NCBI GenBank assembly: GCA_951406725.2
Contig: OX597831.1
Coordinates: 59,892,001-59,956,000 of the forward strand
Origin: Octopus vulgaris
Lineage: Eukaryota
Direction: 5' to 3'
Length of the DNA: 64,000 nt
Under the pieces are notes generated by a model, which saw only the letters and a program-made list of their open reading frames with translations, searched no databases and was not told the origin of the DNA. Below are positions 1 to 64,000 of this stretch, in pieces. A program made the translations under genes and the position numbers. The first letter of the stretch is position 1. Each line of letters begins with the position of its first letter.

Positions 1-21
1 ATAATAATAATAATAATAATG

Positions 22-88
<67 letters not shown>

Positions 89-106
89 TAATAATAATAA
101 TAATAA
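1..106 (+). repeat. (TAA)n microsatellite, target tract of the downstream Dong-like element
   Basis: Nearly pure AAT repeats read directly. Confidence 0.98.
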
Positions 107-1891
107 AGTGAATTAAACAGAACAAGGTATGTGTATAAAATTGCCAATACAAAAATAAGCGATCTATTTTATATGGATGACTTAAAACTTTGTGGTAAAG
201 ACAATAATGAACTTGAAGGCCTATTGCGCACTGTGAAAGCATTCAGCGATGACATCGGGATGGATTTTGGACTTGAGAAGTGTGCCAAGGCCACTTTCCA
301 GAAAGGGAAAGTGAAGACCACAAATTCAGTCGTGTTAGATGTTGACACAGTCATAAGAGACCTTGAGCAAGAACAAACATACAAATATTTAGGGATAAAC
401 GAAGGCTCTGGTATTCAGCATGCAAGCATGAAAGAGAAGATCAGGACGGAATGTTATAGGAGAGTTCGTGCAGTCCTGAAATCTGAACTAAATGCACGTA
501 ACAAGGTGTTAGCTATAAATTCTTTAGCAGTTCCAGTTGTTACTTATAGCTACAATGTGTTGAACTGGAATATGAGTGAAGTAAAGAATATAGATAGGAA
601 AAGACGCAAGCTGCTGAGTTGTAATAGGATGCACCACCCAAAGGCAGACGTAGATCGCCTTTACCTTCCCAGAGCCCAAGGAGGTCGAGGTCTGATCCAA
701 TTTGAACTAGCTTACAAAACAACCACAATTGGACTGGCCAAATATCTCGAAATATCGAATGACTGGATGCTAAAGCTCGTGGAAAATCACGAGAGACGAA
801 AGAAGCTTCATTCTATCATAAAGGAAAGCAAAAAATTTGCTATTGATCTCGTGCAGGATACCCAAACTGAACAACCCGAGGGAAGTACGGCAACTATTGT
901 TGCAAAGAAGGTGAAATTGATGGCAACGAAAAAAGCGCACGAGCAATTGGCTGATAGGTGGGAGGAGAAACCTCTGCACGGCAAATATATGACCCGCAGC
1001 AAACAAGCTGATATTGACCAGAAGCAAACCCATCAGTGGCTACGGAGCTCAGGGCTAAAAGCAGAGAGCGAAGGTTTCATCCTGGCTGCTCAAGATCAAA
1101 GCCTATTAACCCGGAACTACCAGGCCAATGTGATGAAAAATGGAGCAGACCCAAAATGCCGATTCTGCAACGACATGATTGAAACAGTGGACCACCTAAT
1201 CTCTGGATGTAAAGTCTTAGCACCAGTGGAGTATAAACTAAGACATGACAGAGTTGGCCAATATCTACACTGGCTAATAAGTCGGCATTACAATATCAAA
1301 ACTGCCGACAAGTGGTATAATCACCACCCTGAGGCTGTAACTGAAGGAGAAAATGTAACCATTCTGTGGGACTTTCCAGTACATACAGACCGAACCATCA
1401 AGACCAATAAACCAGATATTGTTGTGAAAGACCAAAACAATAAAGTTTGCTTATTGATCGACATGAGCATCTCCTGTGATCATAATATCTCAGCGAAAGT
1501 GTTTGACAAGCTCAGAAAATATAAAGACCTACTCATTGAAATTGAGAAAATGTGGCATCTCAAGGCGGTTACAATACCAGTGATCGTAGGAGCACTAGGA
1601 ATGATCAAGAAGGGAACCGAAAATTATATGAGAATGATCCCTGGCTTACCATCCCTGCAAGAAGTGCAAAAGATTGTCTTAACTGGTACATCACACGTAT
1701 TGAGAAGAGCATTGTCGATGTGAGAACTGTTGCTGCTCATGTATTTTAATTTAACTTAAATAAAAAAAAAAGGAACGAACTATTGAGTTTGGTTTAATGG
1801 CCTACCAATATATACTATGAGTTTCTTTGCCCTAGGAGTCGGGAAGACACTCGGCAAGAAATGGAAGCAAATTTGAAAGAGGAAAAAAAAA

Positions 1892-1892
<1 letters not shown>
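107..1892 (+). mobile_element. 5'-truncated R4/Dong-clade non-LTR retrotransposon inserted in (TAA)n
   Basis: Flanked by (TAA)n on both sides. It carries an RT C-terminal ORF, an RLE domain and a ~170 bp 3' UTR ending in an A-run. Dong/R4 elements are known to target (TAA)n. Confidence 0.92.
131..1723 (+). CDS. C-terminal part of a retrotransposon polyprotein: RT (YMDD) + CCHC zinc knuckle + restriction-like endonuclease
   Basis: Motifs FYMDDLKL, YKYLG, CRFCNDMIETVDHLISGC, RHD, KPDIVVKD and KLRKY. The frame is open back to the truncation point near 110, so the GTG is not a true start. Confidence 0.93.
   Translation: MYKIANTKISDLFYMDDLKLCGKDNNELEGLLRTVKAFSDDIGMDFGLEKCAKATFQKGKVKTTNSVVLDVDTVIRDLEQEQTYKYLGINEGSGIQHASMKEKIRTECYRRVRAVLKSELNARNKVLAINSLAVPVVTYSYNVLNWNMSEVKNIDRKRRKLLSCNRMHHPKADVDRLYLPRAQGGRGLIQFELAYKTTTIGLAKYLEISNDWMLKLVENHERRKKLHSIIKESKKFAIDLVQDTQTEQPEGSTATIVAKKVKLMATKKAHEQLADRWEEKPLHGKYMTRSKQADIDQKQTHQWLRSSGLKAESEGFILAAQDQSLLTRNYQANVMKNGADPKCRFCNDMIETVDHLISGCKVLAPVEYKLRHDRVGQYLHWLISRHYNIKTADKWYNHHPEAVTEGENVTILWDFPVHTDRTIKTNKPDIVVKDQNNKVCLLIDMSISCDHNISAKVFDKLRKYKDLLIEIEKMWHLKAVTIPVIVGALGMIKKGTENYMRMIPGLPSLQEVQKIVLTGTSHVLRRALSM

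Positions 1893-1968
<76 letters not shown>
1893..1968 (+). repeat. (TAA)n microsatellite
   Basis: Direct reading. Confidence 0.98.
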
Positions 1969-2627
<659 letters not shown>

Positions 2628-3144
2628 TATTGGAACACTGATTGGAAGTGTCATCATGTACATTGTTTTGTCTTGGTATAAAAGATGGGCTACAGCAAAT
2701 ATTCTGCTCAATACCACAGATTTGCTTGTCAGTTGTTTGACCTTAACCAGTTGAGCACGTCCCTTAGTGGCTGAAAATACGTGCATCTCTGATCACAAGC
2801 ATAAGTAGTGGGGGAGCATCATAGCCATGTGTTGAGAGGGATTCTTTGGAGTTTGAATAATTCACCTCTGGAAACATAGGTGTTTCATTCAACATCCTAA
2901 AGCAGCCCTTATTCAGGGACCTTTTGAGCAGGATGGGCTACTCGACCTGAAGAAAATTCTAACTGGGCCCCACCTGCAAGGTCATGTGCTGTTTATCTTG
3001 ATATGAGATCACCATGTTGCGCACATATGGTTGTGATGCATGTGCCTGGTGTACCCTTATCAGACGGGTAGTCATGATGGGTATGCTGGGCTTCGTATAT
3101 TTTACCCCAGTGTCACTTTGATGGCATGCACTGCTCTCTCACTC
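2628..3144. mobile_element. Non-coding ~520 bp interspersed element between (TAA)n tracts, probably the 3' end or a non-autonomous derivative of a TAA-targeting retroelement
   Basis: GC-richer unique block bounded exactly by (TAA)n tracts, like its neighbours. No recognisable protein motif. Confidence 0.5.
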
Positions 3145-3199
<55 letters not shown>

Positions 3200-3211
3200 T
3201 ATAATAATAAT

Positions 3212-3282
<71 letters not shown>

Positions 3283-3298
3283 TAATAATAATAATAAT
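3145..3298 (+). repeat. (TAA)n microsatellite
   Basis: Direct reading. Confidence 0.98.
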
Positions 3299-4011
3299 TT
3301 TATTTTCTTTGCAGCTGCAGTTGGCGCATTTCCTTCAGCCTGCTCAATCTGGTGGGCATCTAAGAGATCAGCAGCGAATTTTTTGCTCTCTTTGAGAATA
3401 GAGTGAAGTTTTTTGTTGGTATTTCATGTTTTTCAACAAGTTTTAGCATCCAATAGTTGGTTGCTTCAAGGTATTTGGTCAGTCCGATTGTATTGGTTTT
3501 GTATGTAAGTTCAAGCTGGATCAAACCTCGACCTCCCTGGGCTCTGGGAAGGTAAAGGCGATCCACGTCTGCCTTTGGATGGTGCATCTTATTACAAGTC
3601 AGTAGCTGGTGGATTTTTCTGTCAAATTTCATTATTTCACTGGTATTCCAGTTAAGCACATTGAAGCTATAAAGAACAACTGGTACTGCTAAGGAATTTA
3701 TGGCTAAAACCTTATTATATGCTTCAGCTCAGGCTTCAGGACTGCTCGAACTCTTCTATAACATTATTTCCAAACCTTCTCTTTCATGCTTGCATGCTGG
3801 ATACCAGAGCCTTCATTTATTCCTAGGTATTTGTAGGTTTTTTGAACATCCATCCATGAATTTATTTATTTATTAATTTTTAAATACATATATTTTATCT
3901 GTGAATATGCGCGTGTAATCTGGGAATGCATACAATGCCCTTCTCTGCCCTAGGTGTATGGAAAACACTCGGCGAGAAACGGAAGAAAATTTGAAGGAAG
4001 ATGGAAAAAAC
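3299..4011. mobile_element. Dong-like element with an inverted 5' segment (3299-3846 minus, RT thumb region) and a sense 3' UTR (~3850-4011)
   Basis: The reverse complement of 3299-3846 matches ~368-918 of element 1 (YKYLGINEGSGIQHASMKE, MHHPKADVDRLYLPRAQGGRGLIQ). 3945-4010 matches the element 1 3' UTR (gccctagg..cactcggc.agaaa.ggaag.aaatttgaa). Confidence 0.88.
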
Positions 4012-4754
4012 ATAATAATAATATTAATAATAATAATTATAGTAACAACAACCCTTTAATGTTCGGACTACTACATAAGCAACGGTAAGAATGAGTGGAA
4101 TGGAATGCATTGTACTACTGATAACAACAATACTAACATTGGAAATTATGCATTTTGCATTTTTATATTATACTGAGGGGAAAGATTAAAAAATTGCGGC
4201 AAATCTTCTTACGAACTAAGCTACAACCGAAGCCTGGATTATCTATCCCATCCTTCGGAGGTAAAAGTAAACGCACTCACAGAAATACTAATAACACCAA
4301 TGAAAATAACCAAACACATGCCTGAGTACATGTACACTCCTTTCAACATCCGTGGTGTGCATACACACGTGTGTATATGTGAGTGTGCTTGAGCGTGTGT
4401 GTGTGTGTGTATATACCTATATACAGCTATTTATATAGATGCACTCAAGTAAAACCATTCATGTAGCTGGCATACACCCACTCATACACATATTTACAAC
4501 ACATACAGACACACACACACATCTCATCTGGTTATACATGTACATAGTTTTTTGTATATTTGCTGGAATGACTAAGTTTTATTAAGAAACGTTTAGTTTG
4601 AGGATAGCTTAATAGAAGCAAAAACATGCGGTTTCTTTTTCCGTTTGGCTATTTTTCGTTTCATCTACCTTTTATTTTTGTTTTTCGATTCGCATATATT
4701 TCCGGGTGATATTATATATCTTTTCCTACATGTGTCTACATAGAAATGCATTGG

Positions 4755-5317
<563 letters not shown>

Positions 5318-5752
5318 TATGCATATGCATGCACACGCACCCACACGCACAATTATATAAAATTATTATAGACAGCAGTTTGCATTGTTTTACCACAAAG
5401 TAGAATTATAAATGTGACTAAATGGGACTTAGGTGTTTTTTAACACCCTAGTCACATTTGGTGACATTTGTAAGCTCCTGTATATATATGTATATATGAA
5501 GCATGTTGGTATTGCTGCGCTTATCTGTGTTTCCCACCGTGAGGTATGTCTGTCCTCAAATCTTGACTAGAGGAGAACAAATTCTGTCTTGAAGACACCT
5601 ACATCTAACTCATATATGACTCTCGGACCTTTGGGGACGATATTGAAGACATCTTCTGAGTTTGGTAAATATGTATGTATGTATGTATGTATCTATGTAT
5701 ATATCTATCCATCTGTCCGGCTATCTATCTATTTATCTATCTATCTATGTAT

Positions 5753-5811
<59 letters not shown>

Positions 5812-6033
5812 AGATGAGAAAATAGAGAGAGATAAGTAATAAATTATTATATTTATTAATTATATCTCTATTTTCTGATCTCATTATAATAAATAAATAT
5901 GTATAAACTACGGTTTATATCGTTACGTTGCAGTTGAGTATTCACTCTTATGTTCAACATCATATGTACAGGTAACCAACCATTACTGTCATAGGTTTCT
6001 GCTATCTCTGAAGGTCTGTAAACTATATTTGTG

Positions 6034-6087
<54 letters not shown>

Positions 6088-6522
6088 AAGCGAACTATTT
6101 CAATCATGAAACTGGAGGAACTAATCAACATGAATAACTTATCTTCAACTCCAAGATAGAATTGATAGTTACGCAAAAGATCTAAATCCTAATGACTCTC
6201 ACCCTCATCGAGGGAACTTATTTTATGGAAAAATACGTAGTGCTATTCTAAATCATTCGCAACATGTATTATAGACGCACTTACGAAAAGCAACCGCAAA
6301 AAAATTTAACATATCAATATGTAATGGGACCCGTTGTTCTGATATTACTGTTTATGTTCTCACATACACACACCTACACACACAGACACAAACACGCACA
6401 ATCATAGACACCCCCACACAAATACACATACATACTTTTAATAATATTTGGTTAAAAACCGAATTATAATATTAAAAACTCAGAGTAAGTCACCTAACAT
6501 TTTATGACAATGTAGTTAATAA

Positions 6523-6868
6523 TATTGTTGTTTTTAGGAATGGTCATTTTGCCAGTTTAGCCAATAAAAGCACACGTACTATATATTTGGTGTTACTTTG
6601 CTTCAGGGTTATTTATTTTTTACATTAATCTTAATCTAATTTCGGCCAGAGTTCTTTCGTCACACTCCTGTGACTGCATCAGTGGCTTTGCTTTCTTCTT
6701 TCTTATTTGCGTGTCTCTCCTTACTAACCGCTGAAGCAAAGTAACACCAAATATATAGTGCGTGTGTTTGTATTGGCTAAACTGGCAAAATGGGCATTCC
6801 TAAATGCAACAATATATGTTACAACACATGATTTCACATCAAAAATCTTGCAAAACAAATATATAAAC
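6523..6868. mobile_element. Penelope-like (PLE) terminal-repeat remnant with inverted structure and an 11-bp TSD
   Basis: 6522-6606 and 6731-6815 form an ~85 bp inverted repeat. GTAGTTAATAA occurs at 6512-6522 and 6869-6879. There is a hammerhead-like motif at 6645-6686 (minus). Same family as 34410-34628. Confidence 0.7.
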
Positions 6869-8518
6869 GTAGTTAATAACAATCATGAGTTAACAGATAA
6901 TCAGATGTAATTGTAACCAAAACTATTTGAAGCCCAATCAATAAAATTAGAAAATTTAGTTTAGTTCAGAACTTCAATCCGTACAATATTTATTTGAGAA
7001 ATTTATTGTACACAGAATTTTTCTAATGGTTTTAAATGGTAATTTCGTTCGCTTGTCAGTTCTGCACTACTTCAATTTCAGTGTTCGATGTCTGAAAACT
7101 TGCTATGGTAAACATATTGAATGTCCAAATGTCTGATTTATTTATAGTCATGTAATGTCTCTATAAACATGTCGAAAATAAAATTTTGGTAAAATTTGAG
7201 GATATCTTGTCTGCTTTGTTGCAAATCGATGTTGAATGTGTGAATAACAAAAGCACGTCTATAGCTCATGTGAAGTTTTCAAAATGTCATCGGTGATGAC
7301 ACGCAGTTAGTAAGGAATATGATTCTAACAATTGAAGAAATCAGCGAAAATGTGTGATGAAGGTGGTTACTAAATGGCTGAATTGGTTCCGTACATCCGT
7401 CTTCGATTCTGTTCATTCTCACTCACTCACTCACTCACACACTCACTCACTCACTCACTCATCCAATCATTCAACCGCTCACTCACTTACTCTCTCACTC
7501 ACTCTTTCAAGTAATTCACTTTCTCACACAGTCACTCTCTTACACACACAGTCTCTACCCGTGCATACATACCTACACGCATGCATACATACACACACAC
7601 ATCCATATGTATATACATACATATAAACATACATACACTCACATATACTAATAGTGAATGCGAGGGAATGAGTCTAACTAAAAGAAAATGCTTTGCAGAA
7701 TCATTAACACGTCGAGTCAAATGTTTAGCAGCCTTTCGTGCGTCTTTAAGTTTTGAGTTCCAGTTTCGCTGATGTCGTCATCGATTTCACTAAAATAAGT
7801 ACCAGTTGAGCACTACGGTCGATGTAATCAACATAAAAATCTACCCCAAATTACTGGCTTTGCTCCAAAATTTGAAGCCTTCATATTAAACTCTGCTACT
7901 GAAACCAGTATTTATAATCACGCCTGATAATTCTAAATAATACCGACAAAATACGGAACACGGATTCTACAATTCGAGACAGACGCCCGTACATATAAAA
8001 GTTATTTTCTAAGGAAATCAAGTACGTGATTTTACTGAAAGAAGTGTCGAGACTCTCGGGGGTATTGTATGATTAAGTTTAAGTTACATATGAAGATATG
8101 ACCAAGCGTATTTTCAGGTAACAGCCGATGGTATAAACAATGTGTCTTGCGTATTAAGGGATCGATAATTCGTATGCTTGCATAACATCATTATTTGCAT
8201 ATATATTTGCATCGTTTATTGTACTCTTCTATCCATCTATCCATCCATCCATCCATCCATCTATCCATTTATCTATTTATCTATCTATATATCGATATAT
8301 ATCGATATACATATATATATATATTATTAATAGATTTAATAGATATTTATTAATAGATTTTTAATAAATTTTTATATACACACGGTGACATATAACCAAC
8401 TTTGAACCCCTTATTCGCATAATCACCGAACCTGGAATTTAACAACTGTCTATCTATAGCACTTATTCAGCATTACCTGACACCTTTGGTTCTCGATGAC
8501 ACCATTACCTCTCATAAC

Positions 8519-8565
<47 letters not shown>

Positions 8566-8569
8566 ACGA

Positions 8570-9840
8570 AAAGATGTATTAGAAAGCCCTAATTAATCTT
8601 ATCAAACCTGGTACTTATATTATTACATATTCATATTAATCCTCAAACTTTACCACAAGTTTATCAAAGTTTATAAAAATATATTAATTGTAAGCAAATA
8701 TTTGATTATAAAATATTCAGATGATAAGACTTACGAAGCTGGTATGAACATAAATGTAACTGACGATAAGGAATATCTGCAACAAGCATATGAAGCAGAA
8801 TATGAAATATATGTCCTTTCATGGAAATACATCACAGACAGCTCTGAATATTAATAGAGCATTTGCTTCTAAAGTTTTTAGACGGCAAACTGTATCCAAT
8901 TGGTTTGCAGAATTTCGTTCTGTAAACTTTGGCCTCAAAAATGAGCAACGTGGTCGACCAAACAAAGGAGGATAACAACGAACTGAAAGCCACTGTCGAG
9001 TCAGTTCCATTTCAAAGTACCCGTGAATTATCGTTTGTTGTTTGGTGTTAGCAAGCAAACAATATTGACTCAAGTAGTTCAAATCTGCAAAGTGAAAAAC
9101 TGGATAAGTATGTTCAACATGAAGTCAATGGAATGAGAAACAGCAACGATTGGAAGCCCGAATTATGCTATTTTCTCGTTACAAAATTGAATTATTTTTC
9201 AATCGAATTCTTACATGTGATGAGAAACGCATCCAATACAACAACCGTAAGCGTTCAGCGCAATGTTTGGACGATCCACCAAAACACAGTCCAAAACACA
9301 AGATTCATAAAATAGAAGCTGACGATGTGTGTTTGGTGGTCTGGTGCTGCAATGTTGGGGGGGGGGCAACTTTGGTGCTACATTAAAAGAAGGTCATCAA
9401 ACACGGTCGAGATATACTGCTGCTAAGTGGACCAAATAATGCAGACACAAAAGAAAAAGCCAAGATTAGTCAACAGATTCACTCCTATATTTATTGCAAG
9501 ACAACGCTAGGCCACACATCGCAAAAATGACATTGGTAAAACTACAGGATTTGGAGTTGGAGGTTCTCCATCATTCATTATACTCACCGGATCTAACCTC
9601 CATTGGCTATCAGTTTTTCAAGAATTTGGATAAATTTCTGACAGGGAAAAAATAATAAAATTCAGCCAATGCTGTAAAACCGGCGTTCCAAGATTTTATT
9701 GACTCTAGATTGGCAGGCTTTCAGAGTTCCGGGCTGGACAGACTACCGCTGAAATGGCAGAAGGGTTTTGACAATATGGGTGGATATTTTTGACAAATAA
9801 ACATTTTAAATTTTCTACAGGTTTTATAATACTTGACGAC

Positions 9841-9845
<5 letters not shown>
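8570..9845 (+). mobile_element. Degenerate Tc1/mariner (DD34D-type) transposon
   Basis: Frameshifted transposase motifs: HTH region (TVSNWFAEFRS..KNEQRGRP), ILTCDEK, LQDNARPH (~9494), YSPDL (~9580), KWQK..GGYF. A TIR-like 3' end (ACTTGACGACCTAATA) abuts (TA)n. Confidence 0.9.
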
Positions 9846-9906
<61 letters not shown>

Positions 9907-9990
9907 ATATATTAGTATATATATATTAGTATATATATATATATAGTATATATATATATATATATATTTATGTATATATATATATATTTG

Positions 9991-10026
<36 letters not shown>

Positions 10027-10064
10027 TGTATATATATATCTATATCTATATCTCTCTATCTCTC

Positions 10065-10139
<75 letters not shown>

Positions 10140-10140
10140 G

Positions 10141-10195
<55 letters not shown>
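9846..10195. repeat. (TA)n-rich microsatellite
   Basis: Direct reading. Confidence 0.95.
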
Positions 10196-10197
<2 letters not shown>

Positions 10198-10198
<1 letters not shown>

Positions 10199-10347
10199 CA
10201 GACTTGTTTCAGTTTCCGACTAACAGATCCACTCACAATGCCTTGCTCGGCCCGAGGGTATAGTAAAAGACACTTACCTAAGGGACTGAACCCAGAACCA
10301 TGTGGCTGGTAAGCAAGCTATTTCCCCCACAGCAACTCCTGCGCCTA
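10198..10347 (-). mobile_element. 5' part of a tRNA-derived SINE (same family as 13997-14404)
   Basis: The reverse complement begins GGCGCAGGAGTTGCTGTG..AGCTTGCTTACCAGCCACATGGTTCTGGGTTCAGTCCC. Confidence 0.8.
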
Positions 10348-11477
10348 TATCTATATTAATATATATATATATATACGTGCATATTTTCAAATATATGACC
10401 ACCAAGTTGTATATAAATATATGTATACATGCTTACGTACACAGGTATATTCATACACTTAAATTGGCAAACATACAATATCAGTGCTCAGAAAATTTAA
10501 ATTTCATATCAATTAGTCGCACCAGCTGCAACATCTTTTATGGAAGACACAGTTAGAAATTCACAATCATCTTTACAATCATTCAAATCATAATTTTTCT
10601 ACTTGAAAAGCGTAATTTTACAATTCATGTGAAATACACAAAAACACTCTCACATGTAAACATCCATACATTCACATAGCTCTTCTTTGGTATTCCATCT
10701 TTTCTTCATTTACTAAGCGGATTCCTCTAATGTAAGTGAACACTGATTTGTCGCTTTGTATGTCACTCTATTTCTCGGAATGCTACTATGTGGTTGTATA
10801 TAGATGTATATACGTGTGTTTCTTGTCTGTATGCGTAGATAAACTTGCACTCTTACTGGGTGTTTGTTTGTTAATATAATAAATATGTATTAATGATCAC
10901 CTCAGTGCCTACACTCCCCATAGTAGTGAGTACTTTTGAACAATATTTGAAATATATAACTATCAACTTTATATAAAAACAAATATTCTCATTGTCTTTC
11001 TATGCAAGATTTTATTTTACAAAATAGTTAAAGATACACTTCCAGATACTGAACAGCTGTCATTTGCAGCAGCATATTGTATGGGGTATGTCCCCGAAAA
11101 CATTTTCAACACAAATCTCTTTAAAATCCTAAACTATGTCGTTTGAAAGGGATTTGTATGAATTTTCATTAAAAGGCACCCATTTTTCCTAAAAGTTATG
11201 AGGTAAAAAGTCAGATCATGGGAATTTTCTAAAACTCCTCTCTCCACTCCCTCGGAAAAATTCCTTCCGATAAATCCCTATATATTCTGAAGGCACAACA
11301 TCTAAGCGGTATTTGTAGCAAATTATGTTAAACTGTATCCCTTGTTCTGGATGTTATAAAGCAAAAAATTCGGGGGTGTATACATCTTTAGTAATGCCCT
11401 TTTACTTGTACGATTTTTTTCATTTCATGTATATTTCATTCATTGTTTGCAATGTTCTTTCTCCCCACCTCTCTCAC

Positions 11478-11508
<31 letters not shown>

Positions 11509-11843
11509 CACTGCAAAGGTTTAATTTGGGCTGCTGAATTGTAATCTCTATGTTAATTGAGGGGGATGTAAAACTTGAGAAATTGCTTCTCCCATTATTG
11601 TTGGACTGCCGTGATGTTTGTTTAAGAGATATTAAGACTGTGATAAAATAATGAAAGCAATATTTACTAAGCAAGTGAACATTATTATAGAAAGAAATAT
11701 TTAGACGTAAAATATAAAAATTATTAGAATTGGGAATGAAATGTGAAATTATTATCAATGGGCTAGCAGAAAAAAGCATGGAGGGCGGCTTTTCTGCTAC
11801 TTATTAAATAAGATAATAGCGTAGTCTAGATTACATAGAAAAA

Positions 11844-12552
11844 TGGAAAAGTACAGGACAAGTTATTACACTTTGAAAAGGTCAGGACAAGTTATTATAT
11901 CTGGTAAAGTAGAGAACAAGAAGAGTTTCACTTAAAATATTGCAACTAAGGATAAAATTTGAATATTAAAAAGTACCATCATTTTGTTATGATATTGACA
12001 CGCTAGAATACATTAAATATGAGAGCCAGAGGTATGAATATAGCTAAAGTTTTATTCAAAGTATAATAGTATATATGGTAGGCAAATTCATTATGTAAAA
12101 ATAAGCATTGGGTCAAGACTAAAAATAGCAAGACTTGGTAATTACTTAGGCAATATTTTACTGTGACTTTGTTGTTATAGGTAGATTTTACTGTAACATA
12201 TAACTAATGTTTGTACTATTTTATTTAATGTACTAATTATGTACTGCTATTATTTTTTATAATCTATTTTTAAAAATATAATTATCAATTAATAATTAAC
12301 AATGAGTTTTTTCAACTGCATAAAATAATTTAACTGATTAATCTTTTATTTTTAGTAGACGTAACAAGTAATAACAAACAGAAGTAATAACTTGTGATAA
12401 AATTTTAAATTTATATGATAATATTTTCTACATCTAGATATTTCATTTGAAATGTTATCCTTAGTTGCAATATTTTAAGTAAAACGTTTCTCGTTCTGTA
12501 CTTTACTTGTCCTGAACGTTTTCAGGTGTAATAATTGTCCTGTACTTTTCCA
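11844..12552. mobile_element. MITE/foldback-like element with ~120 bp imperfect terminal inverted repeats
   Basis: TGGAAAAGTACAGGACAA..CTTAAAATATTGCAACTAAGGATAA (11844-11955) is mirrored by TTATCCTTAGTTGCAATATTTTAAG..TTGTCCTGTACTTTTCCA (12455-12552). Confidence 0.65.
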
Positions 12553-13996
12553 GTGTTGTAATTGTAAGAATATTATTTTTCTTGCTCGCATTTGCCTATG
12601 TAATATAATTTAAGTGAATAAAAGCGAAATCAAATTGTTTGTGTAAAAGGACGATATCTTTATCCCATATGTTATACAATTCATTCGTTGCTATGAAATG
12701 CATGCCTGAATACATAGAAATATGTTATAATACTCTTATAGTCCAGTCGATTTCCCAAATTCCAAGATTTGAAAGCGAACTTGCGTTATTATTGGTTGCT
12801 ATAATTAGAATGGCAGCGGCATTCTCTGAGCCATTCTTCTGCGTTTGACGTTTAAGACTTTTTCTTATACATGCTCATAAAAATATTGTATGAGCATCTT
12901 TAGTCCTTGATTAGGGTGACTTTACTACACATGTAAATTTAAGTTAGTTTGGGAATACAATTGCTGTTTTGAATAAACTGTGTCCGTCAAAATGTTGTTT
13001 TGTTTAAAGTCGACAAACAGTATCAGTGTTAATTCAAATGTGACTTCATATACTTGATTCCAATTAAGAAATTGTAACATATGCAAATCATAGTAGCTAG
13101 CGTTATTTATAAATATATCCGACTCCTCAATTATAATAAAACCTGAATTTTGCAAAACATAATTGTTTAACATACTCACTCAGTTCTCTATCCCAATGTA
13201 TGCATTCTCCCTCGTAATTTCATTCGTAACTTCAATTTCTCACTCTTATATAATTTACACAGCACTACTTTCCATTTACACTCTACCTAATGGATAAATC
13301 TTTCCTGAAAAGTAAATATAAATCAAACTTTCAAATGAATCGGTGTCATGCAAAAACTGAAGCGGTAACTGCAGATAGTGTCACATAATTGTCACTTAAT
13401 GTGACTATGGTGTTACAAAACACCTACATTGCAAGAAATAAGGGCTAGAATGCTCTAAAGCAGTAGTCAACGCAAACAAATATAAACACATATGCTAACA
13501 GGCGACTTAATCATGTGAAAAGAGCCGATTGAGAATGCGTTATACTGACTTCAGGTTCCGTAATTTCCCTCCACAGTAAGGACTGGCTCGAAATCCAGCT
13601 CTTTCTGGACTTCCTTCTCTACTAGTATGTGCGTTTTCATCATAGAAATCTAGTAATAATTTAGCGATTCGCTAATGTTCATGCATAAAACCTATATTCA
13701 CCTATATTTCACCAAAATGGTAACATAATTGTCGCTAAATCTGACCAGGGTGTTAGAAAACTCCTACATAGCCAGAAATAAGAGCTAAAATGCTTTCATG
13801 CTGTAGTCAACGCATATAAATATATACATATACGCTAAAAGAGACAGTAATCATCCATGTTTATATTTATGTATGTTGACTACAGAATTAGAGCATTTTA
13901 ACTCACGCACTAGTCACGATTAGTCACAATTATAAATCTACTTTTTGGTGAAACATTGCAAACTGTTGTTTGTATTAATTCATACATACATACATA

Positions 13997-14404
13997 GGCG
14001 CAGGAGTGGCTGTGTGGTAAGTAGCTTGTTTACCAACCACATGGTTTCGGGTTCAGTCCCACTGCGTGGCACCTTGGGCAAGTGTCTTCTACTATAGCCT
14101 CGGGCCGACCAAAGCCTTGTGAGTGGATTTGGTAGACGGAAACTGAAAGAAGCCCGTCGTGTATATGTATATATATGTGTGTGTGTGTTTGTGTGTCTGT
14201 ATTTGTCCCCCTAGCATTGCTTGACAACCGATGCTGGTGTGTTTATGTCCCCGTTACTTAGCGGTTCGGCAAAACAGACCGATAAAATAAGTACTGGGCT
14301 TACAAAAGAATAAGTCTCGGGGTCGAGTTGCTCGAATAAAGGCGGTGCTCCAGCATGGCCGCAGTCAAATGACTGAAACACGTAAAAGAGTAAAAGAGTA
14401 AAGA
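13997..14404 (+). mobile_element. Full-length tRNA-derived SINE with internal (TG)n and a (GTAAAAGA)n tail
   Basis: A-box-like TGGCTGTGTGG, B-box-like GGTTCAGTCC and a short tandem 3' tail. Other copies at 10198, 14525 and 33615. Confidence 0.88.
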
Positions 14405-14524
14405 GTATATGTATGTGTGTGTATAAGTATATATGTGTATGTGAATATATATACATGTACACACACATACACACCTATATACACACAAACATACATATAT
14501 ACATATATATATGCATACATATAC

Positions 14525-14900
14525 ATGGCTGTTTGATAAGAAGACTACATCACAACTACATGGACACAGGTTCAGTCCCACTGCCAGATAACTTGGGCAA
14601 GCTGTCTGCTACTATAGCCTCGTAGATTTTGGAGACGGAATCTAAAAACATCCCGTCATTTATGTATAGATATTTACTGCCATTATGACCATTTACAATT
14701 GTGTTTCTCCGCCATTACATATTGACAATCGGCGTCGGGGTATTGATGCCAACGTAAGTTGGCCTTCCGAAAGAAATAACGGTTCACTATATCATAGGCT
14801 TAAGCAAATAAGTCATGTAGTGGGGGTCGATATCTTCGGCTAAAAATCTTCAAGCCTGGTACACAAGCATGGTCATAGTAAAAAGACTGAAACAGGCAGA
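14525..14900 (+). mobile_element. Degenerate copy of the same SINE
   Basis: GGTTCAGTCCCACTG..TTGGGCAAG..TCTGCTACTATAGCCTCG..GACGGAA, and the 3' part AGCATGGTCATAGT..GACTGAAAC. Confidence 0.7.
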
Positions 14901-14934
14901 ACTTAAAATATATAAATATGTATGTATATATGCA

Positions 14935-15140
<206 letters not shown>

Positions 15141-15659
15141 CATATGTGCATATATAGACATGTAAATATGTATATGTTCACACAAAGACACTCACACAAA
15201 CATACATATCTATATATATACCGACAAAACTTTGTGCAACTTAAATGAATTCTTCATCAAGGCGTAGGTCCATCGCGTCAAATGTTGTGTATCACTATCT
15301 TATCTCTGTCTCTCTCTCTAAACTCTCATTCTGTCTGTCTGTCTGTCTCTCTGTCTATCTGTCTCTCTCTCTCTCTATGCACACATACATATATTGATTT
15401 GTTGATTGGTTGATTGAAGGAGATGTGTTGAAAGGTCAAGTCATATCAAAGTGCTGGCTAGACACTATGATACAAATCTACAGATAACAATTCCTTTGCA
15501 TTAGCGAAAAGAAATCTATGAACATTTCGGTTGTTTGTCAATACACATGTCCAAAAGTTTCCAAAATAAACTGAAACAATCAGCATGACGTAATACAACT
15601 GTAAAAATAAAGAAACAATTTCAACAACAACAACAATAATAATAATAGTAGCAGAGATA

Positions 15660-18600
15660 ACGATAAAAATACAGTTCTTACATATAAAAGTAATCTCATA
15701 GCACAGGAAAGGGTCAATGGTGGCTTACTTGGTGAGAGACAATAAAGCTAATGGCGATATGACAGATGAATAAAAGGCAATCTACTACAGAATAAAAGTA
15801 CGACTACAGGAGAACGACAGCGATATTACTTGCAAACTTAAAAAGGGTGATCGGTGGAAATTGAAACAAGAAACGAAATATGAGAATGAAATTCTTAAAT
15901 AAATCAGTATAAACAATATCACAGAAACAAATAATTTGATCAAGGCAACAAGAATTGTTGTAGCTGAATGCGAGGGTGTTGATGTCAAGAAAAAGAAACA
16001 TAATGGGAGTGATAAAAGAAAAGACCCATGTTGGAAAAGAAGAATACAGGCAGGGTTAGATATGCTCTCGAAGGACATTTCTTTGTTAAAACCGAAAAGA
16101 GATTGGGGAGCTTCGAAGCGAAGAAAAATACAGGGCACAGAGAAGGAAGTATAATATTTAGAGAAAGGGCCTGAAAGTGGTAATAGAGGATCTGAAACAG
16201 CCTTTTGTTGCAAAGAAAGCAAAGATGGTAAGATACGACCAATGAAGGATTACCACCAGAATAGGATATTCGAAGTAGACCAGAAGAGATTTTTTAAAGA
16301 AACAAATTGAGAGTACGCATATGAAATGTTGATACCGGATAACAATATATGTCAAAGGTTTTGAAGTGACATCTGGAGCAAAGACAAGGAGCACAAGAAG
16401 GATGCTGAATGGTTGCAAGAACTGAAACAAACAGTAGTCTGTGGAAAACAGGCAGCACTATTAATTTCACATAGGGAAGTGAAGAAAGTCAGTAATGAGC
16501 AACTGGAAGGTCCCGGGACCAGATTGAGTTCAAGGCTATTGGAACAAACGATTTGGTGAATTTTATGCACGAATAGCTGCGCAAATTAACATCTTGTTAA
16601 ATGCCGATGAATGTAACACCAGAGTGGTTGACAATGGGTCGAACAGTGCTGTGTTTGATAAACAATTACAGACCGATATCTTGTTTGCCACTTATGTGGA
16701 AGTTATTGATTGGAATACTCGCACACTCAATGTACGAAGGTCTGGATAAAATGGCCTCCTGCTACATGAAAAGAAGGGTTGCAGTCGTAACTGCAACTGT
16801 ACCAAGGATCCAATCCTGATAGATAAAACTGTACTCAGAGACTGCAAGAGGAGGAAAAGTGACTTAGCCATGTCATAGATCGATTTTCGTAAGGCGAACG
16901 ATATGATCTCATATTCTTGGATTATGGAATGTATGAACCTATTTGGGATTGCATCGAATGTTGAGCGATCGTTTGGAAAAAGCATGGCGAACTGGAGGTC
17001 GGACCCGAAAGCATACGGAAGACGTTTTGGGACAATAGAAATCAAGAGGCCTCTTCGAAGGGGACTGCCTGTCCTCGCTGATCTTTCTATTGTGCTTCAT
17101 AACACTAACATTGATTCTGAGGAAAGCAAAAGCTGGGCATATGTATTCAAAGAGCCACCAACAAAAAGTCAAGCATTTGTTATTCATGGATGACCTCAAA
17201 CTTTGTGGTAAAAATGAATCCAAAGTCAGTTCACTCGTTCATGCGGTGTATATTTTCACTGTTGATATCAGAATGGAGTTCGGACTGAGAAAGTGTGGTG
17301 AGTTAGAATTGAAGAGAGGCAAAATCAAATGTATGGACGGACAAAGGATACCTATTTCTTTATTACCCACAAGGGGCTAAACATAGAGAGGACACACAAG
17401 CGCAGACAAACGGTTTAAGTCGATTATATCGACCCCATGTGCGTAACTGGTACTTATTTAATCGACCCTGAAAGGATGAAAGGCAGAGTCAACCTCGGCG
17501 GAATTTGAACTCAGAACGTAGCGGCAGACGAAATACGACTACGCATTTCGCCCGGCGTGTTAACGTTTCTGCCAGATCGCCGCCTAAGGATACCGTCGTA
17601 GAAGTTGTGAAGCAGATAGAAGAGACGGCCTATAAGCACCTGAGAATTTCGGAAAATGGATAAATTGATGGAGAAAGAAATGACAGAAATATTTAAAGTG
17701 GAGTACTTGCGCAGACTGAGACTGATCATTAAGTCGAAATTAAACGGTCGGAAAAAGATCGAATCTATCAATACCTGAGCGGTTTCACTCCTTAGATATG
17801 GGGTAGGGGTAAACGCATGGAGAGTGGACGAACTAAACAACTTAGACAAAAAGACAAGGAAGTTGCTAACGTGATATAGGTCACTCCACCCAAAAAGTGA
17901 CATAGACAGAAAGTATGTACCAAGAAAAAGAGGGGAAAGAGGACTTATTGGATGCGAACACAGCATTAGGGCAGAAATAATTAATATGGCATTGTATGTG
18001 AAAATGCCACAGAACCGCTATTACTCAAATTAAGGAGGTCAGACTCGTTTAGGAAGAAAAATTGCAAAGCTAAAGCATTCTACAATATAACAGACACCAC
18101 GTCAATATAGCCAGGCGTGTCCATTGTACACTATGCAACAAGTATGGACTTGACAAGGCCAAAAAATTGGTACAACCACAAATCTGAATGCATTGTCGAA
18201 AAGACAAATGCGAAGATCCTATGGGATTTTATGATTCACTGCGAACATGTGATTGAGAATAGGAAGCCGGACATAGTCTTAATTGAGAAAGAAAACAAAC
18301 TATGCTGAGTCATAGATATATCATGCCCAAGTGGCAACATGTTTGCGATATAGAAGAAGGAAAAGTCGATAGAAATGACAAGTTAGTTTGGGAAGTTAAG
18401 CAGTTGTGGTCGATGATAAGGTAGCAGTAGTACCAATAATTTGTCGGGGCACTGGAACAGTGAGTGAAAATCTCGCGAAGGGGAAGAAATATGGGCTGCA
18501 ATAAGGGTGGAAAACTTGCAGAAAACAGTACTGCTTCGAACCGCTCGAATACTCCAGCAGGTATTCGAAAAATAAGAGGTGTTACCTTACTTCACTGGTG

Positions 18601-18660
18601 GTGAACAGCTGACACTGTACTACATCTCCAGCGTTAGAAGTTCTGCAAAGGAAATAAATA
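15660..18660 (+). mobile_element. Decayed R4/Dong-like non-LTR retrotransposon (RT + RLE), interrupted by a SINE
   Basis: Broken-frame motifs: [96 protein letters not shown]. Confidence 0.87.
17353..17585 (-). mobile_element. tRNA-derived SINE (GGCGGCGA.CTGGCAGAA family) with a 9-bp TSD
   Basis: AAGGATACC at 17344-17352 and 17586-17594. B-box-like GAGTTCAAATTCC. Homologous to 25941-26173. Confidence 0.88.
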
Positions 18661-18689
18661 AATAAGTATATATATATATATGTATATAA

Positions 18690-18691
18690 CA

Positions 18692-18766
<75 letters not shown>

Positions 18767-18778
18767 GCTACTACTAAT

Positions 18779-18820
<42 letters not shown>

Positions 18821-18843
18821 TAATAATAATAAAAATAAAGATA

Positions 18844-18874
<31 letters not shown>

Positions 18875-19004
18875 TAAATAATACTAATAATATTAACAAC
18901 AACAACGATAATAACAATAATAATAACAATAATAACAATAATAATAATAATAATGATAATAATAATAATAATAATAATAAATAATAAATAATAATAATAA
19001 TAAT

Positions 19005-19075
<71 letters not shown>

Positions 19076-19096
19076 GAAGAAGAAGAAGAAGAAGAA

Positions 19097-19127
<31 letters not shown>

Positions 19128-19140
19128 AAGAAGAAGAAGA
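18690..19140. repeat. Compound (ACT)n-(AAT)n-(AAG)n microsatellite
   Basis: Direct reading. Confidence 0.95.
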
Positions 19141-20680
19141 CGCATCATACTGTCCATAAGAGGCACTAGGTTTGAAATCTGTTGATGGAAAGCTGGTATA
19201 ATGAACGTTATTTGATCTTCCTACATCTTTTAAGATATTGTGTTATGAGGTGACATTGTGCATTCATAACAGTACACAATACATAACCATACAACAACTT
19301 CCCGAATCATCATGGCAACCATGCACACTACAATATTCTCTATGTTGTTCGCCAGGCAATTTCCACATTTAAACATTCGAAGCAAGAATATCAGCCGTTC
19401 ATTATACAGATAGCTAAGAGTATAACCGAGTAATCAGTATTTGGAGATCGTGTAATTAAGCTGTAAAATGAATTTCGTTATCTACACTGGAATCATAACG
19501 TGCAAAGATTGGTGGCAGATAATGTATAATTAAATAAAACAAAAAAAGTTCTGAAATAAAAGAAATGCTGAGTAGCATCATTTATCTGTAATGGTCTTTA
19601 AATCTTCCGACTCCACCCAGAATTAGTGATTAGCTGATAGAAATCATTATCTCAGAATCCGACGCGAAATTCATTTGTTTGAACCGATCTTTGGACTCAA
19701 TCATAAGGAACAGTGTATTAACTTACATTGTAACGTATAGTATGATTATGATAATACGATCTGCGGGTGAATAAGTTTGGCGTCGTCTATCTATTTTCCT
19801 AAATCTAATATATACGAATGTCTATATTTTAATTATACTAAAATAATCCAGTGTTGATTAATCGGTGTATTGGTAATTCATATTGAAGAATAATATATAG
19901 ATTTATAAGGAGGTTTCAAAACTTGCTTTGGAGAGATATTAAGAAAAATAAAAAAGTGATTTAAACCATCAAGATGCTATATCTATATTGGAGATACCAT
20001 TAAGCAAATATAAATATAATACGATAAATCAATAGATCAACGGAAAAGATATCAATGCAACATGAGAGTGGTTAGTACATAATCAAGCATACGTGCAAAT
20101 TAAGCCTAGATAGCTGGTTATTAGTTTCCAACTGATTAAATGAATATGAACGATATTTTATATGGCGGTGAATTCTAGTAAACGCGTGAAATAATAAATA
20201 TGAAGTCTTAAAGGGCAGTTACCTAAATTAATAGAAAACGTACTAAAAATAATAGATTAACTAAGACAACGAACGGATCAGATTGTGTGATATTGTCAAA
20301 CTCATTATGCATATTCATATTATTATGGGAATAAAATAAGTCAAAATCAATTATTATACATAAAAATATCAAATTATATTTAATAAAATACATCTTGCCA
20401 ACATTAGGAAGAGTAGAATAAATACACTTAAAATAATTTCTAATTTGCAGCTAGGGAAGAAGAATTGTTTAAAATTTGAAGCAAATTATACCAATGGCAT
20501 TAGTTTTTTAAACTCACTGAATGGATAATACGCTCTTATTATATATTATTCAAAAGATAATACGCTAAATTTGTTTGAATTTAAATTAAATCGAAGACTA
20601 TAAGTAAAATTTCCTACCACGCACATAAATATATATAATGTATATATATATATATATATATATGCTTGTATATATATACA

Positions 20681-20728
<48 letters not shown>

Positions 20729-20778
20729 GTACGTTTAAATAGGACCATTCCGAAATATAACAATATATATATATATAT

Positions 20779-20832
<54 letters not shown>

Positions 20833-21416
20833 CCACAAATATTTAAACGTCCATATATATATATATACATACATATATACATACACCCACCCACACACGC
20901 ACATACACACACACACATATATATACATATATATATATATATACGTGTGTGTGTGTGTGTTTATAAAACTAGAGGAAATGTTATATTAACAGATCTCCGA
21001 GAACTGTTCAGAACGGTATATGATATGAGTTTAAAGTTTAAGATTATGGCCATATTGTCCCTAACACATCAAATTTATTAATAATGTTATTCCGGCATTT
21101 TACGATTTTAAAGTGTTTAGAGTAAATAGACTTCAAGTTATAACGATAACTAACATGAACTTTAACATGTTTAAGAATCGTCCAGGGAATTAGATATGCA
21201 ATATTATTTGCTTTTACTCTCCAGATTCTCCCGGCAAATGATATTAATATCCCCTTAGCTCTCCTCCGAAATGTGTGTCGGTTAAGTCAATTGAAAATGG
21301 CAAGTGATGACCCAATCTAAGTGAAAATTCATTGATTTGTTTCGACGGAATATTTTTACGCAAGCATTTGATGTGAAGCGGGCACTCATTATCATTCTTA
21401 TAATTGCACAACTTAG

Positions 21417-21947
21417 ATTATCTAGGAACATGTATTAGGTGGTTACCGACTCAAGTAACATAACAGGTTGACTATCGCTATTACCAAAGGCACTCTCTGT
21501 ATTGGTAAATCTATCATCATTTATTATCTAGGAACATGTATTAGGTGGTTACCGACTCAAGTAACATAACAGGTTGACTATCGCTATTACCAAAGGCACT
21601 CTCTGTATTGGTAAATCTATCATCATTTATTATCTAGGAACATGTATTAGGTGGTTACCGACTCAAGTAACATAGGTTGACTATCGCTATTACCAAAGGC
21701 ACTCTCTGTATTGGTAAATCTATCATCATTTATTATCTAGGAACATGTATTAGGTGGTTACCGACTCAAGTAACATAACAGGTTGACTATCGCTATTACC
21801 AAAGGCACTCTCTGTATTGGTAAATCTATCATCATTTATTATCTAGGAACATGTATTAGATGGTTACCGACTCAAGTAACATAACAGGTTGACTATCGCT
21901 ATTACCAAAGGCAATCTCTGTATTGGTAAATCTATCATCATTTATTA
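21417..21947. repeat. Tandem array of five near-identical 106-bp units
   Basis: TCTAG(G)AACATG recurs at 21421, 21527, 21633, 21736 and 21842 (one unit has a 3-bp deletion). Confidence 0.95.
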
Positions 21948-22009
21948 CACAAATATGACTATTACACACATGTGAGACATGTCAGGATTGTCATTATTAT
22001 TATCGTACT

Positions 22010-22200
22010 ATACGCCGGACGTAATGCTTAGCGGCATTTCGTCGGCCTTTATGTTCTCAGTTCAAATTCCGCAGTGGTCGAATTTTCTTTCATCCTTTCG
22101 TGGCCGATAAGTTAAGTACCAGTTGCGTACTAAGGTCTATCTAATAGAATGGTCCTCTCCTCCAAAATTTCGGGCCTGGTGCCTAGAGTAGAAATGAGTA
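22010..22200 (+). mobile_element. Degenerate SINE (family of 25941-26173), followed by (ATC)n/(AGC)n
   Basis: ATGCTTAGCGGCATTTCG..GTTCAAATTCCGC..TTTCATCCTTTCG..AAGTACCAGTT. Confidence 0.75.
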
Positions 22201-22206
22201 TTGTTG

Positions 22207-22240
<34 letters not shown>

Positions 22241-22487
22241 CATCATCATCATCATTATCAGCAGCAGCAGCAGCAGCAGCATCGTCATTGTTATTGTTAT
22301 TATTATCATTATTACTGCTTTTGTTGTTGTTGATATTGTTATTGTTGTTATTGTGCTTATCATTACACTTATTTCAGTTAATATTCCCCCGATACTTAGC
22401 ACATACTATGAATGCTGTAATTTGTTTGAATTAAAATTAAATCGATGATTATTAGTAAAATTTCATACCACACACATACATATACTT

Positions 22488-22581
<94 letters not shown>

Positions 22582-22761
22582 GTAACCCCAAGGAAGTTAG
22601 AGGTTGTGAATCCAACACAGTAAGGGATAATATCTATCCAATATACTACCGGTAGAATACACAATTATTAATAGACAAGTGTTTTTATTGCATTACAATT
22701 ACATTACCAAGTGTACTAAATGGTTGTATGTAAATAGATATGTTACCATTAATTTATATAG

Positions 22762-23234
22762 CAATAAAAATAGAGGGGATCAATATGTGGTTCATGAACT
22801 TTTAGACATTATATTATGTTAACGTATTTATTTACTAAACTGACAAATACATACCTGTATAACATATTATGTTCACATATAAGATACGAAATATATTAAT
22901 ATATAATTATACCAGTAATTATTACTCAAGTACCTCAATTTCACCTACATATTACTTCAGTCTACTTGAGTAACAAATGTAGAATGAGGTGTTTTTACCT
23001 TTTGGCTAAAACCGCTCTAAGTTATTTTCCCAATTTTTATTCATGTATGTTATTTTGTAATAATTACTGGTATCATTATATACTAATATATTTCATATTC
23101 TATATGTAAAGCATATGTTATACATGTATGTATATTCTTGTAATTGTCAGTTTAGTAAATAAATAAATAAGTTAACATAATATAATGTCTATAGGTTGAT
23201 GAACCACCTATTGGTCCCCTCCATTTTCTTATTG
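22762..23234. repeat. Imperfect inverted repeat (~165-175 bp arms, ~130 bp spacer)
   Basis: The left arm 22762-22925 (..TAGACATTATATTATGTTAAC..TTTACTAAACTGACAA..ATACCAGTAATTATTAC) is mirrored at 23057-23234. Confidence 0.75.
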
Positions 23235-24126
23235 AATATTTTCTGGTAGAAGGGAAGTGCTAGATTTTGGCATGTAATCTAGCATTGTTAAGCAGTTGCT
23301 TCCATCATAAGTGATCCGTGAATATAAGGATTCAAAGCCTTAAGTGCAGCATTGAGTTCTGTAGTAGGTATTATTTTCTTGGTGCACTTAGTCTATGCTT
23401 GTGTGCAACCTGTTGTGCGTGTCTACATTCTAAAGTGTATGTGTGTGTGTATTTGATGTAGCGTATTTGGTTCTGTTTGTACATACTTTAGAGAGAATAT
23501 GTATCTGTGTCTAAGCGTCCATAGGTGTGAATACTAAAAAAACTATTCCCTTGTCTCATTTTCTCTGCTGTTGCTTCTTTCACAGTTTAGAGTTGGCATA
23601 AACATTTGTTGGAATTCAATTTGTTCTGTTGGTCATACTTGATATGTCTAGAGAGCTTATGATTGAACGTCAGTGTTTCTGTGCATGCGTGTATGTGTAT
23701 TTGCTTGCACGCACGCATCATGTTCCGCAATTTCACTATCTTTTATGAGAACACTATACGCCTACACACTGACGCCTTAGCTCACAGTCGAAAGCAAAAC
23801 CAGGACTACCAGAATAAACTGACTTCAGTTAAATTCGCATGTTAACGTGAATGAGCTACAATTCTCTATTTATGAATACGCATCTATATACCATTGCAAT
23901 AATCTTGAAAGTTAATTACTCACAATACCCAGACTGACAAAACCAAATTTGGTTATGCCGATGGAGTTTACAGGATTCGATTCGATCTAGTGACTACACG
24001 CTATCCAGGAAATATAATATCTTCAAACTAGGAATTGAAGAAATATATGAGTTACAAAACGTGTAAGTTTATAACTACGTAATGCAGTGGACATATACTT
24101 AAGGAAAAATATTTTAACGTATACAG

Positions 24127-24193
<67 letters not shown>

Positions 24194-24463
24194 GCAAGAC
24201 TGCATTCATAGACTATTCAAACAAATTATTTTTCTTACACCAAATATTTGCACTTTTTTCAAAGTTCATCTAATTTTTTTCTCTAGTCATAAAGGATTTA
24301 TACAGATCGGTCTCCTGATATCTGAATTCTTAAATATTTCTCCAGAGGAAAACTTACTTGCCATTCACAATATCTAAATGATGGATCACTTAACATTTCT
24401 TAGAATGATATATCTCATTCTACTCTTCCTGGTCTTTTGATATACATACATGCACAAACGTAC

Positions 24464-24563
<100 letters not shown>

Positions 24564-25940
24564 GTGTATGTATGCATGCATGTAGTTGTACAAACACATA
24601 TAGAAACGCACCCACATACGGACACACACACACATGCACACACGCATACACACACACTCACACGCATATAAACACTTAGGGACATAGGGATGGTTTAAAT
24701 CTATATATGTGTGCAGTTGTGTGTGTATTTGAATGAATAACAATACAAAGATAACTTACAGAAGCATGGCTGTTTGTGGTGGAAAGAGCTGAGAATTCCC
24801 AGCAGTGTAACTTTATCAAATATGGAAACTACCCGAGGAAATATATAATACGGAGGCGATTCATCATTCATCTTGAAATACTTTTGCTTTCTTCATAATT
24901 TAGTTTTGCATATTTAACATTAATATATTTCTGCAGATTTTGTTGACAGGTATAAGATGCTTCTATAAATATTGACAGTTTCGTTAAACCATTAAATCCT
25001 ACCTCCTAATCACTTCAGCTGTTCGGTCCCGGCTGTGAATAAAAAAACGATATATTTTTTTCTTAATCATTTTTAGGTCTATTGAAAGTATATTTGAAGC
25101 GACTTCTTACTCATCTATCTCTAGATTTCTGAGTTAGCGGATTTACAAACATTGTAAATAGTTCAAAATTTTATAATGCCAGCATTTTAAATCAAAGGAA
25201 GCGATATTATTTTTGACGGATTCAGTCTACATGAACGGAGGTTTGTAAAACTTAAATGTGTTATGCATATGCATATACCTCGAGGAAAATATAATGAAGG
25301 ATATCAAATCTGTATTATAATCGTCTCAATAACTTGATATTACCAGAGATAAAAAAATTTTAGCAAAAAATTCATGCTCGAGATCTCACCAAGTTACTGA
25401 GTTGAAGATGCATGTAGCATCCTTAAGGTATGTAACATGGGGGAGTTTTCTATCTGTAGATATTACAAACGTTTACTTCAAACGAATTTGTTCCCCATAG
25501 TCTTGAACAACATGCCATAGTTTAATAGCGATATCTGTCACAATACCCAGTACATTCCTCGTGAGAGTAAAGTCTCTAAGTAGAGGCTTCTCACACACAC
25601 GCGTATTTTGTACACTCTATATGAAGTAGCTTAGAGCAACTAATGCGAAATGGATGAGATAGATAAGTAAGTACCAGCAATCCTCAACCACACTGTCAAA
25701 TAAAGCGCTCCATCCCAAATCACCTCAGAATGTATAAGTTTTGTTCCCATTAGATAAATTCAGTACGACCCCTTGTTCATATAGAAAACAAAATACATTG
25801 TTTTATTACTTACCTTCTTCTTCTCATACGAAATATATATCTACATCGGCGTTTAGTATATATTCAGAATAAATGCATACATTGAAATTACTTACTGTTA
25901 CATATGAGTTCAATGTGATAAATTGTATTGTGTAGGTAGG

Positions 25941-26173
25941 GGCGGCGAGCTGGAAGAAATGTTAGCACGCCAGCCGAAATGCTTAGCGGTATTTCGGCTG
26001 CCGTTACGTTCTGAGTTCAAATTCCGCCGAGGTCAACTTTGCCTTTCATCCTTTCGGGGTCGATAAATAAAGTACCAGTTTCGCACTGGAGTCGATGTAA
26101 TCGACTTAATCCCTTTGTCTGTCCGTGTTTGCCCCCTCTATGTTTAGCCCCCTGTGGGTAATAAATAAATATA
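25941..26173 (+). mobile_element. tRNA-derived SINE with a ~15-bp TSD
   Basis: TATTGTGTAG(G/A)TAGG at 25926-25940 and 26174-26188. Starts GGCGGCGAGCTGG. B-box-like GAGTTCAAATTCC. Confidence 0.9.
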
Positions 26174-26296
26174 TATTGTGTAGATAGGTAGCATTGGAAA
26201 TAATGTCAAAGTAACTGTGTGAACGTCATCCTCACTATGATTAAGTATCTCCAAAATATATAATCTACCATGGTTGAGTGAAAATAGCAGAGAAAG

Positions 26297-27232
26297 AGTC
26301 CTTCCTTTGAGATATGGTGTCATTCGAAAGATATTTGGCTGCTATTTCTAGGTAATCGTGTGTACCCAAAGCTGCAATATCGGAAGTGTCCTTCCTTTGA
26401 GACGTGGTGTGATTCGAAAGAGATTTGACTGCTATTTCTAGGTAATCTTTTGTTATTACAGCTGCAATATCGAAAGTGTCCTTCCTTTAAGACATGGTGT
26501 GATACGAAATAGATTTGACTGCTATTTCTAGGTAATCATGTGTACCGAAACCTGCAATATCGAAAGTGTCCTTCCTTTAAGACATGGTGTGATTCGAATA
26601 GATTTGACTGCTATTTCTAGGTAATCGTGTGTACCCAAAGCTGCAATATCGAAAGTGTCCTTCCTTTAAGACATGGTGTGATTCGAAAGAGATTTGACTG
26701 TTTTTTCTAGGTAATCGTGTGTACCTAAAGCTGCAATATCGAAAGTGTCCTTCCTGTAAGTCATGGTGTGATTCGAAAGAGATTTGACTGCTATTTTCTA
26801 AGTAATCGTGTGTACCCAAAGCTGCAATATCGAAAGTGTCCTTCCTTTAAGACATGGTGTGATTCGAAAGAGATGTGACTGCTATTTCTAGGTAATCGTG
26901 GGTACCGAAAACTGCAATATCGAAAGTGTCCTTCCTTTAAGACATGGTGTGATTCGAAAGAGATTTGACTGCTATTTCTATATAATCGTGTGTACCCAAA
27001 GCTGTGGCACCATGTCATAAGGGACGGGCACTTTCGATATTGCAGCTTTGGGTACACACGATTACCTAGAAATAGCAGCCAAATCTCTTTCGAATAACAC
27101 CATTCCTTATAGGAAGGACACTTTCGATATTGCAGGTTTCGGTACACACGATTACTTAACAAAAGCAGTCAAATCTCTTTCGAATCACACCATGTATTAA
27201 AGGAAGGAAACTTTGGATATTGCAGTTAAGGG
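26297..27232. repeat. 90-bp tandem satellite: ~8 units forward (26297-27004), then ~2.5 units inverted (27008-27232)
   Basis: CTTCCTTT(A/G)AGAC recurs at 26301, 26391, 26481, 26571, ~26660, ~26750, ~26841 and 26931. After 27008 the reverse complement of the unit is read. Confidence 0.95.
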
Positions 27233-27452
27233 TAAGATTTTCGGTGAAAATTTTCGAAAAATTTTGGGGTAAAATTTTGGGGTGAGGCATCGTGACTGTA
27301 GAAGTAAACCAGAATTCACACTATATATACACAGAAAGCAGTAGCAGCCACCTAAAAAATTATTTTTAGCCATAACATCTATTTTTAGCTCGGGGAAAAT
27401 ATTCGAAAATTTTCGAAAAATTTTCAGGTAAAACTTTCGGTGAAAATTTTCG

Positions 27453-27560
27453 AAAACCCATATAACGAATATGCTCCATATGCTGAAGTCTATAAACGTC
27501 GATATCGTCATAGTTGTTAAATATGAAACAGAATCTGGTGTATCGTGGATGGTGAGGCAT
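27453..27560 (-). pseudogene. CRESS-DNA/circovirus-like Rep N-terminal fragment, copy A
   Basis: MPHHPRYTRFCFIFNNYDDIDVYRLQHMEHIRYMGF; degenerate RCR motif I. Confidence 0.55.
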
Positions 27561-28342
27561 CTTGACTGTAGTAGTAAACAAGAATGCACCCTATATATAC
27601 ACAGAAAGCAGCAGCAGCCACATAAACATCTATTTTTAGCAATAACATAAATCTATTTTTGGTTAAAATTTTCGGTGAAACTTTTCGAAGAACCATATAA
27701 CGAATATCCTCCTATAAATGTCGACATAGTTTTCGACGAAAATTTTTATGGAAAATTTTCGAAAAATTTTTTGGTAAAATTTTCGAGAAATTTTTGGGTA
27801 AAATTTTTGGTGAAAATTTTATGAAAAATTTTTGGGTAAAACTTTCGGGTAAAATTTTCGAAAAATTTTCGTAGAAAAGTTTCGGTGAAAATTTTCGAAA
27901 TATCATATTACGAATATGCTCCATATGCTGAAGTCTATAAACGTCGACATCGTGGATGGTGAGGCATCTTGACAGTAGTAGTAAACCAGAATTCACTCTA
28001 TATATACACAGAAAGCAGCCGCAGCAGCCACATACAAATCTATTTTTAACAATAGCTTAAATCTATTTCGGGGTAAAATTTTCGGTGAACATTTTCGAAA
28101 AATTTTTGGGGAAAATTTTCGGTGAAAATTTTCTAAAAATTTTTGGTTAAAATTTTCGGTGAAAATTTTCGAAAAACCATATAATGAATATGCTCCATAT
28201 GCTGAAGTCTATAAACGTCGACAACGTTTTCCGTGAAAATTTTCTGAAAATTTTTAGGGAAAATTTTCGAAAAAGTTTTGGGGGTAATTTTTGGTGAAAA
28301 TTTTCGATAAAGTTTTGGGGAAAAGTTTCGGTGAAAATTTCG

Positions 28343-28450
28343 AAATAACATATTACGAATATGCTCCATATGCTGAAGTCTATAAACGTCGACATCCTCA
28401 TAGTTGTTAAGTGTAAAGCAGAATCTGGTGTATCGTGGATGGTGAGGCAT
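28343..28450 (-). pseudogene. CRESS-DNA/circovirus-like Rep N-terminal fragment, copy B
   Basis: MPHHPRYTRFCFTLNNYEDVDVYRLQHMEHIRNMLF. FTLNN is the canonical RCR motif I. TATATATA lies ~32-39 nt upstream of the ATG. Confidence 0.65.
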
Positions 28451-28743
28451 CTTGATAGTAGTAGTAAACCAGAATTCACTCTATATATACACAGAAAGGA
28501 GCCACATAAAAATCTATTTTTAGCAATAATATAAATCTATGTTTGGTTAAAATTTTCGGTGAAAATTTTCGAAACACCATATAATGAATATACTCCATAT
28601 GCTAAAGTCTATAAACGTCGACATCGTTTTCCGTGAAAATTTTCTGAAAATTTTTAGGGAAAATTTTCGAAAAAATTTTTGGGAAAATTTTTGGTGAAAA
28701 TTTTCGATAAAGTTTTGGGGAAAAGTTTCGGTGAAAATTTTCG

Positions 28744-28851
28744 AAATAACATATTACGAATATGCTCCATATGCTGAAGTCTATAAACGTCGACATTCTC
28801 ATAGTTGTTAAGTGTAAAGCAGAATCTGGTGTATCGTGGATGGTGAGGCAT
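28744..28851 (-). pseudogene. CRESS-DNA/circovirus-like Rep N-terminal fragment, copy C
   Basis: MPHHPRYTRFCFTLNNYENVDVYRLQHMEHIRNMLF. Confidence 0.65.
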
Positions 28852-29539
28852 CTTGACAGTAGTAATGAACCAGAATTCACTCTATATATACACAGAAAGG
28901 AGCCACATAAAAATGTATTTTTAGCAATAACATAAATTTGGTTAAAATTTTCGTTGAACATTTTCGAAAAATATTTCGGGAAAATTTTCAGTGAAAATTT
29001 TCGAAAAATTTTTGTGAAAATTTTCGGCAAAAATTTTCCGTGAAAATTTTGGGGGAAAATTTTCGGAGCAAATTTTCGAAAAATTTTTGGTTAAAATTTT
29101 CGGTGAACATTTTCGAAAAATATTTGAGAAAAATTTTCGGAAATTCTCGGAAAAATTTTAAAAAATTTTGGTTATAATTTTCGGTGAAAATTTTCAAAAA
29201 ACCATATAACGAATATGCTCCATATGCTGAAGTCTATAAACGTCGACATCGTTTCCGTGAAAATTTTCTGAAAATTTTCGAAAAATTTTTGTGTATAATT
29301 TTCGCTGAAAATTTTCGAAAAATTTACGGTGAAAATTTTCGGCAAAAATTTTGAAAAACTTTTTGGGTAAAATTTTCGGTGAAACTTTTCGAAATATCTT
29401 TGGTTAAAATTTTCAGTGAAAATTTTCGAAAAATTTCTAGGTACAATTTTCGGTGAAAATTTACCAAAAATTTTCATGGAAAACATTCGGCAAAAATTTT
29501 CAAAAAATTTTTGGGTAAAATTTTCGGTGAAAAATTTCG

Positions 29540-29647
29540 AAAAACCATATAACGAATGTGCTCCATATGCTGAAGTCTATAAACGTCGACATCATCATAG
29601 TTGTTAAGTGTAAAGCAGAATCTGGTGTATCGTGGATGGTGAGACAA
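29540..29647 (-). pseudogene. CRESS-DNA/circovirus-like Rep N-terminal fragment, copy D (ATG mutated)
   Basis: LSHHPRYTRFCFTLNNYDDVDVYRLQHMEHIRYMVF. Confidence 0.62.
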
Positions 29648-29996
29648 TTTGACTGTAGTAGTAAACAAAAATTCACTCTCTACATACAGAGAAACGAGTC
29701 GCAGCAGCCACATAAAAATCTATTTTTAGCACTAACATAAATCTATTTTTGAGTAAAATTTTCGGTGAACATTTTCGAAAAATATTTGGGGAAAATTTTC
29801 TGTGATAATTTTCGAAAAGTTTCCGTTAAAAATTTTCGGCAAAAATTTTCAAAAACTTTTTGTGTAAAATTTTCTGTGAAAATTTTCGAAAAATTTTTAG
29901 GTAAAAATTTTCGAAAATTTTCGAAAAATTTTTATGAAAAAGTTTCGGCAAAATTTTCAAAAAATTTTTGGATAAAATTTACGGTGAAAATTTTCG

Positions 29997-30104
29997 AAAA
30001 ACCATATAACGAATATGCTCCATATGCTGAAGTCTATAAACGTCGACAACATCATAGTTGTTAAGTGTAAAGCAGAATATGGCGTATCGTGGATGTTGAG
30101 GCAT
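29997..30104 (-). pseudogene. CRESS-DNA/circovirus-like Rep N-terminal fragment, copy E
   Basis: MPQHPRYAIFCFTLNNYDVVDVYRLQHMEHIRYMVF. Confidence 0.62.
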
Positions 30105-30944
30105 CTTGACTGTAGTAATAAACCAGAATTCACTCTCTACATACACAGAAACCATCCGCAGCAGCCACATAAATATCTATTTTTAGCAATCTATTTTGGG
30201 GTAAAATTTTCGGTGAAAATTTTCGAAAAATTTTTGGTTAAAATTTCCGGTGAAAATTTTCAGAAAAACAATATAACGAATATGTTCCATATGCTGAAGT
30301 CTATAAACGTCGACATCACTTTAGGTGAAAATTTTCCGAAAATTTTTGGTGAAACTTTTCGAAAACTTTCGTGTGACATTATAAGCAGCCTGTAACATGA
30401 ATACAACTCGAAATTAGAAAAACATAAGAATGAAACAAATTAGTACACATTACACTTAGAGCATAATACTTACGAAGATATTGCTAGACAATGTATGGCC
30501 AGTTTTCGGCTATTGAGCCATCTACATATAACTTTTATAAATTACTTTCAGGCATATATTTCATCTTTCGTTCTTCTAACAGGACTTCAGAAAACCTGCA
30601 CACTATGACATTTAAACGAAGTTTATGCACTCTATATTATGTGCTTAATAATTTTCTGTCTCACATTAAAAAAATATTTATCCTCTTTAGTTTAAATTTT
30701 ATTGTATTATTTTGTCACGTTTCTTCAAGTAGAATCGGTTACGAATCGAATAGGTTTCGCAGCGCTTCTTCCCGCTGTGTCCGTTCTGAGTTCCAGTTCA
30801 ACCAGACTCGAAATTCTTTATTGTTGGCTATGTGCCAAAATTTGAATCTGTTATTTGCCATATTTCCTTACTTTACTGTAGCCATTATTTCCGCCGTGAA
30901 TATTATCCTGAATCCATCTCAGTATTTTACATTGTATATCATCC

Positions 30945-32310
30945 GTGAAATAGTTTCATATTGTGAAATTAATTCTCCATTTGAATAACTCCTGAATGAA
31001 TTTCCTGTGTAACATGCGATTAGACCGAATTGGATCATCTCTTACTGTCTCCTTTAACATGTTTCTTGTCATCACAAGGACAACCATCCTCTCCCCACTA
31101 GCTTCTATATTGTATTTGCCTTACCTTTGATTTCTAATTGCAACTTACATCACGAGGACACCCCGGCCTAGTAATAGTGTTAGAAACTTCAGCTTTCCTA
31201 CTAGCTTTTTTAATTCAGCCTTCTCTTTCCTAGATTATTGGAATGGGAAAAAGCTTTACAGTAAAGAATATTCGTGGAATAGTTTTTCTTTTATATAGCT
31301 GTGCGATGCTTGCCATAGATCTCATGGAATATAATTGGTGATTATTAACATTCACATAAGTGTAAATCCAATACAGAATAGGCCCTGCAATTTTACATGA
31401 TTATTTATCATGGTTCAGAAAAGATTTCATCGTTATAAACCCATCTCTATTATCTGCAATATACTGAATATGTAATTTATTAATAAATAAATCTCGGACC
31501 TCATACGGAGTTATTAATCGCTTTCTGCATTACTAAAACTATACTTATTTACAATAAATACTATTTAATTACTTTCCTCTCGCGAAAATTAAATAAATTT
31601 TCCGTAGTAATATTTTACGATTTTCTATTTTCGATATTGTGAATATGTTTTATGGGTATATATGTATAAACAAAACCTTATACAAGTTATGAAAAATAGA
31701 ATACAGTATATGATATAGCATAGCTAGAAAAATTCTGTCTTACTTTCGAAATTAATTGACTAGTATTTATCGCAAATGAGTATTCAATTCCTGAAGCCGC
31801 GTGGCTTAGTCGTTAGGGACATTCGGCTCATGATCGTAAGGTCGTGAGTTCAATTCTCGGCGGCGCGTTGTGTCCTTGAGCAAGACACTTTATTTCACGT
31901 TGCTACAGTCCACTCAGCTGGCAAAAATGAGTAGTACCTGTATTCCAAAGGGCCGGCCTTGTCACACACTGTGTTACGCTGAATCTCTCCGGGAACTACG
32001 TTGAGGGTACACGTGTTTGTGGAGTGCTCAGCCACTTGCACGTTAATTTCATGAGCAGGCTGTTCCTTTGAACGTATCAGCTGGGATCCTGGTCGTGACA
32101 ACCGACCGAGTACTTCTTATTCAATTACTAATGCAGGAGTAGATTATGACCCATATCCAGCTTCGCTGTTTATTTCAACGTCCCTCAGAGTATTTTACAT
32201 GTATATCCTCGGTGAAATAGTTTCATATTGTGAAATTAATTCTCCATTTGAATAACTCCTGAGTGAATTTCCTGTGTAACATGGGATTAAACCTAACTGG
32301 ATCATCTCTT
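30945..32310 (+). repeat. ~100-bp dispersed direct repeat (30945-31041 and 32212-32308)
   Basis: GTGAAATAGTTTCATATTGTGAAATTAATTCTCCATTTGAATAACTCCTGA..TTTCCTGTGTAACATG..TGGATCATCT occurs twice. Confidence 0.85.
31793..32117 (+). mobile_element. tRNA-derived SINE of a third family, with a conserved central domain and a ~12-bp TSD
   Basis: A box TGGCTTAGTCG, B box GAGTTCAATTC, and TTGTGTCCTTGAGCAAGACACTT (typical of SINEs with a conserved central domain). TATTCAATT(C/A)CT flanks both sides (31781 and 32118). Confidence 0.85.
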
Positions 32311-32845
32311 ACTAATTGGATCAACTCTAAGAAATATTTTGCTTGTATTATTCTTTCCGTAACTGAATTATGAACATATATTATTGAATGACTCATATGA
32401 CGCACATATACATTCAAACGTACACACACACACATACACATTCACTGAGATTTGGATAATTTTGGATGTTTTATGGTACATGAACATGTGGTAGGAGGGC
32501 ACACCGAGGAACCCAGCAAGTATAACACTTCAACAGTGCAACTGTGAATATACTGTAAAATTTTACATTCAGTCACGTAATCAGATAATTTGTTTTTACC
32601 AAAATCCATAGCAAATCTACATTCCGATATTTATATCCAAAGTGTATGTTGAAATGTAATGGCTGAAAAAAAGAAGTAACTATTTACAAAGAGGATGTTA
32701 GGAAAATCAGAATTCTGATTTCTGACATATTCTATGTAGGAATGCATGCACGCAAATATGTATGTATGTGTGTATATATCGCACATATATATGAGCGTGT
32801 GTGTGCTTGCACGCGCGTGTCTGTCTATCTATCTATCTATCTATA

Positions 32846-32888
<43 letters not shown>

Positions 32889-32998
32889 ATATCTATATCT
32901 CTATCTATCTATCTATCCATCCATCATCTATCTATCTATCTATCTATATCTATCTATCTATCTATCCATCCATCCATCCATCCATCTATATATGTATA

Positions 32999-33031
<33 letters not shown>

Positions 33032-33086
33032 GCAGACATACACACACATAGACACATATGCATATATGTTCAATAAGCTAGCGTGC

Positions 33087-33118
<32 letters not shown>

Positions 33119-33614
33119 CGTGTATGTGTGCGTGTGAGTGTCTGTGCGTGCACGTGTGCGAGTAATTGCCTATTTAAGCCTACGTCAATAAAAGGTTGCA
33201 TGCTTGTGCTGTTTTCGACTAATGGCTAGTCTTTTTATGGAAATGCTGAATATTATGTAGACCAGAATATATCAAGTATGTAATTAGAAATGTACTATGA
33301 CCTGTTATTTTGCCAAAACATTTTATCATATTTTTTCATTTTTTTAAGTAGTCATTAAATGGTATTATATGTAGTTGTTTAGAGCACATGGTAAACATAT
33401 CGATTGTGAATTGACTGCAATTGTGACTTAACATGCTAGTCTATAGTGATTCGGTATTAGTGTACATTGAAGAGGATACTAATAGAGAAAACTGGGCATT
33501 CTGATTAGATTTGAACACGCACATATATGTGTGTGAGATTGTTTATACACTACAGCAGACACACATACAGACACACATAAACGTACATACAAAACACGCG
33601 TATGTGTGGATGTG

Positions 33615-34005
33615 AGGTAAGAAGCTTGCTTACCAACCACATTGTTCCGGGTTCAGTACTGCGGCGTGGCACCTTTCTTAGGTGTCTTCTACTATAGGCT
33701 CGCGCCGGCCAAAGCCTTGTGAGTGGATTTGGTAGACGGAAACTGAAAGAAGCCCGTCTTTTCTATAAATATATCCGTGCGCATGAGTGTGCTTGCGTTT
33801 CTTTGTTTGTCCCCACACCATCGATTGACAACCGATGCTGGTGTGTTTACATCCCCGTAACTTAGCGGCTTGGCAGAAGTGAAGATTGAATAAGTATTAT
33901 GCTTACAAAGAATGAATCCCGGGGTCGATTTATTCGGGTAAATGTAGCAGGACCAGCATGGCCGCAATCAAGGACTGAAACAAATAAAGGAAACAGAATA
34001 AAAGA
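33615..34005 (+). mobile_element. SINE (family of 13997-14404)
   Basis: GGTAAGAAGCTTGCTTACCAACCAC..GGGTTCAGT..GGATTTGGTAGACGGAAACTGAAAGAAGCCCGTC..CAGCATGGCCGCA. Confidence 0.85.
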
Positions 34006-34057
34006 ATATTGTTTAATTTAAAATATTTGTATTTATTTATTTATTTATTTATTATTA

Positions 34058-34098
<41 letters not shown>

Positions 34099-34105
34099 GT
34101 TGTTG

Positions 34106-34138
<33 letters not shown>

Positions 34139-34409
34139 ATATTATTATTATTATTATTATTACTATTATTACTACTAGTATTGTTGTTATACATACATGC
34201 AAGCATACGTAATGATAATAATAATATGTGGATGTAAACACATGAACAAAATAAGAATAAACAAAAACAACAATAACAAAAACAAATTACATGAACGTAT
34301 ATAAACAGAAGATACAAATATTACAGGCATCCCCCCCAACACACTAAATAAACATAGACGCACATAGAGATATAAGCATGCGCAAATGAAGACATACAAT
34401 AGAAATACA

Positions 34410-34628
34410 AAATGGCTGACGGTTAGTAAAGAGAGACACAAATAAGAAAGAAGAAAACAAAGGACCACTGATACGGTCAAAGGAGTGTGACGAAAGAACT
34501 ATGGAAGGAATAAAATTAAGACTAATGTAAAAAATAAATAACACTGAAGCAAAATAACACCAAATATATAGTGCGTGTGTTTTTATTGGCTAAACTGGCA
34601 AAATGACCATTCCGAAATATAACAATAA
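34410..34628 (+). mobile_element. PLE-like terminal repeat (same family as 6523-6868) with a degenerate hammerhead at 34465-34504
   Basis: Matches the reverse complement of 6523-6730 (CGGTTAGTAA..CCACTGAT..GGAGTGTGACGAAAGAACT..CTGAAGCAAA..GGCTAAACTGGCAAAATGACCATTCC). Confidence 0.7.
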
Positions 34629-34633
34629 TAAAA

Positions 34634-34686
<53 letters not shown>

Positions 34687-34703
34687 TATAACAACAATAA
34701 AAG

Positions 34704-34735
<32 letters not shown>

Positions 34736-34939
34736 CTTTTATTATTGTTATATATATATATATACATATACATACACATACACACCAACACACATAAACA
34801 CATATGGTGCGATGGGTAAATTGTTGCCATTTTATGAGATTGATATCGCACATGCTAATTGTTTGTTTGGGATTTTGTCGACTACAAATAACACCGTGAC
34901 GCAAATCTCTCTCCCGGATATTTGGAAACGACATACTGG

Positions 34940-35650
34940 AAACGACATACACACATACGTACACACGCACAAACACAATATGCCCATTCCCCACTAAAAG
35001 TATACACGCACACGCTCAAAGGAAAAACACCCACACATACGCACACGTGCACATGTGCATACACATACTTCGCGAAGACAAACATAGCACACACACACAT
35101 GCACAAACAACGGAAAACTACATAAACTGTACACACTTATACACACACAAACGCATTCTCAGTACAAACACGCATAGTACGTACACGCACACACTCACAC
35201 ACTCACACACACTGACACAGTCATAGCCACTGCCAAATACAACACACTCACACACATACATACGCATCCCCACACACACGTATGCACACACCACCTGGAC
35301 AATTATAACACTACAAACAGGCATATACTCACGTATATGGTCACCACCCTGACCAACACAACACACAAACATACACACGCAGACACACAAATGTACACAC
35401 ACATGACCAAACGCATATACACAAACACATACACACGCGCGCACACTTTACAAATCAGACACGTACACACATATACAAACGTGAACAATTATACACACAC
35501 CACCCTGCTAAATATAAAACATACACATACACAGACCCATACACACACTAAACTCTAAGACCAGTAAAAGAAACCCGCACACATATACACAAGCACATTT
35601 ATGTACACACACATAAAATCGTACACATACACACACACACACACACTCAC
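34940..35650. repeat. Degenerate (CA)n-rich low-complexity tract
   Basis: Direct reading. Confidence 0.8.
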
Positions 35651-36294
35651 ACCATCATGAACTCTAAGACCAGTCCAAAAACAATCGAACCGTGACTGAC
35701 TAACCCAGAAACAAAAACATCCGTTTGATTGCACAAATTATTCGAAACTAGATAATGTGAATGATTTAAACATCCAAACTCCCAGACTTTTTCTAAAAAT
35801 AACAACCATCATTACCAAACACACATGCTAGACTGGAGATAAAGAAAGAAAGGTCGATTTCTGATGAAGATTTGACTAAGCAATACACGCTTTTCCCTAT
35901 CAAATACTGTCTACAAATTCTTTCTGTATATATGCTTATAGAGAATCATGAATTTCGATGAGATAATAAACAATTATGAATTTATTTTTCTTGCTACTGT
36001 GAACACTTTTATGTAAACTGTTTAGACACGATGATCCTCTTAACATTTTCTAATAATTGTTAAATACTGTATCACTGTATTTTAATACATCTATGTTACC
36101 TATTTTTAACAACATATAGGCTACACGATGTCTTACATTTTACTTTTGAAATTTTTCTTATTTAAAAAAGGGGGAACTTATCAAGTCAAAAACATCTTTA
36201 AAATAGCTCCTACTTTTCAAATATCCGCCCATACACACACACAGGTATATAGAACATATATACATATGTATATACAAATTAACATAAGTCTTCA

Positions 36295-36347
<53 letters not shown>

Positions 36348-37009
36348 TACCACATTTAAATAGGTCTACTATATATAAATTTGGAATGCCGAATACGATG
36401 ATTATAGATAACCGTTTGTGTGTGGGGAGAAATTAATTATTTTTATGATTAGAGATTAAATATATATGTTTTTTTAATATTTATAATAAATAATTAAGAT
36501 GTACTCATATGTATTTCTGTGACTTTTGAATTGCGTATGCGTTTGTATATATGCATGTGTATGTGTGTATTTAAGTTTCCTCATATTCTATGGAATATGT
36601 TTGCGAATGTAGATTAGTTACTATGCTTTCTTTACGTTCTCTTATATGAATAAATAAGCAAAGGTGTCTCCAGGGAGTGGAAGGCGGAATAAATCTGTAC
36701 CTTCAATATGAAACACACGATACACGAGGAAATCGACAATGCTGCTTTTAGATAATTTTGTTCATGATAAGAAATAGCTAAGAATAACACTATTAAAAAT
36801 GTCATGCTTGGAATATAGAAAATGAAAATATGGTATAGTTATTCTCTTATAAAATCGTTTATTGAGTACAAACATACACAGATGTCTACAGGCATACACT
36901 CACGTCCACAGTTGTTTATATAATCTAGTTATTAGTGAATATATTCAAAATGAATTCATAGAATACAAAAAAACAACAATGGTCATGTCTCGAAATATAG
37001 GTGTAGCAA

Positions 37010-37017
37010 CGTATAAA

Positions 37018-37064
<47 letters not shown>

Positions 37065-37070
37065 CTATGC

Positions 37071-37103
<33 letters not shown>

Positions 37104-37435
37104 AACATATATATATACATATATATATACATGTATATATATACATATGTTTATATATATATATATACATACATATGCATATATATATACATACATATGT
37201 ATATATATATACATGCATATGCATGTATATACACATATGCATATATATATATATATATATATACATGTGCATATACATATGCACACATGCGTATACATAC
37301 ATATATATATATTTCTACACACACACATATATACATATATATATGCACACACACGCACAAATATATATGTACTATATATTTGTGTGAGTGTGTGTGTGTG
37401 TGTGTATACGTATATACACATATGTATGTGTGTGC
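37010..37435. repeat. Degenerate (TA)n/(CA)n microsatellite
   Basis: Direct reading. Confidence 0.9.
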
Positions 37436-37963
37436 ATATTACAGTTTTAGGTCAGTCATTGTTTACGCTTCTTTCCCATATTATACATTTTTATAAAAAT
37501 ATAAGACGACAATGTATTTTAGTTTTTTGTTTGCAAAACTAACTTTTTAAAATCTCTTTCTTACTATATGGTTTGCTCCCGCATACCTTTGAAATATTTT
37601 CCTCTAAAATGCATTGGCTTCTCTATATTTAAGCGAATATTAATACTTTATACGTTAGACCTTTTCAAGCGTGGCTATCAGTACATTTTCTCCATCTCTC
37701 TGCCCTATTTCATGTAATTTATTTCCAATGACAGTAAGAGATTTTTGTTTGTTCTTGCGGAAATATAATGATTTTGTATATATTCATTCGATTAGAACTT
37801 TCCATATAGATTAATGAAGGTTTTCTACCATGTTGCCTGATTAATTTCATATCTCTTTCAAGTATATACGATTTGTAATTTCCGTTATTTTACTTTGTGC
37901 TATTCCATTTAACATTCAGTCGATTTTTACATTTCTCAATCAAAAATTATATTACACACACAC

Positions 37964-38025
<62 letters not shown>

Positions 38026-39446
38026 TACAAAATCCCAATGTTGTAATTACTATGACTATATGGAAAACAGTGCTCTTTGGCAATGATTTAACTCTACATT
38101 ATGTAGATGATACTTCAACTGAGTAATTTCAACGGAATCGACTATGAACAGAAGTGTTATAGCACAAATTGCGTTGTTAAAATCACAAAGTTTTCTGAGT
38201 ATTTTGGTGCACAAAAACACCCTGGTATTTATACATTTTATAATGTGCAACCCTGTCATTGCTTTCTCCAGTAAAGCGAATAGGGCTACTAGACGTGTTG
38301 CAAATCTATACTACAATTGAAGCATCCTGACCTACGTTCAATTATCATATACACAGATACGATAGAGATGCATGTGCTTCAATACATTCCTGTATATCAT
38401 CTGTTACAAAATTTCAAGACAGCCTTGGAGCTGAATGTGACTAAAGGTTGATTAAATATCCAATATAAATTGTAACTTACCCATTTCTGTTTCAACCGCA
38501 GCGGTTTTGTTGTTGCACAACAATGACCTGGGTGCTAGCAGTATAACTTGAATGTAAATAATTTTACCAATTTAAATATATAGAGGCTTTTTTTCAGCAG
38601 CTCATTTGTAAGATCTCACTGGCCATAAAACTCGGCATAGATGCTACCCCCTTGTAGCACTGGTTCAAGCTTAAGCAATCTAATGTAATCAGTACCTAGG
38701 TCAAGTGACATTAACTGCTTGTTTTGCACGGATATACTTCTCTGAGAATTCGAAAATCAGTTGTCTTGACGTATAAATCCATATTTCCATAAAATCTTTG
38801 CTTTCTATTTGAATGTACTAATCAGCTCAGTTACAGTACAAATTAGCATCATTACAGTGATGATGAGTGTGCAGCAAACACAAATCACCAATGTGCTGTT
38901 CGAGCTGTTTGGACATATCTACACAAACCCGAAGAGTAGATACACAAGTGGCAAGATCTCAAAAATGACAGGGAGAGATTATTCTCACTGGCAAAACGCG
39001 CAAAGATAAAGAACTCCAAATGATTATCATATATTTTGAGAAAAACTAGATGCAGTTTTAAGTTCTGGCGTTCGTTTTATGTTGGCTAGGTGGGGAAGTG
39101 TGGTGCTTACGAGAGCCGAAAAGCGATGGCAAATTATGACGTTCTGTACTAATCAAAAATCATTGTTGTCTCAGTTATTACCTACCATTAGGCATACCTA
39201 ATTAAAAGTATATCATGAATCCGTCTGCCAAAGTCATACATATTTGTAGAATTTCAGATGAACTACCGCTAATAAAAATCCACTGTAAGGTGATTATGTT
39301 TGCTAATATATCTTTTAGCATAGGGAATTCAATCAGGTGTATAAATCTAATCGGCTTACTTATATACTGTGAATTCTATCTATCGCTCTCTTTATCTATC
39401 TATCTCTATATTTCTCTCTTTCTCTCCCTGTTAAACTCTCTCTCTC

Positions 39447-40447
<1,001 letters not shown>

Positions 40448-40454
40448 TTACTTA

Positions 40455-40750
<296 letters not shown>

Positions 40751-41114
40751 ATGCCTGTGCAACCATCCGTCTGCCTATCTCTACCTATAGAAATATATAC
40801 ACATATACGATACTAATTTGCAAACATCATAGTCCGTTAAACTGTAGTCTTTATTTCTTAAATAAGGCTAACACTGGTAAAATATCTTGAATGAAAATGT
40901 GTTATTTTAAAGTGAATGTTTGTTGCGCTGCGAGGTGGAGAGATGAACTACCTAAGTCAATTGAATTATCAGCAAATTGATAATTTGAAAACAAAGAATA
41001 AAAAAGAGGAAAATACACTTGAAATTGGGAAACGCATTTTGTATGCGTAATATATGATGTCGTATGCCATTAAATGTTTTTTTTGTCAATTGCAAATTTG
41101 AGAAATGTCATGAG

Positions 41115-41280
41115 ACGGCGAACTGGCAGAATTGTTAGCACGCTTGGCGGTATTTCGCCCGTATTCACATTCTGAATGTAAAGTCGACTTCGTTTCAGTA
41201 TCAGTTGAACACTAGATTCGATATAATCGATTTAAACCCCCTCCAGAAATTTCTGGCCCTGTCACGTAATTTAAAACTAA
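41115..41280 (+). mobile_element. Degenerate SINE (family of 25941-26173)
   Basis: GGCGAACTGGCAGAATTGTTAGCACGC..GGTATTTCG..GTCGACTT. Confidence 0.65.
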
Positions 41281-41498
41281 TGTTAATGAATAAATCTCAG
41301 ATACATTCAATGCTATATCATGTAGTACGATTTCAGTATACTAATTCTACAATCTATACTTACATGAGGAAACACATGTAAAAGTAAGCATGTATATCTT
41401 GTATCATGAATGCTGGTAAGCGGATACGTCAATATCACTGGCACACATAAATCTGAAATAGTGTTCATATATATATATATATTTGTTTATCTATCTAA

Positions 41499-41529
<31 letters not shown>

Positions 41530-41828
41530 AACGATGAATACCCTTGCGTAAACTATGGTCCGTTTTGTACTCTTACTTTATTATCATCTTAAAATCATAA
41601 TAATGACTTCATGACTCGTATTACTACCTCAGTCAATCTAAATGTAGATATTTGTCGTTACCTGTCATAAATAGCTCTTTTTTATTTGCAATGTGCATTT
41701 ACCTTGATTTTTCATATTTTACTCTTACATTTCCACGTGTATTTTATATTTTCTTTTTGTAACATATTTCTACTATATATATATATATATATAAATACTT
41801 ATTTGTGTTGTGCGTGTGTTTATTGACA

Positions 41829-41874
<46 letters not shown>

Positions 41875-42081
41875 AACGTATGTATGTATAAACCATATGA
41901 TATATAACATAGTCGTGTATTTTCCATATAAAATTCGTGAGAAATGTCAATAACTTAATTAGCATTTATTTTTGTAGTAACGAATTCCTAGTTGATTTGA
42001 AATTTCTTTTTCGCGTGGTGAAAATAATATTCAAACACACGGATGGACACAAGAACGCCCCACATACACACACATATACCC

Positions 42082-42116
<35 letters not shown>

Positions 42117-43539
42117 TCCTTCACAGAACTCTCGTCGATAGAATGATATCAGTGAAGCGCTTGTTTTTAAACATGAGATCACTGAGAGGTTCATATTATT
42201 CAAATATGTAATTAAATTTGCGTGTTGATAGTGCTTTAATTTAATTTCTTACAAAGATAAAGAATAATTTCAGAAATAATAATTAGCTCATCAGTATGTC
42301 GCATTGTTTCAAAATAAATTTGTATTGACTGACTTATAAAATATTGCATCATTCAACATTAAAATAATTAACATTGTTTCCTTTTTTTAGTTTCCTTTGT
42401 GAATATATGTCTTAAATTTTTTCCTTCAAACAGCATAATTAAAAAGATCTATGTTAGAATTATTTTAAGATATTTTAATACCGTTGTATACTTCATGTTT
42501 TCTATACCACAATCGAAAATTATGGGGCGAAAAGAGCAAGAATAAAAGAATATGAAAATTCATAAACACAACAACTTATCAAGAAAATGAAAATTTACCA
42601 ATGCATAAAACATTAGATTACTACCAGATTGGATTCAAGTAATTTTCAGCAATAAAGTAAGAATATTGTTAGAGACTACTATAGAAAATTTGATACCTTA
42701 GAATTATTTTCTGTTAACTTAGCGTTTTGAAATGATTAATAATGAAAGAGCTGCTAACATATTAAATTTTGGCGAAATTAGAATATATTTTCCATCGATT
42801 ACCGTAGCCAATGAAATTATTTAAAGTGAAATGCATTGCAAAGCCTTTATTTCATAAAGCAGAAAATCCAAAAATAAGTATGGCAAGTAAGGTAAACAGA
42901 AACATACAAGTATAACAACCCACACAAACTTACACACAAACGCACACAAAAACACAAATGTCTATATGGAGGACGAAACTCCTTATGCAAGTTAAGAAAA
43001 AAGGTAATATACCAAGCAACTATAGACCAACCACTTGCTTACCATTAGTGTGGAAGCTGTTAAGAGGAATGCTTTCAGAAAGCATTTACGATCCCCTTGG
43101 CAACCAAGGTTTACTCCCAGAAGAAAGAAACCGGGAAAGAAAATGGAACTTGTTGAAATGGCTTACACTTCAGCAAGTGTCGTTACGAATAAAGTCCTAT
43201 CGCTCTGTGCCGTTTTTACCGAGGCAGAGACAGTGTTTGTTAGAATACACACCAGTAACAAAACCAAAAAGTAGGAAGGTAGCGGCTGCAGACAGGAAAA
43301 CAGAATAAAATGTTGGGAGAAAATGTGTATGTAAGAATGCTTCAGAGAGTTTAAGAGGAGCAGTAGGCCGAAGCATATATTCCAGTCATTGACACTTTTG
43401 AGAATTATGCGCTGTTCGCAATGAGATAATGGGTCACTGTCACAATTTAATACAGAATGTAGTACGTTGATATAATTTAAACCACAGAATACATTCACTG
43501 GGATACTTGGATACACATTTGTTGAGAAATATCGTGGGC

Positions 43540-44565
43540 ACCTGTTTTACACAATGAGAAGAAGCAACAAAAGTAACTATGAAAAACAAAACAATGCTGC
43601 GGTCATGTTGTGTTACTACCTGAGCAAACCCGTAGGCGAAAATGGTGTTCATCTTAGGGTATACCGACAACGTATGTATGGTCAATGGAGAAAAAGAGGA
43701 GTGTTTCAACTCATGGAACACAGATTATATGATCAAGCTAGAGCAATAAGAAAAATTCGTTGGTTGACAGAAGTAGAGCTCAAAGTTATCAAAAGACGGG
43801 TATTGGAAAACAGCAGCAGAGGAAACGATAAAAATACAGTTCCTTATAAAAGTGATTTCATAGCAAAAACAAAATTGGTAAAATATTTAATACACCACAG
43901 GAAATGGACAGTGATAACTTGATCGATGAGAAACATATAGATTATTTGGTAAAACACAATAACTTAAATGGTGACATGACAGATGGTGAAAAGGCAGTCT
44001 ACGACAGAATAAAGGCAAAGTTACAGGATAAAGATAGCGACACTATTTGCAAACTTTAAAAGGTTGATCGGTGGAAGTTGAACCAAAAAGAAAGAAAAAC
44101 GTGAATGAAATTTTGAAATACACCAGCTCATAAAGTATCTTAGAAATAAATGATTTCAGCAGGTATTGTGGTTACAAACAATGTAGGTATTGCTGTCAAG
44201 AAAAAGAAATATAATGGTAGGGGGAAAAAGATCCATGATGGAAAGTGGAATAGAGCCCGGGAAAGATGTGCTCTCGGAGGACATTTCTGTGTTAGACCGG
44301 AAAGAAAAGGGGAGCATAAAAGGAATAAAAATACAGGGTAGAGAACGGGAAGTTTAATATTGAGAGAAAGAGCCTGAACGTGGTAATGAAGGAACTGTAA
44401 CAGCATCTCGTTACAAAGAAGGCAATGATGGTAAAACACGACCAAAGATTGAAGGGTTACCAGCAGAAATAGGTTTTTTAGAGTAGATCAGAAAGGATTC
44501 TACAGAGAAATAAATGGAGAGCGTACAGATGAATATTTGATAACAGATAACGTTGAAAGTAAAAG
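43540..44565 (+). mobile_element. 5' part of a decayed R4/Dong-like element (N-terminal DNA-binding region)
   Basis: ORF 43554: VMLCYYLSKP..YRQRMYGQW..RLYDQARAIRK..WLTEVEL, typical of the R4/Dong N-terminus. Downstream sequence is homologous to 15760-16360. Confidence 0.8.
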
Positions 44566-47500
44566 GCTATGGGTGTCTGGAGAACTACATTTTAAAATGA
44601 AATGTCATTTTAAAAATCTAAAATTTAGAGAAAAAGTATTGTCAGCACAAATGCAAATCGAGACAAGGAAAAAAATTGTTTCAATGGAAACAAATACTGT
44701 GAATACGAGACAACAGTTGGATACATGTAATGTATCACGAAAATTAACGATGATACATGGGGGAAAACAGGAAAGCCTATATTAGAAAAATCTTCGAAAT
44801 TTGCGTGTCGTGTTTCCGTGAAGCAATTGCAATTTCGTGGCGAAATGGTAAATGAGGTGACATTCTGTGGAAAAACATTGAAAGCCAAAGATCTTCAATT
44901 TAAAAATACGACCAAACTATTTGGCACAGACTGGATCGAACTATTTAATTTATAGGACCTCCCCATAGATATTTTTTGTAATAATGTAAATAGGTCTTAT
45001 GCCAGTTCAAATAAGCTGTCGGGGCATTCGCAAAAGAAAAGTTTTCTGACGTTTTTTCTGAAGAATTAGGTAGGTGTAGCAACAATAGTAAAATTTCAAG
45101 CGAAATATAACGTTTTACTAGTATTTAAACCGAAGCCAGCTATACCTTTCGCAGTGTTGAATCAAGTCAGCAAGGAATTTGATAGAATTGAAAAGCTTGG
45201 AGTTATAGAAAAAATTGATTATCCAGAATGAGCCTCATCAGCTGCTTTTGCGCTGATTTTTCGACAGGCTTCAACGAATATTTGATGACTTGTAATTACC
45301 TATTACCAAGTTCGGGGAAAATATTTGTGAAACTCAGCGGAGTAAATTTATTTCAAAGTTGGATTTGTCGGAGGCATATTTAAAGTTAGAAGTCAAGGAG
45401 GAATGTTGGAAATTATTAAAGGTTTATATAAAGGTTTATATAAATCCAATCGATTTCATTTTGGGATAAAAGTGGCACCTAATTTTTTCTAATATTTTCA
45501 GGTGATAGACATTGTGTGCGGACACGGATTTCGTTATAGCTTACTTGCATGACATACTAATACAAAGTGAGTTTCCATGCCAGCATAAGGCACATATTAT
45601 AAAATGTTTTTGAAAGCTTCGAGCAGTATGGATTTAGATTAGCGAAGGATAATGCGAATTTTTTTCCTGGGCAAGTTATCAATAAAAGTTATCGCAGAAC
45701 AGATCCTTCAAGATCGACTACAATAAAATATATGACCCCCCCATCAAAAAATATTACAACGTTATAAGCGATCTTGCGACTCGCAAACTATTACCAAAGG
45801 TATATACCGAATATGCATGTGCTAAGGACAAACCTAAAGATGTTATTGAAAAAAGATGTTAAATGTTATTGGTCGGTCAGGTGCCAAAAGACGTTCGAGA
45901 AATTTATAAAGTGTTAACATTGGTACTATCATTATGGCACTTTGATCCACATTTTAAAATAGTTGTAGCGTCAGACGCTAGTGAATGTGGTATAGGATCG
46001 GTAATTTTACATAGGTATGAAAATGATAGCGTAAAACCCATCGATCATGTTTCACTTTCATTGTTGCGGCTGAAACAAACTACAGCCAAATTGGGGAGGC
46101 ATTAGCCATTTTTGGCGGTGAAAAGATTTCATAAATTCATATATGTAAAGAAATACCACCCCTTATCAATTTACGGATCGTAAAAGGAATCTCCCCACAC
46201 ACAGCCAACCAACTACAGCGTCGGTAGACGATCCTTCTAAAGTATTATTATGAGATGAAATTTCTACCATCGAAAAAACTCGTATATGCAGATAGGCTGT
46301 CAAGGTTGATACCTAAAAAAAATAAACCGTTAGAAGCGGCATTAAAAGCTGAAATCGAAAAAACAAAAATATACACTGCAACATAGCACGCGAACTACCT
46401 GTCACTTTAGAGAAAATATAAAAATTTAAGCAGAAAAGGATGAAAAAAAAATAGTGAAGTCAGAAACAAATACAAAAACTCATGTAGTCGAGCGTAACAT
46501 AGTTTCGAATTGGTATTCGATATGTGATGACGTACTTATGTATGCTCAGAGGGTAATAATACTTGTTCCTTTGAAAAATCGTATGCTAAAAGAATTCCAC
46601 ATGGGACATCCACAAATAGCGAGAATGAAAACATGATGAGGAGCTGTGTTTACTGGCCGTATATGGATCAGAATATAGAAATATTAGTGAAAGTCTGCAG
46701 GGGTTGTGTCCTGGCAGTAAAAGCACTACCTATAAAATCCAGCCATGACACTAGCCTGACATACCTTAGTCCAGATTACGCATAGATTTCGCATGACCGT
46801 GAAATGCAGGAAATTATCTAATAGTAGTGGATAGGTACATGAAATGGCCCGAAATATGTTATTTAGGAAATCAACTTCCAAAGTAACAATGGAATTTCTG
46901 GTCGAGCTTTTCGTGCAATATGCCCTCCCGGACACTATAGTGTCTGATATCGGAACACAGTTCACGTCGAAAGGATTTTAAGACTATTGCAAAATGCATG
47001 CAATGGAACATATTACTATTCCGGCAGCATGCCATCCGAGATCGAATTGACTAGCAGGATGTTTTGTAAACACCTTTAAGAGAATACTGTAAAAATATTG
47101 TAATAAGCTACTAGCTGATATTTCTTTGACGCAATTCTTAAGCGTTTACCGAATAACTCCTAACCCGAACGCCACTTCCGGTGTGTCGACGGCTGAAGTA
47201 ATCTTGACCAAGGAAAGTCTGTCAGTGTTTGACTAATTACTACCGGGAATAAAAGAAAAACACGGAAACACCAAAACTAAAATAAAATACTTTAAAATCG
47301 GTAACAGCGTTTTTTAAATATACAGAAATTGAAACAAAAGTTGGGAAGAGGTAAACGTTTGGGTAAAATAACGTAAATGGTCGGAACACAAAATACATTG
47401 AAACCAACTGTAAAAGGTTTACGGAAGAAAGAATAAGATGTGAAGGACCAATGGATTTCCGTTATAATATTTTTCATGTCCCGGTTACCTCAAGAAATAG

Positions 47501-47940
47501 TCGAACCAAAGGAAAAGAACTAGGAAAAGAAACCAAACAGAACTTTTGCAAGCAGAGACAAAATGGAAAAAATATTTCAATTTCTTCTCGAGGAATTAAG
47601 ACGAAAAAAGTGAGGTAGAGATGGTAATATATATATTATAAATAAAAGAAAAATATTGACTCCCAAGGAAAGTGTAGCTGAAAAAAAGGGAGAAGCTGCG
47701 GTGAAATACTGACACCCCTGTGGGATAGCAAGTATGCTGTGACCAAAACTTTATAAAGGCGCATGTGTACTGACAGCGCGACCTACAATGTGGTGCGTGC
47801 AGTCACATTTGTGAAGGCAGTCGTAGAAGACCTTGAGAAGAAACATAAGTTTGTTACGTGTTTGTTACTGATTCAGTTTTTGTAGTGTTATAACACTGTT
47901 ACAGTGTAGTCTATATCCAAACTCAAGGGTATAATAACTA
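44566..47940 (+). mobile_element. Decayed Gypsy (Mag-like) LTR retrotransposon lacking its 5' LTR; 3' LTR ~47622-47937
   Basis: Gag knuckle relic (YGC..GELHFK..CHFKN), protease LFGTDWI, RT (CADFSTG, SKLDLSEAYL, FGIKVAP, AYLHDILI), RNase H (VVASDASECGIGSV), integrase (EFHMGHP..YWP..C.GC, PDTIVSD.GTQFTS, HPRSN). A polypurine tract at ~47604-47621 precedes TG. Confidence 0.88.
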
Positions 47941-49095
47941 TCAATGATAATGTCAATGCAGTATGATTAATGAAAGTGAGGAAAGTATTATCGAGTGAGA
48001 AGCAGCCAGATCGAAGATAAGTAACTGCATAAATGCAGTTTTCGGAAAAATTCTGAATTTGAAGGACCCAGGACCAGATTTATTTCAAGGGTACTGACTA
48101 AAGAGATTACGCAATTTACTTGTGAGGCTGAGGGAATAAATTCAGGATTGCCTTAATTGAGAAATAATAGAAATTGAATGTCTATATGGAGGACGAAACT
48201 CTTTATGCAAGTTAAGAAAAAATTTAATATACCAAGCAACTATAGACCAACCACTTACCATTAGTGTGGAAGCTGTTAAGAGGAATGCTTTCAGAAAGCA
48301 TTTACGATCCCCTTGGCAACCAAGGTTTACTCCCAGAAGAAAAGAAATGCTGCAGAAAGAAGGCTAGAGGAACATATGATCTAATATTTATAGACAAAGC
48401 AGTTCTAAATGAGGTAAAACCGGGAAAGAAAATCTTATATTAGGATGGATAGATCATAGGAGAACCTATGACACGATCCGTTACTCATCGATAAGTGAAC
48501 GATTGAGTATATTCAGTATACCAAACAACAAAGCAGGATTAATTAGCTGAAGCATGAAGAAATGGAATGTAGATCTCTACTCAGGCGACACAGTCTGTAG
48601 TATTAAAGGTGGCAAAGACAGGGTGTTAATTCAGAGACAGTAAGGAAAAAATTAACCATTTGCACTACATGAATGATCGGAAGCCTTTTAGAAAAAATGA
48701 AAAATAGATAGATTCCATAATAAAGACTGTAAGACCCTTCAGCAAATATATATCAGGGAATTTGGTATATATATATATATATATATAGGTGAAATAGTAC
48801 TCATGAGAAAGTGACAGGCAGTCAACTGCGAAGGCATCCGTTTACCAGACATTAAAATCATTGAAAGGGGGAGAGAGCTATAAGTGTCTATAAATATTGG
48901 AATCTGACAGAGTACTAACTACAGAAATGAAAACGATAATTGAGAAGCAGTACACGAAAAGTGTGGAGATGCTAATGAAATCAAATCTAAAGTGTCCGAG
49001 TGTAGCGAATGCTGTAAATACTTGGGCAGTATCATTCTTTAGATACTCAGCAGCTTTTGTAGATTGGGCAAAAACTGAATTAGCAAAGCCGAATT
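47941..49095 (+). mobile_element. Continuation of the Dong-like element (RT region) after the Gypsy insertion
   Basis: PGPDLFQGY, SNYRPT..PLVWKLL, DLIFIDKAVL.EVK, HLHYMND.K.F, AVNTWAVSFFRYSAAFVDW. Confidence 0.82.
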
Positions 49096-50042
49096 ATGTT
49101 AGAATCATTAATACGCATATAGTATTTCTTCCATTATTTTACTCTCTAAATTGAAATCAGATATGTTCTTTCCTTAATTTGCTCAATTCAGTTTTCTCGG
49201 ATGGAAAATTTTGAATCATAATTACGTGTGGAAACAATATAATAAACTAATACTTATTCCTTAAATGTGAGCCTTTTGCCTATTCACAACGCTACTTCAA
49301 TATTTGCGTCTTGTTATGGGTACGCCTGAGTGGAGTAGGCAGACAAATTAAAATAACTCTATCGGGAGCGTACATGTCAAACGAAGAAGAATTCGTTCAC
49401 ACAGAAAATAATATAATTGTAAATCATCGATATCAGCCATCTTAAGTACACAGCTACACTAAGATCTTGGAAGAGATATCGTTAGTGCAGGCGACAAATA
49501 TCATTTAAATCACCATAAAATGTCACCATTCATTCTTGTATAGCAAACACGTCACATCGAATTATATAATCAGGACAAAAAAAGAATCTAAACACTGATA
49601 TTCTAAGCGTGAGAATGACTTTTACTATTGGCTTGTTGGATAAATTGCATTAAAAAAGTTGCAGTTGTCATGTGTAAACTTGTTATTTCAAGTTTAGTTG
49701 AAAACTTTTGCAAAATTCAGCACCGAAAGCGTCAATATGTTTCATTAACATTGCAGAAAGGGAGAAGAAGAGGAGAAAGTATTTTCTTCTTTATTTTGTT
49801 TCTGCAACACTTTTAATTAATTTGAAAATATCTTCAAAATACGTCTTACTTCTGATTTCATTACCAATCAGTTTTGTTCTATACTTAATCTGCTTTCAGC
49901 TTATTTTCTTAGCAGAGATTTCACATATATCTAATTTGCCATCTTTTATCAGTTGCATACTATTACTTCTCACTTAATTCCTGTCGAATGGTATTTTCAA
50001 GGTTTCTGTAGAATATATGGCAAATTGCATGATTACGTACTA

Positions 50043-50116
<74 letters not shown>

Positions 50117-50171
50117 ATCTATCAATCAATCTATCTATCTATCTACCTATCTATATAAATATGTATATACC

Positions 50172-50204
<33 letters not shown>

Positions 50205-50256
50205 GTATGTATTTATGTATGTATGTATATGTACATATATATGTATCTCTCTCTCT

Positions 50257-50466
50257 GTATATACATTTCTCGCGGGGCGATAAGTAAAAATCTGCGATGT
50301 AGAAAATTCACTCTAGTGTATATTCTTTTTTAATTATTTTATAATTTGGATAAATTTACCTTATAATAAATGCTAAACAGCACCACAGAAAAATCGACGT
50401 AAGCGTAGATAATTAAACCGCGATATATGAACAGCAAAAGCTAAACAGCGATATGGCGAGGGATTA

Positions 50467-50471
<5 letters not shown>
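50257..50471. mobile_element. Decayed pogo/Tigger-like MITE
   Basis: The 3' end CGAGGGATTACTG+TA is the reverse complement of a Tigger-like TIR (TA-CAGTAATCCCTCG). The left TIR is not recognisable. Confidence 0.45.
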
Positions 50472-50515
<44 letters not shown>

Positions 50516-50797
50516 AATCAGTAGTAGATATATTCAGGCGCGAATATTTATATAGACTTTGATAGTATCTATATGAGCAGTATAGAGTTATATAATTAAA
50601 CTTAACTTAGTCACAAGGGCACATAAATGTGTCATCTCACATACCTATATAGCATAAAGCTATATATTTAATGGTACAGGTATATATGTGGATCGCTTTC
50701 TGGTTTGATACAAAACTCTTACCGTTCTCAGCATATCTTAACCCTTTGAAAGTGTAGACACCTTAATGTGCCCTTATGATTAATATAATTTTAATTC

Positions 50798-50864
<67 letters not shown>

Positions 50865-50949
50865 TTACTTTGATACTTTGATAGGTTTCGGCCATTATTG
50901 GCCCAGGCCATGTCTAACTTAATAGCACCACCTGGTGAAGTCTTTCAAG

Positions 50950-53900
50950 TCAGAATTTGGGCACTATGGCCCACTCAAGTAGAGAGTTGTTATTGTTTAC
51001 AGAGACATACCCGGGTGTAGGGGGTTTATCCGGGATTTCTTGAAGGAATCTGTCCAAAGACTTCTTGAACCCTATAGGGTCAGTTTCTGTTTTAATGTGT
51101 TTTGGTGTAATGTTAAAGAGAGCGGGGCCAATTGAGGTGAAATAATTGTGCCGTATTGTTGTTATGAGATGAGAGTGCGATTTTTGTTTTGGGCGGATGG
51201 CACGGGGTCCAAGCCCTGGATGTACCTTAAAGGTGATGCCAACATCATTTGGGCATTGCTGATGGAATATTTTCCACATCATGCAGATGATGTAGCGCTC
51301 ACGACGACGTTGGAGAGAATAGAGTTTTAGCTTTTCTAGTCGACCCCAATAGTCGAGGCCTGTCATGCCATCTATCTTTTTTGTGATTGCCCTTTGAGGT
51401 GCTTCAACTTTTATGATACCTTGTATTGTGTGGGGAGACCACAGTGGACAACAGTATTCAAGGTGGGGTCGGGCAAAAGTGGAGAAGAGAAGGATAATGG
51501 TGTGGATATCTCTCGACTGGAAAGTTCTGAGAATCCAGGAACACATTCTGCGGGCCATGTCAACTTTGGTGTTTATATGAGTGGCCCAGCTTACGTTGTT
51601 GTCCACAATTACTCCCAAGTCTCTGATGTTGTTGGACGCCGCGAGGGTTTCACCTGAAGGAAGGGAGTATGGGAGTTTCAGGGCATCCTGAAATTTATCC
51701 TCGTTCAGCAGCATATTGTTTTTTTCTGCCCATTGGATAACAGCCAGTAGATCTGACTGAAGGCATGTCCGGTCACTCGCCTCATTTATGACCTTCTGTA
51801 GCTTGGAGTCATCTGCAAAGATTTTTATCTTGCTGTGCTTGATGATGTCATTAATGTCATTAATGTAAATGAAAAGAAGTGGGCCCAGCACAGTGCCTTG
51901 CGGAACGCCACTACTGACTTTGGCTGGGCTTGATTTTACCCCTTCAACTACAACATGTTGAGATCTGTCTGTCAGGAAACACGTAATCCATTTCAGTAAC
52001 TTTCCAGAGACACCAATGTTGGATAGTTTTTTCAATAGGATCTTGTGATCGACCCTGTCGAAGGCCTTACTGAAATCAAGGTAGATGACATCGGTGTTGG
52101 AGCCCTCTCCCAAAGCTCTCAAAATGTCCTCAAAGTGATGCAGGAGCTGCGTTAGGCAGTCCCTTCCATTACGGAACCCATGTTGGTTGGAGATCAGCCG
52201 TCTGTTGCTTTCCAGAAATTGGGTTATTCGAGATCTCACCACCCTCTCAAATACCTTGATGATATGAGAGGTGAGTGAGATCGGACGGTAATTCACTGCA
52301 AGGGACTTGTTTCCCTTTTTGAAAACTGGGACAACAGACTGGGACAGAAGGTTTTTTGGAATATAGCCAGCATCCAGTGAGTTTCTCCACAGATTAGCAA
52401 GGGGAGATGCAAGTTGGTGTCGACACACCTTCAGGACACAAGCAGGGAACATATCGGGGCCTACTGCTGAATTGTGTTTTATTTCGTTTATCGCCGCTAA
52501 GACATCAGGGGCACTAAACGTTATGTCCGATATAGTGTGCTGGGGGTTGACATCACTGATACAGCCCAGATCGGCCATATCAGGATTGCTGAAAACAGAG
52601 CAGTATTGTTTCTGCAGTATCTCGGCCATGGATTTGGCATTATCTTGGAGAGTGCCAGTTTCGTCAATTAGAAGGCCTACAGTGGAGACAGTGACCCTGC
52701 GTTTCCTCGCAAATGAAAAGAACACTTTGGGGTTGAGTTTGATTTTTTCAATGGCCCACTTCTCCTCAGCTGATCTTTGGTTATTGATGAGGGTCTTCAT
52801 GCATTGTTGGAGGTTATATTTTCTGGATTCAAGCAGTGCGATAGCCGTCGAATGTGTGTGTTGCTGTTGGCAGTACTTTAGTTTGTTAATTTTTTTGTTT
52901 GTTCTTTTTATTTTTCTGATAATGGTTTTTCTGTTTTGGGGGATTCTGCACTTTTTGTTCACAGGTCTTGGTGGGGAGTGTTTTGCACATATGTCTGTGA
53001 CGGTGTCTACAAAGATCTGCCAAGATGTTTTATGGTTGGTGGAGATGTGTGTATGTGTAAAGGACCAGTCAACATTTGATAGCTCGTTCCTGATTGCATC
53101 CCAGTTGGCTTTATGGAGATCCATGTTGTCAAATGGGTGGGCTGGAGGAAGGTCACTAGGATTAGCTTTCGGCTGGTGGAATTTCATGTTACAGAGAACC
53201 ATGTCATGGTCTGAAAGAAGGGTTTTTTCCACTGTAACGTTATGTATAGTGTTAGTGTGGTTACTAAACACTAGGTCCAAAATGTTCTGATGTCTTGTTG
53301 GTGCAAGGACAAGTTGGGACAAGAAAAACTCATTCGTAAAGTCGAAAAGTGACTCTGCTGCTTCTTTGTCAGCGGTTGAGGCGGGAGTGCTTGGTTTCAA
53401 ACAGTTTGTAGTCCAGTCAACACAGGGTAGATTGAAGTCTCCCATCATGAGTATGTTGCTAGAATGGCACTGTTGAATAAAGCACTTAATGCTGTTGAGG
53501 CATTCTTTAAAGCACAGTATGGGTGTTTGGGGCGGCCTATAGAGCCCAATTACTGTCAGGTCATTGGCTTTGTTGTGCACGGTGACTGATTCACAGTAGC
53601 CGTTGGAGAATATACTATTTCCATCTGCCGTAAATGAATCATGCAGGAAAATGGCAGTTCCACCCTTCCTCCTGCCGATACGATCCGCGCGGATGGTTGT
53701 GAAATTCTTCACTCTCACTTCGGCTTCCAAGTGGGAGTTGTCAAGGTGGGTCTCAGTGAGAATGAAGAAAGGGATGTGGTGTGAATGGTTACCAACCCAG
53801 TCTTCAATGAATTGGACCTTCCATTTTTGTGCATTGATGGAAGGGCTGACACCTTGTGCATTGAGTAGGAATGTGGAGGTTAGTGTAGTGGCTGGTTTTG

Positions 53901-53997
53901 ACTGTTGCAGGGGGCTTGGATTTTTGTGTGTGTTAGTGGCAGCAATGTGGGGAATTGGTGCACTGGGGTAATAGCATAGGATGGTGTTGAGTGATGG
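50950..53997 (-). CDS. LINE ORF2: apurinic-like endonuclease + reverse transcriptase
   Basis: The frame is open from 53997, upstream of the track's TTG at 53730, and includes APE motifs LNAQG, LTETHL, GGTAIF, YRPP, GDFNLP, LDLVF and SDH. RT motifs: NYRPISLTS, QHGFR, YLDFSKAFD, GVPQGTVLGP, FADD. Small in-frame deletions appear likely (GPLLF-IYIND; KFQDALK). Confidence 0.93.
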   Translation of the reverse strand, partial: PSLNTILCYYPSAPIPHIAATNTHKNPSPLQQSKPATTLTSTFLLNAQGVSPSINAQKWKVQFIEDWVGNHSHHIPFFILTETHLDNSHLEAEVRVKNFTTIRADRIGRRKGGTAIFLHDSFTADGNSIFSNGYCESVTVHNKANDLTVIGLYRPPQTPILCFKECLNSIKCFIQQCHSSNILMMGDFNLPCVDWTTNCLKPSTPASTADKEAAESLFDFTNEFFLSQLVLAPTRHQNILDLVFSNHTNTIHNVTVEKTLLSDHDMVLCNMKFHQPKANPSDLPPAHPFDNMDLHKANWDAIRNELSNVDWSFTHTHISTNHKTSWQIFVDTVTDICAKHSPPRPVNKKCRIPQNRKTIIRKIKRTNKKINKLKYCQQQHTHSTAIALLESRKYNLQQCMKTLINNQRSAEEKWAIEKIKLNPKVFFSFARKRRVTVSTVGLLIDETGTLQDNAKSMAEILQKQYCSVFSNPDMADLGCISDVNPQHTISDITFSAPDVLAAINEIKHNSAVGPDMFPACVLKVCRHQLASPLANLWRNSLDAGYIPKNLLSQSVVPVFKKGNKSLAVNYRPISLTSHIIKVFERVVRSRITQFLESNRRLISNQHGFRNGRDCLTQLLHHFEDILRALGEGSNTDVIYLDFSKAFDRVDHKILLKKLSNIGVSGKLLKWITCFLTDRSQHVVVEGVKSSPAKVSSGVPQGTVLGPLLFIYINDINDIIKHSKIKIFADDSKLQKVINEASDRTCLQSDLLAVIQWAEKNNMLLNEDKFQDALKLPYSLPSGETLAASNNIRDLGVIVDNNVSWATHINTKVDMARRMCSWILRTFQSRDIHTIILLFSTFARPHLEYCCPLWSPHTIQGIIKVEAPQRAITKKIDGMTGLDYWGRLEKLKLYSLQRRRERYIICMMWKIFHQQCPNDVGITFKVHPGLGPRAIRPKQKSHSHLITTIRHNYFTSIGPALFNITPKHIKTETDPIGFKKSLDRFLQEIPDKPPTPGYVSVNNNNSLLEWAIVPKF

Positions 53998-54039
53998 CTA
54001 GAATGTTTTTGTGTATCTCTTTTGCCATGTTCAACATGG

Positions 54040-55161
54040 CTAAAAAGAATTTTCCTGCTTAGGGAGCAGTTTTTGGCTGGAGGTGTGGTTGCACTGTTGG
54101 ATAGGGTTGTAGTTTCCACTTTTGTTGTTGTTGTTTTTGTGTCTTCCTGAAAAGACTGGACCAGCATTACTGCAGCATGGTGTGTTTCTATTTTTATTGT
54201 TATTCAGGTTTGTGTGTTGGCTTGAGGCCCCGTTTCTGTTTGTGCGTCGGGTCCCAGGAAGATGAGTGAAGGGACAGTAACTCAGTAGACATGTTCTCTC
54301 ACGTTGGGAATACCGGCAGATTTTGGGACTCCGAGTTGTGTGTGTTTTGAATTTCGATTTACTATTTGGTGGTGTTGATGTTATTGTGGGATGCGTGCTT
54401 TGGCATTGGCCGGTAGTGCGTCTAGTGCCGGGTAGATGCGTGAAGATGCAGTCACTATTTGTGCAGAGTCTCTGGCGCAGTGAATAGCGGCATATTTGGG
54501 GATTTCTTGTTTGTGCCGTGGGGGGCGCATTCTGCTTCCTATGTTTCTTTAAGTTTTTGTTACTGCAGTAGTATTGAGGTGGTGATGTGGGGGAAGAGGG
54601 CAGTGGTTGCTTATTTGGTTTTCTGTTGGTATTTTTGGTGATAAAAGACGATGGTGGCAGCGGTGGTGATGATGATGATGATAATTGTGGTGGTTGCTGT
54701 GAGAGCGGTGAAAAGATACTGGCATTTAGTGAATCATCTAGTAAGCTAGAGTTGAGGAGTGGCTGTTGTTGTTCTTGTTGCTGTGGCTGTTGTTGTTGTT
54801 GTTGTGCTTGACCGATGTTAGGGTCAGCCATTGTGCTGGGAACCAGGAGTGGCTCATTCTGTTGTTGTTGTTGTTGTGGCTGCTGATTTTCTAGCTGTTG
54901 TTGTTCTTGAACTGTGAAAATATGTAGAAGCTTTTCATAATGGCCTCTTATCAGTTTGAAAGATACTTCGATATGTTTCAACTTGCTACGAATCTGTTTG
55001 ACGGATCGTGTGTTGACCACTTGTGATGTTTTTTCGGCAATCTCATTCAAACACAAGACATTTAGATTTTCTGTTTTGGAAAGAGAGAACCATGTGTTTA
55101 TTAAAACATCAATTTCGTTATCAGACCAATTTCGTCTGTTGCAGGCCTGCAAGTTAGTCAT
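54040..55161 (-). CDS. LINE ORF1: N-terminal Myb/SANT-like domain, Q/P/S-rich linker, two C-x8-C-x4-C-x3-H zinc fingers
   Basis: RNWSDNEIDVLINTW..RSVKQIRSKLKHI; CRYSLRQRLCTNSDCIFTH-LPGTRRT and CRYSQRERTCLLSYCPFTH-LPGTRRT. Confidence 0.85.
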   Translation of the reverse strand: MTNLQACNRRNWSDNEIDVLINTWFSLSKTENLNVLCLNEIAEKTSQVVNTRSVKQIRSKLKHIEVSFKLIRGHYEKLLHIFTVQEQQQLENQQPQQQQQQNEPLLVPSTMADPNIGQAQQQQQQPQQQEQQQPLLNSSLLDDSLNASIFSPLSQQPPQLSSSSSPPLPPSSFITKNTNRKPNKQPLPSSPTSPPQYYCSNKNLKKHRKQNAPPTAQTRNPQICRYSLRQRLCTNSDCIFTHLPGTRRTTGQCQSTHPTITSTPPNSKSKFKTHTTRSPKICRYSQRERTCLLSYCPFTHLPGTRRTNRNGASSQHTNLNNNKNRNTPCCSNAGPVFSGRHKNNNNKSGNYNPIQQCNHTSSQKLLPKQENSF

Positions 55162-55482
55162 GTTTGTTTTTCTTTTGTTTGTTTTCCTTTTGATTTTTGA
55201 AAATATATATATTCTTTCTTGGGAGTTAAAGAAGTGTATATATATATAAATGTTCTCTCTTAAGGGTGTGAGTTTTTGATTATTTGGTTGTTTGAGGATA
55301 TTAAAAGAAAAACAGGTGTATATAACAATTTGTAGTTAAATGAAAACGTACTTACGGGTTTGTAGGCAAACACGTGGTTACAAATATATATATATTTAAG
55401 GTCAGTTAGTTTTGAAGCTGTGTAGCTTGCTACTAACTTGGGAGAGAAACAAATAGACGTCCGTCCACTTCAACAGTTAATC

Positions 55483-55707
<225 letters not shown>

Positions 55708-55925
55708 ATTTAAAATAATACAGATAAAAGAAGAAACAAACGTGAGAGCGTAGCACAAACAATGTATTACTATGAACCTGAGAGAAGTAATAGAGAAGAT
55801 GCTTTACGTTTCGAATAGACCTCTTGTTCGTCAACAGGAAATACAAGAAAATCCAAGGGGAAAGAAGGAAGAAAGAGTAAGAAATCGCCGTCCATGTCGC
55901 TTTAGATTTCTGTACGTAATGTATG

Positions 55926-55999
<74 letters not shown>

Positions 56000-56133
56000 G
56001 GGTTTTTGGCAACAAGTTGCTTAAACCACTTGCCTAAAATATTAGAAATAACAGTCAAAGGACTACTACTAGGTGAAATTTATTGATTTTATTAAATTAA
56101 TTATATTTCACCCTTTATCTGTATATATATATA

Positions 56134-56178
<45 letters not shown>

Positions 56179-56909
56179 ATATATATATATATACATATGT
56201 ATGTGTGTGTGTACGTGCGTGTGAGTGTGTGCGTATGTATGCATGTTAATTAATACGTATATATCCTAACGCATGAAAGTTGGATTATTCTGTTTTATTT
56301 TTAATTCTTCCTCTCACTGGATTGAAGATATGCAAAGGAAAGTCTGAAGCAACTCAGCCAACGGTATGACCGCAATATAGGACATAACTCTGTTATGTAT
56401 CCTATGTATTTCATTAGAAACACACAGTTTCCAAGATGTAAACAAAGCAACATATCTTGATTACTTAGGTAGACACACAAATATACAAACGCTTACGCTT
56501 ATAAAGCACTAAAATGGACACATACTTACACACATGAATGCACATGTTGACCACAAGAGGTATATTTAAACTAAATTTTAAAGATTTATTCAATTCAAAC
56601 CATATACAATTAATCTCTTGCTAAGTAAAATAATAAGTTTTGTTTCGAGAAATCTTGTTTAAATGTATACATCATTGAGTAATATTTAATGAATAATTTA
56701 TATGAGATACATTTGCATTTCTAAACTAATTTCATCGCAAATTCTTCCATTAATTTAAGAGAATATATATGCGTAGGCATGTATGTATACATATGGAAAC
56801 ACACACTCACATGAACTCTCACACACACATTCACACCCACACACACGTATATATTTATATATGTGTGTATTTATGTAAAAATATGTATATATATATATAC
56901 ACACACACG

Positions 56910-56946
<37 letters not shown>

Positions 56947-57328
56947 GCAGAGGTAATGCAGTACGATCGTTTCATGCACCTCAATTTAATTGAACAATGC
57001 AATTATTGTTTCAATTTAAAATGTAGAGCAATCTTCAGCTGCATAAAGACATAGAATTTACCTAAATTAGAGCAGATGGACACATTAGTGTAATTATACC
57101 TAAAAATCTCTAATAAGTTAAGAAGAGAGATAAAGAATATGTTGTCTCTACTCCAGCATGGAAGTTAGTAAACTTATCAAGAAGACTCTGCCTGTCACTG
57201 ATTTTTGTTTTGCTTTTATGGGGTCGATTTTAATTTATAGACTAATTTATCAAACCCCTTTTATATCTCAGTCTGAGAGAACAGAGGGCACTATCTGTTA
57301 CAGGTAGGGCTGAGTGGAGTAGATAAAT

Positions 57329-59250
57329 ATTCTAATTGGTATAGTCATAAAAAATCAAGTTTTATTATAAGCAATATCATGAGGTTTAGTAAGGGAAAAC
57401 GTAAAACAAGATGCTGGCTGGTAATTAAGGGGGCACCCACTACCACACTACTGATAATGAAACAGGGAAAGGCTTCTCATAGTTAAATATATTAAACAAT
57501 CTTGCTATGTATACAGTTAAAGTTTAGGCTCGTCGAGGAGATTATTAAGAAGAATATTATAACAAATGGATAGAAATTTATGAATACTTTTGAGTATATA
57601 TCAAAATTCTTATCACAATAGAGGGAGGAAAAGAAATTATCCAGAAGTAGATTAATATTTATTCATATTGTACACTAAAATACTAACTCATCAGATGGTA
57701 TCTGTGAATACTGATTAATTGGAATATACTGGTATTAATAAAGGAGTATTGGGGTAACGGAACATGCCAATTATTAATAACATTTTTAACAAAGCAGTAT
57801 GTTTTAATAAGTAGTGAATATTCCTGTATAATTTTATATAAGCTAAATATGAATTTATAGAGATACAAAAATTATGTTAATTTTATAAATAAAGGCAGAT
57901 TATAAAATAATAATGAAATAAAATAAAATAACCAAGAAGGGTAGAACAACAAACAAAAGGAAATAAAATGGCTTAATTACTACTATTATTGTAAAGTATA
58001 TGCAGCTTGTTAACACCAATAGGAAAGACTTTTTGAAAAAATATAATAATTCAAAACATATTAGACTAAAAATTATATATTTACTTACTTAGCTAATATC
58101 AATAAAAGACTGGAGTTTGGTATCGGTTAAAGGAATTTTGTCCCCCTGTTATGGAACAATCTTATTTTATACTAAATTTAGGGTAATCAAGAAGATTATT
58201 AAGAATGAAATTTTGACAAAAGGATGAAACTTCTTTGAGTATTTAAATATTAAAAGAAGTTTTATCCTTTTGTTAAAATTTCATTCTTAATAATCTTGAT
58301 TCCTCAAAATTTTAACTTTATACAATAAGACAATATTGTTTGAAATGATCTTTAGAAATTACTTGATTAATCACTTTCTTAAATCCCCCCCCCCCCCGAT
58401 CTTAGTATTTATCAGGGCCTTTATATAAATAACATTTCTAAAAACTACCACTAAGAAACTATATATATCATGTAGAAGTAACAACAATAATTTCTTAAAT
58501 CTATAATATAACACTTAGTTATAAAAAAGATTAGTGTAAAATATGATTGCCCCATAACATGAATATTCTTTCAGACTTTTATTGATATTAGCTAAAGAAA
58601 TAAAAATAAAATATTTAGTCTAATATATTTATATTATTATATTTTTTTCTAAACATGTTCTCTATTGGTGTTAACAAGCTACATATACTTCACCATGGAA
58701 GTAGTAATTTAGCTATTTAATTCCCTTTTCTATGGTATTCTGCCTTACTTGATTATTTTATTATATTTCTTTATTACTTTATAATCTGCCTTTATTTATA
58801 AAATTAACTTAATTTTTGTATCTCTATAAATTCATATTTAGCTAAAATAAAACTACACTGGTATATTCACTACTTATAAAAAAATAGTGCTTAGATAAAT
58901 TTTTTATTAATATATAATTGGCATGCTCTGTTACCCAAATCCTCCTTTATTAATACCAGTATATACTAATTAATCAATATTCACAGATATCATCTGATGT
59001 ATTAGTATTTAAGTATACAATATGTATACATATTAATCTATTTCTGAATAATTTCTTTTCCTCCCTCTATTGTAGTATGAATTTTGGTATAGTATCATAT
59101 GATAAGACTTCCCCTGTTTCATTTTCAATAGTCTGCTAGTGGGCGACCCCTTAATTACCAGCTAACATCTTGTTTTAAGTTTTCCCTTACTAAACTTCAT
59201 GATATTGCTTACAATAAATCTTGATTTTTTATGACTATACCAACTAGAAT
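57329..59250. repeat. ~1.9 kb imperfect palindrome with no central spacer (axis 58244/58245)
   Basis: The outer ends ATTCTAATTGGTATAGTCATAAAAAATCAAG and CTTGATTTTTTATGACTATACCAACTAGAAT are mirrored, as are internal blocks. The centre reads GAAACTTCTTTGAGTATTT|AAATATTAAAAGAAGTTTT. Confidence 0.9.
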
Positions 59251-59269
59251 GATGATACCAACTAGAATG

Positions 59270-60003
59270 TCAACTCGGGATTTGCGGTTGATTTCGGACA
59301 ATTCATGAAGCACCCAATTTCCAAATTTAGGAACCTATCCATGTTGTTGAAGATAAACAGTTGTATGGTTTTAACTAAACTTTATTGCCAAATCTTCAAC
59401 TGATAATGCAAGGTTTTCTTAAAGTAATGCATCAATGAGCTTATCAAACTCAACTGGACGTTCCGTTCGATATTCATCTTCAAGGCTGAAATCTCCACTT
59501 CTGAATTTTGCAAACTGTCTTCTACAATTTTTTTCATTCAAGCATTCTTTCACATCAACAGAGTGTATGTTTCGTGTCGCTTCGGTTGCAGTGTTTCCTT
59601 TTATGTACTCATAAAGCATCATGTGCCACAAATGTTCTTTGGATACTTCTATATTTGAAAGTGTTTTAGTCAAAGAAATTTTAATTCTATTATTCTGTAA
59701 AATAATATTCAATTAGTTTACCTGTATACAAATAATCAACTAATGGTGTTTATATAAAGCATTTAATGCTGTTTATAGAAACATCTAATGTTGTTTATAT
59801 AAACATCTCTTCCAGTAAACATCTAAATACGAATATTTAGAAAGAGCAATTTAACATAACTGATACGGGATTGAACGATGGAGAATGTACATAAATGCAT
59901 AAAAAATAATTTTCAATCTTATTAGACATTCTAAAATACTATTAAATTTCATTCAATTTTTAAAAAAGGAAAATCGGACAGAACACATGGGATGACATGA
60001 TAA
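59270..60003 (-). mobile_element. 5' half of a degenerate mariner transposon
   Basis: ORF 59419-59712: EHLWHMMLYEYIKGNTATEATRNI..RRQFAKFRSGDFSLEDEYRTERP (mariner HTH). TIR-like sequence at ~59970-60003. Confidence 0.82.
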
Positions 60004-60822
60004 TTAAAGAATCACTAATAGTTTTTGCGCCAATGATCATGACTGTATTATCTGTACTACTGACTGTATCATTTTAGCTAGTAGAACCTCCGATCACATC
60101 TTGAAAAATAGTTTTAAGTGCAGTGGCCATCGTCGGTTTGACAGTAGTAATAGCAGAAGTATTACGAGTGACAATAGTAGTAGTTATAATATTAGTAGCA
60201 GCATCGGCAGTGTTTCATTAGTTGTTTCCATTTTTCTGCAACTGTTATTTAGAGGTCGATATTTGGTTATGGAATTGTATCATTCACTATGAGTTGATGT
60301 CGCACTGTGCAATTGCTAGATCGGGGTAAGTGGAAGTTCGGAAATTTTAGTAGTTTCCTATCTTGCGGTTATTTATATATGTCCACACACTAAGTCCTAT
60401 TTTTCTCTATTCCCCTATTTTAATTTCCGTATATTATTACAAATTCAGTTTTATATATCCTTTGTATTCCCTTTAGCTACGCAGAAATGCAGAAACGTAT
60501 TTACATAAAATTGATTTGATGCGTACATTTCCTTAAATATGGAACTTGGCATAACACTCAAAGCTTTTAGTAAATCAACATTTTCATATAACATATAATA
60601 CAGAGAAGAGTTCAATTGGATTCACTTTTAAATTAAGAAAATCTGTAAAATCAATATAGAAATCATGGAATCAGCTAATGGTGTTTACATAAAACACTTA
60701 ATGCTGTTTATATAAACATCTAATGTGGTTTATATAAACATCTCTTCCAGTAAACATCTAAATACGAATATTTAGAAAGAGCAATTTAACATAACTGATA
60801 CGGGATTGAATGATGGAGAATG
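59734..60822 (+). repeat. 154-bp direct duplication (59734-59887 and 60669-60822) containing ~23-bp subrepeats
   Basis: CTAATGGTGTTTA..AACATCTCTTCCAGTAAACATCTAAATACGAATATTTAGAAAGAGC..GATGGAGAATG occurs twice. Confidence 0.9.
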
Positions 60823-63800
60823 AAAGCAAAACTTGACTACACGGAATCTTAAGAAACCTATATCTATATATATTGAAGATCTCTTTATTTTCATTTTGGT
60901 TTCAACTAGGGTGTAGTTTGTGGCACACATCTTTCAAATCAGGATACTTATATGAGGCATCAATGTGATCATTGGTAGTTATATTTTCATTGTTTCATTT
61001 TTCCCACAGACTTGTCAAAAAACAAACATGCACATATTTATATATGTGTGTGTGGGTGCATGCAAGTGTGTATATATGTGTATGGATATATGTTTGCGTG
61101 TATATTATCTTAACATATATCAGTATAATTAGATATCGAAGCCTGCCACACATAATTCGGGGGGGCCGGGAGGATTGTAAGGGCGTTGGTCAAACAGCTT
61201 AACAACACTTCTTCCGGCGCTTTAGCGCCTGAGTTTACAATCTACAAATGCTGTCTTTGTTTTCATACTTTAGGGGTTGAAAAAAAATAAATAGATTTTG
61301 AACACTGGGCGCAATCGACTTAGCATCTTCTCGCAAGCTGGTGTAATTAAATATTTTATCAGCAACCCGTAATATTTCTGTCATTTTTCATTCTCTCCGA
61401 CATACCAAACTTTGCACTTATACCATACGGCAGGGGGACAATATTACGGATTGGAGTTCACAAGGTTTTAAATACTTCTTGTTTAGCAATTTCAATTACA
61501 AAACGCAGATCTATCTGTTTATAAATGCGTGTGCATGTGTGAAACAGTTTAAAATTGGTTCTTTTGCATCGCAGTGAAACTTTAAAAAGATAACTGCAAA
61601 CTTCCCCTTTAAGTTTCTAAATATGAACATAACGATTAATCTGCATACTTGATTCAGACTGCATTATCCATTGATTATAGGGAAAATACTTCCTTAAACA
61701 TGTTCCCGACTACAGAAATATAACGATGCTGCAATTTAAACCAAATTCAAATGATTAGTTTAAGTTGATATGTAAGCCACTTTGTAAAATATGGGTTTAT
61801 CTGAGATTTGTACTAATTAATTTTCTATGAAGAATATTTTACTACGAATAGTACGTCGATGAATATAATTTCAAATGTAAAAGTACTTTAAAAATATATG
61901 TTAGAAAACACAGATATGCATATGTGTACATCTATACTTCATTTCTGCTAGCGGTAAAGTGCATAAAACCGATCCGAAAGAAAAAGAAAAAATGAAGTGG
62001 AAATTAAAACATTTAAAGTAAGCTCATGTTTTACTGCTTTCTTTCTACTGACATAAATTAAATAGGCTTCATTACCACTGACTACTGCAACTAAATTACA
62101 ATAACATTAATACTGCATATATATGCTAATGTTTAGTTTGAAATTGGTATAGTTGTGTGTTTACATGCTGTAAAAGTAGAGAGTTACGCGGGACTCGTTT
62201 CACATGTTAACTTCATGTACTGAAGCAGAATCGTATTCCAGGTCATATATCACTAGCTGCTTGCTTTCGATGAATATAATATGGGTTTAACTAACTCAAC
62301 TTCGCATGAGCTGATCTATTCTATTCTACGTGGATGCAGCTAATAAACAGGAACATTTGATCTATGTTACAAATTATTGCTAAGAATACTTTAGCGAAAG
62401 ATATGTTCTTGCAGAATATATGTGGTCTTCCCAAACATGCATTATGAGATGTAGAGAGTTTAATGAATGAACTGTTTTCTTCAGTAATACTGATTAAATA
62501 ATACGGATACTACTCTGGGAATATAAGTAACAGCACACAATTTCTATTTAGTTTAGGTTACTAAAGTTCTTTGAACACTAATGTTTGAGAGAAAATAGCT
62601 CAAAGGTTAGGGATGAAAATTTACAAATGATGTTCAACTAGTTTTATGTGGCTTAGCTGAAGAGAAATTAATTTCCCTATGGATAAGCTTATTGCATTGC
62701 ACGCAAAAGTGTAGCTGCGTATTTCTAACCAGTTTGGTGAATTTATGCTTGTAGATTAAAAATTTCTTCTCAAAATCGTAATGAATTGCACCGCCTTGAT
62801 TTGAGTTTACAGTTTATAATCAAACGGCCTTCACCATAAAATAACTAAAAACCTAATGGAATTTCAGATACCAATGATTAAATAACATTCCTTAACACTT
62901 GATCATAGTTACGCTAAAAACATTACTTTTTTATTGCATTCAAGTACATCACAATCGGTGCAAGTCTAAAGCATAAAATACGTGTACAAAAAAATCTAAA
63001 ACGTTAGGTTGAATACTATGTTATCGGTAATCAAATATGATATGATTTAATATTCGTGAGTGTCAACAATTCCTGTAACAGTGTTGAATCCACTCGAATT
63101 GGAACAGAAAGAAAATATGTAAATATATTGCATGGGTATTAAAAGTTTGAACTCAACAAATCATACGGAATGCTTAGACATAGTGTTGAATGGGACAACT
63201 TCAAACAAGAGCCACATCAGACCTAAACTTTATATATATATATATATATGGAAATTTACGAGAAATGTAATTTTTCTCAAACATTGATATACGTGGAAAA
63301 AAATCATTCTTAAAGAACAGTGTCCGTCCTAATGTTTCTAATGTCGAAAATCCAAGTCGATTGTAAGGAGGGGTCGATAGACAAAATCTATTCTCAAAGA
63401 TATACATGTATATGTTTCAGTATGCCCTTCTATATACTTATTGATGGTCGCAGTCAAACGACTGAAATACAAGAATAAAAGATTATACATACATAGGAAA
63501 TAATGTTTAGATGCCAGAAACACATGCTCTATCTTGAAACCTGTTCCTATGTCATTTATGTTTTATCTTAATGTGTGTCTGTAAGCTAACTTAGCTTAGC
63601 TTATGCTTATCTTATAACTGTCTTTTGCTGTTGATACTGTAGAATGTTCTAGTACAATGAGTTTTCTCCTTAGACGTCTATGCTCAGTTATTGATAAAAT
63701 GATAATGTGATAATATTAGCCAGGAATCATAAACTAGAATAACTCAAAATTACTGGGATTAATCTGGTCTTCGAAGCTTCGTGCTATTACGCAATTCCAT

Positions 63801-64000
63801 AATTATTGTGCATTTAAATTTAGAGGCGAACCTGAGAGAATCCTTATCACTACAGGCAAAATAATTGGAGGCGTTTCGTCTGTCTTTATGCCCCGAATTG
63901 AAATCCCACAAAGTTAGATTTGCTGTTTCTCCCTTTTGGTGTCGGGAAAATATAGTATAAGATAAGTCCTCTCCCTCGAAATTCTCGCTCCGGTCGAAAA

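Follow-up and report, generated by a model that had tools for sequence, protein, structure and literature searches.

A truncated CRESS-DNA virus rep fragment in a dispersed patchwork satellite of the octopus genome

A fragment of a CRESS-DNA virus rep gene was probably captured once into a host patchwork satellite of Octopus vulgaris, which spread by break repair or circular-DNA reinsertion and not through Rep-driven rolling circles. The fragment is preserved in a ~200-bp cassette that descends from a viral Rep, ends at one 3' breakpoint against an AT-rich repeat, occurs at no fewer than 38 loci and decays neutrally. One of its arrays occupies positions 27233..30372 (minus strand) of the window, the whole 64-kb stretch of DNA analysed here, where cassette pieces alternate with AT-rich 12/13/24/37-bp repeats.

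Array layout and Rep ancestry of the cassette

Cassette sequence accounts for 1549 of the 3140 bases of the array and is divided among 12 minus-strand pieces: five with the entire 35-codon stretch, one internally deleted, one 5'-only and five short 3' pieces of 29-58 bp. The first-pass annotation had reported about 12 copies, which agrees with the number of pieces, although only five of these carry the entire coding stretch. The start codons of the five lie where they had been placed. The full copies with an ATG at 30104, 28851, 28450 and 27560 extend over 29993..30188, 28740..28937, 28339..28540 and 27449..27658, respectively, and the copy with a TTG start at 29647, which serves as the natural reference copy of the cassette, over 29536..29748. 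The 28851 and 28450 copies, described previously as 401 bp apart, are indeed paired within a local ~400-bp tandem duplication (28142..28971) whose halves are 95% identical. In the internally deleted piece (27894..28068, ATG 27967) the deletion covers motif I and the frame is lost, and the 5'-only piece (27281..27378) comprises the upstream segment, the TATA box and the first codons. The short 3' pieces are represented by a ~58-bp sub-unit at 30263..30318, by further pieces at 29193-29250, 28568-28625 and 28168-28223 and by a 29-bp remnant at 27684-27712, all on the minus strand. The longest AT-rich 37-bp spacer block (28936..29544) is a host-type repeat that is present elsewhere without the cassette. 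Beside the array (26292..27225) lies a tandem repeat whose 90-bp units switch orientation at 27004/27008; it stands outside the cassette family, with a match of at most 51 bp in the other loci retrieved.

The TATA box TATATATA is present in five of the seven pieces having the upstream part, including the 28851 copy, and is altered in the 29647 and 30104 copies. Its first base is located ~40 nt 5' of the ATG. From its position, the upstream segment may represent a viral promoter. No long host-gene frame is seen near the array, and an Rfam scan of 25500-32000 gives no match. The longest open frames of the 64-kb window resemble, in our reading, retrotransposon proteins or simple repeats.

The Rep ancestry of the cassette, proposed in the first-pass annotation as the 5' end of a CRESS-DNA rep, is established by sequence comparison. 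The cassette displays motif I near the N-terminus of a Viral_Rep-type domain. The suggested check with the Pfam Viral_Rep model (PF02407) matches two of the five window peptides, those of the TTG copy (E 0.0054) and of the 30104 copy (E 0.032), although both matches are weak and below the curated cut-off. The 36-residue peptide originally quoted is a blend of copies, its exact spelling occurring in none of the five full copies. Across the genome the same model finds one strong site, C14:64.34 Mb, where a frame of 104 aa comprising motifs I-III (hereafter the C14 Rep) scores 81.6 bits and matches solved Rep structures at the sequence level with an E of 2e-14 (PDB 2hw0, 7kii, 7lar). The window peptide of the TTG copy is identical to the start of the C14 Rep at 23 of 35 residues (66%), and cassette and C14 rep share ~70% identity in DNA. 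Over 107 copies, the mean number of mismatches to C14 is 11.4 at first, 4.9 at second and 16.6 at third codon positions (of 35 each), and their accumulation on third positions points to coding selection before capture. In tblastn the C14 Rep scores 54.3 bits against the array, whereas 100 shuffles never exceed 21.6 bits and the window outside the array never exceeds 20.8; thus, the Rep likeness is not due to chance. A quick tree of 60 rows, in which the window rows occupy one third of the columns, groups four window copies, the C14 Rep and three unnamed Logan proteins in one clade (SH-aLRT 100), separate from the other 52 Reps. The best three of 172 protein matches are all members of this clade. 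In the alignment, motif II is missing from two of the three Logan proteins and motifs I and II from the third; these proteins may, therefore, be fossils too. A chance likeness, or a cassette derived from a host exon or an ordinary transposon, could draw on the mere 35 codons involved and on the Pfam blank for three of the five window copies, the other two falling under the curated cut-off. Set against the margin over shuffles, the codon-position signature, the DNA-level match to C14 rep and the single Rep clade holding the top matches, this reading is already refuted on sequence grounds and its residual probability is negligible.

In contrast to complete Reps, the cassette stops early. The motif II-III part of the C14 Rep has no match in the arrays at E<1 and reaches at best E 0.17 in four more loci. 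Fourteen tblastn matches extending to residues 65-89 in the arrays were rejected as spurious extensions, the motif II-III part alone being unmatched. Among ten matches to the superfamily 3 helicase domain none falls in a known array locus.

A dispersed and neutrally decaying family

The genome-wide search that had been proposed for other arrays and for longer rep copies recovers both. The cassette occupies no fewer than 38 loci, spread across 14 contigs of the 2.8-Gb genome, a lower bound obtained with places within 50 kb merged. There are 241 cassette matches in 34 of 35 mapped regions, and four more regions contribute 27. The arrays range from ~300 bp to >14 kb and are patchworks in which cassette and AT-rich units are combined with a 32-bp and, in some cases, a 22-bp repeat; at least 8 of the 34 regions have both orientations inside one block. 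Cassette matches start at scattered points along the cassette. In contrast, the 3' end is nearly fixed, with 180 of the 241 matches terminating in the last bin and a further 18 immediately upstream of that bin, and all cassette loci stop before motif II. This shared 3' breakpoint, together with the absence of motifs II-III beyond it, indicates one truncation event. Similarly, 24 of 37 short pieces in the loci retrieved have a common start base, suggesting that the sub-units were made once and copied between loci. The junction of cassette and AT-rich repeat is bridged by contigs in all four runs examined (of 24 listed), which carry four organism labels, possibly of close species or synonyms. 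Contigs of run X11, considered RNA only by guess, contain pieces of the cassette and of the AT-rich repeat.

The arrays form an irregular patchwork and not a regular head-to-tail higher-order unit. Copy identity is 90.5% within loci versus 88.9% between loci, values that, together with the irregular units, led to the rejection of a classical homogenised satellite. Differences among copies are spread evenly over codon positions (234/222/218), with a nonsynonymous/synonymous ratio of 0.97, and stops interrupt 28 of 107 ungapped copies while indels affect 21 of 128. The cassette decays neutrally and is expected to have no protein function.

The flanks of the 41 array blocks with both ends covered (four blocks reaching the edge of the retrieved sequence were left out) are unrelated, and the ends are ragged at arbitrary points. 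Neither shared termini nor evident target-site duplications are found in these 41 blocks, where fuzzy ends could hide 1-4 bp. As an exception, a ~380-bp palindromic element adjoins the cassette at three loci and was copied with it as a block; two arrays terminate in (TTA)n. Empty counterparts were obtained locally for one of 12 loci and for one more by genome search, giving two satellite sites in total, with one of the two comparisons resting on an old diverged repeat. A 297-bp piece replaces ~21-24 bp of a SINE-like repeat. A 310-bp piece is positioned at the join of a young retroelement, 97-99% identical to its siblings, with a different retroelement, which indicates that spreading continued recently. 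At the separate 412-bp C14 rep insert, 39 bp of a Merlin/IS1595-type transposase have been replaced that sibling copies retain. We discarded the alternative that the C14 Rep occupies an intron within a fused Merlin-Rep element, since 12 sibling Merlin junctions are uninterrupted and the 39 bases replaced are coding. Sites with an empty counterpart thus show loss and not duplication, and these losses, together with the ragged ends, are consistent with pieces being captured at breaks and array fragments being reinserted. We infer this mechanism with a published parallel in Tribolium satellites (PMC11610590).

CRESS-DNA-like fossils and the origin of the arrays

Thirteen further CRESS-like fossils are present in the genome: those on C14 and C15, seven loci with a helicase part and four with a capsid-like frame. 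The C14 fossil is single-copy, endonuclease-only and ended by an insertion boundary. The C15 fossil (C15:38.11 Mb), exposed by a search with the relative P0001, displays a ~2.15-kb unit between two copies of the intergenic region and is greater than unit length. Both intergenic copies contain a stem-loop and the nonanucleotide TAGTATTAC, with one change in one stem. In this fossil, rep is broken by an internal deletion and a frameshift over the motif II region, a frame of 354 codons that includes a helicase-type part is open, and an arginine-rich frame lies in convergent orientation. The nearest Atlas clusters of the latter are CRESS capsid-like (score 0.90), with Circo_capsid on 29-31% of their members, which makes a putative capsid-like gene a lead. 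Pfam gives no useful match on the helicase and capsid-like frames of C15, and its RNA_helicase model (PF00910) gives none across the genome, a blank that reflects the model because helicase-type fossils do exist. A fossil on C11 combines helicase-type and capsid-like parts; over 257 residues, its identity to an O. bimaculoides protein is 88%. In IMG/VR no close virus is found, the best matches reaching 33-50% for the endonuclease and 44-51% for the helicase, and two distant Reps (36-39%) are all that metagenome contigs yield.

Neither the AT-rich nor the 32-bp repeat has a match in the viral fossils examined. Arrays selected by one of these motifs lack the cassette in 19 of 20 cases, a proportion inflated by the choice of the 13 arrays with the 32-bp motif away from known cassette loci. 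These 13 include 12 cassette-free arrays, and the AT-rich-motif loci, all of which were taken, are cassette-free in seven of seven cases. Since such arrays exist without the cassette, the rep piece seems to have been carried along by the host repeat as a passenger and not to have founded it. In the reverse order, cassette-free arrays could be derivatives that lost a cassette once present. None of the 13 fossils is the direct donor of the cassette, the closest being only ~70% identical in DNA, and no donor with a longer rep or viral flanks was found beside the helicase- or capsid-like fossils. As the donor was not found, we can only infer the order of events.

The first-pass annotation had proposed that rolling circles converted a virus into the satellite. 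This conversion is not supported, given the cassette-free AT-rich and 32-bp arrays and the search for an origin hairpin, which returned none in 140,828 array bases; two nonanucleotide-like words occur in them, neither within a stem. The same search detects the C15 origin used as a positive control, with a 9-bp stem and a z of -4.7. In contrast, the upstream part of the cassette does not fold (z -0.9). In eight comparisons of the upstream segment with the C14 and C15 upstream regions, the best result is equalled by 19 of 500 shuffles, a chance-level match.

A sequence of events accommodating these observations would begin with a CRESS-DNA virus lineage that infected the octopus germ line repeatedly, its pieces being captured at chromosome breaks. 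One rep piece would have become part of a patchwork built of 37-bp AT-rich and 32-bp repeats, within which slippage, unequal exchange and short-homology deletions would produce full, half and inverted units. Break repair or circular-DNA reinsertion would then bring arbitrarily bounded array fragments to new sites.

Amplification and spread of the arrays by a viral Rep, either through defective or hybrid virus-host minicircles inserted as concatemers or as a non-autonomous Rep-mobilised element, is unlikely. Geminivirus hybrid minicircles that join virus and AT-rich host DNA are known (PMC6293997), the greater-than-unit-length viral insert with its two origin copies is what a rolling-circle product should look like, and repeated infection would have supplied Rep. 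However, all minicircles described in that paper retain the origin stem-loop, which the octopus family does not, as the hairpin search and the unfolded upstream part reveal. Moreover, the irregular units are not head-to-tail copies of one circle, terminal repeats are absent and arrays of the same type spread without the rep piece. Transport as host-transposon cargo, in the form of central repeats of a non-autonomous Helentron or of a TATA-driven RNA copied by a LINE, is highly improbable. Oyster satellite-like arrays are dispersed inside Helentrons (PMC7492417), and both the palindromic element block-copied with the cassette at three loci and the (TTA)n ends of two arrays would suit such a carrier, but the 41 blocks share neither a left nor a right flank, orientation is mixed within blocks in at least 8 of 34 regions, and the scattered cassette starts are associated with no common tail or target duplication.

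Independently of how it spread, the family might be retained as a source of antiviral small RNAs against the source virus lineage; the first-pass annotation had likewise proposed a promoter-bearing source of small RNA or piRNA. The many copies, the TATA-like box seen in the majority of full copies, arrays in inverted orientation that could form double-stranded RNA, the signs of recurrent infection and a neutral protein evolution compatible with an RNA role are all in line with such a purpose. Drift is nevertheless alike at all positions, indels and truncations are many, the sole stretch shared with the closest viral fossil is ~30% divergent and hitch-hiking accounts for the copy number without selection, which leaves retention for small RNAs quite improbable. 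The broader idea of an undescribed octopus ssDNA-virus lineage that keeps entering the germ line, with satellite-borne rep starts, present at dozens of loci in sense and inverted copies, as a small-RNA memory or antiviral archive, is rather speculative and also improbable. Single capture by a host satellite and its spread through breaks or circular DNA is the reading preferred here, and the octopus Rep-derived satellite is probably without function.

Relation to known systems and significance

With CRESS-DNA Reps the cassette has in common motif I as well as the helix and strand behind it; it differs from them in lacking motifs II and III, the helicase and the origin. Among relatives in the same genome there occur motifs II and III, part of a helicase, an origin with a stem-loop and a capsid-like gene in convergent orientation. 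The closest known system is that of the geminivirus-related DNA (GRD) elements of Nicotiana: in GRD2/3/5/53 and in yam EGV1 a truncated, degenerate rep of a circular ssDNA virus is fixed as multiple direct repeats (PMC5014472), and a truncated, repeated and neutral rep is common to both systems. However, GRD units retain an origin-like intergenic piece and cluster on one or two chromosomes, whereas the octopus cassette has no origin, comprises 35 codons only, is interleaved with host-type repeats and occupies its 38 or more loci in an animal host.

As in the octopus family, the Tribolium Cast arrays are short, are distributed over many chromosomes and have irregular ends, and circular-DNA reinsertion has been proposed for them (PMC11610590). 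The oyster Cg_HINE arrays are likewise short and located on many chromosomes (PMC7492417). An assignment of the octopus arrays to Helentron cargo was rejected because the conserved left and right flanks of such elements, with subterminal inverted repeat and hairpin, and a fixed array orientation are both missing from them. The octopus family differs from Cast and Cg_HINE in that one of its modules is of viral coding origin. Replitrons resemble the family as multi-copy eukaryotic elements with a CRESS-related HUH domain and no helicase (PMC10288648). Replitron identity was likewise rejected, as short terminal direct repeats and an intact Rep transposase are lacking in the octopus and a helicase-bearing relative with a capsid-like gene exists. 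The C14 fossil is endonuclease-only like the Replitrons, but it is single-copy and has a virus-type YxxK motif.

Among the open-access literature listings searched, no Rep-derived satellite or CRESS fossil is reported in cephalopods, and a term search of the main text of the O. bimaculoides gene-transfer data paper (PMC6011040) finds viruses unmentioned. The Rep-derived octopus satellite is, apparently, undescribed.

The family illustrates how DNA of a non-retroviral virus, by hitch-hiking in a dispersed satellite, can attain hundreds of copies in an animal genome although the captured piece has no viral or transposase function. In addition, an unclassified CRESS-DNA lineage is tied to a cephalopod host. 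Most CRESS viruses that metagenomes have revealed lack a known host; the octopus fossils thus provide both a host link and datable fossils, of use to paleovirology and to the study of satellite dynamics.

Tandem repeats and long frames of the window

The array of rep-derived cassette pieces adjoins a 90-bp tandem repeat with an inversion inside it (window positions 26292–27225), and a 106-bp tandem repeat occupies 21417–21947 with five copies that are 98% alike. A retrotransposon-like frame lies at 107–1723, and two long frames of 431 and 1015 codons on the minus strand (50950–55335) resemble the coding part of a LINE, with a putative endonuclease and a putative reverse transcriptase.

Cassette neighbours and the cassette-free satellite

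Loci L046, L048 and L056 have in common a palindromic miniature element of ~380 bp, placed within a TA run and directly upstream of a single cassette, and a 22-bp repeat, kilobases long, follows or lies close to element and cassette. Among the arrays L214–L233, picked by AT-rich or 32-bp motif, AT-rich 37-bp and 32-bp units form a widespread patchwork satellite without the viral piece.

Viral fossils elsewhere in the octopus genome

An endogenous CRESS-like genome of greater-than-unit length is located at L180:4804–7122 (C15:38,111,804–38,114,122), where two origin stem-loops are spaced ~2.15 kb apart, rep is broken, the helicase-type frame is open and the capsid-like frame is convergent. Ten further fragments display 33–71% identity to its helicase-type part and capsid-like frame, six being helicase-like (C3:10.37, C30:3.38, C1:220.79, C1:161.98, C17:60.80 and C15:76.33 Mb) and four capsid-like (C12:6.09, C31:6.46, C31:3.48 and C6:7.17 Mb). 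A 412-bp rep 5' fragment at L011:1383–1794 (C14:64.34 Mb) carries an open endonuclease frame of 104 codons and sits inside a young Merlin-type transposase, 39 bp of which it replaces. The Merlin/IS1595-type family is large in this genome (515 candidates, 150 of them scored), several copies having open frames of >300 codons. Helicase and capsid parts are found together at L206:3206–4654 (C11:25.61 Mb), in a fossil whose open frame of 299 codons displays 88% identity to an O. bimaculoides protein; this is possibly an old insertion common to both octopuses, its frame held open by selection.
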